DNA of 50,416 nucleotides from Campylobacterota bacterium (GCA_034722955.1 JAYEOM010000028.1:1-50416); one strand, 5' to 3'; positions 1-50,416 are shown, counted from the first letter of the stretch. The notes: a model not told the origin generated them from the sequence alone. Program-made: numbers and translations.

Positions 1-327
1 CCCACAAGAGTCTGAGTATGCCCGAACGAAGTGACAAATGCCCTTGGGGTGCGCCCGAGCAAAGCGACAAAGTGCTCTTGGGGTGCCGATGAGGAGCACA
101 GTGGCGGATTAGTTCGTAGTAGTGATGAAGCTCCTGTAATGGGAGTGGAGCAAAGGGGCTAACTTATTCAATCTGAAAGATAGACCAATCAGAAATGAGA
201 GGAGTTCATCTACAAAGATAATAGCTTGACAATAGTTAAACTTGAATAAGAAGAGCCGTGTGACGGGAGACTGTCACGCACGGTTCTGTGAGAGCCTGAG
301 GGGGAAGTTCCCACGGGCGACTCGACT
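1..327 (+). mobile_element. 3' portion of a group II intron (IIB-like) with no intron-encoded ORF; 5' end lies outside the window
   Basis: Canonical 34-nt domain V GAGCCGTGTGACGGGAGACTGTCACGCACGGTTC at 253-286 (AGC triad). Domain VI-like TGTGAGAGCCTGAGGGGGAAGTTCCCACGGGCGACTCGAC(T) ends at about 326-327. J2/3 GGA at 106-108. Domain III closed by TTAGTTC(109-115)/GGGCTAA(156-162). Domain IV closed by a perfect 9-bp stem CTTATTCAA(163-171)/TTGAATAAG(242-250). Confidence 0.93.
19..85 (+). repeat. Two tandem 33-34 nt GCCCG...CTTGGGGTG mini-repeat units inside the intron
   Basis: TGCCCGAACGAAGTGACAAATGCCCTTGGGGTG (19-51) followed by CGCCCGAGCAAAGCGACAAAGTGCTCTTGGGGTG (52-85). A related unit lies at 31698-31723. 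Confidence 0.8.
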
Positions 328-613
328 GATGAAAATAAACTTTTAATCATATTTATCTCTTCCATTTACTATAGACTCTAGCCACCCAAAGAGTATGCGT
401 ATGCTCATAGTGACTCCTTTGTCTGGTTGAAGTAATTTGATTTGATTTTAGCTGAATGTTTGTTTAAGTTTGGTGAGAGGGTGTTTTTGGTGTGTGTTTA
501 GTGACTTAATTATTTGTTACCTCTTTGCCCATGAATGTAAAAGTGTATATTCGCCACCTGACCCTAAGATTCTGGATCGGGGATAGGAATAGTGCCAAGA
601 TTCTTGCAAAATT

Positions 614-1132
614 TCAAACTATCAAATCGATAATGACTTCAATATCCAAAAACATAGGCACTGGTTCGGAGCTCTTCAAAGCAACAAAGCCCAAGCTTCT
701 ATAAAATAAAATTGCATCTTTTTCGGCTAACAAGTAGATACCTCGACATCCTGCAAGATCAGAAATCTGCACTGTCTTGAGCATAGCATCACGCAGAAGT
801 CTTTTGCCTATACCTTGACTCTGCAAATGCTTACTTACGCTTAGCATTCCCAACTTCACCACAGGAACAACAGGTGGGAGTCCTGATGGCTTGTCTATAT
901 CCTCAAAGGAGTCACGAGTGATAGAAAAAGTATCTAAAGTGTAGAATCCTACAAACTCATCACCATTATGAGTATCGAGCAGTACATAAGCTTGGCTTAA
1001 ATGCTTGCCAACTCTTTTTTTGAGAGACTTTTTTACAAAAGTATTGATCATATCATTGTTACAGTCAAAAGTTTTGATACCTCTATATGATAAAGTTGTA
1101 TCAAACTGAGTGAGCCTAAACCTACTCATCAA
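614..1132 (-). CDS. GNAT-family acetyltransferase toxin (AtaT/TacT-like)
   Basis: FDC..INTFV start, VGFYTL, VPVVKLGMLSV, acetyl-CoA motif QSQGIGKRLL, FYRSLGF. Overlaps the upstream DUF1778 gene. Confidence 0.9.
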   Translation of the reverse strand: MMSRFRLTQFDTTLSYRGIKTFDCNNDMINTFVKKSLKKRVGKHLSQAYVLLDTHNGDEFVGFYTLDTFSITRDSFEDIDKPSGLPPVVPVVKLGMLSVSKHLQSQGIGKRLLRDAMLKTVQISDLAGCRGIYLLAEKDAILFYRSLGFVALKSSEPVPMFLDIEVIIDLIV

Positions 1133-1394
1133 AACTCTTCGAGTTCATTAACTCTCTTAACTCTTTTGTTGGTTTTTTTGGCATCTTGAGCTGTTGTTCA
1201 AAATTTTTCCATTCATCTTGAGAAAGTTTCAAATAATGCTCTTCTCTCATAATATTTTTTGCTCTTGTCGTTGCAGTAGATATGAGAAAACTACTCAAAT
1301 CCATCCCTAAAGAGTGGGCTGCATCCTGCAATAGTATTTTGATCTCATTAGATGTTTTGAACTCTATGCGTGCATCTTTGGTTGCTATCAACAT
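1122..1394 (-). CDS. DUF1778 / RHH antitoxin (AtaR/TacA-like)
   Basis: KDARIEFKT..IKILLQDAA..LGMDLSSF..LSQDEW..F...L..P..PT..L pattern; directly upstream of the GNAT gene. Confidence 0.9.
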   Translation of the reverse strand: MLIATKDARIEFKTSNEIKILLQDAAHSLGMDLSSFLISTATTRAKNIMREEHYLKLSQDEWKNFEQQLKMPKKPTKELRELMNSKSFDE

Positions 1395-1406
1395 ATTCTA
1401 TCCTTA

Positions 1407-1453
1407 TACGGTTATCGTACGGATATTATATAGTGTTTTAATCTCAATGTCAA
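1407..1453 (-). promoter_or_regulatory. Consensus sigma70 promoter of the GNAT TA operon, plus a likely autorepression operator
   Basis: On the minus strand, TTGACA (1453-1448), 17-nt spacer, TATAAT (1430-1425). Inverted repeat TACG-N5-CGTA (1407-1419) just downstream of the -10 box. Confidence 0.85.
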
Positions 1454-1527
1454 TGAGTTAAAAATCTTAACACAAAATAAAAGTATACCTGATATATACA
1501 TTGTCTATGCGTATATATGGGTGAGGA

Positions 1528-4500
1528 TCACCGTGCTATTTCGATACCATCGATCCCTAGTTTGCTATCTTTCTCAGTGATGGTTAGTAGATGTTTGCTG
1601 GTTCCTCGTAGTTTTTTGTGACCATTGTCTAGTGTATACTTGAAAATGATCTTGACTTGATAGTTGTGTAGTGTGCTGTCTTCACTGACTATCTGGATAT
1701 CTTGGATGCTGTAACTCTTTTTTGCCCACTCTCCGTTGTACTGCTCTTTGTTCTTTAAGATATATGACTTGCTTACATTGTCTCTGCTAAAGTAGTGTTT
1801 GACAGGGAAGTGAAAGTATTTGAGGAAATCTTGAGGGTCAGCGTTGGAGGCTTCGAGCATGTAGAACTCTCTAACTAGCTCTTTGACCTCATCTCTAGGA
1901 GGGTAGCCTGTTTGTGGCTGCTGTGATATCTCTTGTTTGGTTTTTACTATGACTGTCTCTGTCTGTTTGGCATAGTCGTTGATACGGCTGTCATACATAG
2001 CCTCTACACTCACAGCAGGGAGATGGCACTCTCCTAGTGTTGTCGCTATAAGTGGAGTGTAGATAACAGTTTTGTTTTGGAGTATGACGACTCTGGTTTT
2101 GTTGCTTCCTGGGATCTTCTCTCTCTTTGTCTTTTTATCTACAGAGAGAAAATGCAGGACTCTATCATCTCGTATATCTTTATAGTCAAGATCCAAGTTG
2201 ACATCCTTAAAAGGACTACTGTTTGATTTGCTTATGCGTGTATTGACGATATCCATACAGGCAGGGATGCGTTCGTTGAGGACTATATTGTCTATGGAGG
2301 CCATGTTACCTAGTGTCACTTTGCTATAGATCTTGCTCCCCTGCTCTAAGTTTTTGAGATTTACCTGATCTCCATCTATATCGATAAACTCTCTGCTGAT
2401 ACTCAACTTTTTTTGTTGGGAGAGTCTGTTTTTGATAGGATGAGGCAGTGGTTTGAATAGTTCAACTGTATAGTTGACTACACCTGAAAATGGATCGATA
2501 ACGATACGATCACCCAGCATCTTTCTGGTAAAGGCAGTCGTTTTGTCGTAGCTCTCCTTCTCTCCATTGATTATGATATTGACACCCATATCTTTTTGGA
2601 TCGCTTCTCCTAAATAGGTCGCTATCGCCCTAAATGCCAATGCCTTCTCTTGGGTAGAGTATAGTTTGGAGAGTTGCCTCTTGGCATCTTGGTAATCCTC
2701 TTGGTTTTTGGTAAAGTATTTGGAGTTGAGATAGAAGACTAGGAACATATCTCTACTGCGTGATGCGAAAGCTCTAGTGGTATCACTATAGTCTACCTTC
2801 TCTATATCACTCAGACGAATTGCTGCTACATGGGCATAAACCTCTTTGGAGAGTTTCTCATTGCCTATATTTTTGAGTAGTGCACTCATATAGTAGTAGG
2901 AGAGGTAGTAGGAGTTGTATATCTTTTTATCATAAAGCATATTTGCACTGCTCTGAGGTAACTTGCCATGAATAGAGAGGATATAGGCAGCATAGATTCG
3001 TAGAGGCTTATCATATTTGGCACTGAGTCTGTTTTTGGCTTGAACTATGTTGTCAAGTGCCTTGAAGATACGCTGTTTGACATCATCATCTAGATAGACT
3101 CCAGAGGCATTGAGATCGAGTAGTGTCTCCGAAGCGTAGAGAGATGCATAAGCATTGATATATCCATCAGGCTCCCAATAAGCGAACTCTCCATATCCAT
3201 TTTGTTGGTTGGAGAGTTTTTTGACCCCTTGTTGGATATAGTTTTTGCTATTGCTGAGGAGTTTGTCTTCACGCATAAATGGTTTAGCATAGAACATTGC
3301 AGCGATCTTTGAACTCGTCTGCTCTGCACATCCATAAGGGTACCCAACTAGATATTTCAAATCACCATAGAGTTGTCCTAGGAGATTGTCAGAGAGACCA
3401 ACTAATGCTTTGGCTTGGCTATATTTTGCAGGGATATCTATGATGACAGGTTTGGTTGTGGCACCTTGGTAGAGTTTGCTCTGAAGCACATATGGACTCA
3501 TCACCATAAGCTTGACAGAGTTGCTAAATGTTTGACCATCTAACTCTATCTGAAGTTTGATAGAGCCTTTTCCCTCTTGAGTCGCTTCTAGTTGAGCTGT
3601 GATGAGTGTAGAGCTATTGGGTGCTACTGCAAAAGCATCATCATCAAACTTCATCGTCAAGTTACTGCTGACACTCTTTGTGAGTTGAACTATCTTCTCG
3701 CTCTGTGTGGTATTAAAGATACGGATAGGTACTTTGACCTTGTCACCCTTGAGGATAAATCTAGGGTAGGATGGCTTGATCATAATATCATCTTTGATGA
3801 TAAGATCCCTGCTCTCTACTCCTATAGAGTTGGCATCTAGTGCGACCACTACGATAGTCGCCTTGCCATTGAACTCTGGTATCTCTAAGTTGTAGGATGC
3901 TTTTTTGTCCTTGGTATAGATGATATTTGACCAGAGCATAAATGGTTTGACTCTATCTATATTTTCAGGAGCCAAGTGTTTTTTTCTCTTCTCTACAGCT
4001 ATGTCACCTGCACCAAAAGCGATGATATTTCCCTCGGTCAGGTAGTTCATCACCTTCTCATATATATCAAAGTAGAGTAGTTTTTGATCTGCTTGCTGGT
4101 TGAAGAAGTCAAATATTTTCGGTGGTTTCTGTTCGGTGATATTGAGTATGCCGGCATCTACAACGGAGACAAGCAGAGCAGACTCTCTATCTGTTGTGAT
4201 ACTCAATGGTGTAGTATGTCTGGATGGTGTTGTCTCATTGCAATCTAGTGTGATAGTGATACGATGTTTATCTCTGTTGGGCTTGATAAATTCATAGCCC
4301 ATCGCTCTAAAAGGGATGATGGAGGAGTGGGTATCTGTCTTCCTGACAGCTGTAGCATGCAAGTAGAGACCATGCCCCATCTCCATATCGAGAGGGATAT
4401 CCACTTGTGCGGCTCCTTTGTCTATAGCGATACTCTTGTGCCAATATACCTTGTCACCCTCTACAGTGATGAGTAGATACCCCTTCAAGATGGGAGATTT

Positions 4501-7260
4501 GAAAGATGCTTTGAGTCGGTCACCTCTGCTGTAGAGCTTATCTTCAAAGCTGATCTCTACTCGTTTTAGATCAGCTTTGGGTGAGATATTTGTATAGCCC
4601 CAGCCACTCACTTCCAGATCTACACTTGCACTATGTCCTCCTAGTCTGTCATGAACCTCTATGATATAGTCTCCATTGGACTGCAGAGTGCGTTGGAAGT
4701 CTTGGTTGGCAGGGGTGTCAAAGCTGTCGATAGTCTCTGTTTCACTCTCCCAATTGTATTTGCCGTCACTATAGCTGTAGTGCCAATTTCTTTTTTTGAT
4801 CAAGACGCTCAGCTCTCTCTCGGCAGGCTTCATCGTCAGAGGATCGATAAGTATCGCTTTGGCTTTGAAGATTTGACCCGACTCTATAGATCCCTGATCA
4901 CTCTTGATGCCTACCATATGTTTGTATGGATAGATATAGATCTCTCTGTAGGTGGCTACAGGTTGTGTATCATCCATGATCGTAGCCCCTATAGTCGCTT
5001 TGAGTATCGAGGGAACCTCCTGATCAACTCTGCATGGCAGAAGCAGTTCTATTTTGCCCTCTTCATCGAGTATGATATCTTGAGTTATGTCCAGATAGAG
5101 TTGTTCATTATCTTCATTGAGTGATCCATTGCTAAAGCTGTAATCCTTGAACTCCTTATGGCTAAAGTCATGAGCTATGGCACTATAATTTACTTTGCCT
5201 GATAGGTCAGCGGAGGGGGCTCCGAAGAGATATGAGGAGGAGATAGTAGCTTTGATATAGTCATCGCCACTATAGAATGGTTTGTCTGTTTTGATGCTAT
5301 TCTCTATCTGAGGCGGCATGAAGGCTTCTACATCTATGATCTTTTTGCCTATCATCTTTTTGCCAAGCCAAACTTTGAGCTGATATGCTCCTGTAGTATC
5401 TTCATTTGACATCTTGTGAGAGAAGTCAATGATACCTAGAGTGTCAGTTGTATGAACCTCCTCAAGTATGTTGCCATCCTGAAGAGGTGCTAGTGTCACC
5501 TTGAGAGGAATATCGCTCGCTGAGATAAAGTCTCTATCTTTGACGGTGATCATAGCATGGATCACTCCTGATGGTCGTATGATATCACTCTGGAAATATA
5601 TAAATGCTCTGTATCTCTCCACCTCTCTCTTCAAGGTTTTGTAGTTTACACTGTTGAGAGATTTGTTTAATAGTAAAAAGCTTCTGTCTTTGGGGGTTGA
5701 GATGATGATAGCTTTGGGTTTTTTACTCAATAGCAATTTTTTATCGATGATAGCGATGCCATCTCTATCAGAGTTGGCAGTGGCTATTAGGATATTGTTG
5801 GCCGAGTAGAGCTCTACTGTAGCTCCCTCTATGGGTGTACCGTCACTCAAACGCAATAGAGAGACGAAGGCTTGTTCATTTGAAAGATTGGCAGAGATCC
5901 CTATATCACTGACAAAGATGACTTTTGAAGCACTCCGATCGACTATCTCTCCATCACTATCTCTATCTTCATATTGGATAGTGACACGATAGACCCCATT
6001 TGTCGCCTTTTGGGTCAAATCTTTTAGTAGTATTTTCTGTTTTTGGATTTGGTTGTGAGGATTGTCTAGGGTGATATCTTTGGCAAATATCTCCTCTGTA
6101 AACTTCTGAACACCTTTGAGTATCCCTTGGTGATAGTTTATAAAGTACCGGTAGTTGTCATGGGTGATCTTGTCAACTATAACTGTGGCTTTAGAGATAT
6201 TGATACTGGAAAATCCTATCTCTCCTAAATGGGACATGTATGGTTTGTCCGCTTCTATCAGGATGCCACTCTTTCTGTCACCTGTGTCAAAGGTAAAAGA
6301 TATATCATCTTTGAGTTGAGCATAATAGTGTCTCAAGCCCTTTTTGAGTGTTAATTTGTAGCTACTATTGGCTTGAAACTCAGGAGAGGTGATATCTATA
6401 GCATAGAAGCTATCTTCCAAACCAAGCTCCTCTCTATCTTCATAGTCCAGATAGATATCTTGTTTGACTTGGAAATCCTCTATCCCCTCCAATTCAATAA
6501 AATCTATGATGGGGTTTTCGTCAAAATTGTCTTCAAAGAAGAGCCGTATCGAAAAACTTCCATCATCGTTGGATACCATGATAGGTTCATCTTCCATAAT
6601 CATCTCAGAGACTTTATCATTGAGTTTGACCTGTGGTGGTCGCAGCTTCTCTATAGTTTTGATCACTTCACTCCCTAGTCTATCTCCAGAGGTAGTTGTC
6701 AGCGAGGGGAGTAGCTGTAGTTTTAGATTGTCTCCTGTAGCCTCTGTGATCTTGAGGAGGAGTCTTCTGCCATCTTGGCTGCTGAGTTTGTAGTGCAGCT
6801 CCGTATGTGCCAAGTTGTTCATCTTGTATAGCTTGATAGACTCTTTAGCATTTTTGAGATCAACCTGATCATTTAGTACAATCTCTAGGAGTTTCTCTCT
6901 ATCCCTGTAGTGCCAATCCAAGAGTCCAAACTCCTCTGTCTCAAATGCAAAAGTCAACTCCTCATTTATGTCATCATGGAGCCACTCTCTGGCTAGTTCA
7001 CAAACATAACGATGTGAACTCTTCAGTGGTTGACGCGGAAGAATTTCAAGTTTTTTGCTGGAGTGATACTTGTAGACGGCATCTATAGGAGGTGTGCAGG
7101 AGAGTAGTTTTTTATGAGTATAGAGTGTCGTATCATCAAAGATCTTCTCTTCTGACTGCAGCGTGATACTCTGATCACTCTCTACCACTTCATCTGTCAC
7201 TGTTACCGCATAGGTAAAACTCATAAATAGCAATATTGATATCAATAACCGTAAAAACAT
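1528..7260 (-). CDS. Bacterial alpha-2-macroglobulin with intact thioester motif
   Basis: 1910 aa with signal peptide. MG-domain motifs (SDIGI, VEAFMPP, YLFGAP, LLVSVVDAGIL), YPYGCAEQ thioester motif, C-terminal DIRDDRV and EAMYD. Confidence 0.93.
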   Translation of the reverse strand: MFLRLLISILLFMSFTYAVTVTDEVVESDQSITLQSEEKIFDDTTLYTHKKLLSCTPPIDAVYKYHSSKKLEILPRQPLKSSHRYVCELAREWLHDDINEELTFAFETEEFGLLDWHYRDREKLLEIVLNDQVDLKNAKESIKLYKMNNLAHTELHYKLSSQDGRRLLLKITEATGDNLKLQLLPSLTTTSGDRLGSEVIKTIEKLRPPQVKLNDKVSEMIMEDEPIMVSNDDGSFSIRLFFEDNFDENPIIDFIELEGIEDFQVKQDIYLDYEDREELGLEDSFYAIDITSPEFQANSSYKLTLKKGLRHYYAQLKDDISFTFDTGDRKSGILIEADKPYMSHLGEIGFSSINISKATVIVDKITHDNYRYFINYHQGILKGVQKFTEEIFAKDITLDNPHNQIQKQKILLKDLTQKATNGVYRVTIQYEDRDSDGEIVDRSASKVIFVSDIGISANLSNEQAFVSLLRLSDGTPIEGATVELYSANNILIATANSDRDGIAIIDKKLLLSKKPKAIIISTPKDRSFLLLNKSLNSVNYKTLKREVERYRAFIYFQSDIIRPSGVIHAMITVKDRDFISASDIPLKVTLAPLQDGNILEEVHTTDTLGIIDFSHKMSNEDTTGAYQLKVWLGKKMIGKKIIDVEAFMPPQIENSIKTDKPFYSGDDYIKATISSSYLFGAPSADLSGKVNYSAIAHDFSHKEFKDYSFSNGSLNEDNEQLYLDITQDIILDEEGKIELLLPCRVDQEVPSILKATIGATIMDDTQPVATYREIYIYPYKHMVGIKSDQGSIESGQIFKAKAILIDPLTMKPAERELSVLIKKRNWHYSYSDGKYNWESETETIDSFDTPANQDFQRTLQSNGDYIIEVHDRLGGHSASVDLEVSGWGYTNISPKADLKRVEISFEDKLYSRGDRLKASFKSPILKGYLLITVEGDKVYWHKSIAIDKGAAQVDIPLDMEMGHGLYLHATAVRKTDTHSSIIPFRAMGYEFIKPNRDKHRITITLDCNETTPSRHTTPLSITTDRESALLVSVVDAGILNITEQKPPKIFDFFNQQADQKLLYFDIYEKVMNYLTEGNIIAFGAGDIAVEKRKKHLAPENIDRVKPFMLWSNIIYTKDKKASYNLEIPEFNGKATIVVVALDANSIGVESRDLIIKDDIMIKPSYPRFILKGDKVKVPIRIFNTTQSEKIVQLTKSVSSNLTMKFDDDAFAVAPNSSTLITAQLEATQEGKGSIKLQIELDGQTFSNSVKLMVMSPYVLQSKLYQGATTKPVIIDIPAKYSQAKALVGLSDNLLGQLYGDLKYLVGYPYGCAEQTSSKIAAMFYAKPFMREDKLLSNSKNYIQQGVKKLSNQQNGYGEFAYWEPDGYINAYASLYASETLLDLNASGVYLDDDVKQRIFKALDNIVQAKNRLSAKYDKPLRIYAAYILSIHGKLPQSSANMLYDKKIYNSYYLSYYYMSALLKNIGNEKLSKEVYAHVAAIRLSDIEKVDYSDTTRAFASRSRDMFLVFYLNSKYFTKNQEDYQDAKRQLSKLYSTQEKALAFRAIATYLGEAIQKDMGVNIIINGEKESYDKTTAFTRKMLGDRIVIDPFSGVVNYTVELFKPLPHPIKNRLSQQKKLSISREFIDIDGDQVNLKNLEQGSKIYSKVTLGNMASIDNIVLNERIPACMDIVNTRISKSNSSPFKDVNLDLDYKDIRDDRVLHFLSVDKKTKREKIPGSNKTRVVILQNKTVIYTPLIATTLGECHLPAVSVEAMYDSRINDYAKQTETVIVKTKQEISQQPQTGYPPRDEVKELVREFYMLEASNADPQDFLKYFHFPVKHYFSRDNVSKSYILKNKEQYNGEWAKKSYSIQDIQIVSEDSTLHNYQVKIIFKYTLDNGHKKLRGTSKHLLTITEKDSKLGIDGIEIAR

Positions 7261-7321
7261 GACATACCCCTCTAAAATTAAAATCTAAATTAAGTATATC
7301 ATATAAATCTTACAGTTTAAA

Positions 7322-8308
7322 TTATCGTACCGCCTCTGCTACTTTGACAATAGCCATTCCGTAGTTGGAGCTTGGGTTGTATCGCATCAGTACTTTGAAG
7401 TTTTTGGCTCCTAGCCAGAGTTCATCATGGTTACTATCGCGTAGTTTGAGGAGTGATGCTGTGGATTCTCTGAAGCGTGACAGAGGAGTTATGCCATATT
7501 TTTTGAGTGTGGAGAGTTTGTAGGTGCGTTTGCGTCCTGTCCTCAATCCTCTAAAACGCTGACCTTTGTATCGAGCTTGGATAGCAACTTGTGCACCATT
7601 TTTCCAGCCGTTTTTATGCATAAATCTAGCTATGATTCCGATACAATCCTCTACACACCATGGATCTTTTTTGCCGTCACGGTTGTAGTCCATACCGTAG
7701 CGTCTATAGATGGATGGCATCTGCTGGGCGCAACCCATAGCACCGGCAAAAGAGCCTTCAACTTTGCGTGGATCATACCCCTGTTCTCGACATACCAAAA
7801 AGAAGTGTTCCAATTCTGAACGAAAAAATTTCTGCATACGGTTTTTGTGAAAAGCGAGGGTACTTAGAGAGTCAAGGAGACGGTAGTCACCGGTATACTC
7901 TCCTAGTTTGCTCTCCACAGCGATAAACCCGATGATATACTCAGAAGGAATATTGTATTCCCTAGCCGCTTTTTGGAGTATTTTGCGATTTTTTTGTTTG
8001 AATATTTTAGCTTTGCGTATTGTTTTTGGGTCAAGTACATGGGCTTTAAATCGTCTCCATGTACCTACAGTAGAGCCGGCTTTATATCTGCCTGTATAGC
8101 GGTTGAGTGTATCACGATCTAGTTTGGCATCTCTCATCATCCTATTGATATAGCTTCGCTTGAAGTGATGTTTGTTTACCATCTTGTCGATAAAATATTG
8201 TGTTTGCACTTTGTTAGTAAAGTTATATTTGATAGGAGGACGATCATCATTTGCCATCAGAGTGAGTGGTATGATGCCAAGAAGTATATATAGTATGATA
8301 TTTTTCAT
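7322..8308 (-). CDS. mltB: Lytic murein transglycosylase B family (SLT_2)
   Basis: IAVESKLG (catalytic Glu), LSTLAF, FFRSELEHF, GSFAGAMGCAQQMPS, NF..LMRYNPS.NY.MA. Confidence 0.9.
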   Translation of the reverse strand: MKNIILYILLGIIPLTLMANDDRPPIKYNFTNKVQTQYFIDKMVNKHHFKRSYINRMMRDAKLDRDTLNRYTGRYKAGSTVGTWRRFKAHVLDPKTIRKAKIFKQKNRKILQKAAREYNIPSEYIIGFIAVESKLGEYTGDYRLLDSLSTLAFHKNRMQKFFRSELEHFFLVCREQGYDPRKVEGSFAGAMGCAQQMPSIYRRYGMDYNRDGKKDPWCVEDCIGIIARFMHKNGWKNGAQVAIQARYKGQRFRGLRTGRKRTYKLSTLKKYGITPLSRFRESTASLLKLRDSNHDELWLGAKNFKVLMRYNPSSNYGMAIVKVAEAVR

Positions 8309-8316
8309 TATCTTCC

Positions 8317-9246
8317 TTAATTTGTGTCGTAACTGTCTATAAGAAGAAGTGCATCACGATAGATCGGTTCATCGATAAAGCCATATTCAACATCCATAAA
8401 TCCATGTATCTCACGGGATGATTCTCTCTCAAAGGCTTGCTTGATATCTCTGGCTCGTCTTATGGCACTATCGTCTATAGAGAATATCTCATTGGCGATT
8501 GTGACTTGTGCAGGCCCCATACAGGCTTTGGTCGCAAAGCCCATCATCTTCTCTCTCTGGCACCACTCTGTAAATGTCTCTCTGTCACGATACTCTTGAT
8601 ACATGAAAGAGATAGGGTTAAGACCGCTGCTTTTGGCATCGACTAGAAATTTGCTGAGTATATAGTCTATGGTTGGATTGCCGATCTGCAGGATAGATTG
8701 GGGAAGTCCCATAGAGCTGAGCAGATCTAGTATCCCTAGATTGACTGTAGTAAATCGTTCATCAATGCGGAGTCTGTTGAGAGTTTGAAATGCTTGAGCT
8801 GTCTCTAGTGAGATATGCAACTCTCTCTCTTTTGAGAGTATAGTAAGAGCACGGGCGATCTCTGTTTGATCTATTACCTTTGGTATGCGTATTGCATCAA
8901 AAGCAAAATCATTTAGAAATGCTATCTCATCATCACCACCTTCATCTATAGGGTTGGTACGAACTATGATAAAGCTATTGGACTCGTCCAAGTGTGAAAG
9001 AGCCAGAGCTATATTGTGTAGAGCTTCTCTCTTTCTGCTAGGAGCAATAGCATCTTCTAAGTTGAGCGTGATCATATCGGCATCACTCTCATCGATACGA
9101 TTGAGATGCTTCAAGTTTAGTGGATTGAGCATCATATTGGAGCGGAAAGTTCTATCCATACAAGGAGTTTTCCTCTTGGTACCCAAGTGTTGAAGTCGTT
9201 CATTTATGGGTATAGTTTCGATCTCCGATAGGTTTTTAAATATCAT
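8317..9246 (-). CDS. HpcH/HpaI aldolase / citrate lyase beta (CitE-like) family protein
   Basis: RS.M, ADMITLNLEDAIAP..K..A, IVRTN, IRIPKV, SLETA, MGF..KACMGPAQV..ANEIF, FIDEPI. Confidence 0.85.
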   Translation of the reverse strand: MIFKNLSEIETIPINERLQHLGTKRKTPCMDRTFRSNMMLNPLNLKHLNRIDESDADMITLNLEDAIAPSRKREALHNIALALSHLDESNSFIIVRTNPIDEGGDDEIAFLNDFAFDAIRIPKVIDQTEIARALTILSKERELHISLETAQAFQTLNRLRIDERFTTVNLGILDLLSSMGLPQSILQIGNPTIDYILSKFLVDAKSSGLNPISFMYQEYRDRETFTEWCQREKMMGFATKACMGPAQVTIANEIFSIDDSAIRRARDIKQAFERESSREIHGFMDVEYGFIDEPIYRDALLLIDSYDTN

Positions 9247-9469
9247 TGAAGGTTCCTAATCTGTTTTTTTTATCATTATCTATATACTGCATTATCTCTT
9301 TTTATCTTTAATGTTACACTCTTTAACCCGAAATATGCAATAGAGATTAGTTCATTATTATTATGGCATAGGTTTATTTAGTTTTGTTATAATGTTATAA
9401 TGTTATATTGTTTAGTTAGAATTTTTTGGCTCAAGGTATTGATTTGACATATTAATTATAAGGTTATCC

Positions 9470-12070
9470 ATGGTAGTTCGTATACTTCTACTGCTCTCTC
9501 TTTCCCTCTCATCACTCTGGTCGCTTGAAAATATCAAAATAGGTGTCTTGGCAAAGAGAAGTGCCGGTATAACCCTGCAAAAATACACAGCAACAGCTGA
9601 GTATCTCACTAAAGAGATCAGAGACTATACCTTTGAAATTGTACCGCTTGATTTTGAAAAACTTAAACAGAGTGTTGCAGACGATAAGATCGATTTTGTT
9701 CTTACCAATACAGCATATTATGTAGAGCTAGAACATGATTATGGTGTGAGTAGAATCGCAACACTCAAAAATATCAGCAGTGACGGCACCACAGTGAGTA
9801 GTTTTGGCGGGGTGATATTTACAAAACAAAATAGTGATATCCAAACATTGGATGATCTAAAGGGCAAGCGGTTTGGTGCAGTAGATATCAACTCATTTGG
9901 TGGCTGGATTATGGCACAAAAAGAGCTTAAAGACCATGGTGTCACAGTTGATGATTTTTCAGAATTTACCTTTTTTGGCTCTCACGACAGAGTAGTCTTG
10001 GCAATGAAAAATGGCAAAATTGATGCAGGGACTGTCAGAACAGATACTCTGGAACGAATGGCAAATGAGTGGACTATTGATCCTAAAATTTGCCGAATAT
10101 TATCCCCAAAGAGATACTCTGGATTTCCCTTTATGGTAAGTACAGAACTCTATCCGGAGTGGCCTTTTGCCAAGCTCTCAGCTACACCTCAAAAGTTAGC
10201 CAATGATGTACTCATCGCTCTTTTGCAGATGCCATCCTCCTCCAAAGCTGCACGAGATGCACGCATAGCAGGCTGGACTATACCACTGGATTACTCCAAA
10301 GTACACACTCTGCTTGAAGAGTTGCATCTTGGTTTTTACGGGGAGCTTAAAAAGTTTACTTTTTCTCACTTTTATGAGAAATATAAAGTATGGTTTTATG
10401 TTGTTGCTGTAGCATTTTTGTTGATTATGCTGGTTCTATTTTATATCCATAGGCTCAATATAACCATCAAAATACTCAATACAGGTCTAGAGAAAAAAGT
10501 CCATGAACGGACTGCATCTTTGGAAAAGATGTATACTCAAGAGAGATATCTCAAAGATGTTTTACGAACCATAGCAGATGTCAATAAGATACTGGTCAAC
10601 TCTTTTTCTACACAAACGGTGATTCAAAACTCTATGGATAGGTTAGCCAAACATAAACACTATAAATTTGTATGGATGGGACTAATAAAAGAGAATCTAC
10701 TAGAGGTCGTTAGCCAATCAGAAGATGACAAAAATCTACTAGATCAAAAACACTATACTCTCAAGAGCCACCACCACACCTTTGCATTAAATTCTGCTAA
10801 AAGTGCACTGGAACTCAATACCACTATTATAGAAAAATTGCCCAAGGAGTATCAGTTTGAAATTGGCGGTGATGAGTATAGCTGTTCGTCATGCTGGATT
10901 ATCATCTTGCCATTGAGGAGCAGTGAAAAAGAGGAAGCGCTAGGTACACTCTCTGTCTTCTCTGAGCATGAAGATGGCTTCGTGCCTGAAGAGGTGAAAA
11001 TGTTAGAAAACTTAGCCACAGATATTGGGTTTGCACTCTGCTCCATACAGCAAAATACTATGCTTGAAGAGATGGAGTTAGAGAAGATCTCCAACTACGA
11101 AGAGACTATTTTGGCCTTTGTCAATATCATAGAACAGCGTGATAGCTATACGGCTGGTCATACGGTTAGAGTAGCTGAGTATTGCCGTTATATCGCCGAA
11201 GAGATGGGTATTGACAAAGAGGAGATTAGAAAGCTGGAAAAAGCAGCCATACTGCATGATATAGGTAAAGTAGTGACACCTGATTCTATCTTGCTCAAAC
11301 CCGGCAACTTGACATCATTGGAGTATGATCTTATCAAACAGCACTCTTTTGCGGGTTATCAAATGCTCTCCAAAATAGAGATGTACAAGGATTTAGCAGA
11401 GATCATCAGGTATCATCATGTTCGCTATGATGGTACAGGATATCCCGAAACATCCAAAAATGGATCCCATCAGGTGCCGCTACTCTCTTATATCATTGCT
11501 GTTGCAGATGCGTTTGATGCGATGACAACCAACCGTATCTACAAAGCACGCAAAAGCGTAGCAGAAGCCATAGCAGAGATAGAACTCTTTAGTGGTACAC
11601 AATTTCATCCAGATGTAGCTAAGGCGGCTGTCGATAGTTTAAGAGATATTGCCACTACCAAAACAGTACAACTACCTAGTAATGCACTTGAAGAGCGCCG
11701 TTTTTCCTATTTTTTCAGAGACTCTTTGACGGATGCATATAATGAAAATTATCTCAAGCTTATACTTATCAAAAATGAAGAAGAGACACGATGCTTTAAT
11801 CTAATAAAATTAAAATATTTTTCCAAGTATAATAATAGACATGGCTGGAGTAGAGGAGACCAGTTTTTAAAAGAGTTTTATCTTATGCTGGAGACAAAAT
11901 ATCCTGATGCGATGATCTTTCGTTACCATGGTTATGATTTTATTCTGATTTTTAAAGAGCATGTTGTTATCAAAAAAGAGGATATCTTATCCTGGGACAT
12001 GATGAAAGAGTCTGATGTTTCGATCGAATATACTCATCATGATTTGGTTAATGGGGTGCCTTCTTTTTGA
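9470..12070 (+). CDS. Membrane sensor c-di-GMP phosphodiesterase: periplasmic phosphate/phosphonate-binding-like domain, TM, GAF, HD-GYP, degenerate GGDEF
   Basis: PhnD-like N-terminus (DLKGKRFGAV..SFGG..G.HDRVV..DAGTVRTD); RDSYTAGH..RV, LHDIGK, HHVRYDGTGYP, ADAFDAMT; C-terminal DSLT..N..RHGW..GD..L..RYHGYDF in place of GGDEF. Confidence 0.88.
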   Translation: MVVRILLLLSLSLSSLWSLENIKIGVLAKRSAGITLQKYTATAEYLTKEIRDYTFEIVPLDFEKLKQSVADDKIDFVLTNTAYYVELEHDYGVSRIATLKNISSDGTTVSSFGGVIFTKQNSDIQTLDDLKGKRFGAVDINSFGGWIMAQKELKDHGVTVDDFSEFTFFGSHDRVVLAMKNGKIDAGTVRTDTLERMANEWTIDPKICRILSPKRYSGFPFMVSTELYPEWPFAKLSATPQKLANDVLIALLQMPSSSKAARDARIAGWTIPLDYSKVHTLLEELHLGFYGELKKFTFSHFYEKYKVWFYVVAVAFLLIMLVLFYIHRLNITIKILNTGLEKKVHERTASLEKMYTQERYLKDVLRTIADVNKILVNSFSTQTVIQNSMDRLAKHKHYKFVWMGLIKENLLEVVSQSEDDKNLLDQKHYTLKSHHHTFALNSAKSALELNTTIIEKLPKEYQFEIGGDEYSCSSCWIIILPLRSSEKEEALGTLSVFSEHEDGFVPEEVKMLENLATDIGFALCSIQQNTMLEEMELEKISNYEETILAFVNIIEQRDSYTAGHTVRVAEYCRYIAEEMGIDKEEIRKLEKAAILHDIGKVVTPDSILLKPGNLTSLEYDLIKQHSFAGYQMLSKIEMYKDLAEIIRYHHVRYDGTGYPETSKNGSHQVPLLSYIIAVADAFDAMTTNRIYKARKSVAEAIAEIELFSGTQFHPDVAKAAVDSLRDIATTKTVQLPSNALEERRFSYFFRDSLTDAYNENYLKLILIKNEEETRCFNLIKLKYFSKYNNRHGWSRGDQFLKEFYLMLETKYPDAMIFRYHGYDFILIFKEHVVIKKEDILSWDMMKESDVSIEYTHHDLVNGVPSF

Positions 12071-12180
12071 TCAAAATGCAAATAGTTGGGTCAAAACAGT
12101 GTCACGCCTGAAAATTTGTAATTTAAACTCAGTAGAGTATAATACCAAAACTATCAACTAAGGCTAACCCAAGGAGTCCT

Positions 12181-13113
12181 ATGCGAACGATATTACTGTT
12201 GACACTTTTTTTCTACACCTCCATCTATGCGATCGAAGAGAGAAGAGCCATCCATACTTGTGAACTCTTTAACAACATGAAACATACCAAAAATAGTGGT
12301 CAACATAGACTAGAAGAGGGAGTTTCATATAGAATCATCAAAGAGCAGGGTGAGCAGTACTATGTCACTGTGCCTGATATCACAATACCCAATCGCTGGG
12401 TAGATAGAAGCTGCTTCGATGGTGCCAACAGACTCCAAGTCAAAAAGAGCAAGAGTAAAAATTTCATAGTTGAGAAGCACCCAAAAGAGCTTCTACTTGC
12501 GATGAGTTGGCAAAATGCTTTTTGCCAAACACACCGCAACAGAAGGGAGTGCCGTCTGAGTGGAGATAGTCGCATAACCAATAAACACTTTGTACTGCAT
12601 GGTCTATGGCCTCAACCTAGAGACAATCTCTACTGCAGTGTACCGCACAAGCAGAAACAGTATGATAAAAATCGCCAATGGAATCGACTGCCGAAGCTAG
12701 AATTGAGTGATGAGATACGCAAAGAACTACTAAATGTAATGCCTGGAGTCATGTCAAATCTCCATCGTCATGAGTGGATAAAGCATGGTACCTGTTATGG
12801 TACAGATGCCAATAGCTATTATGCTGAAGCGATATCACTATCACAACAGGTCAATCGTTCAAAGCTGAGCCGTTTTTTTGCTAACAATCAAGGTAGAGTA
12901 GTGACACTTGAGCAGGTTCGATTCAAAGCGGATGAGAGTTTTGGTAGAGGAGCTGGCAAGCGTGTAGAGTTGCGTTGCAAAAGTGGGATGATAACAGAAC
13001 TCTGGTTTCATTTGGGGTATGGAGGTGATGATCTCTCTACTCTGCTCAAGGGGGGTAAAGTTGTCAGAAGTCGCTGTCAGAGAGGTTTGATAGATAGAGC
13101 AGGGTTTAGATGA
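12181..13113 (+). CDS. Secreted ribonuclease T2 family protein
   Basis: Signal peptide; SWQNAFC, CAS I motif FVLHGLWP and CAS II motif HEWIKHGTC. Confidence 0.93.
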   Translation: MRTILLLTLFFYTSIYAIEERRAIHTCELFNNMKHTKNSGQHRLEEGVSYRIIKEQGEQYYVTVPDITIPNRWVDRSCFDGANRLQVKKSKSKNFIVEKHPKELLLAMSWQNAFCQTHRNRRECRLSGDSRITNKHFVLHGLWPQPRDNLYCSVPHKQKQYDKNRQWNRLPKLELSDEIRKELLNVMPGVMSNLHRHEWIKHGTCYGTDANSYYAEAISLSQQVNRSKLSRFFANNQGRVVTLEQVRFKADESFGRGAGKRVELRCKSGMITELWFHLGYGGDDLSTLLKGGKVVRSRCQRGLIDRAGFR

Positions 13114-14399
13114 GTGATGTGACTGATATACTAGAGGCACTCAAACATACCAATGTTTTTTTGACAGGAGGAGCCGGTGTAGGTAAAAGCTATATGACCA
13201 ATGAGGTGATATCACAATTTAGGAGAGATGGTAAACAAGTCGCAGCACTAGGCTCTACAGGTGTGAGTGCAGTCAATATCGGTGGATTTACAGTGCATAG
13301 TTTCTTTGTCTTTGGGATCTCTGCCAATTTTGATGAACTCAAGATGGGTGACAAACGGGTAAAACATCGACTCTCTGATCTCAAGAAAATTCTAAAAGCA
13401 ACGGATCTCATTATCATAGATGAGATCTCTATGATCAGTACAGATCTTCTCGATATGATCGCCTATCGTCTCAACACTCTGGGCTATCTAGGCAAACTCC
13501 TCTTGGTTGGTGACTTTTTTCAGTTACCGCCCATACAGAAACAGAAGGAGAAAAAGGCTCTTTTTGGAGATAGACTTTATGCTTTTGAGAGCAGTGCCTG
13601 GGAGCAGTTTGAGCTGATGGTGATCGAGCTGACAGAGATGAAACGGACAGAAGATAGAGAGTTTACAAAGATTTTGCATAAGATTCGCCGTGGGATTTGC
13701 GATGATGAGGTTCTCTCCTATATAACTAGGCTCTGGAACAATGATAGTGCAGATCAGGGTGACCCCACATATCTATATGGACGCAACTTGGAGGTAGAGC
13801 AGATCAACCGTGCCAAGATAGATGAGCTTGAGACAGATGAGACTATTCTCTTTGCTCATATAGAGATGTTCGGAAAAGTTCATGAGAAAAAACTGCTAGG
13901 GTGGAAAAAAATGCTACCTGTTAGTGAACAGTTGATTCTAAAAGAGGGTGTGCCTATACTATTCACTGTCAATAAATGGGGTAAATTTGTCAATGGAGAA
14001 CGAGGTATACTGCGCAGTATAGAGGAGGATCACCTCATCGTAGAGAAGGAGGAGGAGTTTGTGAGGGTTGAGCGTCACACCTTTGATCTCCTTGATATGC
14101 TGGTTAAACCAGATGGCACAATAGAGACGATCTCTCTAGCAACACTGTCACAGTTCCCTCTAAAACTAGCTTATGCTGTAACTATCCACAAATCACAAGG
14201 CATGAGTATCGACAGACTAGTTTGCAATGTTGATAATATCTTTGCGCCAAGCCAGTTCTATGTGGCGATATCCAGAGCTATAGACCCAAAAAGGTTGAAG
14301 ATAGACTTTAGTCGTGGAGATTTGACCCGCTATCTACAGAGAGTTATCAGTGTAGATCATAGAGTCGTAGAGTATTATGATCAACTTGAAACAGATTGA
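13110..14399 (+). CDS. PIF1-like SF1B DNA helicase
   Basis: FLTGGAGVGKS Walker A, STGVSAVNIGGFTVHSF, IIDEISM, GDFFQLPPI, VNGERG, QFPLKLAYAVTIHKSQGMS, YVAISRA. Confidence 0.92.
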   Translation: MSDVTDILEALKHTNVFLTGGAGVGKSYMTNEVISQFRRDGKQVAALGSTGVSAVNIGGFTVHSFFVFGISANFDELKMGDKRVKHRLSDLKKILKATDLIIIDEISMISTDLLDMIAYRLNTLGYLGKLLLVGDFFQLPPIQKQKEKKALFGDRLYAFESSAWEQFELMVIELTEMKRTEDREFTKILHKIRRGICDDEVLSYITRLWNNDSADQGDPTYLYGRNLEVEQINRAKIDELETDETILFAHIEMFGKVHEKKLLGWKKMLPVSEQLILKEGVPILFTVNKWGKFVNGERGILRSIEEDHLIVEKEEEFVRVERHTFDLLDMLVKPDGTIETISLATLSQFPLKLAYAVTIHKSQGMSIDRLVCNVDNIFAPSQFYVAISRAIDPKRLKIDFSRGDLTRYLQRVISVDHRVVEYYDQLETD

Positions 14400-14489
14400 A
14401 GTTCCCATATGATATAATATATATTTAAGTCAAGTACTATAAAATCAAACAATAAGAGCAGCTGCAAAAATTATAACCTATAAGGATAA

Positions 14490-16946
14490 GTGTTGAGTAC
14501 ACATGAGATTGATGAAGATGAGATAGATATAAAAGAGGTCTTTAGAACACTAAGTAGATATAGATGGACTATTTTGATTGTGGTAGTAGCAGCAACTCTT
14601 TTTGCCATGGTTTTTGCCTATTTTAAGCCAAATATATATTCAAGTTTTTCAACGATTGAGATAGGAATAGAGGATGATTACCGTAAGGGAAATGATATCC
14701 TTGAGATGGCAACAGGATCTGGTGGCAGTCATACTACTGATACAGAGATAGAGATTCTGAAGTCTCGTTCTGTAGCAAATCATGCTCTGCAGAGTGTAGA
14801 TTTTTCTCATCGCTACTATACTACGACAAATATGAAAGAGTATGAACTATATAAAAGCTCTCCCTTTGATGTCAATTTGACTAAAGGCTATAACCTATCT
14901 TTTCACATCTATCCATATAGTCAAAATAGATACAAGGTCAAGGTCAAGGGTATAGATAAAAATACAGATCAAAAATGGGAATATAATAGAGTTCACACTT
15001 TTGGAAAGCGTGTTAGAGGTGACCACTTCTCTTTTGTCTTAAGCCCAAAAAAAGGCAAAAGTTTAGTAAATAAGCACTATCGCTTTGTTGTTCTTGATGA
15101 TGAGCTTGCTGTTGACTCTGCTAGAGAGGGGGTATCGATCAGTGTTGCAGGCAAAAATACCAATATACTTGTCATCAACAATAGGGATACTGTTGCACTG
15201 CGAGCACAGGAGTATGCCAATGCCCTAGCAGATGTTTATATTACTCAAAGTATATATAAAAAAACACGAGAAGCATCAAAAACACTCTCTTTCGTTGATG
15301 CGCAGCTCAAGAAGATCAATGATAATCTCAACAACTCTGCTGTCAAGTTGGAAAATTTCAAAAAAGATACCAAAATTATAAGCTTGGACACACAGGCAGA
15401 GAGCATTGTCGAGAGTATGTCTACAGCAGAGCAGAATCTAGCTACCATCAAGATCGAAGAGGGTATGCTCAATATACTTTATACTCAAGTAAAGTCAGGG
15501 AAAAATCTAGAGACGATCTCAATGAGTGGTTTTTATAGTGGAGCAGGAGAGCAGTCAGGAGGTCAGACACTAACCAAGTTGATACAAGAGCTACAGCAAT
15601 CTATAATGAAACTAAAAAATCTTAAAGCAGACTTCACAGAAGAGTATCCTGAAGTGCGCAAACTCAGACGACAGATAGTACAGACGCAAAAGATTATCAT
15701 TGAGATGATCAAAAATATGAAAAAGAACTATTCAGAACGCAAAAAATTACTAGAGCAATCCATAGCGGAGTATCAAAAAAAGATCAACAGACTTCCTGAG
15801 AATGAGAGAGTTTTTGGTGGATTGCAGCGTAAATTTGTTGTAAATGAGAAGATCTACTCATATCTACTAGAGAGACAAGCCGGAACTGCTATAGCCAAAG
15901 CTTCTACCGTCAGTAAAAATCAGATTTTGGATAGTGCCATCTATCCTAGAAAACCTGTAGAACCCAAAAGAAAGTTGATCGTGATCGTGGGTATGATTCT
16001 CGGTCTTATATTGGGAATTTCTTTGGCATTTTTGAGAGACTTTCTCGATGATACTATCAACAGCGATGAGGATATCAAGCAGATTACTAATGCTCCGCAG
16101 TTGGGAATGATCCCAAACATGGGAAAAGATAAGGAGATACTCAAAGTATTTAGATCTCCCAAATCATCTGCAGCAGAATCATTTCGTAATCTTCGTACCA
16201 ATCTTCAATTTATGGCACCAGAAGAGACTTCACAAGTCATCTCTGTCACTTCAACTGTTGGAGGAGAGGGGAAGACTACAGTCTGTGCTAACTTGGGTGG
16301 CATAATGAGTTTGACTCATAAGCGTGCTATCATTCTCAATCTTGATATGCGTAAGCCGGCACTACATAAGAAATTTAATCTTCCAAACTCGGCAGGGATG
16401 AGTACTCTGCTCTCTAACCATGCTGAGTTAGCAGCTGTAATCCAAAGTACGCAGTATGAAGATTTGGATATTATCTCATCTGGACCTATTCCGCCAAATC
16501 CTAGCGAACTGATCCAAGGCAGAAGGATGAAAGATGTTATCTCTAAACTTAAGCTTGTTTATGATGTGATCATACTTGATACACCGCCGGTTGGGTTGGT
16601 GACAGATGCAAGAATGCTGATGCGTCTATCTGATGCGACTATCTATGTTACGCGTGCAGGCGTATCAAAGAAAAAAACCATGCATTTAGCACAAGAGTTT
16701 TTAACAGATAGTAATATCAAAGGTTTTAGTGTTCTGCTCAATGGGGTAGATATAGATAAAAATGGATATGGATACGGATATGGATACGGATATGGATATG
16801 GATATGGATATTATGAAGAGGATAAGGCAACTAACAGTTTCTCTATACCTTATCATGAGTATCTTCACACTTTTCAGGAAACCCTACTAAAGTATAGTAC
16901 AAGCTTTTCCAATTCCGTTAAGAAGTGGTGGTCTAGCAGTAGATAG
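14490..16946 (+). CDS. wzc: Polysaccharide co-polymerase / tyrosine autokinase (Wzc family)
   Basis: Wzz N-terminal TM, coiled coil, P..PVEPKRKL TM, ESFRNLRTNL, TSTVGGEGKT, DMRKP, SGPIPPNPSEL, DTPPVG, C-terminal Tyr cluster. Confidence 0.9.
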   Translation: MLSTHEIDEDEIDIKEVFRTLSRYRWTILIVVVAATLFAMVFAYFKPNIYSSFSTIEIGIEDDYRKGNDILEMATGSGGSHTTDTEIEILKSRSVANHALQSVDFSHRYYTTTNMKEYELYKSSPFDVNLTKGYNLSFHIYPYSQNRYKVKVKGIDKNTDQKWEYNRVHTFGKRVRGDHFSFVLSPKKGKSLVNKHYRFVVLDDELAVDSAREGVSISVAGKNTNILVINNRDTVALRAQEYANALADVYITQSIYKKTREASKTLSFVDAQLKKINDNLNNSAVKLENFKKDTKIISLDTQAESIVESMSTAEQNLATIKIEEGMLNILYTQVKSGKNLETISMSGFYSGAGEQSGGQTLTKLIQELQQSIMKLKNLKADFTEEYPEVRKLRRQIVQTQKIIIEMIKNMKKNYSERKKLLEQSIAEYQKKINRLPENERVFGGLQRKFVVNEKIYSYLLERQAGTAIAKASTVSKNQILDSAIYPRKPVEPKRKLIVIVGMILGLILGISLAFLRDFLDDTINSDEDIKQITNAPQLGMIPNMGKDKEILKVFRSPKSSAAESFRNLRTNLQFMAPEETSQVISVTSTVGGEGKTTVCANLGGIMSLTHKRAIILNLDMRKPALHKKFNLPNSAGMSTLLSNHAELAAVIQSTQYEDLDIISSGPIPPNPSELIQGRRMKDVISKLKLVYDVIILDTPPVGLVTDARMLMRLSDATIYVTRAGVSKKKTMHLAQEFLTDSNIKGFSVLLNGVDIDKNGYGYGYGYGYGYGYGYYEEDKATNSFSIPYHEYLHTFQETLLKYSTSFSNSVKKWWSSSR
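16764..16811 (+). repeat. 8 x GGATAY hexamer tandem repeat encoding the (GY)8 tyrosine cluster of Wzc
   Basis: GGATAT GGATAC GGATAT GGATAC GGATAT GGATAT GGATAT GGATAT read directly from the sequence. Confidence 0.95.
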
Positions 16947-17103
16947 TTAATATAGAGGTTATAGATATGAGGGCAGTTGTATGTCCTGATATTGTTGTCT
17001 CCTCTCACTACGAAACCTATAATAAAAATATCCATCCTCTTGAATATTTAAAATCAATATTATGATATAATCCACGCTTCAACACAAAATATAAGGAGAT
17101 AAA

Positions 17104-18573
17104 ATGAATTTTAAATTAACTACAGAGAGACTCAACAGCATCAAAGCAGACTTGGAGATTATTATTGTTATCGGCAAAGATTTGAAACATGAGTTTGTCA
17201 AAGATAGAAAAACTCTTAAAAAAGCAGGTTTTTCAGGCAAACATGAGGAGAGCTGTCTGCTTGCTGAAAAAGGGCGGCTCTATATCGGTTCTGAGAGTAT
17301 CAAGAGTCCGGATATTCGTTCTGCAGTTGCTGTAGGTATCCGTTCACTTAGAGGTACTACATTCAAATATGCCAAAATAGCCAGCTATATGAGTCATCCT
17401 AAATGCACTGCTGTCCTTAGAGGTATGGTTGAGGGGATAACTCTGGGTGCTTATCACTTTGATACTTACAAGAGTAAAAAGAGTCCTAAAAATCTGAAAA
17501 ATATCACTATATCACTCGAAGAGTATCATGGTTATGAGCTAAACCAAGAGAGTTGTCAAAGAGCTATAGACAATGCACAGGTCGGGGCAAAAGCCACTAA
17601 CTATACTCGTGATATTGTCAATACTTCTCCAGACGATTGTTATCCGGCAGTGATGGCAAAGATGGCACAAAAGCTTGCTAAAAATAGTACTCTAGAGTGT
17701 ACAATTCTCAACCCAAAAATGATTCGAAAAGAGAATATGAATAGTTTGCTGGCAGTAGCTCGTGCAAGTCGCCATGAACCAAGAGTTATCCACCTTTCTC
17801 ATAAGCCTAAAGATCCAAAAGCCATTATCTCCATAGTTGGCAAGGGACTCACTTATGATAGTGGCGGACTCAGCCTAAAACCCGCAGACTTTATGGTTAC
17901 CATGAAAGCTGACAAGAGTGGAGGTGCAGCGGTTATGGGGATCATGAAAGCCGTCTCGCAGATGAATTTGCCAGTTGAAGTTCATGGTTTTATAGGTGCA
18001 GTGGAGAATATGATAGGCGGAGATGCATACAAACCCGATGATGTTCTCATCGCAAAAAATGGTAAAACCATCGAAGTACGCAATACAGATGCAGAGGGTC
18101 GTCTCGTGCTTGCAGATGTATTATGTTATGCACAACAAGAGGTTAAAGCCCACTATCTCTTTGATATGGCTACTCTAACAGGTGCTTGTGTAGTAGGTGT
18201 AGGTCACTATACTTCAGGTGTCATGGGCAATAGTAATATGCCTATAGATATGGTACTCAATGCTGCCAATAAAATCTCCGGAGAGATGGCAACCAAACTA
18301 GACTTCAACCACTATCTTGGTAAATCTCTCAAGAGTGAAGTTGCTGATATCTCCAATGTCTCCAATACTCGCTATGGTGGAGCTATCACGGCTGGTATGT
18401 TCCTCTCAGAGTTTATCGATGAGGATCACAAAGATCGCTGGGCACATATAGATATCGCAGGACCTGCTTTTGTCGAACATGCTTGGGGTGAAAACCCTAG
18501 TGGAGCGACAGGAGCAGGTGTACGAATGATGCTTAGACTCATAGAAAAAGTATCTAGAGGTGATGGACATTAG
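17104..18573 (+). CDS. pepA: Leucyl aminopeptidase (M17)
   Basis: VGKGLTYDSGGLSLKP, MKADKSG, NTDAEGRLVLAD, ATLTGAC, HIDIAG. Confidence 0.96.
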   Translation: MNFKLTTERLNSIKADLEIIIVIGKDLKHEFVKDRKTLKKAGFSGKHEESCLLAEKGRLYIGSESIKSPDIRSAVAVGIRSLRGTTFKYAKIASYMSHPKCTAVLRGMVEGITLGAYHFDTYKSKKSPKNLKNITISLEEYHGYELNQESCQRAIDNAQVGAKATNYTRDIVNTSPDDCYPAVMAKMAQKLAKNSTLECTILNPKMIRKENMNSLLAVARASRHEPRVIHLSHKPKDPKAIISIVGKGLTYDSGGLSLKPADFMVTMKADKSGGAAVMGIMKAVSQMNLPVEVHGFIGAVENMIGGDAYKPDDVLIAKNGKTIEVRNTDAEGRLVLADVLCYAQQEVKAHYLFDMATLTGACVVGVGHYTSGVMGNSNMPIDMVLNAANKISGEMATKLDFNHYLGKSLKSEVADISNVSNTRYGGAITAGMFLSEFIDEDHKDRWAHIDIAGPAFVEHAWGENPSGATGAGVRMMLRLIEKVSRGDGH

Positions 18574-18643
18574 AAATCCGAAACAAAAGCACCCTTTGGA
18601 TATAATCGCGAATAAACTATAATACTAATAGAGGAAGAGAATA

Positions 18644-19747
18644 ATGGGATTAGGAATAGGACTGGTAGGACTACCCAATGTAGGGAAGTCAACAACATTT
18701 AATGCACTCACAAAAGCACAAAATGCAGAGAGTGCAAATTATCCTTTTTGTACGATAGAGCCAAACAAAGCAGTTGTACCTGTACCTGATGATCGTCTTG
18801 ATGCTTTGGCAAAGATAGTCAATCCTGAGAGAGTACAGCACTCTACACTAGATTTTGTAGATATAGCAGGACTTGTCAAGGGTGCTAGCAAAGGTGAAGG
18901 TCTTGGTAATAAATTTCTCACCAATATCCGTGAAACAGAGGTGATACTAGAGATAGTTCGCTGCTTTGAAGATGAAAATATCACACATGTTGAAGGCTTG
19001 ATAGACCCTATCCGTGATATTGAGATCATCGAGCAGGAGCTACTCTTTGCTGATATAGACTCACTGCAAAAACGGATAGACTCTCTGACTAAAAAGGCTC
19101 GTGGCAATGATAAAGATGCAAAAACACAACTAGTTATCGCAGAAGCTTTGATGGAGTTCATCGCTGAGGGCAATCCTGTATCAAGCTTTGAAGATATAGA
19201 TGATGATGCATTTGTCACTATGAATAGAGAGATGAGACTTCTCACAAGCAAAGAGATCATCTATGGAGCCAATGTAGATGAGGGTGGACTGGAGGAGGAT
19301 AGTGAGTTTGTCAAAGCACTCCGAGAGTATGCCAAAGAGAAGAACCGTGAAGTGATCAAGCTATGTGCCAAAGTTGAAGAGGAGATGGTAGAGTTCGATG
19401 AGGAGGAGAAGAGTGAGATGCTAGAGTCTCTGGGTGTATCTGAGTCTGGACTAGATCAAATCATTCGCAAAGGGTTTGATAAACTGGGACTCATGAGCTA
19501 CTTTACCGCAGGGGTCAAAGAGGTGAGAGCTTGGACTATACGCAAAGAGACTACTGCTCCCAAAGCCGCAGCTGTTATACACAATGATTTTGAAAAAGGT
19601 TTCATTCGTGCAGAGGTTATCTCTTATGATGAGTTCATCACTTATGGTGGAGATGCAGGAGCCAAAGAGGCAGGAAAGATGAGACTAGAGGGTAAAGAGT
19701 ATATAGTGCAGGATGGTGATGTAATGCACTTTAGATTCAATGTATAG
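18644..19747 (+). CDS. ychF: Redox-regulated ATPase YchF
   Basis: GLVGLPNVGKST, ANYPFCTIEPN, DIAGLVKGASKGEGLGNKFL, C-terminal EGKEYIVQDGDVMHFRFNV. Confidence 0.98.
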   Translation: MGLGIGLVGLPNVGKSTTFNALTKAQNAESANYPFCTIEPNKAVVPVPDDRLDALAKIVNPERVQHSTLDFVDIAGLVKGASKGEGLGNKFLTNIRETEVILEIVRCFEDENITHVEGLIDPIRDIEIIEQELLFADIDSLQKRIDSLTKKARGNDKDAKTQLVIAEALMEFIAEGNPVSSFEDIDDDAFVTMNREMRLLTSKEIIYGANVDEGGLEEDSEFVKALREYAKEKNREVIKLCAKVEEEMVEFDEEEKSEMLESLGVSESGLDQIIRKGFDKLGLMSYFTAGVKEVRAWTIRKETTAPKAAAVIHNDFEKGFIRAEVISYDEFITYGGDAGAKEAGKMRLEGKEYIVQDGDVMHFRFNV

Positions 19748-19765
19748 CTTAACTGAGGAGATAGT

Positions 19766-20278
19766 ATGAAAAAAATCCTATTGATCACACTGTTTGCACT
19801 GGTTTTTCTCGGATGTGAAAATAGAAAAGGTGCATTTATAGAAACGGTCCAGAGTAAATACACGACCCAAGAGGGTGTCAAAACATTTGAGAAGATTTTA
19901 GAGGAGAGTGGTCTATCTCTCTTTCAAGTAATCGATCATGCACAAAATGCAAAAAATGCTGAGATGGAGATGCTCTCAACAACTGTCGTAGTTTTTGGCA
20001 ATCCCAAAATGGGAACTCTGCTTATGCAGTGCAACCAAACTATGGGGCTGGATCTTCCACTCAGGATGCTCTTCTACTCTGACTATGAAGGAAACCACTG
20101 GATCTCCTATACCAACCCTGAATATTATACACTCAAACATAATATCAAAGATAAGAGCTGTTTAGCAATTATTGGCAAAGTCAATATCGCTCTTCAGACA
20201 CTTGCAGGTGAGCTAAAAGAGTCTAATGTAACAGTTCAAACTATAGAATCCAATACCACAACAGAGGATAAAAGATGA
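19766..20278 (+). CDS. DUF302 domain lipoprotein
   Basis: Lipobox FLGC; IDHAQNA, VVFGNPKMGTLLMQ, GLDLPLRML. Confidence 0.85.
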   Translation: MKKILLITLFALVFLGCENRKGAFIETVQSKYTTQEGVKTFEKILEESGLSLFQVIDHAQNAKNAEMEMLSTTVVVFGNPKMGTLLMQCNQTMGLDLPLRMLFYSDYEGNHWISYTNPEYYTLKHNIKDKSCLAIIGKVNIALQTLAGELKESNVTVQTIESNTTTEDKR

Positions 20279-20886
20279 AAAAAATAGTACTGGCATTTAT
20301 ACTGTTATATACGATAGCAGATGCAAGCGGATGCATATTGGCTCAGAAAAAAGAGATAGATATCAACTGGAAAGCATATAAAACATTTGGCAAGATCGCA
20401 GTGGGTGGAAAATTTACCTCTATAGAGTACTCACCCAAGGCACTAGAGGGAAAAAACTTCAGAGAGTTGCTAGTTGGATCCAAAGTGAAGATCGATACAG
20501 ATAAGATCTATACAGGCAATCTCGAAAGAGACAAAACAGTTGTTACTTTTTTCTTTCAAAAGATGTCAGGAGGAGAGATAGATGCTGTTATCAAAGATAT
20601 CAAAGCAGATAAATATATTAAAGGAGAGCCTAGAACCGGTATAGTCTCAGTCATGATCACTATGAATAAAAAATCATTGATCATTCCAATGAAGTATCAC
20701 TATGAAAAAGAGAATTTTAGAGCAGATGGGGTGATAGATCTAGGTGATTTTGATGCAACCCCTGCATTAGCGACAATCAACAAGAGTTGTTATGATCTTC
20801 ATAGCGGGAAAACATGGCGTGATGTTGCGATCAGCTTCAGTATGAATATCAAAGCAACACTCTGCAGTGTCAAGATAAAAAAGTAG
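20275..20886 (+). CDS. YceI-like periplasmic protein
   Basis: Signal peptide; W.AYKT..K.AVGGKF, T.N.ERD....FF and LH.GKTW.DV motifs of this YceI-like family. Confidence 0.7.
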   Translation: MKKIVLAFILLYTIADASGCILAQKKEIDINWKAYKTFGKIAVGGKFTSIEYSPKALEGKNFRELLVGSKVKIDTDKIYTGNLERDKTVVTFFFQKMSGGEIDAVIKDIKADKYIKGEPRTGIVSVMITMNKKSLIIPMKYHYEKENFRADGVIDLGDFDATPALATINKSCYDLHSGKTWRDVAISFSMNIKATLCSVKIKK

Positions 20887-21102
20887 TTAAAATAGACTCA
20901 CCTCTTGATCTATATCTTCAGACTCTTTCTCCATGTTGTCACATATGATCTCTTGGCATCTTTGACAAAGGTATCGGTAACTATCCATATCATAAAAGAT
21001 CTGATCACCTACCTCTAAATCATCATAACACTCTCCACAGACATTGGTGACACGCAGCAAAATCTCTTGACTTGCAATCTGATCAACAAAACAACTGCAC
21101 AT
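20887..21102 (-). CDS. Small Cys-rich, probable zinc-binding hypothetical protein
   Basis: CSC, CGEC and CQRC motifs in 71 aa; 2 nt downstream of the TPR gene on the same strand. Confidence 0.7.
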   Translation of the reverse strand: MCSCFVDQIASQEILLRVTNVCGECYDDLEVGDQIFYDMDSYRYLCQRCQEIICDNMEKESEDIDQEVSLF

Positions 21103-21104
21103 AG

Positions 21105-21746
21105 CTACTTGGCTTCTTTGAGTTTACTGATCATCTCTTGGGCTTGATCGAGTGTAGGATCGATGTTATATGCCTTCTCATAAAGCTCTAGTGCATCTTG
21201 ACTCTTGCCAAGATCGTAGAGGGTATTTGCATAGTTGTAGTAGTGTGGTGCGTATTGGGGGTCTAGTTCAATAGAGCGGCTATGATGCATAATCGCTGCT
21301 TCGTCATCTCCCAACTGATGGCAGATATTGCCTAGGGCGGCTTCAGCCATATCATCCTCTGGTGTCACCTCTAACAGCTTTTGATACTCCTCCTTGGCGG
21401 CAGTATGGTTGTTAGTTGCATTGAGTACATATGCGTACCTGCTTAAAATATCGGGATTGTTCTCATCGATGATCAATGCACTCTGTAGAGCCTTCTGGGC
21501 TTCTGTCATATCACCCTTCTCTACAGATTCATCTGCAATTGCCGTGAGTTCATCTATACGATTGGGCTTGGCTGTAGGTCTGGAAAATATCTTCTCCGGA
21601 CGGCTAATACCACCAATCTGCTCATCGGCATTTTTTGCCTCAAAATCGACACCTCGTTTAGGATAATCTTCACTAAAAAGCTTTTTGAAAAAAAGGTAAA
21701 AGATCACCATCGCTGAAATAAAAAGAATAAGTTGAAAAATTGTCAT
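21105..21746 (-). CDS. Membrane-anchored TPR protein
   Basis: N-terminal TM, then TPR motifs (A...LG......G..EAA......IELDP..A..YYNYA..L..LG). Confidence 0.9.
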   Translation of the reverse strand: MTIFQLILFISAMVIFYLFFKKLFSEDYPKRGVDFEAKNADEQIGGISRPEKIFSRPTAKPNRIDELTAIADESVEKGDMTEAQKALQSALIIDENNPDILSRYAYVLNATNNHTAAKEEYQKLLEVTPEDDMAEAALGNICHQLGDDEAAIMHHSRSIELDPQYAPHYYNYANTLYDLGKSQDALELYEKAYNIDPTLDQAQEMISKLKEAK

Positions 21747-21840
21747 GTCTGCTCCGAAATTGATAATGGCATGATAGGAGAATCTTGCTTAAAACCAAAG
21801 AAATTTTGATATGATATGAAAAATATTTAAAGGATTTACC

Positions 21841-22230
21841 ATCTCTTATCCAATAAAACTCAACAAAGAAAAACTCAAAGAGGAGCTAAGCCCCCTAGAG
21901 TACAGTGTTTGCATCAACCATGGCACTGAACCACCATTCCAAAATGAGTACTGGGATGAGAAATCAAAAGGTCTCTATCTTTGCAAATGTTGCAAAACAC
22001 CGCTATTTGATTCGGATACCAAGTTTGATTCGGGGACTGGGTGGCCTAGCTACTTCCAACCTATCAGCAGAGATGTGATCGAGTATATCGAAGATAACTC
22101 CTTTGGTATGACTCGTACAGAAGTATGCTGTGCTGCTTGCGGTTCTCACTTGGGGCATCTGTTTCCTGATGGACCAGCCCCTACAGGAGAACGCTACTGC
22201 ATCAACTCAGCCTCTTTGAGCTTGGGGTAG
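21841..22230 (+). CDS. msrB: Peptide-methionine (R)-S-oxide reductase MsrB, absent from the ORF track; apparent ATC start
   Basis: Hand translation: ISYPIKLNKEKLKEELSPLEYSVCINHGTEPPFQNEYWDEKSKGLYLCKCCKTPLFDSDTKFDSGTGWPSYFQP...MTRTEVCCAACGSHLGHLFPDGPAPTGERYCINSASLSLG*. AAGGA RBS lies 6 nt before ATC at 21841, with an in-frame TGA just upstream. Confidence 0.93.
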   Translation: MSYPIKLNKEKLKEELSPLEYSVCINHGTEPPFQNEYWDEKSKGLYLCKCCKTPLFDSDTKFDSGTGWPSYFQPISRDVIEYIEDNSFGMTRTEVCCAACGSHLGHLFPDGPAPTGERYCINSASLSLG

Positions 22231-22245
22231 CCCTTAGGTAGTTTA

Positions 22246-22512
22246 CTATTTTTGCAACTGTAGAGACAACTCTCCTATAGCTTCATCGAGAGCATCTCTA
22301 CTCTCATATAGAAAAGAGTACTTCTCCTCATCGCCTAGATGGAGAAAGATCCCATACCCTTCAAGTTCTACCTTGCCCTTAGCTTCGATCTCTAGCCACT
22401 CCAAGCTTACTTGTGTTGTCTCATCCTTATATCCGGTTTTGACGATTGCAGCTGGGTAGAGCTGTGTGATCTTGGCTGTCTCAAATGTTTTCTCTTCTAT
22501 TGTAATAATCAT
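22246..22512 (-). CDS. Hypothetical protein
   Basis: 88-aa ORF filling the gap between msrB and yqeY; no motif recognised. Confidence 0.7.
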   Translation of the reverse strand: MIITIEEKTFETAKITQLYPAAIVKTGYKDETTQVSLEWLEIEAKGKVELEGYGIFLHLGDEEKYSFLYESRDALDEAIGELSLQLQK

Positions 22513-22592
22513 CGTGTTATTATAGCAGTTAGGGCTTTGGGTCTCTATCTATTTCTCAAGATATGATATAATCACACTAAAAAGGAGCTATT

Positions 22593-23036
22593 TTGAATTT
22601 GAAAGAGCAGATCAAACATGATATAAAAGAGGCTATGAGAGCCAAAGATACAACCAAGAGAGATACACTTCGCAACATCACTGCAGCTATCAAACAGATA
22701 GAGGTTGATCAGCGTATCGAAGTAGATGATGATACTGTCGAGAGGATCTTGATGAAATATGCCAAACAGCGTGAAGATGCCATCATCCAGTTCAAGGAAG
22801 CCCGCAGGGATGACCTAGTGGCCAAAGATGAATTAGAGTTAGCCCTTGTGATGAGCTATCTGCCTGAACCGATGAGTGATAAAGAGTTGGATGAGATCTT
22901 GGCAGAGATCATCGCCTCAACAGGAGCAAGCAGCATGAAAGATATGGGCAGAGTGATGGGTGCGGCTAAAAGTACTATAGGCAGCAGGGCTGATGGCGGA
23001 AGAGTCAACAAATCTGTCAAAAGACTTCTTGGCTAA
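22593..23036 (+). CDS. yqeY: GatB/YqeY domain protein
   Basis: LKEQI..D.KEAMRAKD, K.R.DAI.QF...R.DL...E..E....SYLP, GA.SMKDMGRVMG, ADG. AAGGAG RBS and TGATATAAT at 22564-22572. Confidence 0.93.
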   Translation: MNLKEQIKHDIKEAMRAKDTTKRDTLRNITAAIKQIEVDQRIEVDDDTVERILMKYAKQREDAIIQFKEARRDDLVAKDELELALVMSYLPEPMSDKELDEILAEIIASTGASSMKDMGRVMGAAKSTIGSRADGGRVNKSVKRLLG

Positions 23037-23043
23037 ACTTAAT

Positions 23044-24780
23044 ATGTTATCATTTTTAGATAAAAGAGTAGCAAATTTTATAGTGATAATACTACTAACT
23101 ATAGGTACATTTAGTTGGACATTTTTTATCTTTCATGAACCTATAGTGTGGAGTGTTGTATCTATTGTAGTGGTAGTTAGGATGCTTGCATCTCGACTAC
23201 TACTTCAAGACTATTCACTATCTTGGTCAAAATCAACTCCTAAAACATTTTTGATCAAGAGTGTCGCTTATGCGGCGGCTTTTGCAATATATATGCCTTT
23301 GTTCTATGGTACTGTCTCTATCGCTCTATTGATCTCAGAGCTACTACTCTACCTTTTTATCCTCAACTTTGCAGTCTACGCTTACAACTACTGGATAAAT
23401 AAAAGTTATATAGAGAAGACAAAAGATGTCATTATCTATGGTGCGGGGAAGGCTGGACTTAAACTGGAAGAGGAGTTTAGAGATGGTAAGTATAGGGTTA
23501 GATACTTCATTGATGATAATATAAATTTGCAAAAACGATCTATCGATAGTATAAAGATCATATCTAGTAAAAATCTGAAAAATAGTCTAACTCCAAATGC
23601 TCACTATACTCTACTCGTTATCGCTATGCCAAGTGCTCCCAAGAGCAGAGTGAAGGATATATACAGTGATCTGGTACCATATTTTGATGAGATAAAAATC
23701 CTCCCAAGTTTAGATGATATACTGAGAGATAAGCCATTTGCCAATCAGTTGAAAAAGCTGACACTTAGAGATCTGCTTGCTAGGAATGCCAAAGATTTGG
23801 ATAGGCAGGCTATCTCTGAGTTTGTCAAAGGTAAAAATATATTGATCTCAGGGGCTGGTGGCAGTATAGGTTCTGAGATAGTACGGCAGTGTATAGGATT
23901 TGGTGCATCCAAACTAGTGCTGTTGGATCATAGTGAGTATAATCTATACTCTATTTTTGATGAGGTCGCAGAGAGTGATATACCTATCGTACCCGTTCTT
24001 CAATCTGTCACAAATAGAGACTTTATCGAAGAGACCTTTGGTAAGTATAAGCCACAGATCGTCATCCACGCAGCTGCTTACAAACATGTGCCGATGGTCG
24101 AAGAGAATATCAGGGAGTCTATCATAAACAATATCATCGGTACAAAAAATATCATAGATCTCTCTATAGAGAGCAGGGTAGAGACTTTTCTATTGATCTC
24201 GACAGATAAAGCTGTAAGACCAACAAATGTAATGGGTACAACCAAGCGAATCTGTGAACTCTATGCACAAAATGTAGATGCAAAAGAGACATCTATCGTT
24301 GCAGTAAGGTTTGGTAATGTCTTGGGTAGTTCCGGGTCTGTAGTCCCGAAATTTCAAAGACAGATAGAGCAAAATAGAAATATAACTGTAACAGATCCTG
24401 AGATCACACGCTACTTTATGTTGATACCCGAAGCTTGTGAGCTAGTCCTGCAGGCAGCATCTCTAGGTAGAGGTGGAGAGATCTTTATCTTGGATATGGG
24501 GGAGCCTGTCAAGATAGCAGAGTTAGCACAGAAGATGATAGAGCTCTCCGGCAAGCTTGATGTAGAGATAGAGTATATAGGATTGAGACCCGGAGAGAAG
24601 CTATACGAAGAGCTTCTGATCGATGAGAGTGATATGCATACAGAGTATGAGTCTATTATGGTTGCAGCACCAACTCCATATGGTATCAATAGGTTAAATC
24701 AAGATATAGAGGAGTTGCTAAACTCAGAGAGACAGATTGATAAACTTAGAGAGATAGTGCCTGAATTTACGCATCTATAA
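23044..24780 (+). CDS. pglF: UDP-N-acetylglucosamine 4,6-dehydratase, PglF/CapD type; start moved to ATG 23044 to avoid overlap with yqeY
   Basis: Four N-terminal TMs, IYGAGKAG, GAGGSIGSE, HAAAYKHVP, ISTDKAVRPTNVMGTTKR, VRFGNVLGSSGSV, GLRPGEKLYEEL. Confidence 0.88.
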   Translation: MLSFLDKRVANFIVIILLTIGTFSWTFFIFHEPIVWSVVSIVVVVRMLASRLLLQDYSLSWSKSTPKTFLIKSVAYAAAFAIYMPLFYGTVSIALLISELLLYLFILNFAVYAYNYWINKSYIEKTKDVIIYGAGKAGLKLEEEFRDGKYRVRYFIDDNINLQKRSIDSIKIISSKNLKNSLTPNAHYTLLVIAMPSAPKSRVKDIYSDLVPYFDEIKILPSLDDILRDKPFANQLKKLTLRDLLARNAKDLDRQAISEFVKGKNILISGAGGSIGSEIVRQCIGFGASKLVLLDHSEYNLYSIFDEVAESDIPIVPVLQSVTNRDFIEETFGKYKPQIVIHAAAYKHVPMVEENIRESIINNIIGTKNIIDLSIESRVETFLLISTDKAVRPTNVMGTTKRICELYAQNVDAKETSIVAVRFGNVLGSSGSVVPKFQRQIEQNRNITVTDPEITRYFMLIPEACELVLQAASLGRGGEIFILDMGEPVKIAELAQKMIELSGKLDVEIEYIGLRPGEKLYEELLIDESDMHTEYESIMVAAPTPYGINRLNQDIEELLNSERQIDKLREIVPEFTHL

Positions 24781-24848
24781 CTCTCATATAAAATCCAAAA
24801 CTATTTGGGTCTCTATATCCTTGGGTAGAATTGTTCTTGTAGAGTTTC

Positions 24849-26651
24849 TTATGGCCAATTTGGTTCTATATTTCCGGCACCCGTTTCATGTGTAAAAAAA
24901 TCATCGTGTTTGGTTACACTAGATACATCCCATACTCCTAAGTTGTGATTTGTAAATGCACTAGCAGCTGCAAACATGCCACTCATATCAGTCACACTAG
25001 AGACATCCCAGCCACTGATATCTCTATTGAATACACTTTCCTCAAACATTGAATACATATCAGTCACACTAGAGACATCCCAGCCACTGATATCTTGATT
25101 GAATGCACTGTCATAAAACATTAGATACATATCAGTCACACTAGAGACATCCCAGCCACTGATATCTTGATTGAATGCATTCTCATGAAACATCATAGAC
25201 ATATCAGTCACACTAGAGACATCCCAGCCACTGATATCTCTATTGAATGCACTTTCCCCAAACATTGAATACATATCAGTCACACTAGAGACATCCCAGC
25301 CACTGATATCTTGATTGAATGCACTTTCCCCAAACATTAGAGACATATCAGTCACATTAGATACATCCCACTGTTCGACTCTTCCATTGAATCCACTAGT
25401 CAAAAACATAAGACTCATATCTGTCACATTGGATACATCCCAACCGTTGAGATCATGGTTGAATGCAAGTGCACTAGAGAATGTGCCATACATGTTGTTG
25501 ACATAAGATACATCCCAATCATTGATATCTTGATTGAATTTCTCTGCAGCAGCAAACATACCCATCATGCTTCTTACGCCTGATAGATCCGGTGCGTCTT
25601 TGGCTATACTTTGCACATTGCGACATAGAAGGAAAGCCTGTTCCATTGATTTCCACTTGATCTTGCCCCATTGATTTATATATAGCAATTTATAATTAGA
25701 ATCATCTTCGCTTAGATAGAAAGCCGGGAAAGTCCCGGAAATCTTGATGGTATATGTACCTGCTCTCCTGTAAAAATGGTTGGTATCTCCTGTTACCCCA
25801 GTATTGATCTCGCCATCACCCCAATCGATATTGTAGTCATATGTATACCTTTCTTCACGCGTCATGATCACGACCTGATCATCGTAGCCAGGACCTTGAT
25901 TGTCTGTCTTCCAAGTGGTGATGAAAGAGTCTTGATCAGATACTGGATTATTGATCTTATCGACTATAGCTTGGATCTCTTCTCTATCAGCAGGATCATA
26001 GAGATCCAACCCTAAATTTGTTACCGCTATATTGACTTCATCAAGATTCTCCTCTGTTACTCCTGTGATACCTGCATCTATGTAGTTTTGGACTGTCCAA
26101 TCTGCAGTACATGGATTACCGTTGACTAGCTCTTCGACTTTATTGAGACCCCTGACTAATGTTAGATAATTCTCTGTGACACCTGCTATCACACACTCCG
26201 CATCTTTGGCATCATTCAATTGGGCATCTGCAAATGCTATTCCGACTGTTGTCCTATGGTAGAGGACTGTTTGGTCTGATCTCTGTGCACCGTTGATAAC
26301 TGAAAGGATAAAGAGTGAACGGTGGATCCTCCCTGATTCGACCTCCTCTTTCCAGTAGATCAAACCTGCCCTTTCAGGTGGGCGATTAAAAAGATTAACA
26401 TAGACAGCTGTGACAAACTCAATAGCAGTAGTTCCATCGGGATACTTCAGCTGAGTCTCCTCCTGATCGAAGAAACTAGCAGCTATATTTTCGATACTAG
26501 AACCGGTGCCGAGCCAATACTCCAAACCAGATGCATCGGGTGCACGATCGAAGGTAGCTATATAGAGTTCTGCTACACTCTCTTTGGTAGGTGCCGTAGC
26601 ATTTAGAACTGTTGTTATAAATAGTATAGCCAACACTATTTTTTTTAGCAT
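24849..26651 (-). CDS. Secreted surface protein: DUF4214-like N-terminus, PKD-like segment, DUF285/BspA-type repeats
   Basis: Signal peptide; LYIATFDRAPDASGLEYW and VY.NLFNR.P..AGL.YW; IDWGDG; repeats of FNQDISGWDVSSVTDM..MF. Confidence 0.88.
   Translation of the reverse strand: MLKKIVLAILFITTVLNATAPTKESVAELYIATFDRAPDASGLEYWLGTGSSIENIAASFFDQEETQLKYPDGTTAIEFVTAVYVNLFNRPPERAGLIYWKEEVESGRIHRSLFILSVINGAQRSDQTVLYHRTTVGIAFADAQLNDAKDAECVIAGVTENYLTLVRGLNKVEELVNGNPCTADWTVQNYIDAGITGVTEENLDEVNIAVTNLGLDLYDPADREEIQAIVDKINNPVSDQDSFITTWKTDNQGPGYDDQVVIMTREERYTYDYNIDWGDGEINTGVTGDTNHFYRRAGTYTIKISGTFPAFYLSEDDSNYKLLYINQWGKIKWKSMEQAFLLCRNVQSIAKDAPDLSGVRSMMGMFAAAEKFNQDINDWDVSYVNNMYGTFSSALAFNHDLNGWDVSNVTDMSLMFLTSGFNGRVEQWDVSNVTDMSLMFGESAFNQDISGWDVSSVTDMYSMFGESAFNRDISGWDVSSVTDMSMMFHENAFNQDISGWDVSSVTDMYLMFYDSAFNQDISGWDVSSVTDMYSMFEESVFNRDISGWDVSSVTDMSGMFAAASAFTNHNLGVWDVSSVTKHDDFFTHETGAGNIEPNWP
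24972..25465 (-). repeat. About seven tandem 72-bp intragenic repeats (24-aa DUF285 units), five nearly identical
   Basis: CATATCAGTCACACTAGAGACATCCCAGCCACTGATATC recurs at 24984, 25056, 25128, 25200 and 25272, with diverged copies at 25344 and 25416. Confidence 0.93.
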
Positions 26652-26790
26652 GATATATCTCCTTCTGCCTTTTTAGAAGATTATAACACTGCTTAGATAA
26701 AGATATGCTAAGGTTTACTTCTAATACTTTGTTATAACTTGATATACTATTAAAAACTCTTAATCTGATACAAAGGAGAATAAAAAATCT

Positions 26791-27738
26791 ATGAAGGCTA
26801 AAATTGAAATACTCAAACAGGAGCTGAGCAAAGCTGTCATCGGTCAAGAGCAGATGATCGAAGGGTTATTGATAGGACTGCTAAGTGATGGGCATATACT
26901 CATAGAGGGGGTTCCTGGACTTGCCAAGACGACTACTATCAATGCACTCTCCAAAGCACTAGGTTTGGAGTTTAAACGCATACAATTCACGCCGGATCTT
27001 CTCCCTAGTGATATCATAGGTGCAGAGATATATGATCCCAAAAACAATAGTTTCAAGATAAAAAAGGGACCACTATTTACCAATCTACTATTGGCAGATG
27101 AGATCAACCGTGCACCATCCAAAGTACAATCAGCACTGCTTGAGGTGATGCAGGAGAGACAAGTCACTATAGGAGATGAAACTTTTGCTATAGAGCAGCC
27201 ATTTCTAGTGATGGCAACACAAAACCCTATAGAGCAGGAGGGTGTTTATGCTCTGCCAGAAGCCCAGCTGGATCGTTTTATGATGAAGCTAATCGTCAAA
27301 CACAACAGTGAAGAGGAGGAGCTGGAGATCATGCGTAGAGCTGCTACCAAGAGCTTTGGGGATGTTTTGGCAGTCTTGAGCAGAGATGATCTCTATATGA
27401 TCAGAGAAGATCTAGAGAGGGTTCATATCGACAAGGAGTTGGAGTATTATATCATTCGACTTGTATCGGCTACTAGAGATCCAGAGAAGTTTGGATTGGA
27501 CTCTATCAAAGAGTCGATAATGTTCGGTGCTTCACCTAGAGCCTCTATCGACCTCTATAAGGCATCCAGAGCCAAGGCATTTCTTCGGGGCAATAGCTTT
27601 GTCACTCCGGTTGATATAGGTTTTGTCACTCATGATGTTTTGCGTCATCGTATTGTACTGAGTTATGAAGCTAGAGCGAAAGGGCTCACGACTGATGAGA
27701 TCATCTCTATGATAGTCAAAACTATACCCATACCTTAG
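26791..27738 (+). CDS. moxR: MoxR family AAA+ ATPase
   Basis: GHILIEGVPGLAKT, RIQFTPDLLPSD, LADEINRAPSKVQSALLEVMQE, ATQNPIEQEG, LPEAQLDRF, GASPRA. Confidence 0.95.
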   Translation: MKAKIEILKQELSKAVIGQEQMIEGLLIGLLSDGHILIEGVPGLAKTTTINALSKALGLEFKRIQFTPDLLPSDIIGAEIYDPKNNSFKIKKGPLFTNLLLADEINRAPSKVQSALLEVMQERQVTIGDETFAIEQPFLVMATQNPIEQEGVYALPEAQLDRFMMKLIVKHNSEEEELEIMRRAATKSFGDVLAVLSRDDLYMIREDLERVHIDKELEYYIIRLVSATRDPEKFGLDSIKESIMFGASPRASIDLYKASRAKAFLRGNSFVTPVDIGFVTHDVLRHRIVLSYEARAKGLTTDEIISMIVKTIPIP

Positions 27739-27744
27739 TAGTCC

Positions 27745-28581
27745 ATGATGCACTCCCATACACTGTTTCGTACTCTTCTGATCAAAGCTCGTCAACAAGT
27801 CCACACACTCCTGTCAGGCAATAGCCTCTCCAAACTTCATGGAGAGGGGTATGATCTCAGTGAACTTAGAGAGTATCAAGTCGGTGACGATGTTCGCAAG
27901 ATCAACTGGATCATCACTGCCAAAATGGGAAGAGCATATATCAAAGAGTTACATGCCAATAGAGAACTCTCTATCGTCGTCACTTCTATGTTGGGTGGGT
28001 CTCTATATTTTGGTGATGGAGATATCAAACAGGAGAAGCTTGCAGAGGTGACTATGCTGCTAGGTTATGCAGCACAGCAAAATGCTGATCTATTTACAGG
28101 TCTTGGTTATCTGCAAAATCATACCATATTTGCTCCACCTACCAAGCAGCTCTACAGTATCGAATCTTTTTTTCAAAAAGTCTACAGCTCAGATACGATA
28201 GGCACAAGTGTTGAGTACAATCAAGCTATCGATGATATATTTCGAAGAGTAGAGAGATCTTCTCTCATATTCATAGTAGGAGACTTTCTCCAGGAGGTTG
28301 ATCTCTCACTATTGGCACAAAAACATGAAGTGATCGCTATTGTCATTCGGGATAGAGCCGAAGAGCAACCACAGAAACTAGGAGAAGTTATCCTTGAAAA
28401 CCCACAAAACTATGCCAAGATAGAGACCCACTTTGGTCAAAAAAGTATCGACAGATACTTAGCTAAACTACAAGAGAGTGATAAAAACCTGATAGAGCAC
28501 TTTTCAAAATATGGTATCAGATATACAAAAATATACACTGATGAAGAGCCTATTGCAAAGTTGATCTATCTCTTTGGGTAG
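27745..28581 (+). CDS. DUF58 domain protein (MoxR partner)
   Basis: GEGYDLSELREYQVGDDVRKINW..TAK; immediately downstream of moxR. Confidence 0.9.
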   Translation: MMHSHTLFRTLLIKARQQVHTLLSGNSLSKLHGEGYDLSELREYQVGDDVRKINWIITAKMGRAYIKELHANRELSIVVTSMLGGSLYFGDGDIKQEKLAEVTMLLGYAAQQNADLFTGLGYLQNHTIFAPPTKQLYSIESFFQKVYSSDTIGTSVEYNQAIDDIFRRVERSSLIFIVGDFLQEVDLSLLAQKHEVIAIVIRDRAEEQPQKLGEVILENPQNYAKIETHFGQKSIDRYLAKLQESDKNLIEHFSKYGIRYTKIYTDEEPIAKLIYLFG

Positions 28582-28586
28582 TATGG

Positions 28587-28931
28587 TCAATCCGGCAGTA
28601 TAGATTTTATCTCATTCTCTTGAGGGTCTTGACTGCAAAACTGCTTGATCTCTGCAACTGTAAATCTAGTCTCTTTCAATATTTTATCTCCACCCTCCTT
28701 CTGTACAGGGTAGTTTTTTGGGACATCACCACTCAGTAGTTCAGATGTAGCGACTTTTGCTATCATCGTAAACCTGTACCCTACCTCTATAGCTTGCAGG
28801 AGATCAGATCTATTGTTTATAAGATAACTCTTCTTTGCTATAGCTACCTTCTGACGATCTGACAAGGTACTCTTCCCCTCTATAGCTAGCAGATCTAATA
28901 GTGTTGCTCTTTTTGTAATTTCTATTGCCAT
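28587..28931 (-). CDS. Hypothetical protein
   Basis: 114-aa ORF with a purine-rich upstream region; no motif recognised. Confidence 0.65.
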   Translation of the reverse strand: MAIEITKRATLLDLLAIEGKSTLSDRQKVAIAKKSYLINNRSDLLQAIEVGYRFTMIAKVATSELLSGDVPKNYPVQKEGGDKILKETRFTVAEIKQFCSQDPQENEIKSILPD

Positions 28932-29006
28932 ACTCTTCTCATCCTTGCTCTATTTTATTTGATAATTATTATATAGTTTTATTGATAGATAAAGACTTAA
29001 ACCCCA

Positions 29007-30539
29007 CTATTTGGCTCTCCATCCACTTTTTTCGTTACCTCTCTCTTTGATATATAGCGTTGTATTCCTGCCGCCATTTATCCTAGAGTAGAGACTACCT
29101 ACAGGTGCTGTGACCATACCCTCAGGAGATCCATATCCTGCTTGCCATGTCAGCCTCTTCTTGTTTATCACTACTTTATCTCTGAAATATCCATCACCCA
29201 AGATATTGAGGTCTTTATTGGATGTGACACTCTCTTCATCAATAAAGAGTATATCTTTGTTGCCAACTCTAAAGATATGAGGTTTGTTGAGTGCTACACC
29301 GGAACCGGAAGATTTATATCGCCATCCATCAGCACTAGACATGATTGCTAAAGTCTCTTCTAAACCTTGACCTGAGGTCTTTTTGAGTGAAAGCTGCATA
29401 GTATACTCCGGCTGCAACTTCAATACAACAGGAATATTTCTTCTGTTGTTCATAGTATTTTTTAGTCTGTAGGTATAGTCTACAGGTCCATTCTCTTTTA
29501 TCCTGTACCATTTTCCATCTATTAGGGCTGAAACTCTATCTTGATTGTAATCATATGCAGAAAATTTATGCTTGAGATCGCCAGAGAGACGCTTGATTAC
29601 ACTATTTTCTATATCAGCATTTATATTGAAATAGAATGCAGGCAGTACTAAATTGTCTCTGATCTTTTTTCCAAAGAAAACATTGCTCCGATTTTTATCA
29701 TCTTGGGATAGACGAAGAGCGCCATTGTTCCCGATGCTCTTAATCCGATAGCTCTGTTTGTTGAAGTGAACTATGTCATCTTTAGCCCAATTTTTACTAC
29801 TAAAGTCATTGACTTTAGCTATGACTTGATTTGAACTCAACTTAGACTCTGCGTTGACTGTCAAAGGGTTTGGCTGTAGTGTTAGCAGTAAGCTTTGACC
29901 GCTTGGAGATCTCTCCTTCATAAAAGCCCAAGCACTTCCAACCTCTGTATGTAGCTGCACACCTCTTCTGTCATCTAAATCACCGCCTATAAACAATCCA
30001 CCTTTCATATCCGCTCTTCTCTCTCCACCTCTAGATTTGATAGAGCCCGCATAGATAAAGTTTCCTGTCTCTTCTCGTGTACCATCACTCATTTTCAGTA
30101 GAATCTCTCCGGGCCCCGTAGCATTCAAACTCTCTGGGTGTTGATTGGATAGATAGCTTCCCATTGGGAAAAATACATACTGATATTTTGAGGATTGGAG
30201 TATGGGTTGTGTATCATTATGTAGTCCGTTACCTTTTGCTCCAAACCATTTGACATTTACCGGCTCTGCATAGAGTCTTCTCCAAGCATATCTTCTTGAG
30301 ATATTTGTTTTGATATTGATACCATCATCAAATGTACCTCGAAAGTTTTTGTCAAGATAAAAACTGCCTCCTCCGCCATCTCCTGCAAGATAATAACCCA
30401 AAACATCAACAATGATTTTATCATTGGTATTTATATTACTGATCTTTTTGAGATCAGATATCGTATCTACGACCATCATACTTGCAAAGAGATGAGCCGA
30501 AAAGAGGAGTGTGAGTAGTGCTGCTGCCATTTTTTTCAT
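29007..30539 (-). CDS. Secreted protein with phage tailspike-like N- and C-terminal motifs
   Basis: Signal peptide (..AHLFA-S); DTISDLK..VLGYYLAGDGGGGSFY..WRR..VNVKWFGAKGNG..NDT head region; C-terminal GYGSPEGMVTAPVGSLY.R..GG..TTLYIKE.G..K.GW.AK motif. Confidence 0.65.
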   Translation of the reverse strand: MKKMAAALLTLLFSAHLFASMMVVDTISDLKKISNINTNDKIIVDVLGYYLAGDGGGGSFYLDKNFRGTFDDGINIKTNISRRYAWRRLYAEPVNVKWFGAKGNGLHNDTQPILQSSKYQYVFFPMGSYLSNQHPESLNATGPGEILLKMSDGTREETGNFIYAGSIKSRGGERRADMKGGLFIGGDLDDRRGVQLHTEVGSAWAFMKERSPSGQSLLLTLQPNPLTVNAESKLSSNQVIAKVNDFSSKNWAKDDIVHFNKQSYRIKSIGNNGALRLSQDDKNRSNVFFGKKIRDNLVLPAFYFNINADIENSVIKRLSGDLKHKFSAYDYNQDRVSALIDGKWYRIKENGPVDYTYRLKNTMNNRRNIPVVLKLQPEYTMQLSLKKTSGQGLEETLAIMSSADGWRYKSSGSGVALNKPHIFRVGNKDILFIDEESVTSNKDLNILGDGYFRDKVVINKKRLTWQAGYGSPEGMVTAPVGSLYSRINGGRNTTLYIKERGNEKSGWRAK

Positions 30540-30541
30540 AA

Positions 30542-31441
30542 CTATTTATCCTTTATACTGTCTGTATCAAAAAATATCTTCCAGGTATTAGGAACCTGTA
30601 CATAAACCTTGTCTATCTCGTCAATCATATCCCTATATTTAACTTTAAGGTATTGAAGTATATCACTATCAATCTTAACCTCTTTTGAAACAAGTTTTCT
30701 ATCTAGTAGCTTTGGAAAATATTGAAGATCAAAGTCAATATTTAAAAAGTTACATATATCTTCTACTAATATATCCGGCTGAGACTCAATTTGATCAAAA
30801 AAGAGATATTTTATATTTTCTCTAGGAAAAATTGACTCTATTCGCTTCATTGTTTTTAGATAATTACTTCTATTTTCAACACCTTTTTTTGTCAAATAGT
30901 TATATATAGTATCGCTATCTAACTCTCTTATATTATTTGAATTATTAGAGAGTTTTTTATCTGTAAGCAGATCGAACCTGAGAGATGACCAATCTCGTAA
31001 GGCAGGATTTCTCATGATAAACAGAATCTTGATATTGGGATTAATAGTGTAGATCTTTTTGTAAGTATCTCTTGATAGAAGTGCATAGGCTGGTGTCGTC
31101 TCACCTACACTTTTATACCTCTTTTTAGCATCTCTAAATAGATCGGTATACCACTCTATTTTTCTCTTGTGATCTTTAGTCTGTACAAAATTTAAAGCCC
31201 AATCTAGGTTATTGCTATTGATGGTATCTCCATTTTTCACTTTAGCAGCCATATGTTGCAGATAATTACTTAACCATATTTTTCTTTTTTTATCCTCCGT
31301 AATACTAGACCCAAACTCTAGCTCATCAAAAAAATGCAACTCTTTATATAGCGGTGTCCATACTTCAGGATGTCTTTTCAGATTATTGTCTAACCAGCTT
31401 GTGCCACTTTTGTGAGCACCAATACATAAGAAATCTATCAT
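30542..31441 (-). CDS. PAPS-dependent sulfotransferase family protein
   Basis: 5'-PSB DFLCIGAHKSGTSWL, HP, KELHFFD, GETTPAY, 3'-PB ILFIMRNP..R.WS. Confidence 0.9.
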   Translation of the reverse strand: MIDFLCIGAHKSGTSWLDNNLKRHPEVWTPLYKELHFFDELEFGSSITEDKKRKIWLSNYLQHMAAKVKNGDTINSNNLDWALNFVQTKDHKRKIEWYTDLFRDAKKRYKSVGETTPAYALLSRDTYKKIYTINPNIKILFIMRNPALRDWSSLRFDLLTDKKLSNNSNNIRELDSDTIYNYLTKKGVENRSNYLKTMKRIESIFPRENIKYLFFDQIESQPDILVEDICNFLNIDFDLQYFPKLLDRKLVSKEVKIDSDILQYLKVKYRDMIDEIDKVYVQVPNTWKIFFDTDSIKDK

Positions 31442-31548
31442 CTAACTCTCCTTTATCTCTTGGCTGACATTAGCTACAATGATCAAGTTTGTCAAGAAGC
31501 ATTTCCTATAGATATACTATAATATGGTGTTATATTACATTATGTAAC

Positions 31549-31610
31549 ATATTTTTCAATACTATGAATCAATAAATATATAGTAGAGAAATTTAGACTA
31601 TAATCAATTA
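31549..31610 (+). repeat. 62-bp direct repeat, copy 1
   Basis: ATATTTTTCAATACTATGAATCAATAAATATATAGTAGAGAAATTTAGACTATAATCAATTA; 60/62 identical to 32593-32654. Confidence 0.95.
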
Positions 31611-31612
31611 GG

Positions 31613-31788
31613 CTACCCCAAGGAGATAAACACACAAATAGCTTTATGAGGTTTTTCATAGACAAGGCAATCGTTTGAAGGACTAGCCTTAGCTAATTGC
31701 CCGCAGGAAATGCCCTTGGGGTGCAAAAACGATTAACGCCGTATATGGGAAACCTCATAAAGCCCGCAGGGAAGCCACCAAGAGGGCA
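31613..31788. mobile_element. Miniature hairpin element (REPIN/MITE-like) with a nested mini-repeat
   Basis: 20-bp arms at 31641-31660 and 31744-31763 (18 Watson-Crick plus 2 G-T pairs); inner arms AATCGTTT/AAACGATT. Minus-strand ends read TGCCC...CCTTGGGGTA. Nested TGCCCGCAGGAAATGCCCTTGGGGTG at 31698-31723. Confidence 0.65.
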
Positions 31789-31824
31789 ATCTTCACAAAA
31801 TATAATTCTTGAATTAGCTATGTG

Positions 31825-32094
31825 TTAATCGTAAGCCTGTTGCCTATGCTTGAAATCAACAATTGCTACAATAAGTTTGTCATCTTCAACAAGATAAAAG
31901 AGTCTATAGTTTCCAATCCTATATCTATAATAACCCTCAAGATTATCTTTTAGCTTTTTAATATTAGTTCCGTAAAAAGGATTTTCTCTGAGTTGAGGAT
32001 AAACAAAATTTTCAATTTTTGAATATAGTTTTTTATCTATTTTCTTTTTAACTTTTTCAAAAGTTTTAGTTTCAGCAATTTGGTACTTAGACAA
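31825..32094 (-). CDS. RelE/ParE family toxin; likely TTG start at 32094
   Basis: Y.I..T..F.K..KK, LRENP, IKKLK, YRYRIGNYRLFY.V......I....HR...Y. Confidence 0.9.
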   Translation of the reverse strand: MSKYQIAETKTFEKVKKKIDKKLYSKIENFVYPQLRENPFYGTNIKKLKDNLEGYYRYRIGNYRLFYLVEDDKLIVAIVDFKHRQQAYD

Positions 32095-32323
32095 TGGTGT
32101 AATCACCATTTTTAAAATCATCTAAACCATTCATCAGATTTTGAACTAGTTCTTTATCATCCATAATTTCTATCATCTCTTCATTTTCTACAAATTGTGA
32201 TGATGTTAAATACTGTATTGTCGCAAATTCTATAAAGTTTGAAAGGTTTCTTTTTTGACCCTCAGCTGCAAGTTTTATCATATCGTATATAGAATCATCT
32301 ACTCTCATTGTTACTGTTTTCAT
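32087..32323 (-). CDS. RHH/CopG-type antitoxin
   Basis: MKTVTMRVDD..Y..IK.AA....RNLSNFIE RHH pattern, acidic C-terminus, AAGGAG RBS; overlaps the toxin start. Confidence 0.85.
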   Translation of the reverse strand: MKTVTMRVDDSIYDMIKLAAEGQKRNLSNFIEFATIQYLTSSQFVENEEMIEIMDDKELVQNLMNGLDDFKNGDYTIV

Positions 32324-32353
32324 AACGTACTCCTTTGAATACTTATTTTAACT

Positions 32354-32382
32354 ATTATATTCAAATTTATTTACTTTGTCAA
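32354..32382 (-). promoter_or_regulatory. Consensus sigma70 promoter of the RelE TA operon
   Basis: On the minus strand, TTGACA (32382-32377), 17-nt spacer, TATAAT (32359-32354). Confidence 0.88.
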
Positions 32383-32433
32383 TCTATTATGCTTTCACAT
32401 AACGGCTGACTTGAGAAATAAATGCCTTTTTAG

Positions 32434-32459
32434 CAGCTACACCCCTCAGCTACACCCCT
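32434..32459 (+). repeat. 13-bp tandem duplication CAGCTACACCCCT x2 upstream of the RAYT remnant
   Basis: Exact copies at 32434-32446 and 32447-32459. Confidence 0.9.
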
Positions 32460-32522
32460 GCCGTTCAATCTCCACTTTTATGAGATAATGCAAAAAGCAA
32501 ATAGAAAAAAAGAGGTGATACT

Positions 32523-32627
32523 GTGTCAACAAGATCAAGAGTAGATATGGCAGGTTATCATCATGTCACAAATCGTGGTGTGGATCAAATGAATATTTTT
32601 CAATACTATGAATCAATAAATATATAG
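32523..32627 (+). pseudogene. Truncated REP-associated tyrosine transposase (RAYT, Y1/IS200 superfamily) N-terminus
   Basis: GAGGTG RBS, then GTG start giving MSTRSRVDMAGYHHVTNRGVDQMNIF, matching the RAYT N-terminal R..R.....YH...RG.....IF motif. The frame runs into the 62-bp repeat and stops after 34 codons. Confidence 0.8.
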
Positions 32628-32654
32628 TAGAGAAATTTATGCTATAATCAATTA
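32593..32654 (+). repeat. 62-bp direct repeat, copy 2, containing the extended -10 (TGCTATAAT, 32640-32648) for the downstream operon
   Basis: 60/62 match to 31549-31610. The two differences (GA versus TG) fall exactly on the TG of the extended -10. Confidence 0.92.
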
Positions 32655-32675
32655 AATTAAGAGTATGGTTTATAT

Positions 32676-35249
32676 ATGTACAATTTTATATTTTTTAAAC
32701 ATCTATATTTTCCTATTCTTCTTTTAAAAATTATTTTATTAATTATGTTGGGTTCATCATTTAGTTTTTTTAAAAATACAAATAGTTATTTTTATCAGAT
32801 ATTTGCACCATATCTTCCATATCCAGACCAGAAGCATCATGAGTTTGTTTTGGTTGATACCTCTGTAGCCGACTTTGATAAAATCATAGAGATAGTAGAT
32901 GAGATAGATAGCTACAGACCCAGCTTTATTATTATGGATATATCTCATCAAAGAGATGAGAGTGGAGCAGTGAGTAGAGATAACCTAGAGTATCTTATCG
33001 AAAAGTATCCAGAGGTAGTTGTAGCACTGCCATATTTTAAAGATCTAAATTTCTGTAATGATATAGAGCCTATCAAAAGATATGATTTTAGAGGGCTATT
33101 TGATGATGGCTTTGACTACTCTACACTCAAAGGTGATCATATAGTCACCATATTCAGTACTGAAAATTATAGAGAACTATATGGAGATGCTAGGGTAAAC
33201 TATAATGGTAATCCTAAATTTTCTGAAATTCATCTCAATGATTTTTTAGAAGGGAATATTGTTCCGGATCTCTTTAAAGATAAAATAGTGGTTATATCTA
33301 ACCTGGATAACCACTATGTCCCAGCATTCAATCTCATATCCATAGATGAATATTTTATCCACCAAGTTCATCTAGCTATGATACTTAAAAGTGAACTTGG
33401 CGGTAGTTGGCTTATTGGTTTTGAGTTATGGTCATATTATCTTTTTATAATTTTTATTACAGTTGCCTGGATATATTTTTTATACCTATTTCCTCTCTAT
33501 TATAAATATTATCTTTTTATTTTTTCTCTTATAGTTCCGCTTGCTCTATATCTGCTGCTCTTAATATATATAAATTTTTTGTTACCTATCAGTGAGATGA
33601 TTACCGTAGCTGTGGTAGTGACTATTTTGCTCTTTAGACATTGGCAAAGCCTACAAAATGAGAGCGAAAGCAGTATGCTCAATAGTCTTACAAAACGACT
33701 CCAAGAGAAAGTAGTTCATCAAACTTTCTATAATTCAGATAGCTATTGGTATGATATAATACTTCTAGTCAACCAACTTTTTGATCTCAAAAAAAATATT
33801 TTGTTTGAAAAGATAGATAAAGAGGTCTATATCAAAGAGGTAGCATCTTTCAATTGTGAGTTTTCAAATATCAATGAGATGAGGCGAGATAGTAGGCGTG
33901 AACCATACTCTTCTGCTCTTAAATATAAGAAACTCATAAAAATAGATAGAAAGTTCTTTCAAGATATAGATGATGGTGATGAAGAGTATATAGTACCGCT
34001 GATTCACCGCAGCACTCTTATCGGCTTTTGGGTATTTTCACTCAAATCTTTAGAGGCGAACAGTATAAAAAACTTTGAATCACTTATCAATATCAGTGCC
34101 AAGGAGATCAGTGAGCTGCTGTTTAATAGGTCTCAATTTATTAGACTCAAAGAGAGCAAATCTCTTGATATAGAAAAAATACTTAATGTAGAGATAGAAG
34201 ATAGGAATAAATATCGTCTTAAACAGAGTCTATCTGTTATAGAGAAGAGGATGCTACTCACAGAAACGACTCTAGATACACTCCACTCAGCTATCATAGT
34301 CTACAACCTTTTTGGCAAAGTGATACAGATAAATCAACCGATGAGTGACCTGCTACAGCAAGAGAAAATAACAATATATACTTTGAGTGTAAGTGAGATG
34401 ATATCTACTTTGACACAGTTGACACCATCTGAGAGCAAAGAGCTTATATTGAATGTGATCTTAACTCAAAAGAGTTATACATATTTTGTAAATTTCAAAA
34501 CAGATAGCAAAAGGTATCTTCTCACTATTTCAGCTATCACTCAAGAGAAGATTGCTCATAAATTTGCTGCTGATTATATATTTGATACATTTGGTGTACT
34601 GCTGGAGTTTTATAATCTTGCATTTATCGAAAATATTTTTCATCTAAAACAGGATGTTATTGAGTATTCGCTCAAACAAAACAGTGCAAGAGTTCAAAGT
34701 TTGAAAACTGTAGCAGACTCTAACCAAAATGATACTATTGATAAGACTATCTTCTATTCAAACTATCTTCAAGCACTCATGAGAGAGGATATTGATAATA
34801 GTAGTGATAGTCTCTATCCTGTAGATATCATGAGAATCGTAAATATATCTTCTCAAGAGGTATCTAGTAGATATCCTCAAAAGCAGATAAAGTTTGATAT
34901 CATAGCTCATACTCTACTGCCGCTTGTTATGGTTTCAGCAAATAGCATACAGAGAGATATACAAAATATATTGACTATTCTTGTGGAGGATATCGAGGAG
35001 AGCGGAGATCTCTATATAGAGTTAGAGGCGAAGGAACATGACCTTCATCTTGCACTCAAAAGTAATGGGTACGGTATGCCATCTACTCAACTCAATAACT
35101 ATCTAACTACCGAGATGGCTCCACAAAAGTATCTACTGGTTCAAAAGTCTATAGATAATATAAATAGCTGGATGGGAAGTATCATTTTTCATTCCAAACT
35201 TGGCTCTGGGATAGAGATAGAGCTATCTTTAAAAACTGCCAACTTATAG
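32676..35249 (+). CDS. CHASE2-like membrane sensor with GAF/PAS-like domains and a degenerate HATPase_c (pseudo-histidine kinase)
   Basis: N-terminal TM; FKDKIVVIS..QVHLAMI resembles the end of CHASE2; three TMs; VPLIHRSTLIGFW (GAF-like); IIVYNLFGKVIQINQ (PAS-like); SNGYGMP..GSI...SKLGSG.EI.L.L. No recognisable H-box. Confidence 0.65.
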   Translation: MYNFIFFKHLYFPILLLKIILLIMLGSSFSFFKNTNSYFYQIFAPYLPYPDQKHHEFVLVDTSVADFDKIIEIVDEIDSYRPSFIIMDISHQRDESGAVSRDNLEYLIEKYPEVVVALPYFKDLNFCNDIEPIKRYDFRGLFDDGFDYSTLKGDHIVTIFSTENYRELYGDARVNYNGNPKFSEIHLNDFLEGNIVPDLFKDKIVVISNLDNHYVPAFNLISIDEYFIHQVHLAMILKSELGGSWLIGFELWSYYLFIIFITVAWIYFLYLFPLYYKYYLFIFSLIVPLALYLLLLIYINFLLPISEMITVAVVVTILLFRHWQSLQNESESSMLNSLTKRLQEKVVHQTFYNSDSYWYDIILLVNQLFDLKKNILFEKIDKEVYIKEVASFNCEFSNINEMRRDSRREPYSSALKYKKLIKIDRKFFQDIDDGDEEYIVPLIHRSTLIGFWVFSLKSLEANSIKNFESLINISAKEISELLFNRSQFIRLKESKSLDIEKILNVEIEDRNKYRLKQSLSVIEKRMLLTETTLDTLHSAIIVYNLFGKVIQINQPMSDLLQQEKITIYTLSVSEMISTLTQLTPSESKELILNVILTQKSYTYFVNFKTDSKRYLLTISAITQEKIAHKFAADYIFDTFGVLLEFYNLAFIENIFHLKQDVIEYSLKQNSARVQSLKTVADSNQNDTIDKTIFYSNYLQALMREDIDNSSDSLYPVDIMRIVNISSQEVSSRYPQKQIKFDIIAHTLLPLVMVSANSIQRDIQNILTILVEDIEESGDLYIELEAKEHDLHLALKSNGYGMPSTQLNNYLTTEMAPQKYLLVQKSIDNINSWMGSIIFHSKLGSGIEIELSLKTANL

Positions 35250-35259
35250 TGAGATAGAT

Positions 35260-38200
35260 ATGTCAGAAATATATCTCCCTATACTCCCTTCTAGCTACCT
35301 GTCACACTCTGTTGTGACGACTGTCTGGATAGGTATTATGGTTATAGGTTTTTTCAATCTTCGTTTTGGCTGGATATTTTCAGGCTTAGTTGTTCCTGGG
35401 TATCTCACACCGCTTCTACTTATCAAGCCTCTCTCCGTGGGGGTTATACTCTTTGAGAGTGTTGTTACCTATCTTTTTGTATATATTATCTCAGAGGCTG
35501 CTGCCAATCGTGGTCTATGGACAAATTTTTTTGGCAGGGATAGATTTTTTGCTCTTCTTGTAGGGAGCGTTATGGTTCGTCTCACATTTGATGGTTGGAT
35601 ATTGCCATGGCTTAGTGCATATACACTAGAGACTTATGGATTCAATCTGGATTATCAAGATAGCCTGCATAGTTTTGGATTGATCATAGTTGCACTGATA
35701 GCCAACCAGCTATGGAAACCAAAGCTCTTTTATGGGCTTATACAGCTTACTATTACTGTAGGTATCACCTATATCATCATCCGATATTTTTTTGTAGCAT
35801 ATACGAACTTCTCACTTAGCAATATCAGCTATCTATATGAGGATGTCGCCGGCTCTATTTTGGCAAGTCCAAAATCATACATCATACTCATAACAACTGC
35901 TTTTATAGCCTCTAGGATGAATCTCTTTTATGGCTGGGATTTCAATGGTATATTAGTTCCATCTCTGTTGGCACTTCAATGGTACCAACCAAGTAAGATC
36001 TTTATCTCTTTTGTAGAGGCGTATATTATTTTGGGACTCTCCATAGTTGTTTTGAAACTGCCAATTTTTCAAAACATTAGTATAGAGGGTGCTAGAAAGA
36101 TGCTACTCTTTTTTAATATAGGCTTTTTTTACAAAATATTTATATCGTTTTTTATAGTCTACTTCTATCCGGATCACAAAGTCTCTGACTACTTTGGCTT
36201 TGGATATCTACTCTCTACACTTATAGCTATCAAGATGTATGACAAGGTAAATATTGCACTCTTTACCAGGACTACACTACAGACCTCTATAGTCTCCATA
36301 GTGATAGCTACAACTATAGGATATATGCTGACTTTGATTCCTAGCAGTAACTACTTTTATGCCAAGAAGAGCAGTAGAGTAGAAGATAATATAGAGAGCA
36401 ATCAATCTATCATAAGCTACCTGGAGAATGAGAAGATAAATCTCTACAATCACCATCAAAACAGTACCGTAGACTCTCCAACACCTGCAAAACTGGAGAT
36501 ATTTAAAAAACTTCTACATCACATAGATGAAGATTTCTATACCAATATAGAGAAGATAAAACAACTCTCCTCCGAACTAAACTATAAGATTAAGGTAGTA
36601 GAAAGGAGATATATTGTATTGAGTCAAGAGAGTGGATATAGCGGGTGGGGTATTTTTATTATAGATTTGACTCCATCTGGTGATTTGGTCATAGAGGTTC
36701 CATATCCTCTTGAGGCTAACAATATGATACAGAGCTCTACTATGGTGATGAAATATACTAAAGCCAAAGCTCTCTCCATCAGCGGTGCTCCATTTTCCAT
36801 AGAGAAAAATATACTATCTGATGCATATAACAACTACTATAGTCTATATCATACTTTTCATCAACACTATGCAAGAGGAGGTGTTTTGCAAATTCGTAGA
36901 TTGGGCAGGCATCTCTATAGAAGATTGATGGGAAAAGCATCTCTCCCCGATATCTACAGACCACTTAACTCCCTACTCTTTATCAAAGGTTATATGCCAA
37001 AACACCTACATCTAGCCCAGCTCAAAAGGAGTCTGGAAAATCTAAATATAGAGTGGAACAGAGATACAGGTTTTTCACTGCAAAAAGAGAGTATGAGCAA
37101 TAGATTTGCAGAGCTATATCTCAGTAGACATGATCGTCAACAATTGATATCCTCTTATGAATATACAAAAGATATGAGAGTCGAGCATGAGGAGTCTATA
37201 GACTCCATAGAGCGTCTTCTTCAAGTTTGGCTATTAGATAAAAAGATAGAGATTGCATCAATGGCATCTCAAAAGTATAAAAAACCAACACTTCAAGAGT
37301 TGAGATTTTTTGACCAAGCTATCTTGACACCACTCTGTGATATATTGGACTCTTGGGAGGAGAGAGTATTGGATGAGAAGCAGATAAAGAGGGAGTTGCA
37401 GAGTATAGCTATAGCATCAAGAGCTATAGGTTACTCTCTGACTTGGTATGTAGATACAGCCAATCAAGAGAAATATATTATTCTGCATGAAGTCCCATCT
37501 CCCACAAAACACTTCTGGGGAACATATGTATTTGGTGTTGGCAAGAGAGAAGATTTGATGATTCAGGTGCCTCGCCCATTTTATGAGTCATATACTTTTG
37601 AGTATAGTCTGGAGCTTTTTGAACAGCTTAATGCAAAAGTACTTATGTTGAGTGGAGCACATCCACTAGCAAATAGTAATCGTGAAGCTGATGTGATGCT
37701 CTTTGGCAACAGAGAGAATATATTTAACCTAGTTAGTCAAGTAATATACAGAGAGAGCAGACTCAAACAGATGAGTGCTTTGCAGATTAGAGGTAAGGGT
37801 ACAGAGGAGTTGGACGAGATAGATGGTGGCAGAGCCATACTCTCTCTAGGTCAGAGTGTTGAGAGTGTAGATGACTTAAATCCTGTAGAGAGTCTTATAT
37901 ATAACTACCTTAAGATACATACTCCTACTGTACTAAATGATGGTAACTTATATAGTGCAGGTTATGAGTCAGATGCTATCCAGTCATCATATCTAAAACA
38001 GTCAATCAATAATAGCTTCAGCATCCTATGGCTTCCATACAGTATCCGCAATCAATATAGACAAAGTGATGAGACAGATAGTGTTATTGGGGCATTTAGA
38101 TCCCTCAATGTAGAGGTAGAGAGATTGGATTTTCTATCTATATCCAGTAGGTACAGTATTGCAAACTCTGCTATAGCACCAGAGCATATGGAAGATCTTG

Positions 38201-38466
38201 AACACTACCTATATAGTAGAGATATTATAGAGCTAGAGAAGATCTCTCAGAGTAGTGATTTTAAGATAAAAGTAGTAATAGATATTAACAGTAATCAGCC
38301 ATATCTTCTATTTCTCACTCTGGATAGTGAGGATATTATGGCTATTGTTAAGTTAAATGCACTCCCCCCTTATGAGATAAAAGATATAGTTAGAGCAGAT
38401 ACTTTTACTAAATCGCTTGAGCAGTTCTATCTTAGCAGTAGCAGTGATATATTGAGAGTTAAGTAG
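35260..38466 (+). CDS. PgsC/CapC-family membrane protein: tandem double CapC fused to a large soluble C-terminal region
   Basis: GWIFSGLVVPGYL...FFGRDRF...FGLIIVALIANQL matches CapC; second copy GWDFNGILVPSLL...EGARKM...FGYLLSTLIAIKM; about 700 further soluble residues. Confidence 0.8.
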   Translation: MSEIYLPILPSSYLSHSVVTTVWIGIMVIGFFNLRFGWIFSGLVVPGYLTPLLLIKPLSVGVILFESVVTYLFVYIISEAAANRGLWTNFFGRDRFFALLVGSVMVRLTFDGWILPWLSAYTLETYGFNLDYQDSLHSFGLIIVALIANQLWKPKLFYGLIQLTITVGITYIIIRYFFVAYTNFSLSNISYLYEDVAGSILASPKSYIILITTAFIASRMNLFYGWDFNGILVPSLLALQWYQPSKIFISFVEAYIILGLSIVVLKLPIFQNISIEGARKMLLFFNIGFFYKIFISFFIVYFYPDHKVSDYFGFGYLLSTLIAIKMYDKVNIALFTRTTLQTSIVSIVIATTIGYMLTLIPSSNYFYAKKSSRVEDNIESNQSIISYLENEKINLYNHHQNSTVDSPTPAKLEIFKKLLHHIDEDFYTNIEKIKQLSSELNYKIKVVERRYIVLSQESGYSGWGIFIIDLTPSGDLVIEVPYPLEANNMIQSSTMVMKYTKAKALSISGAPFSIEKNILSDAYNNYYSLYHTFHQHYARGGVLQIRRLGRHLYRRLMGKASLPDIYRPLNSLLFIKGYMPKHLHLAQLKRSLENLNIEWNRDTGFSLQKESMSNRFAELYLSRHDRQQLISSYEYTKDMRVEHEESIDSIERLLQVWLLDKKIEIASMASQKYKKPTLQELRFFDQAILTPLCDILDSWEERVLDEKQIKRELQSIAIASRAIGYSLTWYVDTANQEKYIILHEVPSPTKHFWGTYVFGVGKREDLMIQVPRPFYESYTFEYSLELFEQLNAKVLMLSGAHPLANSNREADVMLFGNRENIFNLVSQVIYRESRLKQMSALQIRGKGTEELDEIDGGRAILSLGQSVESVDDLNPVESLIYNYLKIHTPTVLNDGNLYSAGYESDAIQSSYLKQSINNSFSILWLPYSIRNQYRQSDETDSVIGAFRSLNVEVERLDFLSISSRYSIANSAIAPEHMEDLEHYLYSRDIIELEKISQSSDFKIKVVIDINSNQPYLLFLTLDSEDIMAIVKLNALPPYEIKDIVRADTFTKSLEQFYLSSSSDILRVK

Positions 38467-40875
38467 ATGAGAAAAATACTCCGTTATCTCTTTCTGTTGT
38501 CAATATTTGTGATCTCTCTTGTATGGTATTTTGACCCTATCTCATGGATGACATCCATAAAGGAGAAGAACTATCATACCGAAGAGAGAGCTAGAGGCAG
38601 CAATACCTATCTTTTGGACTTATCGAAGTGGTTGACTTTTCCTATTGCATCTTTTTCCAAGGAGATCAAGTTTTTATTGACAGCAAATCTACCTGCAGAT
38701 ATTGAAATAGTTGAGAATATTTCAGATATAAGATATAGTGTAGAGTATGAGATGGTTGACAGCAGTGGAGAGATTTTGGTATCCAAGATATATCATCTGC
38801 GTGCTTCATACCTCCTATTTCGTGATGATACAGATAATTTTGTCTCCAAAAGCTTCTATCTAGGAAGCAGACTAAGACCAACTACTAGTGAATCTATCGT
38901 CATCGACATGCAGCGCTATCCAACAGCTACTCATATACGACTAAAACTAAACAACAAAGAGAGTCGCATAGAAGATGTAGTAGTGCGTAGCTATCATCTA
39001 GAGACTACACCTGAGCATCGTAAAGATATAAAGTGGGAGCGCCTCTCCAAAAAAAAACAGGAGCATCTATCAAGAGGAAATATCTATCACCCCTCTTTGA
39101 TGACACGACTAGAGAAGCATAGAGTTGTATCATCTTTTTGGAAACCAAATGGTCCATTAGGTATAGATGGCAAAAGATACAGAACACGGCGTCTATTTAC
39201 TCTAAAAGATTCTGACAATATACACCCATATATAGATATAAAACCTATCATATATGCAGATAAGAGCTTAGCTGCTACCAGATATCTGCCAAAAGGAAGT
39301 TATGGAATCAAAGTAGCAAATCTAGAGACTAACTCATCACTAGTTAGACTCAACTCATATAGCAGTACCAAGAGCCTATCTCAAAAAAACTATATCTTAG
39401 ATAGTGATATGATGACTATAGAGCATACTCAGTTAGAGAGTGGTCCTATAGAGGTATCGAGTGATTACGGCATAGAGATAGATATCATTGACAATAGCAC
39501 AAAACTAGAGTTGCATCTACCTGCTTTTATCTCTGCTGACTATTATGATGTTAACCAAACGGCATCTCTGCTATATAACTTTTATACTCCTAGCAGGCGT
39601 TATATTCAACTAGAGTGCCGTAGTGCAGAAGAGACAAATAGCACTCTAACCATGGAGATGAGAGATATAGATGGCAATATTATAGAGAGCATAGAGCAGC
39701 ATATAGAGGCAGTTGCTTCCAGATATGACTATCGCGATGATTTTGTACCTGTAACCGAGGCATATAGATTTTCGTTTTTGGCTAGTGAAGATCTACATAC
39801 TATGGAGATATTTTCAAACTCTCCGATGAGTATCAGGCTATCTAGTCGTAGTCCAAAGATACCATATCCTGTCTACTCTTTTGGCAAAGTTGATAAGCCT
39901 GAGTACTCCCGTTTACCTAGCTGGTTTCATATGCGTCCAGAGAAGTTCGACAAAACAGACTTGAAAGAGAGAAGAACAAAGCTCTATACTCAATCCAAAC
40001 CTCCTATTGTGGATCCACTCATAGAGTCAGGAGATTATGATTATGAACAGCTATTTCCTGATGAAGAGTGGAGAGGATATACTCTGCTTTTAGATCGCAA
40101 ACTAGGTAGAGATGCTATTCGTTCACAAAGTTGGAGTAGTCTATATAGTGCTATAGAGTCAAATCACCAATACAGAGTCTCGTTTCATAGCAGAGGTGGA
40201 GTAGAGGAGGTAACACCACGGCTATTATATATGGACTTGAACTCTACACCGCAAGATATAGAGATTTATGATGGTGATAGCCCGATAGCAAAAGAGAGAC
40301 TGTATAGAGCTTCAGGAGATATATCTCTACCGCAATTGAAAGTAGATAGAGACTATAATCTCACTATTGTATCACCCCAAACAGAGAAGTTCTATCTAAG
40401 TCATACTGATGATGGGGTATCAATACACAATCAACGCACTTTTATTCTATTTCAAAAACCTCTACATTTCACTCTAAACAAGAGGATAGAAAATGAGTCT
40501 ATTGGTATAGAGCTTGCCACTCCTATGACTGCTCTATTGGGAGAGGATAGGGTAGTGGAATTTTTTGTAGATATATCTGCATCTAATAACTCTATATTTG
40601 AAGAGATCTTAAACCAACCAAGAGACAAAAGAGCATACCATAGGTATCAACTATTTGCAGATATTTCACAGCAAGATGTATACAATATCACAAATCCAAA
40701 ACAGAAACTCTCTCTTTCACGCTCCATCTATCTAACTCTAGGAGAAAATTTACCAAAAGGAAAGTATACTATCACTATATATCCACCACAAGATCTCAAC
40801 CAATTATATATCTTTATGAATCATATCATACTAGGTGAGAGATCAAAAATCCAAATAAGCATGGAGAGAGAGTGA
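38467..40875 (+). CDS. Membrane-anchored or exported hypothetical protein (802 aa)
   Basis: Single N-terminal hydrophobic segment and beta-rich composition. ATG abuts the previous stop and the 3' end overlaps the next gene (GTGA). Confidence 0.85.
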   Translation: MRKILRYLFLLSIFVISLVWYFDPISWMTSIKEKNYHTEERARGSNTYLLDLSKWLTFPIASFSKEIKFLLTANLPADIEIVENISDIRYSVEYEMVDSSGEILVSKIYHLRASYLLFRDDTDNFVSKSFYLGSRLRPTTSESIVIDMQRYPTATHIRLKLNNKESRIEDVVVRSYHLETTPEHRKDIKWERLSKKKQEHLSRGNIYHPSLMTRLEKHRVVSSFWKPNGPLGIDGKRYRTRRLFTLKDSDNIHPYIDIKPIIYADKSLAATRYLPKGSYGIKVANLETNSSLVRLNSYSSTKSLSQKNYILDSDMMTIEHTQLESGPIEVSSDYGIEIDIIDNSTKLELHLPAFISADYYDVNQTASLLYNFYTPSRRYIQLECRSAEETNSTLTMEMRDIDGNIIESIEQHIEAVASRYDYRDDFVPVTEAYRFSFLASEDLHTMEIFSNSPMSIRLSSRSPKIPYPVYSFGKVDKPEYSRLPSWFHMRPEKFDKTDLKERRTKLYTQSKPPIVDPLIESGDYDYEQLFPDEEWRGYTLLLDRKLGRDAIRSQSWSSLYSAIESNHQYRVSFHSRGGVEEVTPRLLYMDLNSTPQDIEIYDGDSPIAKERLYRASGDISLPQLKVDRDYNLTIVSPQTEKFYLSHTDDGVSIHNQRTFILFQKPLHFTLNKRIENESIGIELATPMTALLGEDRVVEFFVDISASNNSIFEEILNQPRDKRAYHRYQLFADISQQDVYNITNPKQKLSLSRSIYLTLGENLPKGKYTITIYPPQDLNQLYIFMNHIILGERSKIQISMERE

Positions 40876-41696
40876 AAAATATTATTATACTACTTCTATC
40901 TATCTCTATTGTTGTGGCAAAAGATGACTTTAAGCGATACTATTTTCAAAGCAAATCTCCAACCTACCAATCCATCAACGATAGAGAGTATCAAACAGCG
41001 ATTAAACTCTTTGGAGTGCTCTTTCAAAATCGTCAACTAAATCTCAATGAGAAGAGGATGCTTCACTCTATAGGGCTTAAAACTCTTCTATCGGATGATG
41101 AAAAGATGCTTCTATCGGATGATGAAGAGAATGGCAGAGGTCTCTATATGATTAGATATGCCAAAAATAGAACACCCAAAAATATGATAAGTATACCTCA
41201 TCGCTTCTATGATATAGGTACTGGAGTGATAGGGTATCAGCTGATGCAAGAGCATAGCTATAGAGCTATAGCCTTCAACACAGTACATCGAAAAGTTATG
41301 GATGCTGCCCATACACCACAAACACTATTTAACGCATTTCATGTAGCATTTGCCAAACATTATGCAGATGAAAATATATATCAACTACACGGCTTTAGTC
41401 ATAAAAAGCGTAAATTGACCTCTAGAAAGATAGGAGAAGCCATAGTAAGCAGTGCAAGCATAACTCCCACAAAACAAGCCAAAAATATAGATGAGTGTCT
41501 GCACGCTCAAGGGATAGATAGTCTGCTCTATGGTAGAGATATATTTGAGCTTGGCGGAGAGACCAATACTCAAGCAGAAACTTTGAGAGCTTATGGATTT
41601 GATAACTTTATTCATATAGAGATGAGTAGTCTACTGCGTAAGAGATTAAAGGAGAGTAGTGTAGCCCGTCAGCAGATCATAGAGTGCTTGCCGTGA
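40872..41696 (+). CDS. Exported putative Zn-dependent hydrolase, PghP-like (gamma-PGA hydrolase / carboxypeptidase-A fold)
   Basis: Signal peptide. Motifs ISIPHRFYD.GT, QLHGF, LGG.TN.Q and FIHIEMS..LR parallel the PH...E.GT / S.HG / Q.E.S...R motifs of PghP-type enzymes. Confidence 0.6.
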   Translation: MKNIIILLLSISIVVAKDDFKRYYFQSKSPTYQSINDREYQTAIKLFGVLFQNRQLNLNEKRMLHSIGLKTLLSDDEKMLLSDDEENGRGLYMIRYAKNRTPKNMISIPHRFYDIGTGVIGYQLMQEHSYRAIAFNTVHRKVMDAAHTPQTLFNAFHVAFAKHYADENIYQLHGFSHKKRKLTSRKIGEAIVSSASITPTKQAKNIDECLHAQGIDSLLYGRDIFELGGETNTQAETLRAYGFDNFIHIEMSSLLRKRLKESSVARQQIIECLP

Positions 41697-44600
41697 GATT
41701 TGTACTATCGTTGATACTATATATAGGGTATATAGCAGAGGCTGGTATCAATCCTCTAGTTCTCTTCAATCAAGACAATATCAAACACCATCAAGCTCTT
41801 ATACCACTGCCATCAGATCAGATTTTTAAAGCCAAAAAGCTAAATAAAAATAGATATCAACTCTCTATAGATGATGAGGCTTGGGTCACTATAGAGGCAT
41901 CACAGACACTATATATCTATATGGAGGATAAAAAAAAGTGTAACCTCACACTACTTGCTTCTCTTGATGGACGACTCTATCACCATCAAAAAGTTTCACA
42001 AGAGAAGGGAAAAAATGGCAAATATTTTTACCGTATCAAAAATAACTTTAACCAGATATTGGCTCTAAAGTTAAGCAGCTTTACCCCAACTTTGATCTCT
42101 TTGGCAACAACATATCCAGTATCACCTATACAGAAGATATCTCCACCATCTATATCGCTGCCGTTAGGAGAGGATAGCCATGTCATATATAGATCTTCTC
42201 AAACTTCCAGACGATATGATAGGTTCCGTATACCTACAAAATCCTCTATCGGGTTGACAGGGCCTGGAACACTAGAGATAGAGACCTCTATGCCTGTAGC
42301 TACGGCAGAGAGTCTCCAGCCAAAGAGAGAACGCATCAAAGTGACCCAAGAGAAAAAAGAGCCTAAGATACTAGAGAGTCTACAGAGTCTTAGTTTAAAC
42401 TACATAAAGGGTGACAACCATACAAAGGTGACTCACCCAAGTTCACACTATATCCCCATAGATGCAGGAGAGCATAATATCACGATAGAGACTTATGGTG
42501 ATACTTTGATTCGTGCAACTCTCTACAAGCAGAGACTATTAAATAGTAAAAACAGCAGCCATCTCATATGGAGAGTACCAGATGTCCTCTCCTATCTCAA
42601 TCAACCTAAATGGAAAAACTCCAACATAGAGGCGGGATTGAAGCGAATGGAGATGATACTTGATAAAAAAGAGACTATAGCAGATACTATAGAGCAGAAC
42701 CACCTTATCGCTTCTGCCCTAAAGAGTACGACACTAGATCTACTCTATCCTAGCAACATCCCTTTTGGTACAATAAGAGATGCATATTATGGCAGATATA
42801 AACTCTATCAACCAAAGATGGTAGAGAGACTTCTCTCTATGCCAAACTCTTATGATATACCGGATCTAAGTCACCTAAAGAGGGGTTTTTTCGTAGATGT
42901 ACCAAAGAGTTCTGCAGCTGATACTTCAAAGGATAAGATACTGCTATATAAGCTAAAAAAGAGAACTTATAGAGATACCCAGATAGAACTTACCATAACA
43001 GCAGAGACCAACAGTAGTGTAGAGTTCTATGTAGATAGTGACAATATGTCCAGAGAGAAGTTCTCATTTTTTGCTCATACTCCATTAGAGTCTATATCTC
43101 TATCCAAATCTATCCAAGCCTACCAACGCCTATCGAAAAGATCCAATCCTCAAGAGATAATATCTCTCATCAAGGATAGCTCTCCTATCCCTCTGATAGA
43201 AGAGACAGCAACTATCCAACTAACTCTGCCAAAAGGCACCAAGAGTATCTCTATCTCTCGACCAGATAACTCAGCACCCATCAAAATATCAGCTAGGGTA
43301 CGGGCAGGACGCATCTATCAGGATAGTGCTTATGCTCTAGGTCACAACTATGCAGATAGCTATAGACGATTTATTAACACTCTTAAGTTTGATGCTCATG
43401 TCCAAGAGAGGTTTGACCCTTGGTATGAGCAGACACATGCACTGCGTCTATGGATGCAATCACTTATATGGGGTGCTAACAGAGTAGTAGATAGAGGTGT
43501 AGCCATAGATAGCTCAAAACTTCTCTATGCAGAGAGGATTGCCAGGGATGGAGACAAATTTACAGCGATACAGATAGCAAAACATATGCTGCTATTGAGC
43601 AAAAACTCCAAACTTAGAGATGAAGCCTATAGACTACTGCTTGAACTATCATCAGAGACTACACAAGCACTTGTATGGCATGTAGTATACTTCAGAGAGA
43701 GCGGATCTCCAAAAACATTGGAGAAGATAGCCCAACTACTACAAGAAAATGGCAGATACTCTCTAGCCTTGAGTGCTAGACTGCTCCTAGATAGAGGCTC
43801 TAGCAATAGTAAAAAGATAGCCAATCTATCAATCCTGCTCAACAAAACTCAACCAGGCAACTACTCACACACTCCAAAGGGGGATCCACTCAATGAGAAG
43901 AGAAAAATACTATCCCAAAAGTCAAATCTGCACAATCACTCATCTAAAGATATAGAGATAACTGCATCAGCAGGTGTAGTCTGGATATACTCAAAAAATA
44001 GAGACCTATATGGATATCAACATAGAGCTGCTAGAGAGCGACCTGTAGCAGTAGAGATAGATGGCCCACGGACTATAGAGCTATCTTTGCGATTTTTAGA
44101 TAAGGTCTCATCATTTGGATGGGTGAAGATAGAGTATAAAAAAGAGATATATCACTATCCATTGACCAACTTTAAACCATCTACTTCATTGTCATTGGAG
44201 CCGGGCAGTCAAACAGTAAGTATAGCCAATGCCCTGAAGCTGACTTTTGGTGAAGGGAAGCATCGCATAACAATTCACGGATATAGCAGAGATATAGGAG
44301 TAAGTGTTGATGGATATCTACCAAAAGAGTCACTCTATCCTAAATTAAGCAGACAGATACTCAAAACATCTGATGGTACACCATCTATAGTGATAGATGG
44401 CAAGCCTACAGTGACCATACCTTATATATCTGCACTATTATGGCGTGATAGATATGGGGATGAGACAGAGTGCTACCGAGTGAGAGCTAGAGCATGGATG
44501 ATGTCAGAGAATAGCAGGAGAGAGCTCAAAGATGAGCAGAGATCCATATTGAATATCTTGACTCGCAATAGTAAGTTTCCGCTATATTCATCACTAGAGA

Positions 44601-46219
44601 CTGTTATGGGATTTTATAATATACCTGTTGGTGTGTGGCACCCCTCCTCAACACTTCAAAAAAACCGTACAGAGTTACTAAGTGATATGGATAGATATGA
44701 TAGAGTCTTGATAGGCACAAACCAGCATATCATCCATCTACAAGCAGAACAAAATATCACTATAGAAGCAGAGCAGATCTCAGTAGAGTATCTACCTACA
44801 GAACCACTATCGTTTGCTATATCCATAGATCATCAAGCAGAAGAGATTATAGAGCTAAAAGCAGGTAGACTCAAGTGGCAAAGAGAGTTTGAACTAGGAG
44901 ATGGTGAGCACCATATAAAGATCAGGATTGTAGACCCTATATCTACTCACTATTTAGGATTTAGACTACTATCAAACGGTAACCACTTAGAGCAGAAGTA
45001 TACTCAGCGATTCTATCTAACAAGCCGAGATAATCCCATCACCATATATGAAGAGGGACCAAAGCTTCTGCGTATAGAGGAGCGATATGTTGATGAGAAC
45101 ATAACAACTAGATATATATATTTACCGCAAAAGATTTCATACAAGCAGGAGATATATCCATCCAAAAAAGCAAAAGAGAGTATGGTTCGTATCTCTCGTA
45201 TGGTACTAGATCCTCTATCTAAACCACTTAGGGAGATGGATAGCAGTGCTATCATGCCTACTACTGATAGTGACAGGGTAGATAAGGAATTCTCTATCAC
45301 ATATCCACAGTTTGATATGGGTAGCTATAGGCCTCTTCCTCAATCATTTGATACTACTTGGAGTGTAGCAGTCAGCTCTCGCAGTGTGGAGCTATCATCT
45401 GATGATGATGTCGAGTCTGTAGCACAAAATGTGATAGAGGCTGGTATCTTTGGACGGAAGAGAGTTGATGATGAGACCTTTCTTCGTCTACACTACTTTA
45501 GGAGATTTTATGATAATCCGCTAAATGCTATCAGATCTAAGCTCTATACCAAATTGCCTTTTGAAAATCTATGGGGTACCTTTGAAGTAAATGCTTATCA
45601 GCAGAGGAGTGACTATCTATTTAGAAACCTTCATATAGAGGGTGAAATACTCAAAAAAGAGCCACTAGGTGATGGATGGCAACACCAATATGGAGGAGGT
45701 CTCAAAAAGTATTTTTTAGACTATGATGATCCAGAGAGTCCGTCGCTAGACCCACTTGTCTATAGTGAGTACAAAAAAGATCATCAGCATGGGGGATATC
45801 TTCTCTACAATCTACACTATAACCCATATGATGATTTTGGGTATCAGTTCAAGATGAAAGCAAGCTCAAATGAGCAGTTAAATACAGTAGACTATGTAGG
45901 TGCAGGGTTGAAGGTAAAACATCTTATGTATCCTATGGATTTGACACTATATTATGATGGGAAGTACTATTTTGAGGATGAAGATCGTCCTGAGGATTAT
46001 AGTATCAACCGCATAGGTGGAGCAGTAAACTACAATAACTTCTTTGATGATGAGAGACTATCCCTGCAAGCATTGGCATCATACAAAGTAGAGAGTCAAG
46101 ATGCTCAGCTATCACTACAGCTCATATGGCACTTTAGCAAAAATAGAACTTACTATAACTTTATGCCAAGAGAGCAATCCTTCAACTCTTTGCATCTGCT
46201 GCTAGATGATACTTGGTAG
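41684..46219 (+). CDS. Giant exported protein with a helical TPR-like middle and a probable C-terminal outer-membrane beta-barrel (alternative GTG start at 41693)
   Basis: N-terminal signal; repeated beta-sandwich-like motifs (GPGTLEI, GEHNITI, GPRTIEL, GKHRITI, GEHHIKI, GPKLLRI); Ala/Leu helical block at about aa 610-710; last ~290 aa with amphipathic aromatic strands ending QLSLQLIWHF. Confidence 0.7.
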   Translation: MLAVRFVLSLILYIGYIAEAGINPLVLFNQDNIKHHQALIPLPSDQIFKAKKLNKNRYQLSIDDEAWVTIEASQTLYIYMEDKKKCNLTLLASLDGRLYHHQKVSQEKGKNGKYFYRIKNNFNQILALKLSSFTPTLISLATTYPVSPIQKISPPSISLPLGEDSHVIYRSSQTSRRYDRFRIPTKSSIGLTGPGTLEIETSMPVATAESLQPKRERIKVTQEKKEPKILESLQSLSLNYIKGDNHTKVTHPSSHYIPIDAGEHNITIETYGDTLIRATLYKQRLLNSKNSSHLIWRVPDVLSYLNQPKWKNSNIEAGLKRMEMILDKKETIADTIEQNHLIASALKSTTLDLLYPSNIPFGTIRDAYYGRYKLYQPKMVERLLSMPNSYDIPDLSHLKRGFFVDVPKSSAADTSKDKILLYKLKKRTYRDTQIELTITAETNSSVEFYVDSDNMSREKFSFFAHTPLESISLSKSIQAYQRLSKRSNPQEIISLIKDSSPIPLIEETATIQLTLPKGTKSISISRPDNSAPIKISARVRAGRIYQDSAYALGHNYADSYRRFINTLKFDAHVQERFDPWYEQTHALRLWMQSLIWGANRVVDRGVAIDSSKLLYAERIARDGDKFTAIQIAKHMLLLSKNSKLRDEAYRLLLELSSETTQALVWHVVYFRESGSPKTLEKIAQLLQENGRYSLALSARLLLDRGSSNSKKIANLSILLNKTQPGNYSHTPKGDPLNEKRKILSQKSNLHNHSSKDIEITASAGVVWIYSKNRDLYGYQHRAARERPVAVEIDGPRTIELSLRFLDKVSSFGWVKIEYKKEIYHYPLTNFKPSTSLSLEPGSQTVSIANALKLTFGEGKHRITIHGYSRDIGVSVDGYLPKESLYPKLSRQILKTSDGTPSIVIDGKPTVTIPYISALLWRDRYGDETECYRVRARAWMMSENSRRELKDEQRSILNILTRNSKFPLYSSLETVMGFYNIPVGVWHPSSTLQKNRTELLSDMDRYDRVLIGTNQHIIHLQAEQNITIEAEQISVEYLPTEPLSFAISIDHQAEEIIELKAGRLKWQREFELGDGEHHIKIRIVDPISTHYLGFRLLSNGNHLEQKYTQRFYLTSRDNPITIYEEGPKLLRIEERYVDENITTRYIYLPQKISYKQEIYPSKKAKESMVRISRMVLDPLSKPLREMDSSAIMPTTDSDRVDKEFSITYPQFDMGSYRPLPQSFDTTWSVAVSSRSVELSSDDDVESVAQNVIEAGIFGRKRVDDETFLRLHYFRRFYDNPLNAIRSKLYTKLPFENLWGTFEVNAYQQRSDYLFRNLHIEGEILKKEPLGDGWQHQYGGGLKKYFLDYDDPESPSLDPLVYSEYKKDHQHGGYLLYNLHYNPYDDFGYQFKMKASSNEQLNTVDYVGAGLKVKHLMYPMDLTLYYDGKYYFEDEDRPEDYSINRIGGAVNYNNFFDDERLSLQALASYKVESQDAQLSLQLIWHFSKNRTYYNFMPREQSFNSLHLLLDDTW

Positions 46220-46223
46220 TTAG

Positions 46224-49200
46224 ATGGTAGAGGTAGATAGATGGTTTAGCTATAAGTTAACTAGACTCTCCCAATATGTAGATGCAGGACACCTGAATGA
46301 TATCAAGCAGACATATCTCGACGATATCCAGTTTGGCGACAAGAGGAGTATAGAAAATTTTATCCATTTTCTCTTTCATGATCTATCTAGCAATATAGAA
46401 AAAGCTCAAAAACTAACTCGTCTACTGCAAGACTTTCGCAAACAACTCTCACATGTCTCAAGCGATAAAGAGAGAGAAAATATCATACTAGAGTATGCTT
46501 ATGAACTCAACCCATCAAAGGTAGAACTTCACAAAGATGAGCTAGCACTAAAACGATGGTTTGATGAGGATGCTTTAGCAGAACGCATCAGTTCCAAAGT
46601 AGCGTTGCTTCATCGTCGCAGTATCATAGTACTAGAGAGGATAGGGTGCGGTATCGAGCTCTTGACCCAAGAGCATCAGTCGCTAGAGGAGCTTTGGCAT
46701 CACTTTGACTTCAATAAAGAGTTCCTGTATCTGATACAATATACCCAAGAGCCTCTACTCTTGAGCAGATCATTTTCACTTCTTCTCATTGTTGTCAAGT
46801 GTTTTGATGCTTATCATGACTCCGACTTGCTGGATGAGAGGATTTATCAGCATATCTATCGTATAGCACTCTCAAAGAAAAACAGTGTATGGGTACAAAA
46901 CAGCTCCATAGAGTTTTTGGCATATAGTGAAATAGACTCTTTTTTGGCTATAGCCACTATCTATGCACAGAAGCATGTTGATGATGATACTATTTTTGTC
47001 CGTCATAAGATAGCTACGATAGCACTGAGTCTTGTAGAGGAGCATAATGAGATACTGCCTCTGATAGAGGGGTATATACTCACAGATACCAGTCCATATG
47101 TGAGACAGGCTATAGCCAAACAGCTGCCGTATATCAGCCACAACTCACTCAAATATCTCAAAGAGAGCCTTATATTGCGAGACCCAGATCCTAGTGTAAG
47201 GGCATTGGCAATACTCCAATCTCTAAAGTGCAGCTCTGCATCTCAAAAAAAGATATTTTATGAGACTATTCATAAATCTCTAAAGAGTGAGCGTGATAAA
47301 TTTGTCCTAAAGTGTACTATAGATACTGTAGGCAAACTGGCAAAGCAGATTGTCCAGAGTGGCAGAGAGGAGAGACTATTTACGATAGAGAGTATCTCCA
47401 TACTCTCCGATATGTTACTAAGAGATATAGATATATCACTAAAGCGATATGCATCTATGGTTAGAGAGTCACTCTGGATATATAGAGACTCTCATCGATA
47501 CAAGAGATATGAAGAGCTACATCTCTTTGTCCACGATATACCAGTGGGAGAGAGTAGAGCTCTGCCTAGTAGATTTTTGGAGAAGCCTGATGAGCTCTAC
47601 CGTATACTATCTGTGATATCGCAAGATGATTTTTCACTAGAGCTTCGTCGCACTATCTTTGGTGCAACGATACTTGCTCGTTCGGAACGAATGGGGCGAA
47701 GAGCATGGCGTATCATCTATGAGTTTCGCAATCCATCCCCAGACAAGAGAGAGGCGTTTCCTCATACTATCGCTAGGATTTTTGAGGGGACTCGCCACTT
47801 CCCATCATCTATTATGGCAGAACAAGCCCCTACCAAAGTGCCAGGTGAACCATACTATATCCCTGAAGAGGAGAGTTCTCGTCCATTTTTACCTATAGCA
47901 GATCACTATCTCTCTTCACTCAAACAGTCAACTATCAAGATAAACCCTTTTTTTATCTATAGCAGTGATGGGGTGACGACTATCAGCCCACCCAAGGGAT
48001 TTTGGCGTAGATGGAGAGCTGAGTGGCTGCTCACTTGGAACTATGCATCTATAGCTAGACTCCGTAATTGGCAAAAAAGCTCCACTCAACTACCCTCGGA
48101 CTATGTATCAGCCATGAACAGACTGGGATTCAAGACCACTTTTGAGCCATATATCAAAGGTGATGAGAGCAGTGCCAAGTTCTTTCCTCTAGCCCTTCCG
48201 ATTCCATTTTTATCTACAGAGAGGCAAGAGTCTATAGAGAACTACTTTATCTCTGCATATGAGAACTCTCTGGGTGATTTGGTACTCTTCATAGTAGTGG
48301 TTTTTGGACTCTTCTTTTTTCGTCATGTTTCGCTATCGTGGCAGATACGCCGTGCGAGGGGGCGTATAGCACTCTCTATAGGTGGGTGGGGGACACGAGG
48401 CAAGTCAGGTACAGAGCGACTCAAAGCAGCTCTTTTCAATGCATTGGGGTTGAGGGTATTTTCCAAAACCACAGGTAATGAAGCTATGTTTCTGCACTCA
48501 GAGAGTTTTGACGGGATGAGGGAGATGTATCTGTTTCGCCCCTATGACAAAGCAACTATATGGGAGCAGGCAGATACGGTACTCATAGCAGACAAACTCA
48601 ATGTAGATGTCTACTTATGGGAGAGTATGGGACTGACTCCATCATATGTCGAAGTACTACAGCAAAGATGGATGAAAGATAATATAGCTACCATCACCAA
48701 TACCTATCCAGACCATGAGGATCTACAGGGACCAGCAGGTATCAATATACCACAAGTGATGACCAACTTCATACCGGACAACTCTACATTAGTGACGACC
48801 GAAGAGGTGATGTACCCTATACTTGGCTCTTATGCCAAAAGTGTAAATACCCCTAGCTTTCCAACTGGCTGGCTTCAGTCTGGGCTAATAGCTCCTGATA
48901 TACTCTCTAGATTTCCCTATGAAGAGCATCCTCACAACATAGCATTAGTACTTGTGATGGCAGAGCAGCTAGATATAGATGAGGATGAGGCTCTCAAGGC
49001 GATGGCTGACAATATAGTACCGGATTTAGGTGTACTCAAAGCATATCCACCTGCACAAGTAGAGACTAAAAAACTTCTATTTATCAACGGTATGAGTGCC
49101 AATGAGAGGTTTGGTGCATTGGGCAACTGGAACCGCATGGGACTCCGCGACAAAGATATTGAGAAAAATCCAGATACCTATCTCACCACAGTTATCAACA

Positions 49201-50315
49201 ATAGAGCAGATAGGGTATCAAGATCACGCGTATTTGCCTCTATGCTAGTGGAGAATGTAGAGGCAGATTGCCATATAATTATAGGATCAAACATCTCAGG
49301 TTTTTTGAGCTATTTGGATGAGACTTGGAGTACATATCAACAGACCATCTCTCTAGTAGATGAAGATAGCTCTATGGATGAGAAACTGATGAGTTATGCC
49401 AAAAAATACCGCCTGATAAGAGGTGAGCAGCAGCTCATAGAGCGACTCAAGATTATGCTAAATGCCTCCGATATAGAGCCATCTATAGTCGATAGAGCGA
49501 TACAAAACTATGATGATATCTCCAAGCTGACAGAAGTACTATCTGACTACACAGAGATACTCCTATTCTATCAGCAATCCAAAGATCAGTATGACAAGCT
49601 AGAGAGATTCAGGCAAAAGCTAGGAGATAGCAGCAGTGATGATTTGAACCAAGAGTTTAGAGATATGTTATGGATATGGCTCAAGGATCGATTTAAACCA
49701 CTATACAATTACCATGCCACAGGCAATGAAGTGGTACAAAATATAGCAGACCATACCCCACCCGGTATGCTCAACACCATCATAGGTATGCAAAATATCA
49801 AAGGTACCGGATTGGATTTTGCTTATCGTTGGGTAGCTTGGGGCAACTGCTACAGGGCATGTCAAGCCATCAAAAGCACCGATAGCAAAGAGATACAGGA
49901 GGGGGTAGAGACCTTAGCAGCATTTGAAGAGCATGGTCCTTTGACTTTTGCACTGACTAGAGAGAGCATAGAGATAGCTAGAGAAGCCATAGCTACCCAA
50001 AATGACTACTATCAAGCCCAGATTCAAATCATAGAAAAAAATTTAAACAAAAGCATAGATGCATCAAAAAATAGTACAGTGCAAGCAGAAAATCAAGAGG
50101 AGAGCGATAGCAGAACCTCTTGGAGAGAGAAGATACTAGAGATGGTAGAGTCTTTCTTGGATGCAGGAGACGCAGTAAAGAGACGAAAAAGAGCAAATCT
50201 CATCTACAAAGACCTCATAAACTACCACATCAGCCACAAAAAAGCCGCCATAGAACTTCAAGCCATCACCAAACGACAAAAAGGCGGATGGTTCGTGAAG
50301 AGGTTTAGCAGCTAA
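46224..50315 (+). CDS. PgsB/CapB-type poly-gamma-glutamate synthase (Mur-ligase fold) fused to N-terminal HEAT repeats
   Basis: GGWGTRGKSG P-loop (48381-48410), KTTG, ATIWEQ, WESMGLTPSY, TITNTYPDHEDLQGP, NIALV, PDLG, FINGMSANE, NNRADRVSRS and GMQNIKG, all collinear with PgsB. HEAT motifs DTSPYVRQAIA and DPDPSVRALAI; TM before the ligase domain. Confidence 0.88.
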   Translation: MVEVDRWFSYKLTRLSQYVDAGHLNDIKQTYLDDIQFGDKRSIENFIHFLFHDLSSNIEKAQKLTRLLQDFRKQLSHVSSDKERENIILEYAYELNPSKVELHKDELALKRWFDEDALAERISSKVALLHRRSIIVLERIGCGIELLTQEHQSLEELWHHFDFNKEFLYLIQYTQEPLLLSRSFSLLLIVVKCFDAYHDSDLLDERIYQHIYRIALSKKNSVWVQNSSIEFLAYSEIDSFLAIATIYAQKHVDDDTIFVRHKIATIALSLVEEHNEILPLIEGYILTDTSPYVRQAIAKQLPYISHNSLKYLKESLILRDPDPSVRALAILQSLKCSSASQKKIFYETIHKSLKSERDKFVLKCTIDTVGKLAKQIVQSGREERLFTIESISILSDMLLRDIDISLKRYASMVRESLWIYRDSHRYKRYEELHLFVHDIPVGESRALPSRFLEKPDELYRILSVISQDDFSLELRRTIFGATILARSERMGRRAWRIIYEFRNPSPDKREAFPHTIARIFEGTRHFPSSIMAEQAPTKVPGEPYYIPEEESSRPFLPIADHYLSSLKQSTIKINPFFIYSSDGVTTISPPKGFWRRWRAEWLLTWNYASIARLRNWQKSSTQLPSDYVSAMNRLGFKTTFEPYIKGDESSAKFFPLALPIPFLSTERQESIENYFISAYENSLGDLVLFIVVVFGLFFFRHVSLSWQIRRARGRIALSIGGWGTRGKSGTERLKAALFNALGLRVFSKTTGNEAMFLHSESFDGMREMYLFRPYDKATIWEQADTVLIADKLNVDVYLWESMGLTPSYVEVLQQRWMKDNIATITNTYPDHEDLQGPAGINIPQVMTNFIPDNSTLVTTEEVMYPILGSYAKSVNTPSFPTGWLQSGLIAPDILSRFPYEEHPHNIALVLVMAEQLDIDEDEALKAMADNIVPDLGVLKAYPPAQVETKKLLFINGMSANERFGALGNWNRMGLRDKDIEKNPDTYLTTVINNRADRVSRSRVFASMLVENVEADCHIIIGSNISGFLSYLDETWSTYQQTISLVDEDSSMDEKLMSYAKKYRLIRGEQQLIERLKIMLNASDIEPSIVDRAIQNYDDISKLTEVLSDYTEILLFYQQSKDQYDKLERFRQKLGDSSSDDLNQEFRDMLWIWLKDRFKPLYNYHATGNEVVQNIADHTPPGMLNTIIGMQNIKGTGLDFAYRWVAWGNCYRACQAIKSTDSKEIQEGVETLAAFEEHGPLTFALTRESIEIAREAIATQNDYYQAQIQIIEKNLNKSIDASKNSTVQAENQEESDSRTSWREKILEMVESFLDAGDAVKRRKRANLIYKDLINYHISHKKAAIELQAITKRQKGGWFVKRFSS

Positions 50316-50416
50316 AGGGGTAGTTTTACTCTTTTTAAAATATAGCAAATGAGGATGGGGCGGATTTGCTTGGGGTGAGGATTTTAATTTGCAAGTGGCT
50401 CTATAGTATAACGTTT

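Follow-up and report, generated by a model that had tools for sequence, protein, structure and literature searches.

The analysed stretch of DNA, further referred to as the window, comprises 50,416 nt of a Campylobacterota genome (G000:C28:1-50416) and begins at base 1 of the 54,363-nt contig C28. Its first 326 bases are an intron with a repeat inside, neither a gene nor a spacer. The catalytic end of the intron is recognized by the Rfam family RF00029 (Intron_gpII, DV+DVI), which matches positions 251–326 over the full model (1–77) with 63.8 bits (E 2.6e-10, gathering score 40) and is the sole gathering-level Rfam match in the 50-kb window. Group II introns are distinguished by a 34-nt DV with an AGC triad and a 2-nt bulge, followed by DVI with a bulged A near the 3'-end. 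By the RF00029 alignment this hallmark is present: the 34-nt DV occupies positions 253–286 of the plus strand and DVI positions 288–326, with A320, 7 nt from the 3'-end, as the candidate branch point. The original prediction of an ORF-less group II intron with intact DIII, DV and DVI is borne out by this full-model match, together with the complete DIII, the short DIV and the ORF-less relatives described below.

The domains upstream of DV, all on the plus strand, were delimited by comparison with related introns, including the alignment A1, which contains seven of them (two ORF-less and five ORF-type) and a structure predicted by RNAalifold. DIV (88 nt) occupies positions 163–250, as follows from stem comparison, folding and the alignment to the end of the ORF in a complete relative (L043). 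DIII (109–162) consists of a 7-bp basal stem, a 2-bp middle helix and a 6-bp terminal hairpin (helices 4–6 of A1), and the window sequence folds into the same shape. The J2/3 linker (101–108) corresponds to the unpaired A1 columns 148–153 between the DII and DIII helices. Positions 86–100 are the 3'-strand of the DII basal helix (helix 2 of A1), whose 5' partner lies beyond the contig start. Positions 1–18 are the distal 3' part of DII, that is, the end of the inner hairpin and the internal loop (A1 columns 113–130).

Positions 19–85 do not belong to the intron. In three ORF-less relatives (L049, L050 and L047) an identical 17–18-mer of window positions 1–18 directly adjoins the sequence equivalent to window position 86 onward, and hence 1–18 is intron and 19–85 is a 67-nt insertion, composed of two REP-like units of about 33 nt each (19–52 and 53–85, bounds within about 3 nt). 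For the same reason we rejected the view that 17–86 are REP units of an intergenic region and that the intron is truncated on its 5' side at about position 87. The original prediction had assigned the whole of 1–108 to the intron; this assignment is retained for the DII pieces and J2/3 (1–18 and 86–108), and the insertion had gone unnoticed. Its overall extent of 1–327 is likewise right for the intron with a correction at the 3'-end, since comparison with empty sites places the last intron base at C326 and makes T327 the first base of the 3' exon.

Flanked by the DII internal loop and the 3'-strand of the basal helix, the insertion is inside peripheral DII and outside J2/3; the three ORF-less relatives lack it, as do all the ORF-containing relatives examined. 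As the insertion abuts the DII basal helix, it could disturb folding. A metagenome contig (X3, record 17) is exact over 86–151 and has 76 other letters before position 86; it may represent a copy without the repeat insertion. Both units have a core (..TGCYCTTGGGGTGC) in common with units from further genomes of this family. A similar 25-nt unit is inserted in intron DI at the end of another contig of the same genome (G000:C21:22812-22840), and a 33-nt unit in reverse orientation lies in frame in the IEP gene of L043 (approximately 630–670), where it contributes 11 extra residues. The folding energies of the REP-like units are not unusual (z from −0.1 to −1.4). Such units were also seen in tandem intergenic arrays (L020, 190–260 and 1098–1170) and inside an RHS-like frame (L018, 1501–1537). 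Small repeats that enter genes in frame are possibly worth a separate study.

Since the window starts at contig base 1, the intron is cut by the assembly and has no upstream flank. The missing 5' part of this copy, which we infer to exist in the genome, would comprise about 480 unassembled nucleotides. An Rfam E-value scan of window positions 1–600 yielded no match to any D1-D4 family, because DI is missing from the window. The assembly G000 consists of 140 contigs, the smallest being 1586 nt, with none below about 1.5 kb. A DI–DIII profile built from six relatives was used in an nhmmer search, and the missing DI–DII was found in none of these contigs: matches occur only on C21, C47, C28, C139 and C67, and none of them spans profile positions 230–425. 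In the window the profile matches 83–178 (E 4.7e-22) and has no other match within 1–400 even at E 100 with all filters off; its silence over 1–18 is consistent, as 18 nt are too short to score. Contig C21 was considered as directly abutting C28, given that window 6–19 resembles DI of L031 (approximately 134–147) and C21 ends 6 nt before this motif. This candidate was rejected: nhmmer finds no DI homology in window 1–82, and the true match of 1–18 is the end of DII.

The break itself is explained by the repeat units, which are abundant and enriched at contig ends. Ten of the 25 matches to the repeat core in G000 are no more than 500 nt away from a contig end, compared to 5.6% expected from the genome. 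The summed metagenome depth over window 1–50 is approximately 1300 against a baseline of approximately 25, depth not being copy number. Loose contig ends at window 14–18, among the best-supported ends listed, are those of further repeat-unit copies. The same core motif occurs in a dispersed repeat of about 130–150 nt located at approximately 31660–31790 of the window, where it lies between a long complementary pair (..AATCGTTTG .. CAAAAACGATT..). G000 has about 18 more copies of this repeat (e.g., C10:~1810-1940, C39, C56, C131, C134), one of them inside an intron fragment on C139 and many near contig ends, and the repeat matches no Rfam family at the gathering level.

On the other side the intron is followed by a MITE-like repeat (327–569) and by genes; the next three genes are on the opposite strand. 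By the ORF list, the minus strand at 614–1394 encodes a GNAT acetyltransferase toxin-like protein (172 aa) and a small upstream antitoxin-like protein (90 aa), convergent with the intron; homologues of this pair were found in 21 of 249 other genomes of the family at 65–73% DNA identity. A 1910-aa ORF at 1528–7260 (minus strand) looks alpha-2-macroglobulin-like by eye.

Conserved domains and loss of the reading frame

Judging from the predicted A1 structure and its covariation support, DII and DIII are present as conserved helices between DI and DIV. The A1 fold contains a long DII basal helix (3'-strand equivalent to window 86–100), an inner DII hairpin that ends in window 1–18, and a DIII of three helices equivalent to window 109–162, and the window aligns to the DII 3'-strand, J2/3 and DIII of the related introns. 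Of 357 cells in the DII and DIII helices, 96.9% are paired, versus 34–49% when the partners are slid by one to three columns, on a structure that was predicted from the same alignment that served for pair counting and is thereby favoured. Two-sided changes occur in 14 of the 51 pairs. In 500 shuffles neither the percent paired nor the covariation score of the real alignment was ever attained, and three shuffles attained its number of covarying pairs. The DIII helices are paired in all seven introns (98–100% of cells, with two-sided changes in 7 of 15 pairs). In the DII basal helix, the ORF-less and ORF-type introns differ in both partners at 6 of 18 pairs, and in DII a run of four adjacent pairs has both bases replaced from one lineage to the other. 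A pairing of 92–98 with 130–136, proposed by eye, was rejected, as it is not conserved in the relatives, which have a covarying hairpin (132–149) in its place.

DIV is closed by a basal stem of positions 163–171 (CTTATTCAA) and 242–250 (TTGAATAAG), a perfect 9-bp complement enclosing 70 nt, exactly as had been predicted. In eight of eight copies compared, 8 or 9 of the 9 pairs are kept with three different sequences. In the window, L049 and L050 the stem encloses 70 nt, and in L047 it encloses 59 nt, which corresponds to a DIV of 88 nt in three of the four ORF-less copies and 77 nt in L047. It encloses 1275 and 1331 nt in the ORF-type introns L028 and L043, respectively, and 2395 and 2543 nt in two copies from genome G195 with extra inserts, which look like IS insertions as judged from the ORF lists.

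Within the stem, the window retains a 5' DIVa-like arm with GAGGAG at 199–204, an ORF remnant at 210–229 that aligns to the last codons and the stop of the L043 ORF, and, at approximately 224–243, a small 3' hairpin. The ORF-less DIV is predicted to fold as a three-way junction; covariation inside it is weak, with two pairs in the 3' hairpin (L050 versus the others), a number equalled by 165 of 500 shuffles. No plus-strand ORF of at least 30 aa lies wholly within 163–250, and two short plus-strand frames overlapping DIV (31–162 and 242–346) pass through DIII and DV–DVI. The 5' joint of DIV, after GAGAGGAGTT, is common to all four ORF-less copies (the window, L049, L050 and L047).

The position of this joint relative to the lost start codon can be read from a fragment in genome G006 (L014). 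Its 72 nt match window 134–205 at 90%, lie directly after an hsdS-like gene, and continue into an ATG and a 6-codon frame. It has the same DIVa and is the one relative that retains a start codon after a DIVa of the window type: the ATG stands 6 nt after GAGGAG, at the place of a TAC in the window. That DIVa is conserved in L049, L050 and L047 is in part built into the search, since these three relatives were found via an exact 27-mer from it. By this comparison, one apparently clean deletion has removed the ORF from about the start codon to about 20 nt before the stop codon. A clean loss of the ORF had been predicted, and it agrees with what is retained, namely the DIV stem, the DIVa-like region with a Shine-Dalgarno sequence, and the last 20 or so nucleotides of the ORF. 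The string quoted in the prediction for 187–210 is present, and the reading of ATC as a replaced ATG finds no support: the aligned position is the TAC, and there is no point mutation to consider, because the two sides of the deletion meet at the start codon or before it.

The possibility that an assembly collapse had removed the ORF, raised along with the prediction, is contradicted by Logan contigs from four brine-metagenome runs of one study, one run possibly being the source sample of the window. They cover window positions 46–115, 86–279, 145–279, 145–275 and 246–376 at 0 differences and thus bridge the joint between the repeat and DII (85/86), the whole DIV and the joint between the intron and the exon. 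Positions 347–475 are covered with 2–4 differences and 491–1500 with 0–2. Since 86–279 is spanned at 0 differences, the short DIV exists as real DNA and did not arise by collapse.

Related introns and the insertion site

ORF-less relatives were identified by a pattern scan with the exact 27-mer from DIVa. It occurs on two contigs in genome_contigs, L047 and L048, the latter with the same fragment as L014, and on three contigs in metagenome_contigs, L049, L050 and L051, the last agreeing with L048 in both length and coordinates. Exact scans with window 1–31 in metagenome_contigs and with window 82–112 in genome_contigs gave 0 matches each. L049 is 92.4% identical to window 83–320; it starts with GTGTGCC (GUGUG) and carries upstream about 500 nt of DI–DII, 85% identical to L043. 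L050 is 91.4% identical to window 83–326, with domains I–II and both flanks present and the 5'-end ambiguous by a few nucleotides. L047, a 562-nt contig, is 89.7% identical to window 83–286. The upstream features whose absence would have counted against the original prediction, a GUGYG start and DI, are seen in relatives only, the former in L049 and the latter in L049 and L050. A search of the host genome for further copies, suggested with the original prediction, produced no second ORF-less copy: the window contains the single one in G000, and none was seen in the rest of the 250 family genomes. On both sides, the flanking sequence of L050 is unlike the 5' flank of L049 and the 3' flank of the window; the sites of the window and L049 are not comparable, as each lacks the side of the flank that the other has. 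Judged by these flanks, ORF-less copies occupy different genomic sites (L050 versus the window and L049).

The DI parts of these copies are less uniform than their 3' parts. L049 is 96–99% identical to the ORF-type intron L042 of another genome over the first 200 nt and about 80% over 301–500. L050 is 62–76% identical to L049 over 1–400 and 83–94% beyond. Both introns are thus mosaics (L049, 1480–1680 versus L042; L050, reverse strand 113–520) of a conserved 3' module, extending from the 3' part of DII to DVI with the 88-nt DIV, and a divergent DI. This pattern suggests that DI has been exchanged between the ORF-less and ORF-type lineages.

ORF-type relatives were found in the same taxonomic family. 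Window 87–250 has matches in 13 of the 250 genomes, G000 included, and window 87–165 is matched at 74–90% in five genomes (G153, G270, G199, G195 and G197; eight places). L043 (G199:C45, minus strand) is a complete 1931-nt intron that starts with GTGTGCC, matches the Rfam family group-II-D1D4-2 with 113 bits, and has DV–DVI after the ORF, 88% identical to those of the window. The ORF encodes a 432-aa IEP with the Pfam domains RVT_1 and GIIM and without an endonuclease domain. The best PDB matches of the IEP are 7uim, 6ar1, 5hhl and 5hhj; 6ar1 is annotated as the GsI-IIC RT, and the other three we take to be group IIC RTs as well. We know of no solved RT from other endonuclease-less classes for comparison. 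DIII of the ORF-type introns L043, L044 and L046 (both G195), L042 (G197) and L028 (G153) is 79–90% identical to that of the window. In these introns the DII, DIII and DIV stems pair as in the ORF-less lineage and the 3' exon TGATG is common to both; unlike the ORF-less copies, they carry a 1.3-kb IEP gene in DIV and a diverged DIVa.

The search for an RT-encoding relative in the same genome had a mixed outcome. G000 contains four DV–DVI matches, each within about 330 nt of a contig end, that is, three intron 3'-ends (C70, C99 and C108) in addition to the window; intron 5'-ends are located at the ends of contigs C21 and C47. C70 begins with the last 11 codons of the IEP (NLFPHWQLKYQ*), and the same bases are present on C99. 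From these ends, full ORF-type copies would be expected in G000, their interiors being unassembled or unbinned. An intact cognate RT gene was not found in G000 by tblastn with the L043 IEP in the assembly without contigs below approximately 1.5 kb; as such contigs are absent, the missing gene is weak evidence. The best tblastn match has 34% identity and falls on a different RT on C60, and 84% identity is reached over a 51-aa fragment on C139. G000 also encodes four other RTs (C60:13705-14490, C109:2220-2882, C47:1693-2592 and C112:261-1013), 22–34% identical to the intron IEP.

The insertion site of the window copy is defined by the 3' exon, a 243-nt MITE-like repeat at window positions 327–569 of the plus strand, whose terminal inverted repeats are 13 nt long (TTAGGGTCAGGTG in C17). 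Three copies in the same genome are unoccupied: C105 (reverse strand 136–387), C17:10-260 and C63:677-722. Positions 327–569 are 97% identical to C105 (reverse strand, 144–386) and, via C105, to C17:10-260; the copy on C63 comprises approximately the first 46 nt of the repeat, also at 97%. The junction in the window reads CTCGAC|TGATGAAA, and the empty sites read GGTCTGG|TGATGAAAC (C105), GGTCAGG|TGATGAAAC (C17) and GACCAGG|TGATGAAAC (C63). ORF-type 5' junctions in G000 (C47 and C21) and in L043 have GTCAGG before GTGTGCC. The 3' exon starts with TGATG in the window, C70, L043 and L046, with TGAT or TGAA in three more copies, and differently in others. Since the junctions agree with the empty sites, the window copy ends at C326 and is at the canonical homing site of the family. 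By these alignments it sits exactly at GGTCWGG^TGATG, inside the left terminal inverted repeat of the MITE-like element, whose sequence TTAGGGTCAGG^TG is itself the insertion site. Between the 5' exons at C21 and C47 and the left flank of the C105 empty site there is no match. A loop proposed as an EBS candidate (CCTGAC in L031) was rejected, as it does not fit all copies.

[quoted passage not shown]

Among bacterial group II introns, ORF-less ones are rare and are nearly always found beside related introns whose IEP may act in trans, according to the survey of Simon et al. (2008) as presented by Zimmerly and Semper (2015, PMC4424553). The present case fits the pattern in that presentation, in a different host group. 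The best known parallel in the material considered here is TeI3 of Thermosynechococcus elongatus, for which the account of Mohr, Ghanem and Lambowitz (2010, PMC2882425) describes 17 ORF-less introns with one deletion, identical break-points, ORF remnants and mobilisation by a driver IEP. We consider it probable that the window copy belongs to a TeI3-like family of non-autonomous ORF-less introns, derived from RT/maturase-encoding introns and served by an RT in trans. As in that account of TeI3, the DIV deletion would be a single ancestral event with the same break-points, remnants of the ORF end are still visible, and the copies occupy target sites of the family in intergenic DNA or in other mobile elements. 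Related ORF-containing introns of the same genome can supply the IEP in TeI3 (PMC2882425); in G000 the IEP tail on C70 may represent such an intron. Some features are different. TeI3 has 17 copies in one genome, compared to one in the present assembly and four found in all, and trans-mobilisation, which is assay-based for TeI3 (PMC2882425), is here a proposal. Unlike TeI3, the related IEP family lacks the endonuclease domain (Pfam RVT_1 and GIIM only), and the window copy is incomplete in the assembly and has a repeat insertion in DII.

Under this scenario the ancestor would be an intron of the RT/maturase-encoding family (1931 nt; its 432-aa IEP lacks an endonuclease domain) that is frequent in this family of Campylobacterota. 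A single deletion would have removed the ORF from just past the Shine-Dalgarno sequence to about 20 nt before the stop codon, so that DIV became an 88-nt three-way junction. The ORF-less RNA would still fold its catalytic core, and the RT/maturase of co-resident ORF-containing relatives, presumably binding to the retained DIVa region, would serve its splicing, reverse splicing and cDNA synthesis, i.e., retrohoming. Retrohoming may have brought the window copy to GGTCWGG^TGATG in the inverted-repeat end of the MITE-like element, and the two REP-like units (67 nt) would have entered the DII internal loop after that. The claim of a non-autonomous retroelement made at the outset fits at the level of the family, given the same deletion in four of four copies, the different site of L050 and the homing site with its empty paralogues. 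As for the window copy itself, the chances that it is active today are about even.

Alternatively, the window copy could be a dead remnant, that is, an ORF-containing intron that decayed in place, was never mobile as an ORF-less RNA and is inert now. Internally deleted remnants are frequent in this group. L025 (G013:C76, 1190–1550) consists of five short pieces of the 1931-nt intron with at least four deletions; at G000:C67:13437-13527 about 240 nt were lost between two 10-nt direct repeats; G000:C139:33-360 combines a 5' intron piece, a repeat insertion and the 51-aa IEP fragment; L022 and L014 are further fragments in relatives. Because truncated and internally deleted remnants occur in the genus, a 5'-truncated window copy is quite possible, and the unassembled 5' part, the repeat in DII and the single copy in the genome agree with decay. 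However, the same 5' joint and the 88-nt DIV are found in L049 and L050 on other contigs, L050 with different flanks, and independent deletions would not yield identical joints. In addition, DI of L050 is far more diverged than its 3' part (62–76% versus 83–94% identity), and DIII, the DIV stem, DV and DVI of the window carry no disrupting changes. We therefore regard decay in place as unlikely.

Still less probable, to the point of being a marginal option, is a ribozyme that acts independently of proteins, either an intron limited to splicing or a hydrolytic endonuclease similar to HYER, with no parasitism on a helper RT. ORF-less introns of class IIC are known as stand-alone DNA-cutting ribozymes (HYER; Liu et al. 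2024, as cited in 10.1101/2024.08.31.610620). The present element resembles HYER, as described in that citing text, in being an ORF-less compact group II ribozyme of approximately 600–700 nt. It differs in occupying a retrohoming site shared with autonomous relatives, and it resides in a MITE-like repeat and not in a gene that needs splicing. A possible affinity to class IIC comes from the PDB matches of the related IEP, of which 6ar1 is the one so named and the others appear to be group IIC RTs as well. Class IIC introns insert just after a hairpin (a terminator or attC). At the C63, C105 and L043 sites no upstream hairpin was seen by eye, and DI has a length of about 360 nt. Finally, an assembly artefact (ORF loss by collapse, or an intron piece misjoined to C28) is suggested by the location at the extreme start of a contig in a 140-contig assembly where repeats, as indicated by the 10 of 25 core matches near contig ends, interrupt contigs, but is hardly credible, as contigs from the four runs bridge all three joints and three other contigs from other collections have the same short DIV.

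Returning to the trans-served ORF-less family, we conclude that the window copy is a new family member of a rare but already described kind of bacterial element. It leaves the current understanding of such introns unchanged, and the gain for annotation is that the contig break is explained. ORF-less introns serve as models of lost autonomy and of dependence on a common splicing and mobility protein. To these models the family adds an example from Campylobacterota with a clear ancestor, a clean deletion and a defined homing site, empty copies of which exist in the same genome, and it shows signs of DI exchange between ORF-less and ORF-containing introns. A bolder and only tentative idea, which we hold to be less likely true than false, is that of an ORF-less element that is modular, mobile at present and parasitic on the autonomous introns, with its 3' module joined to different DI modules and colonised by REP-like units. 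If so, such a mini-intron would take its target-recognition domain from co-resident autonomous introns, via template switching or recombination.
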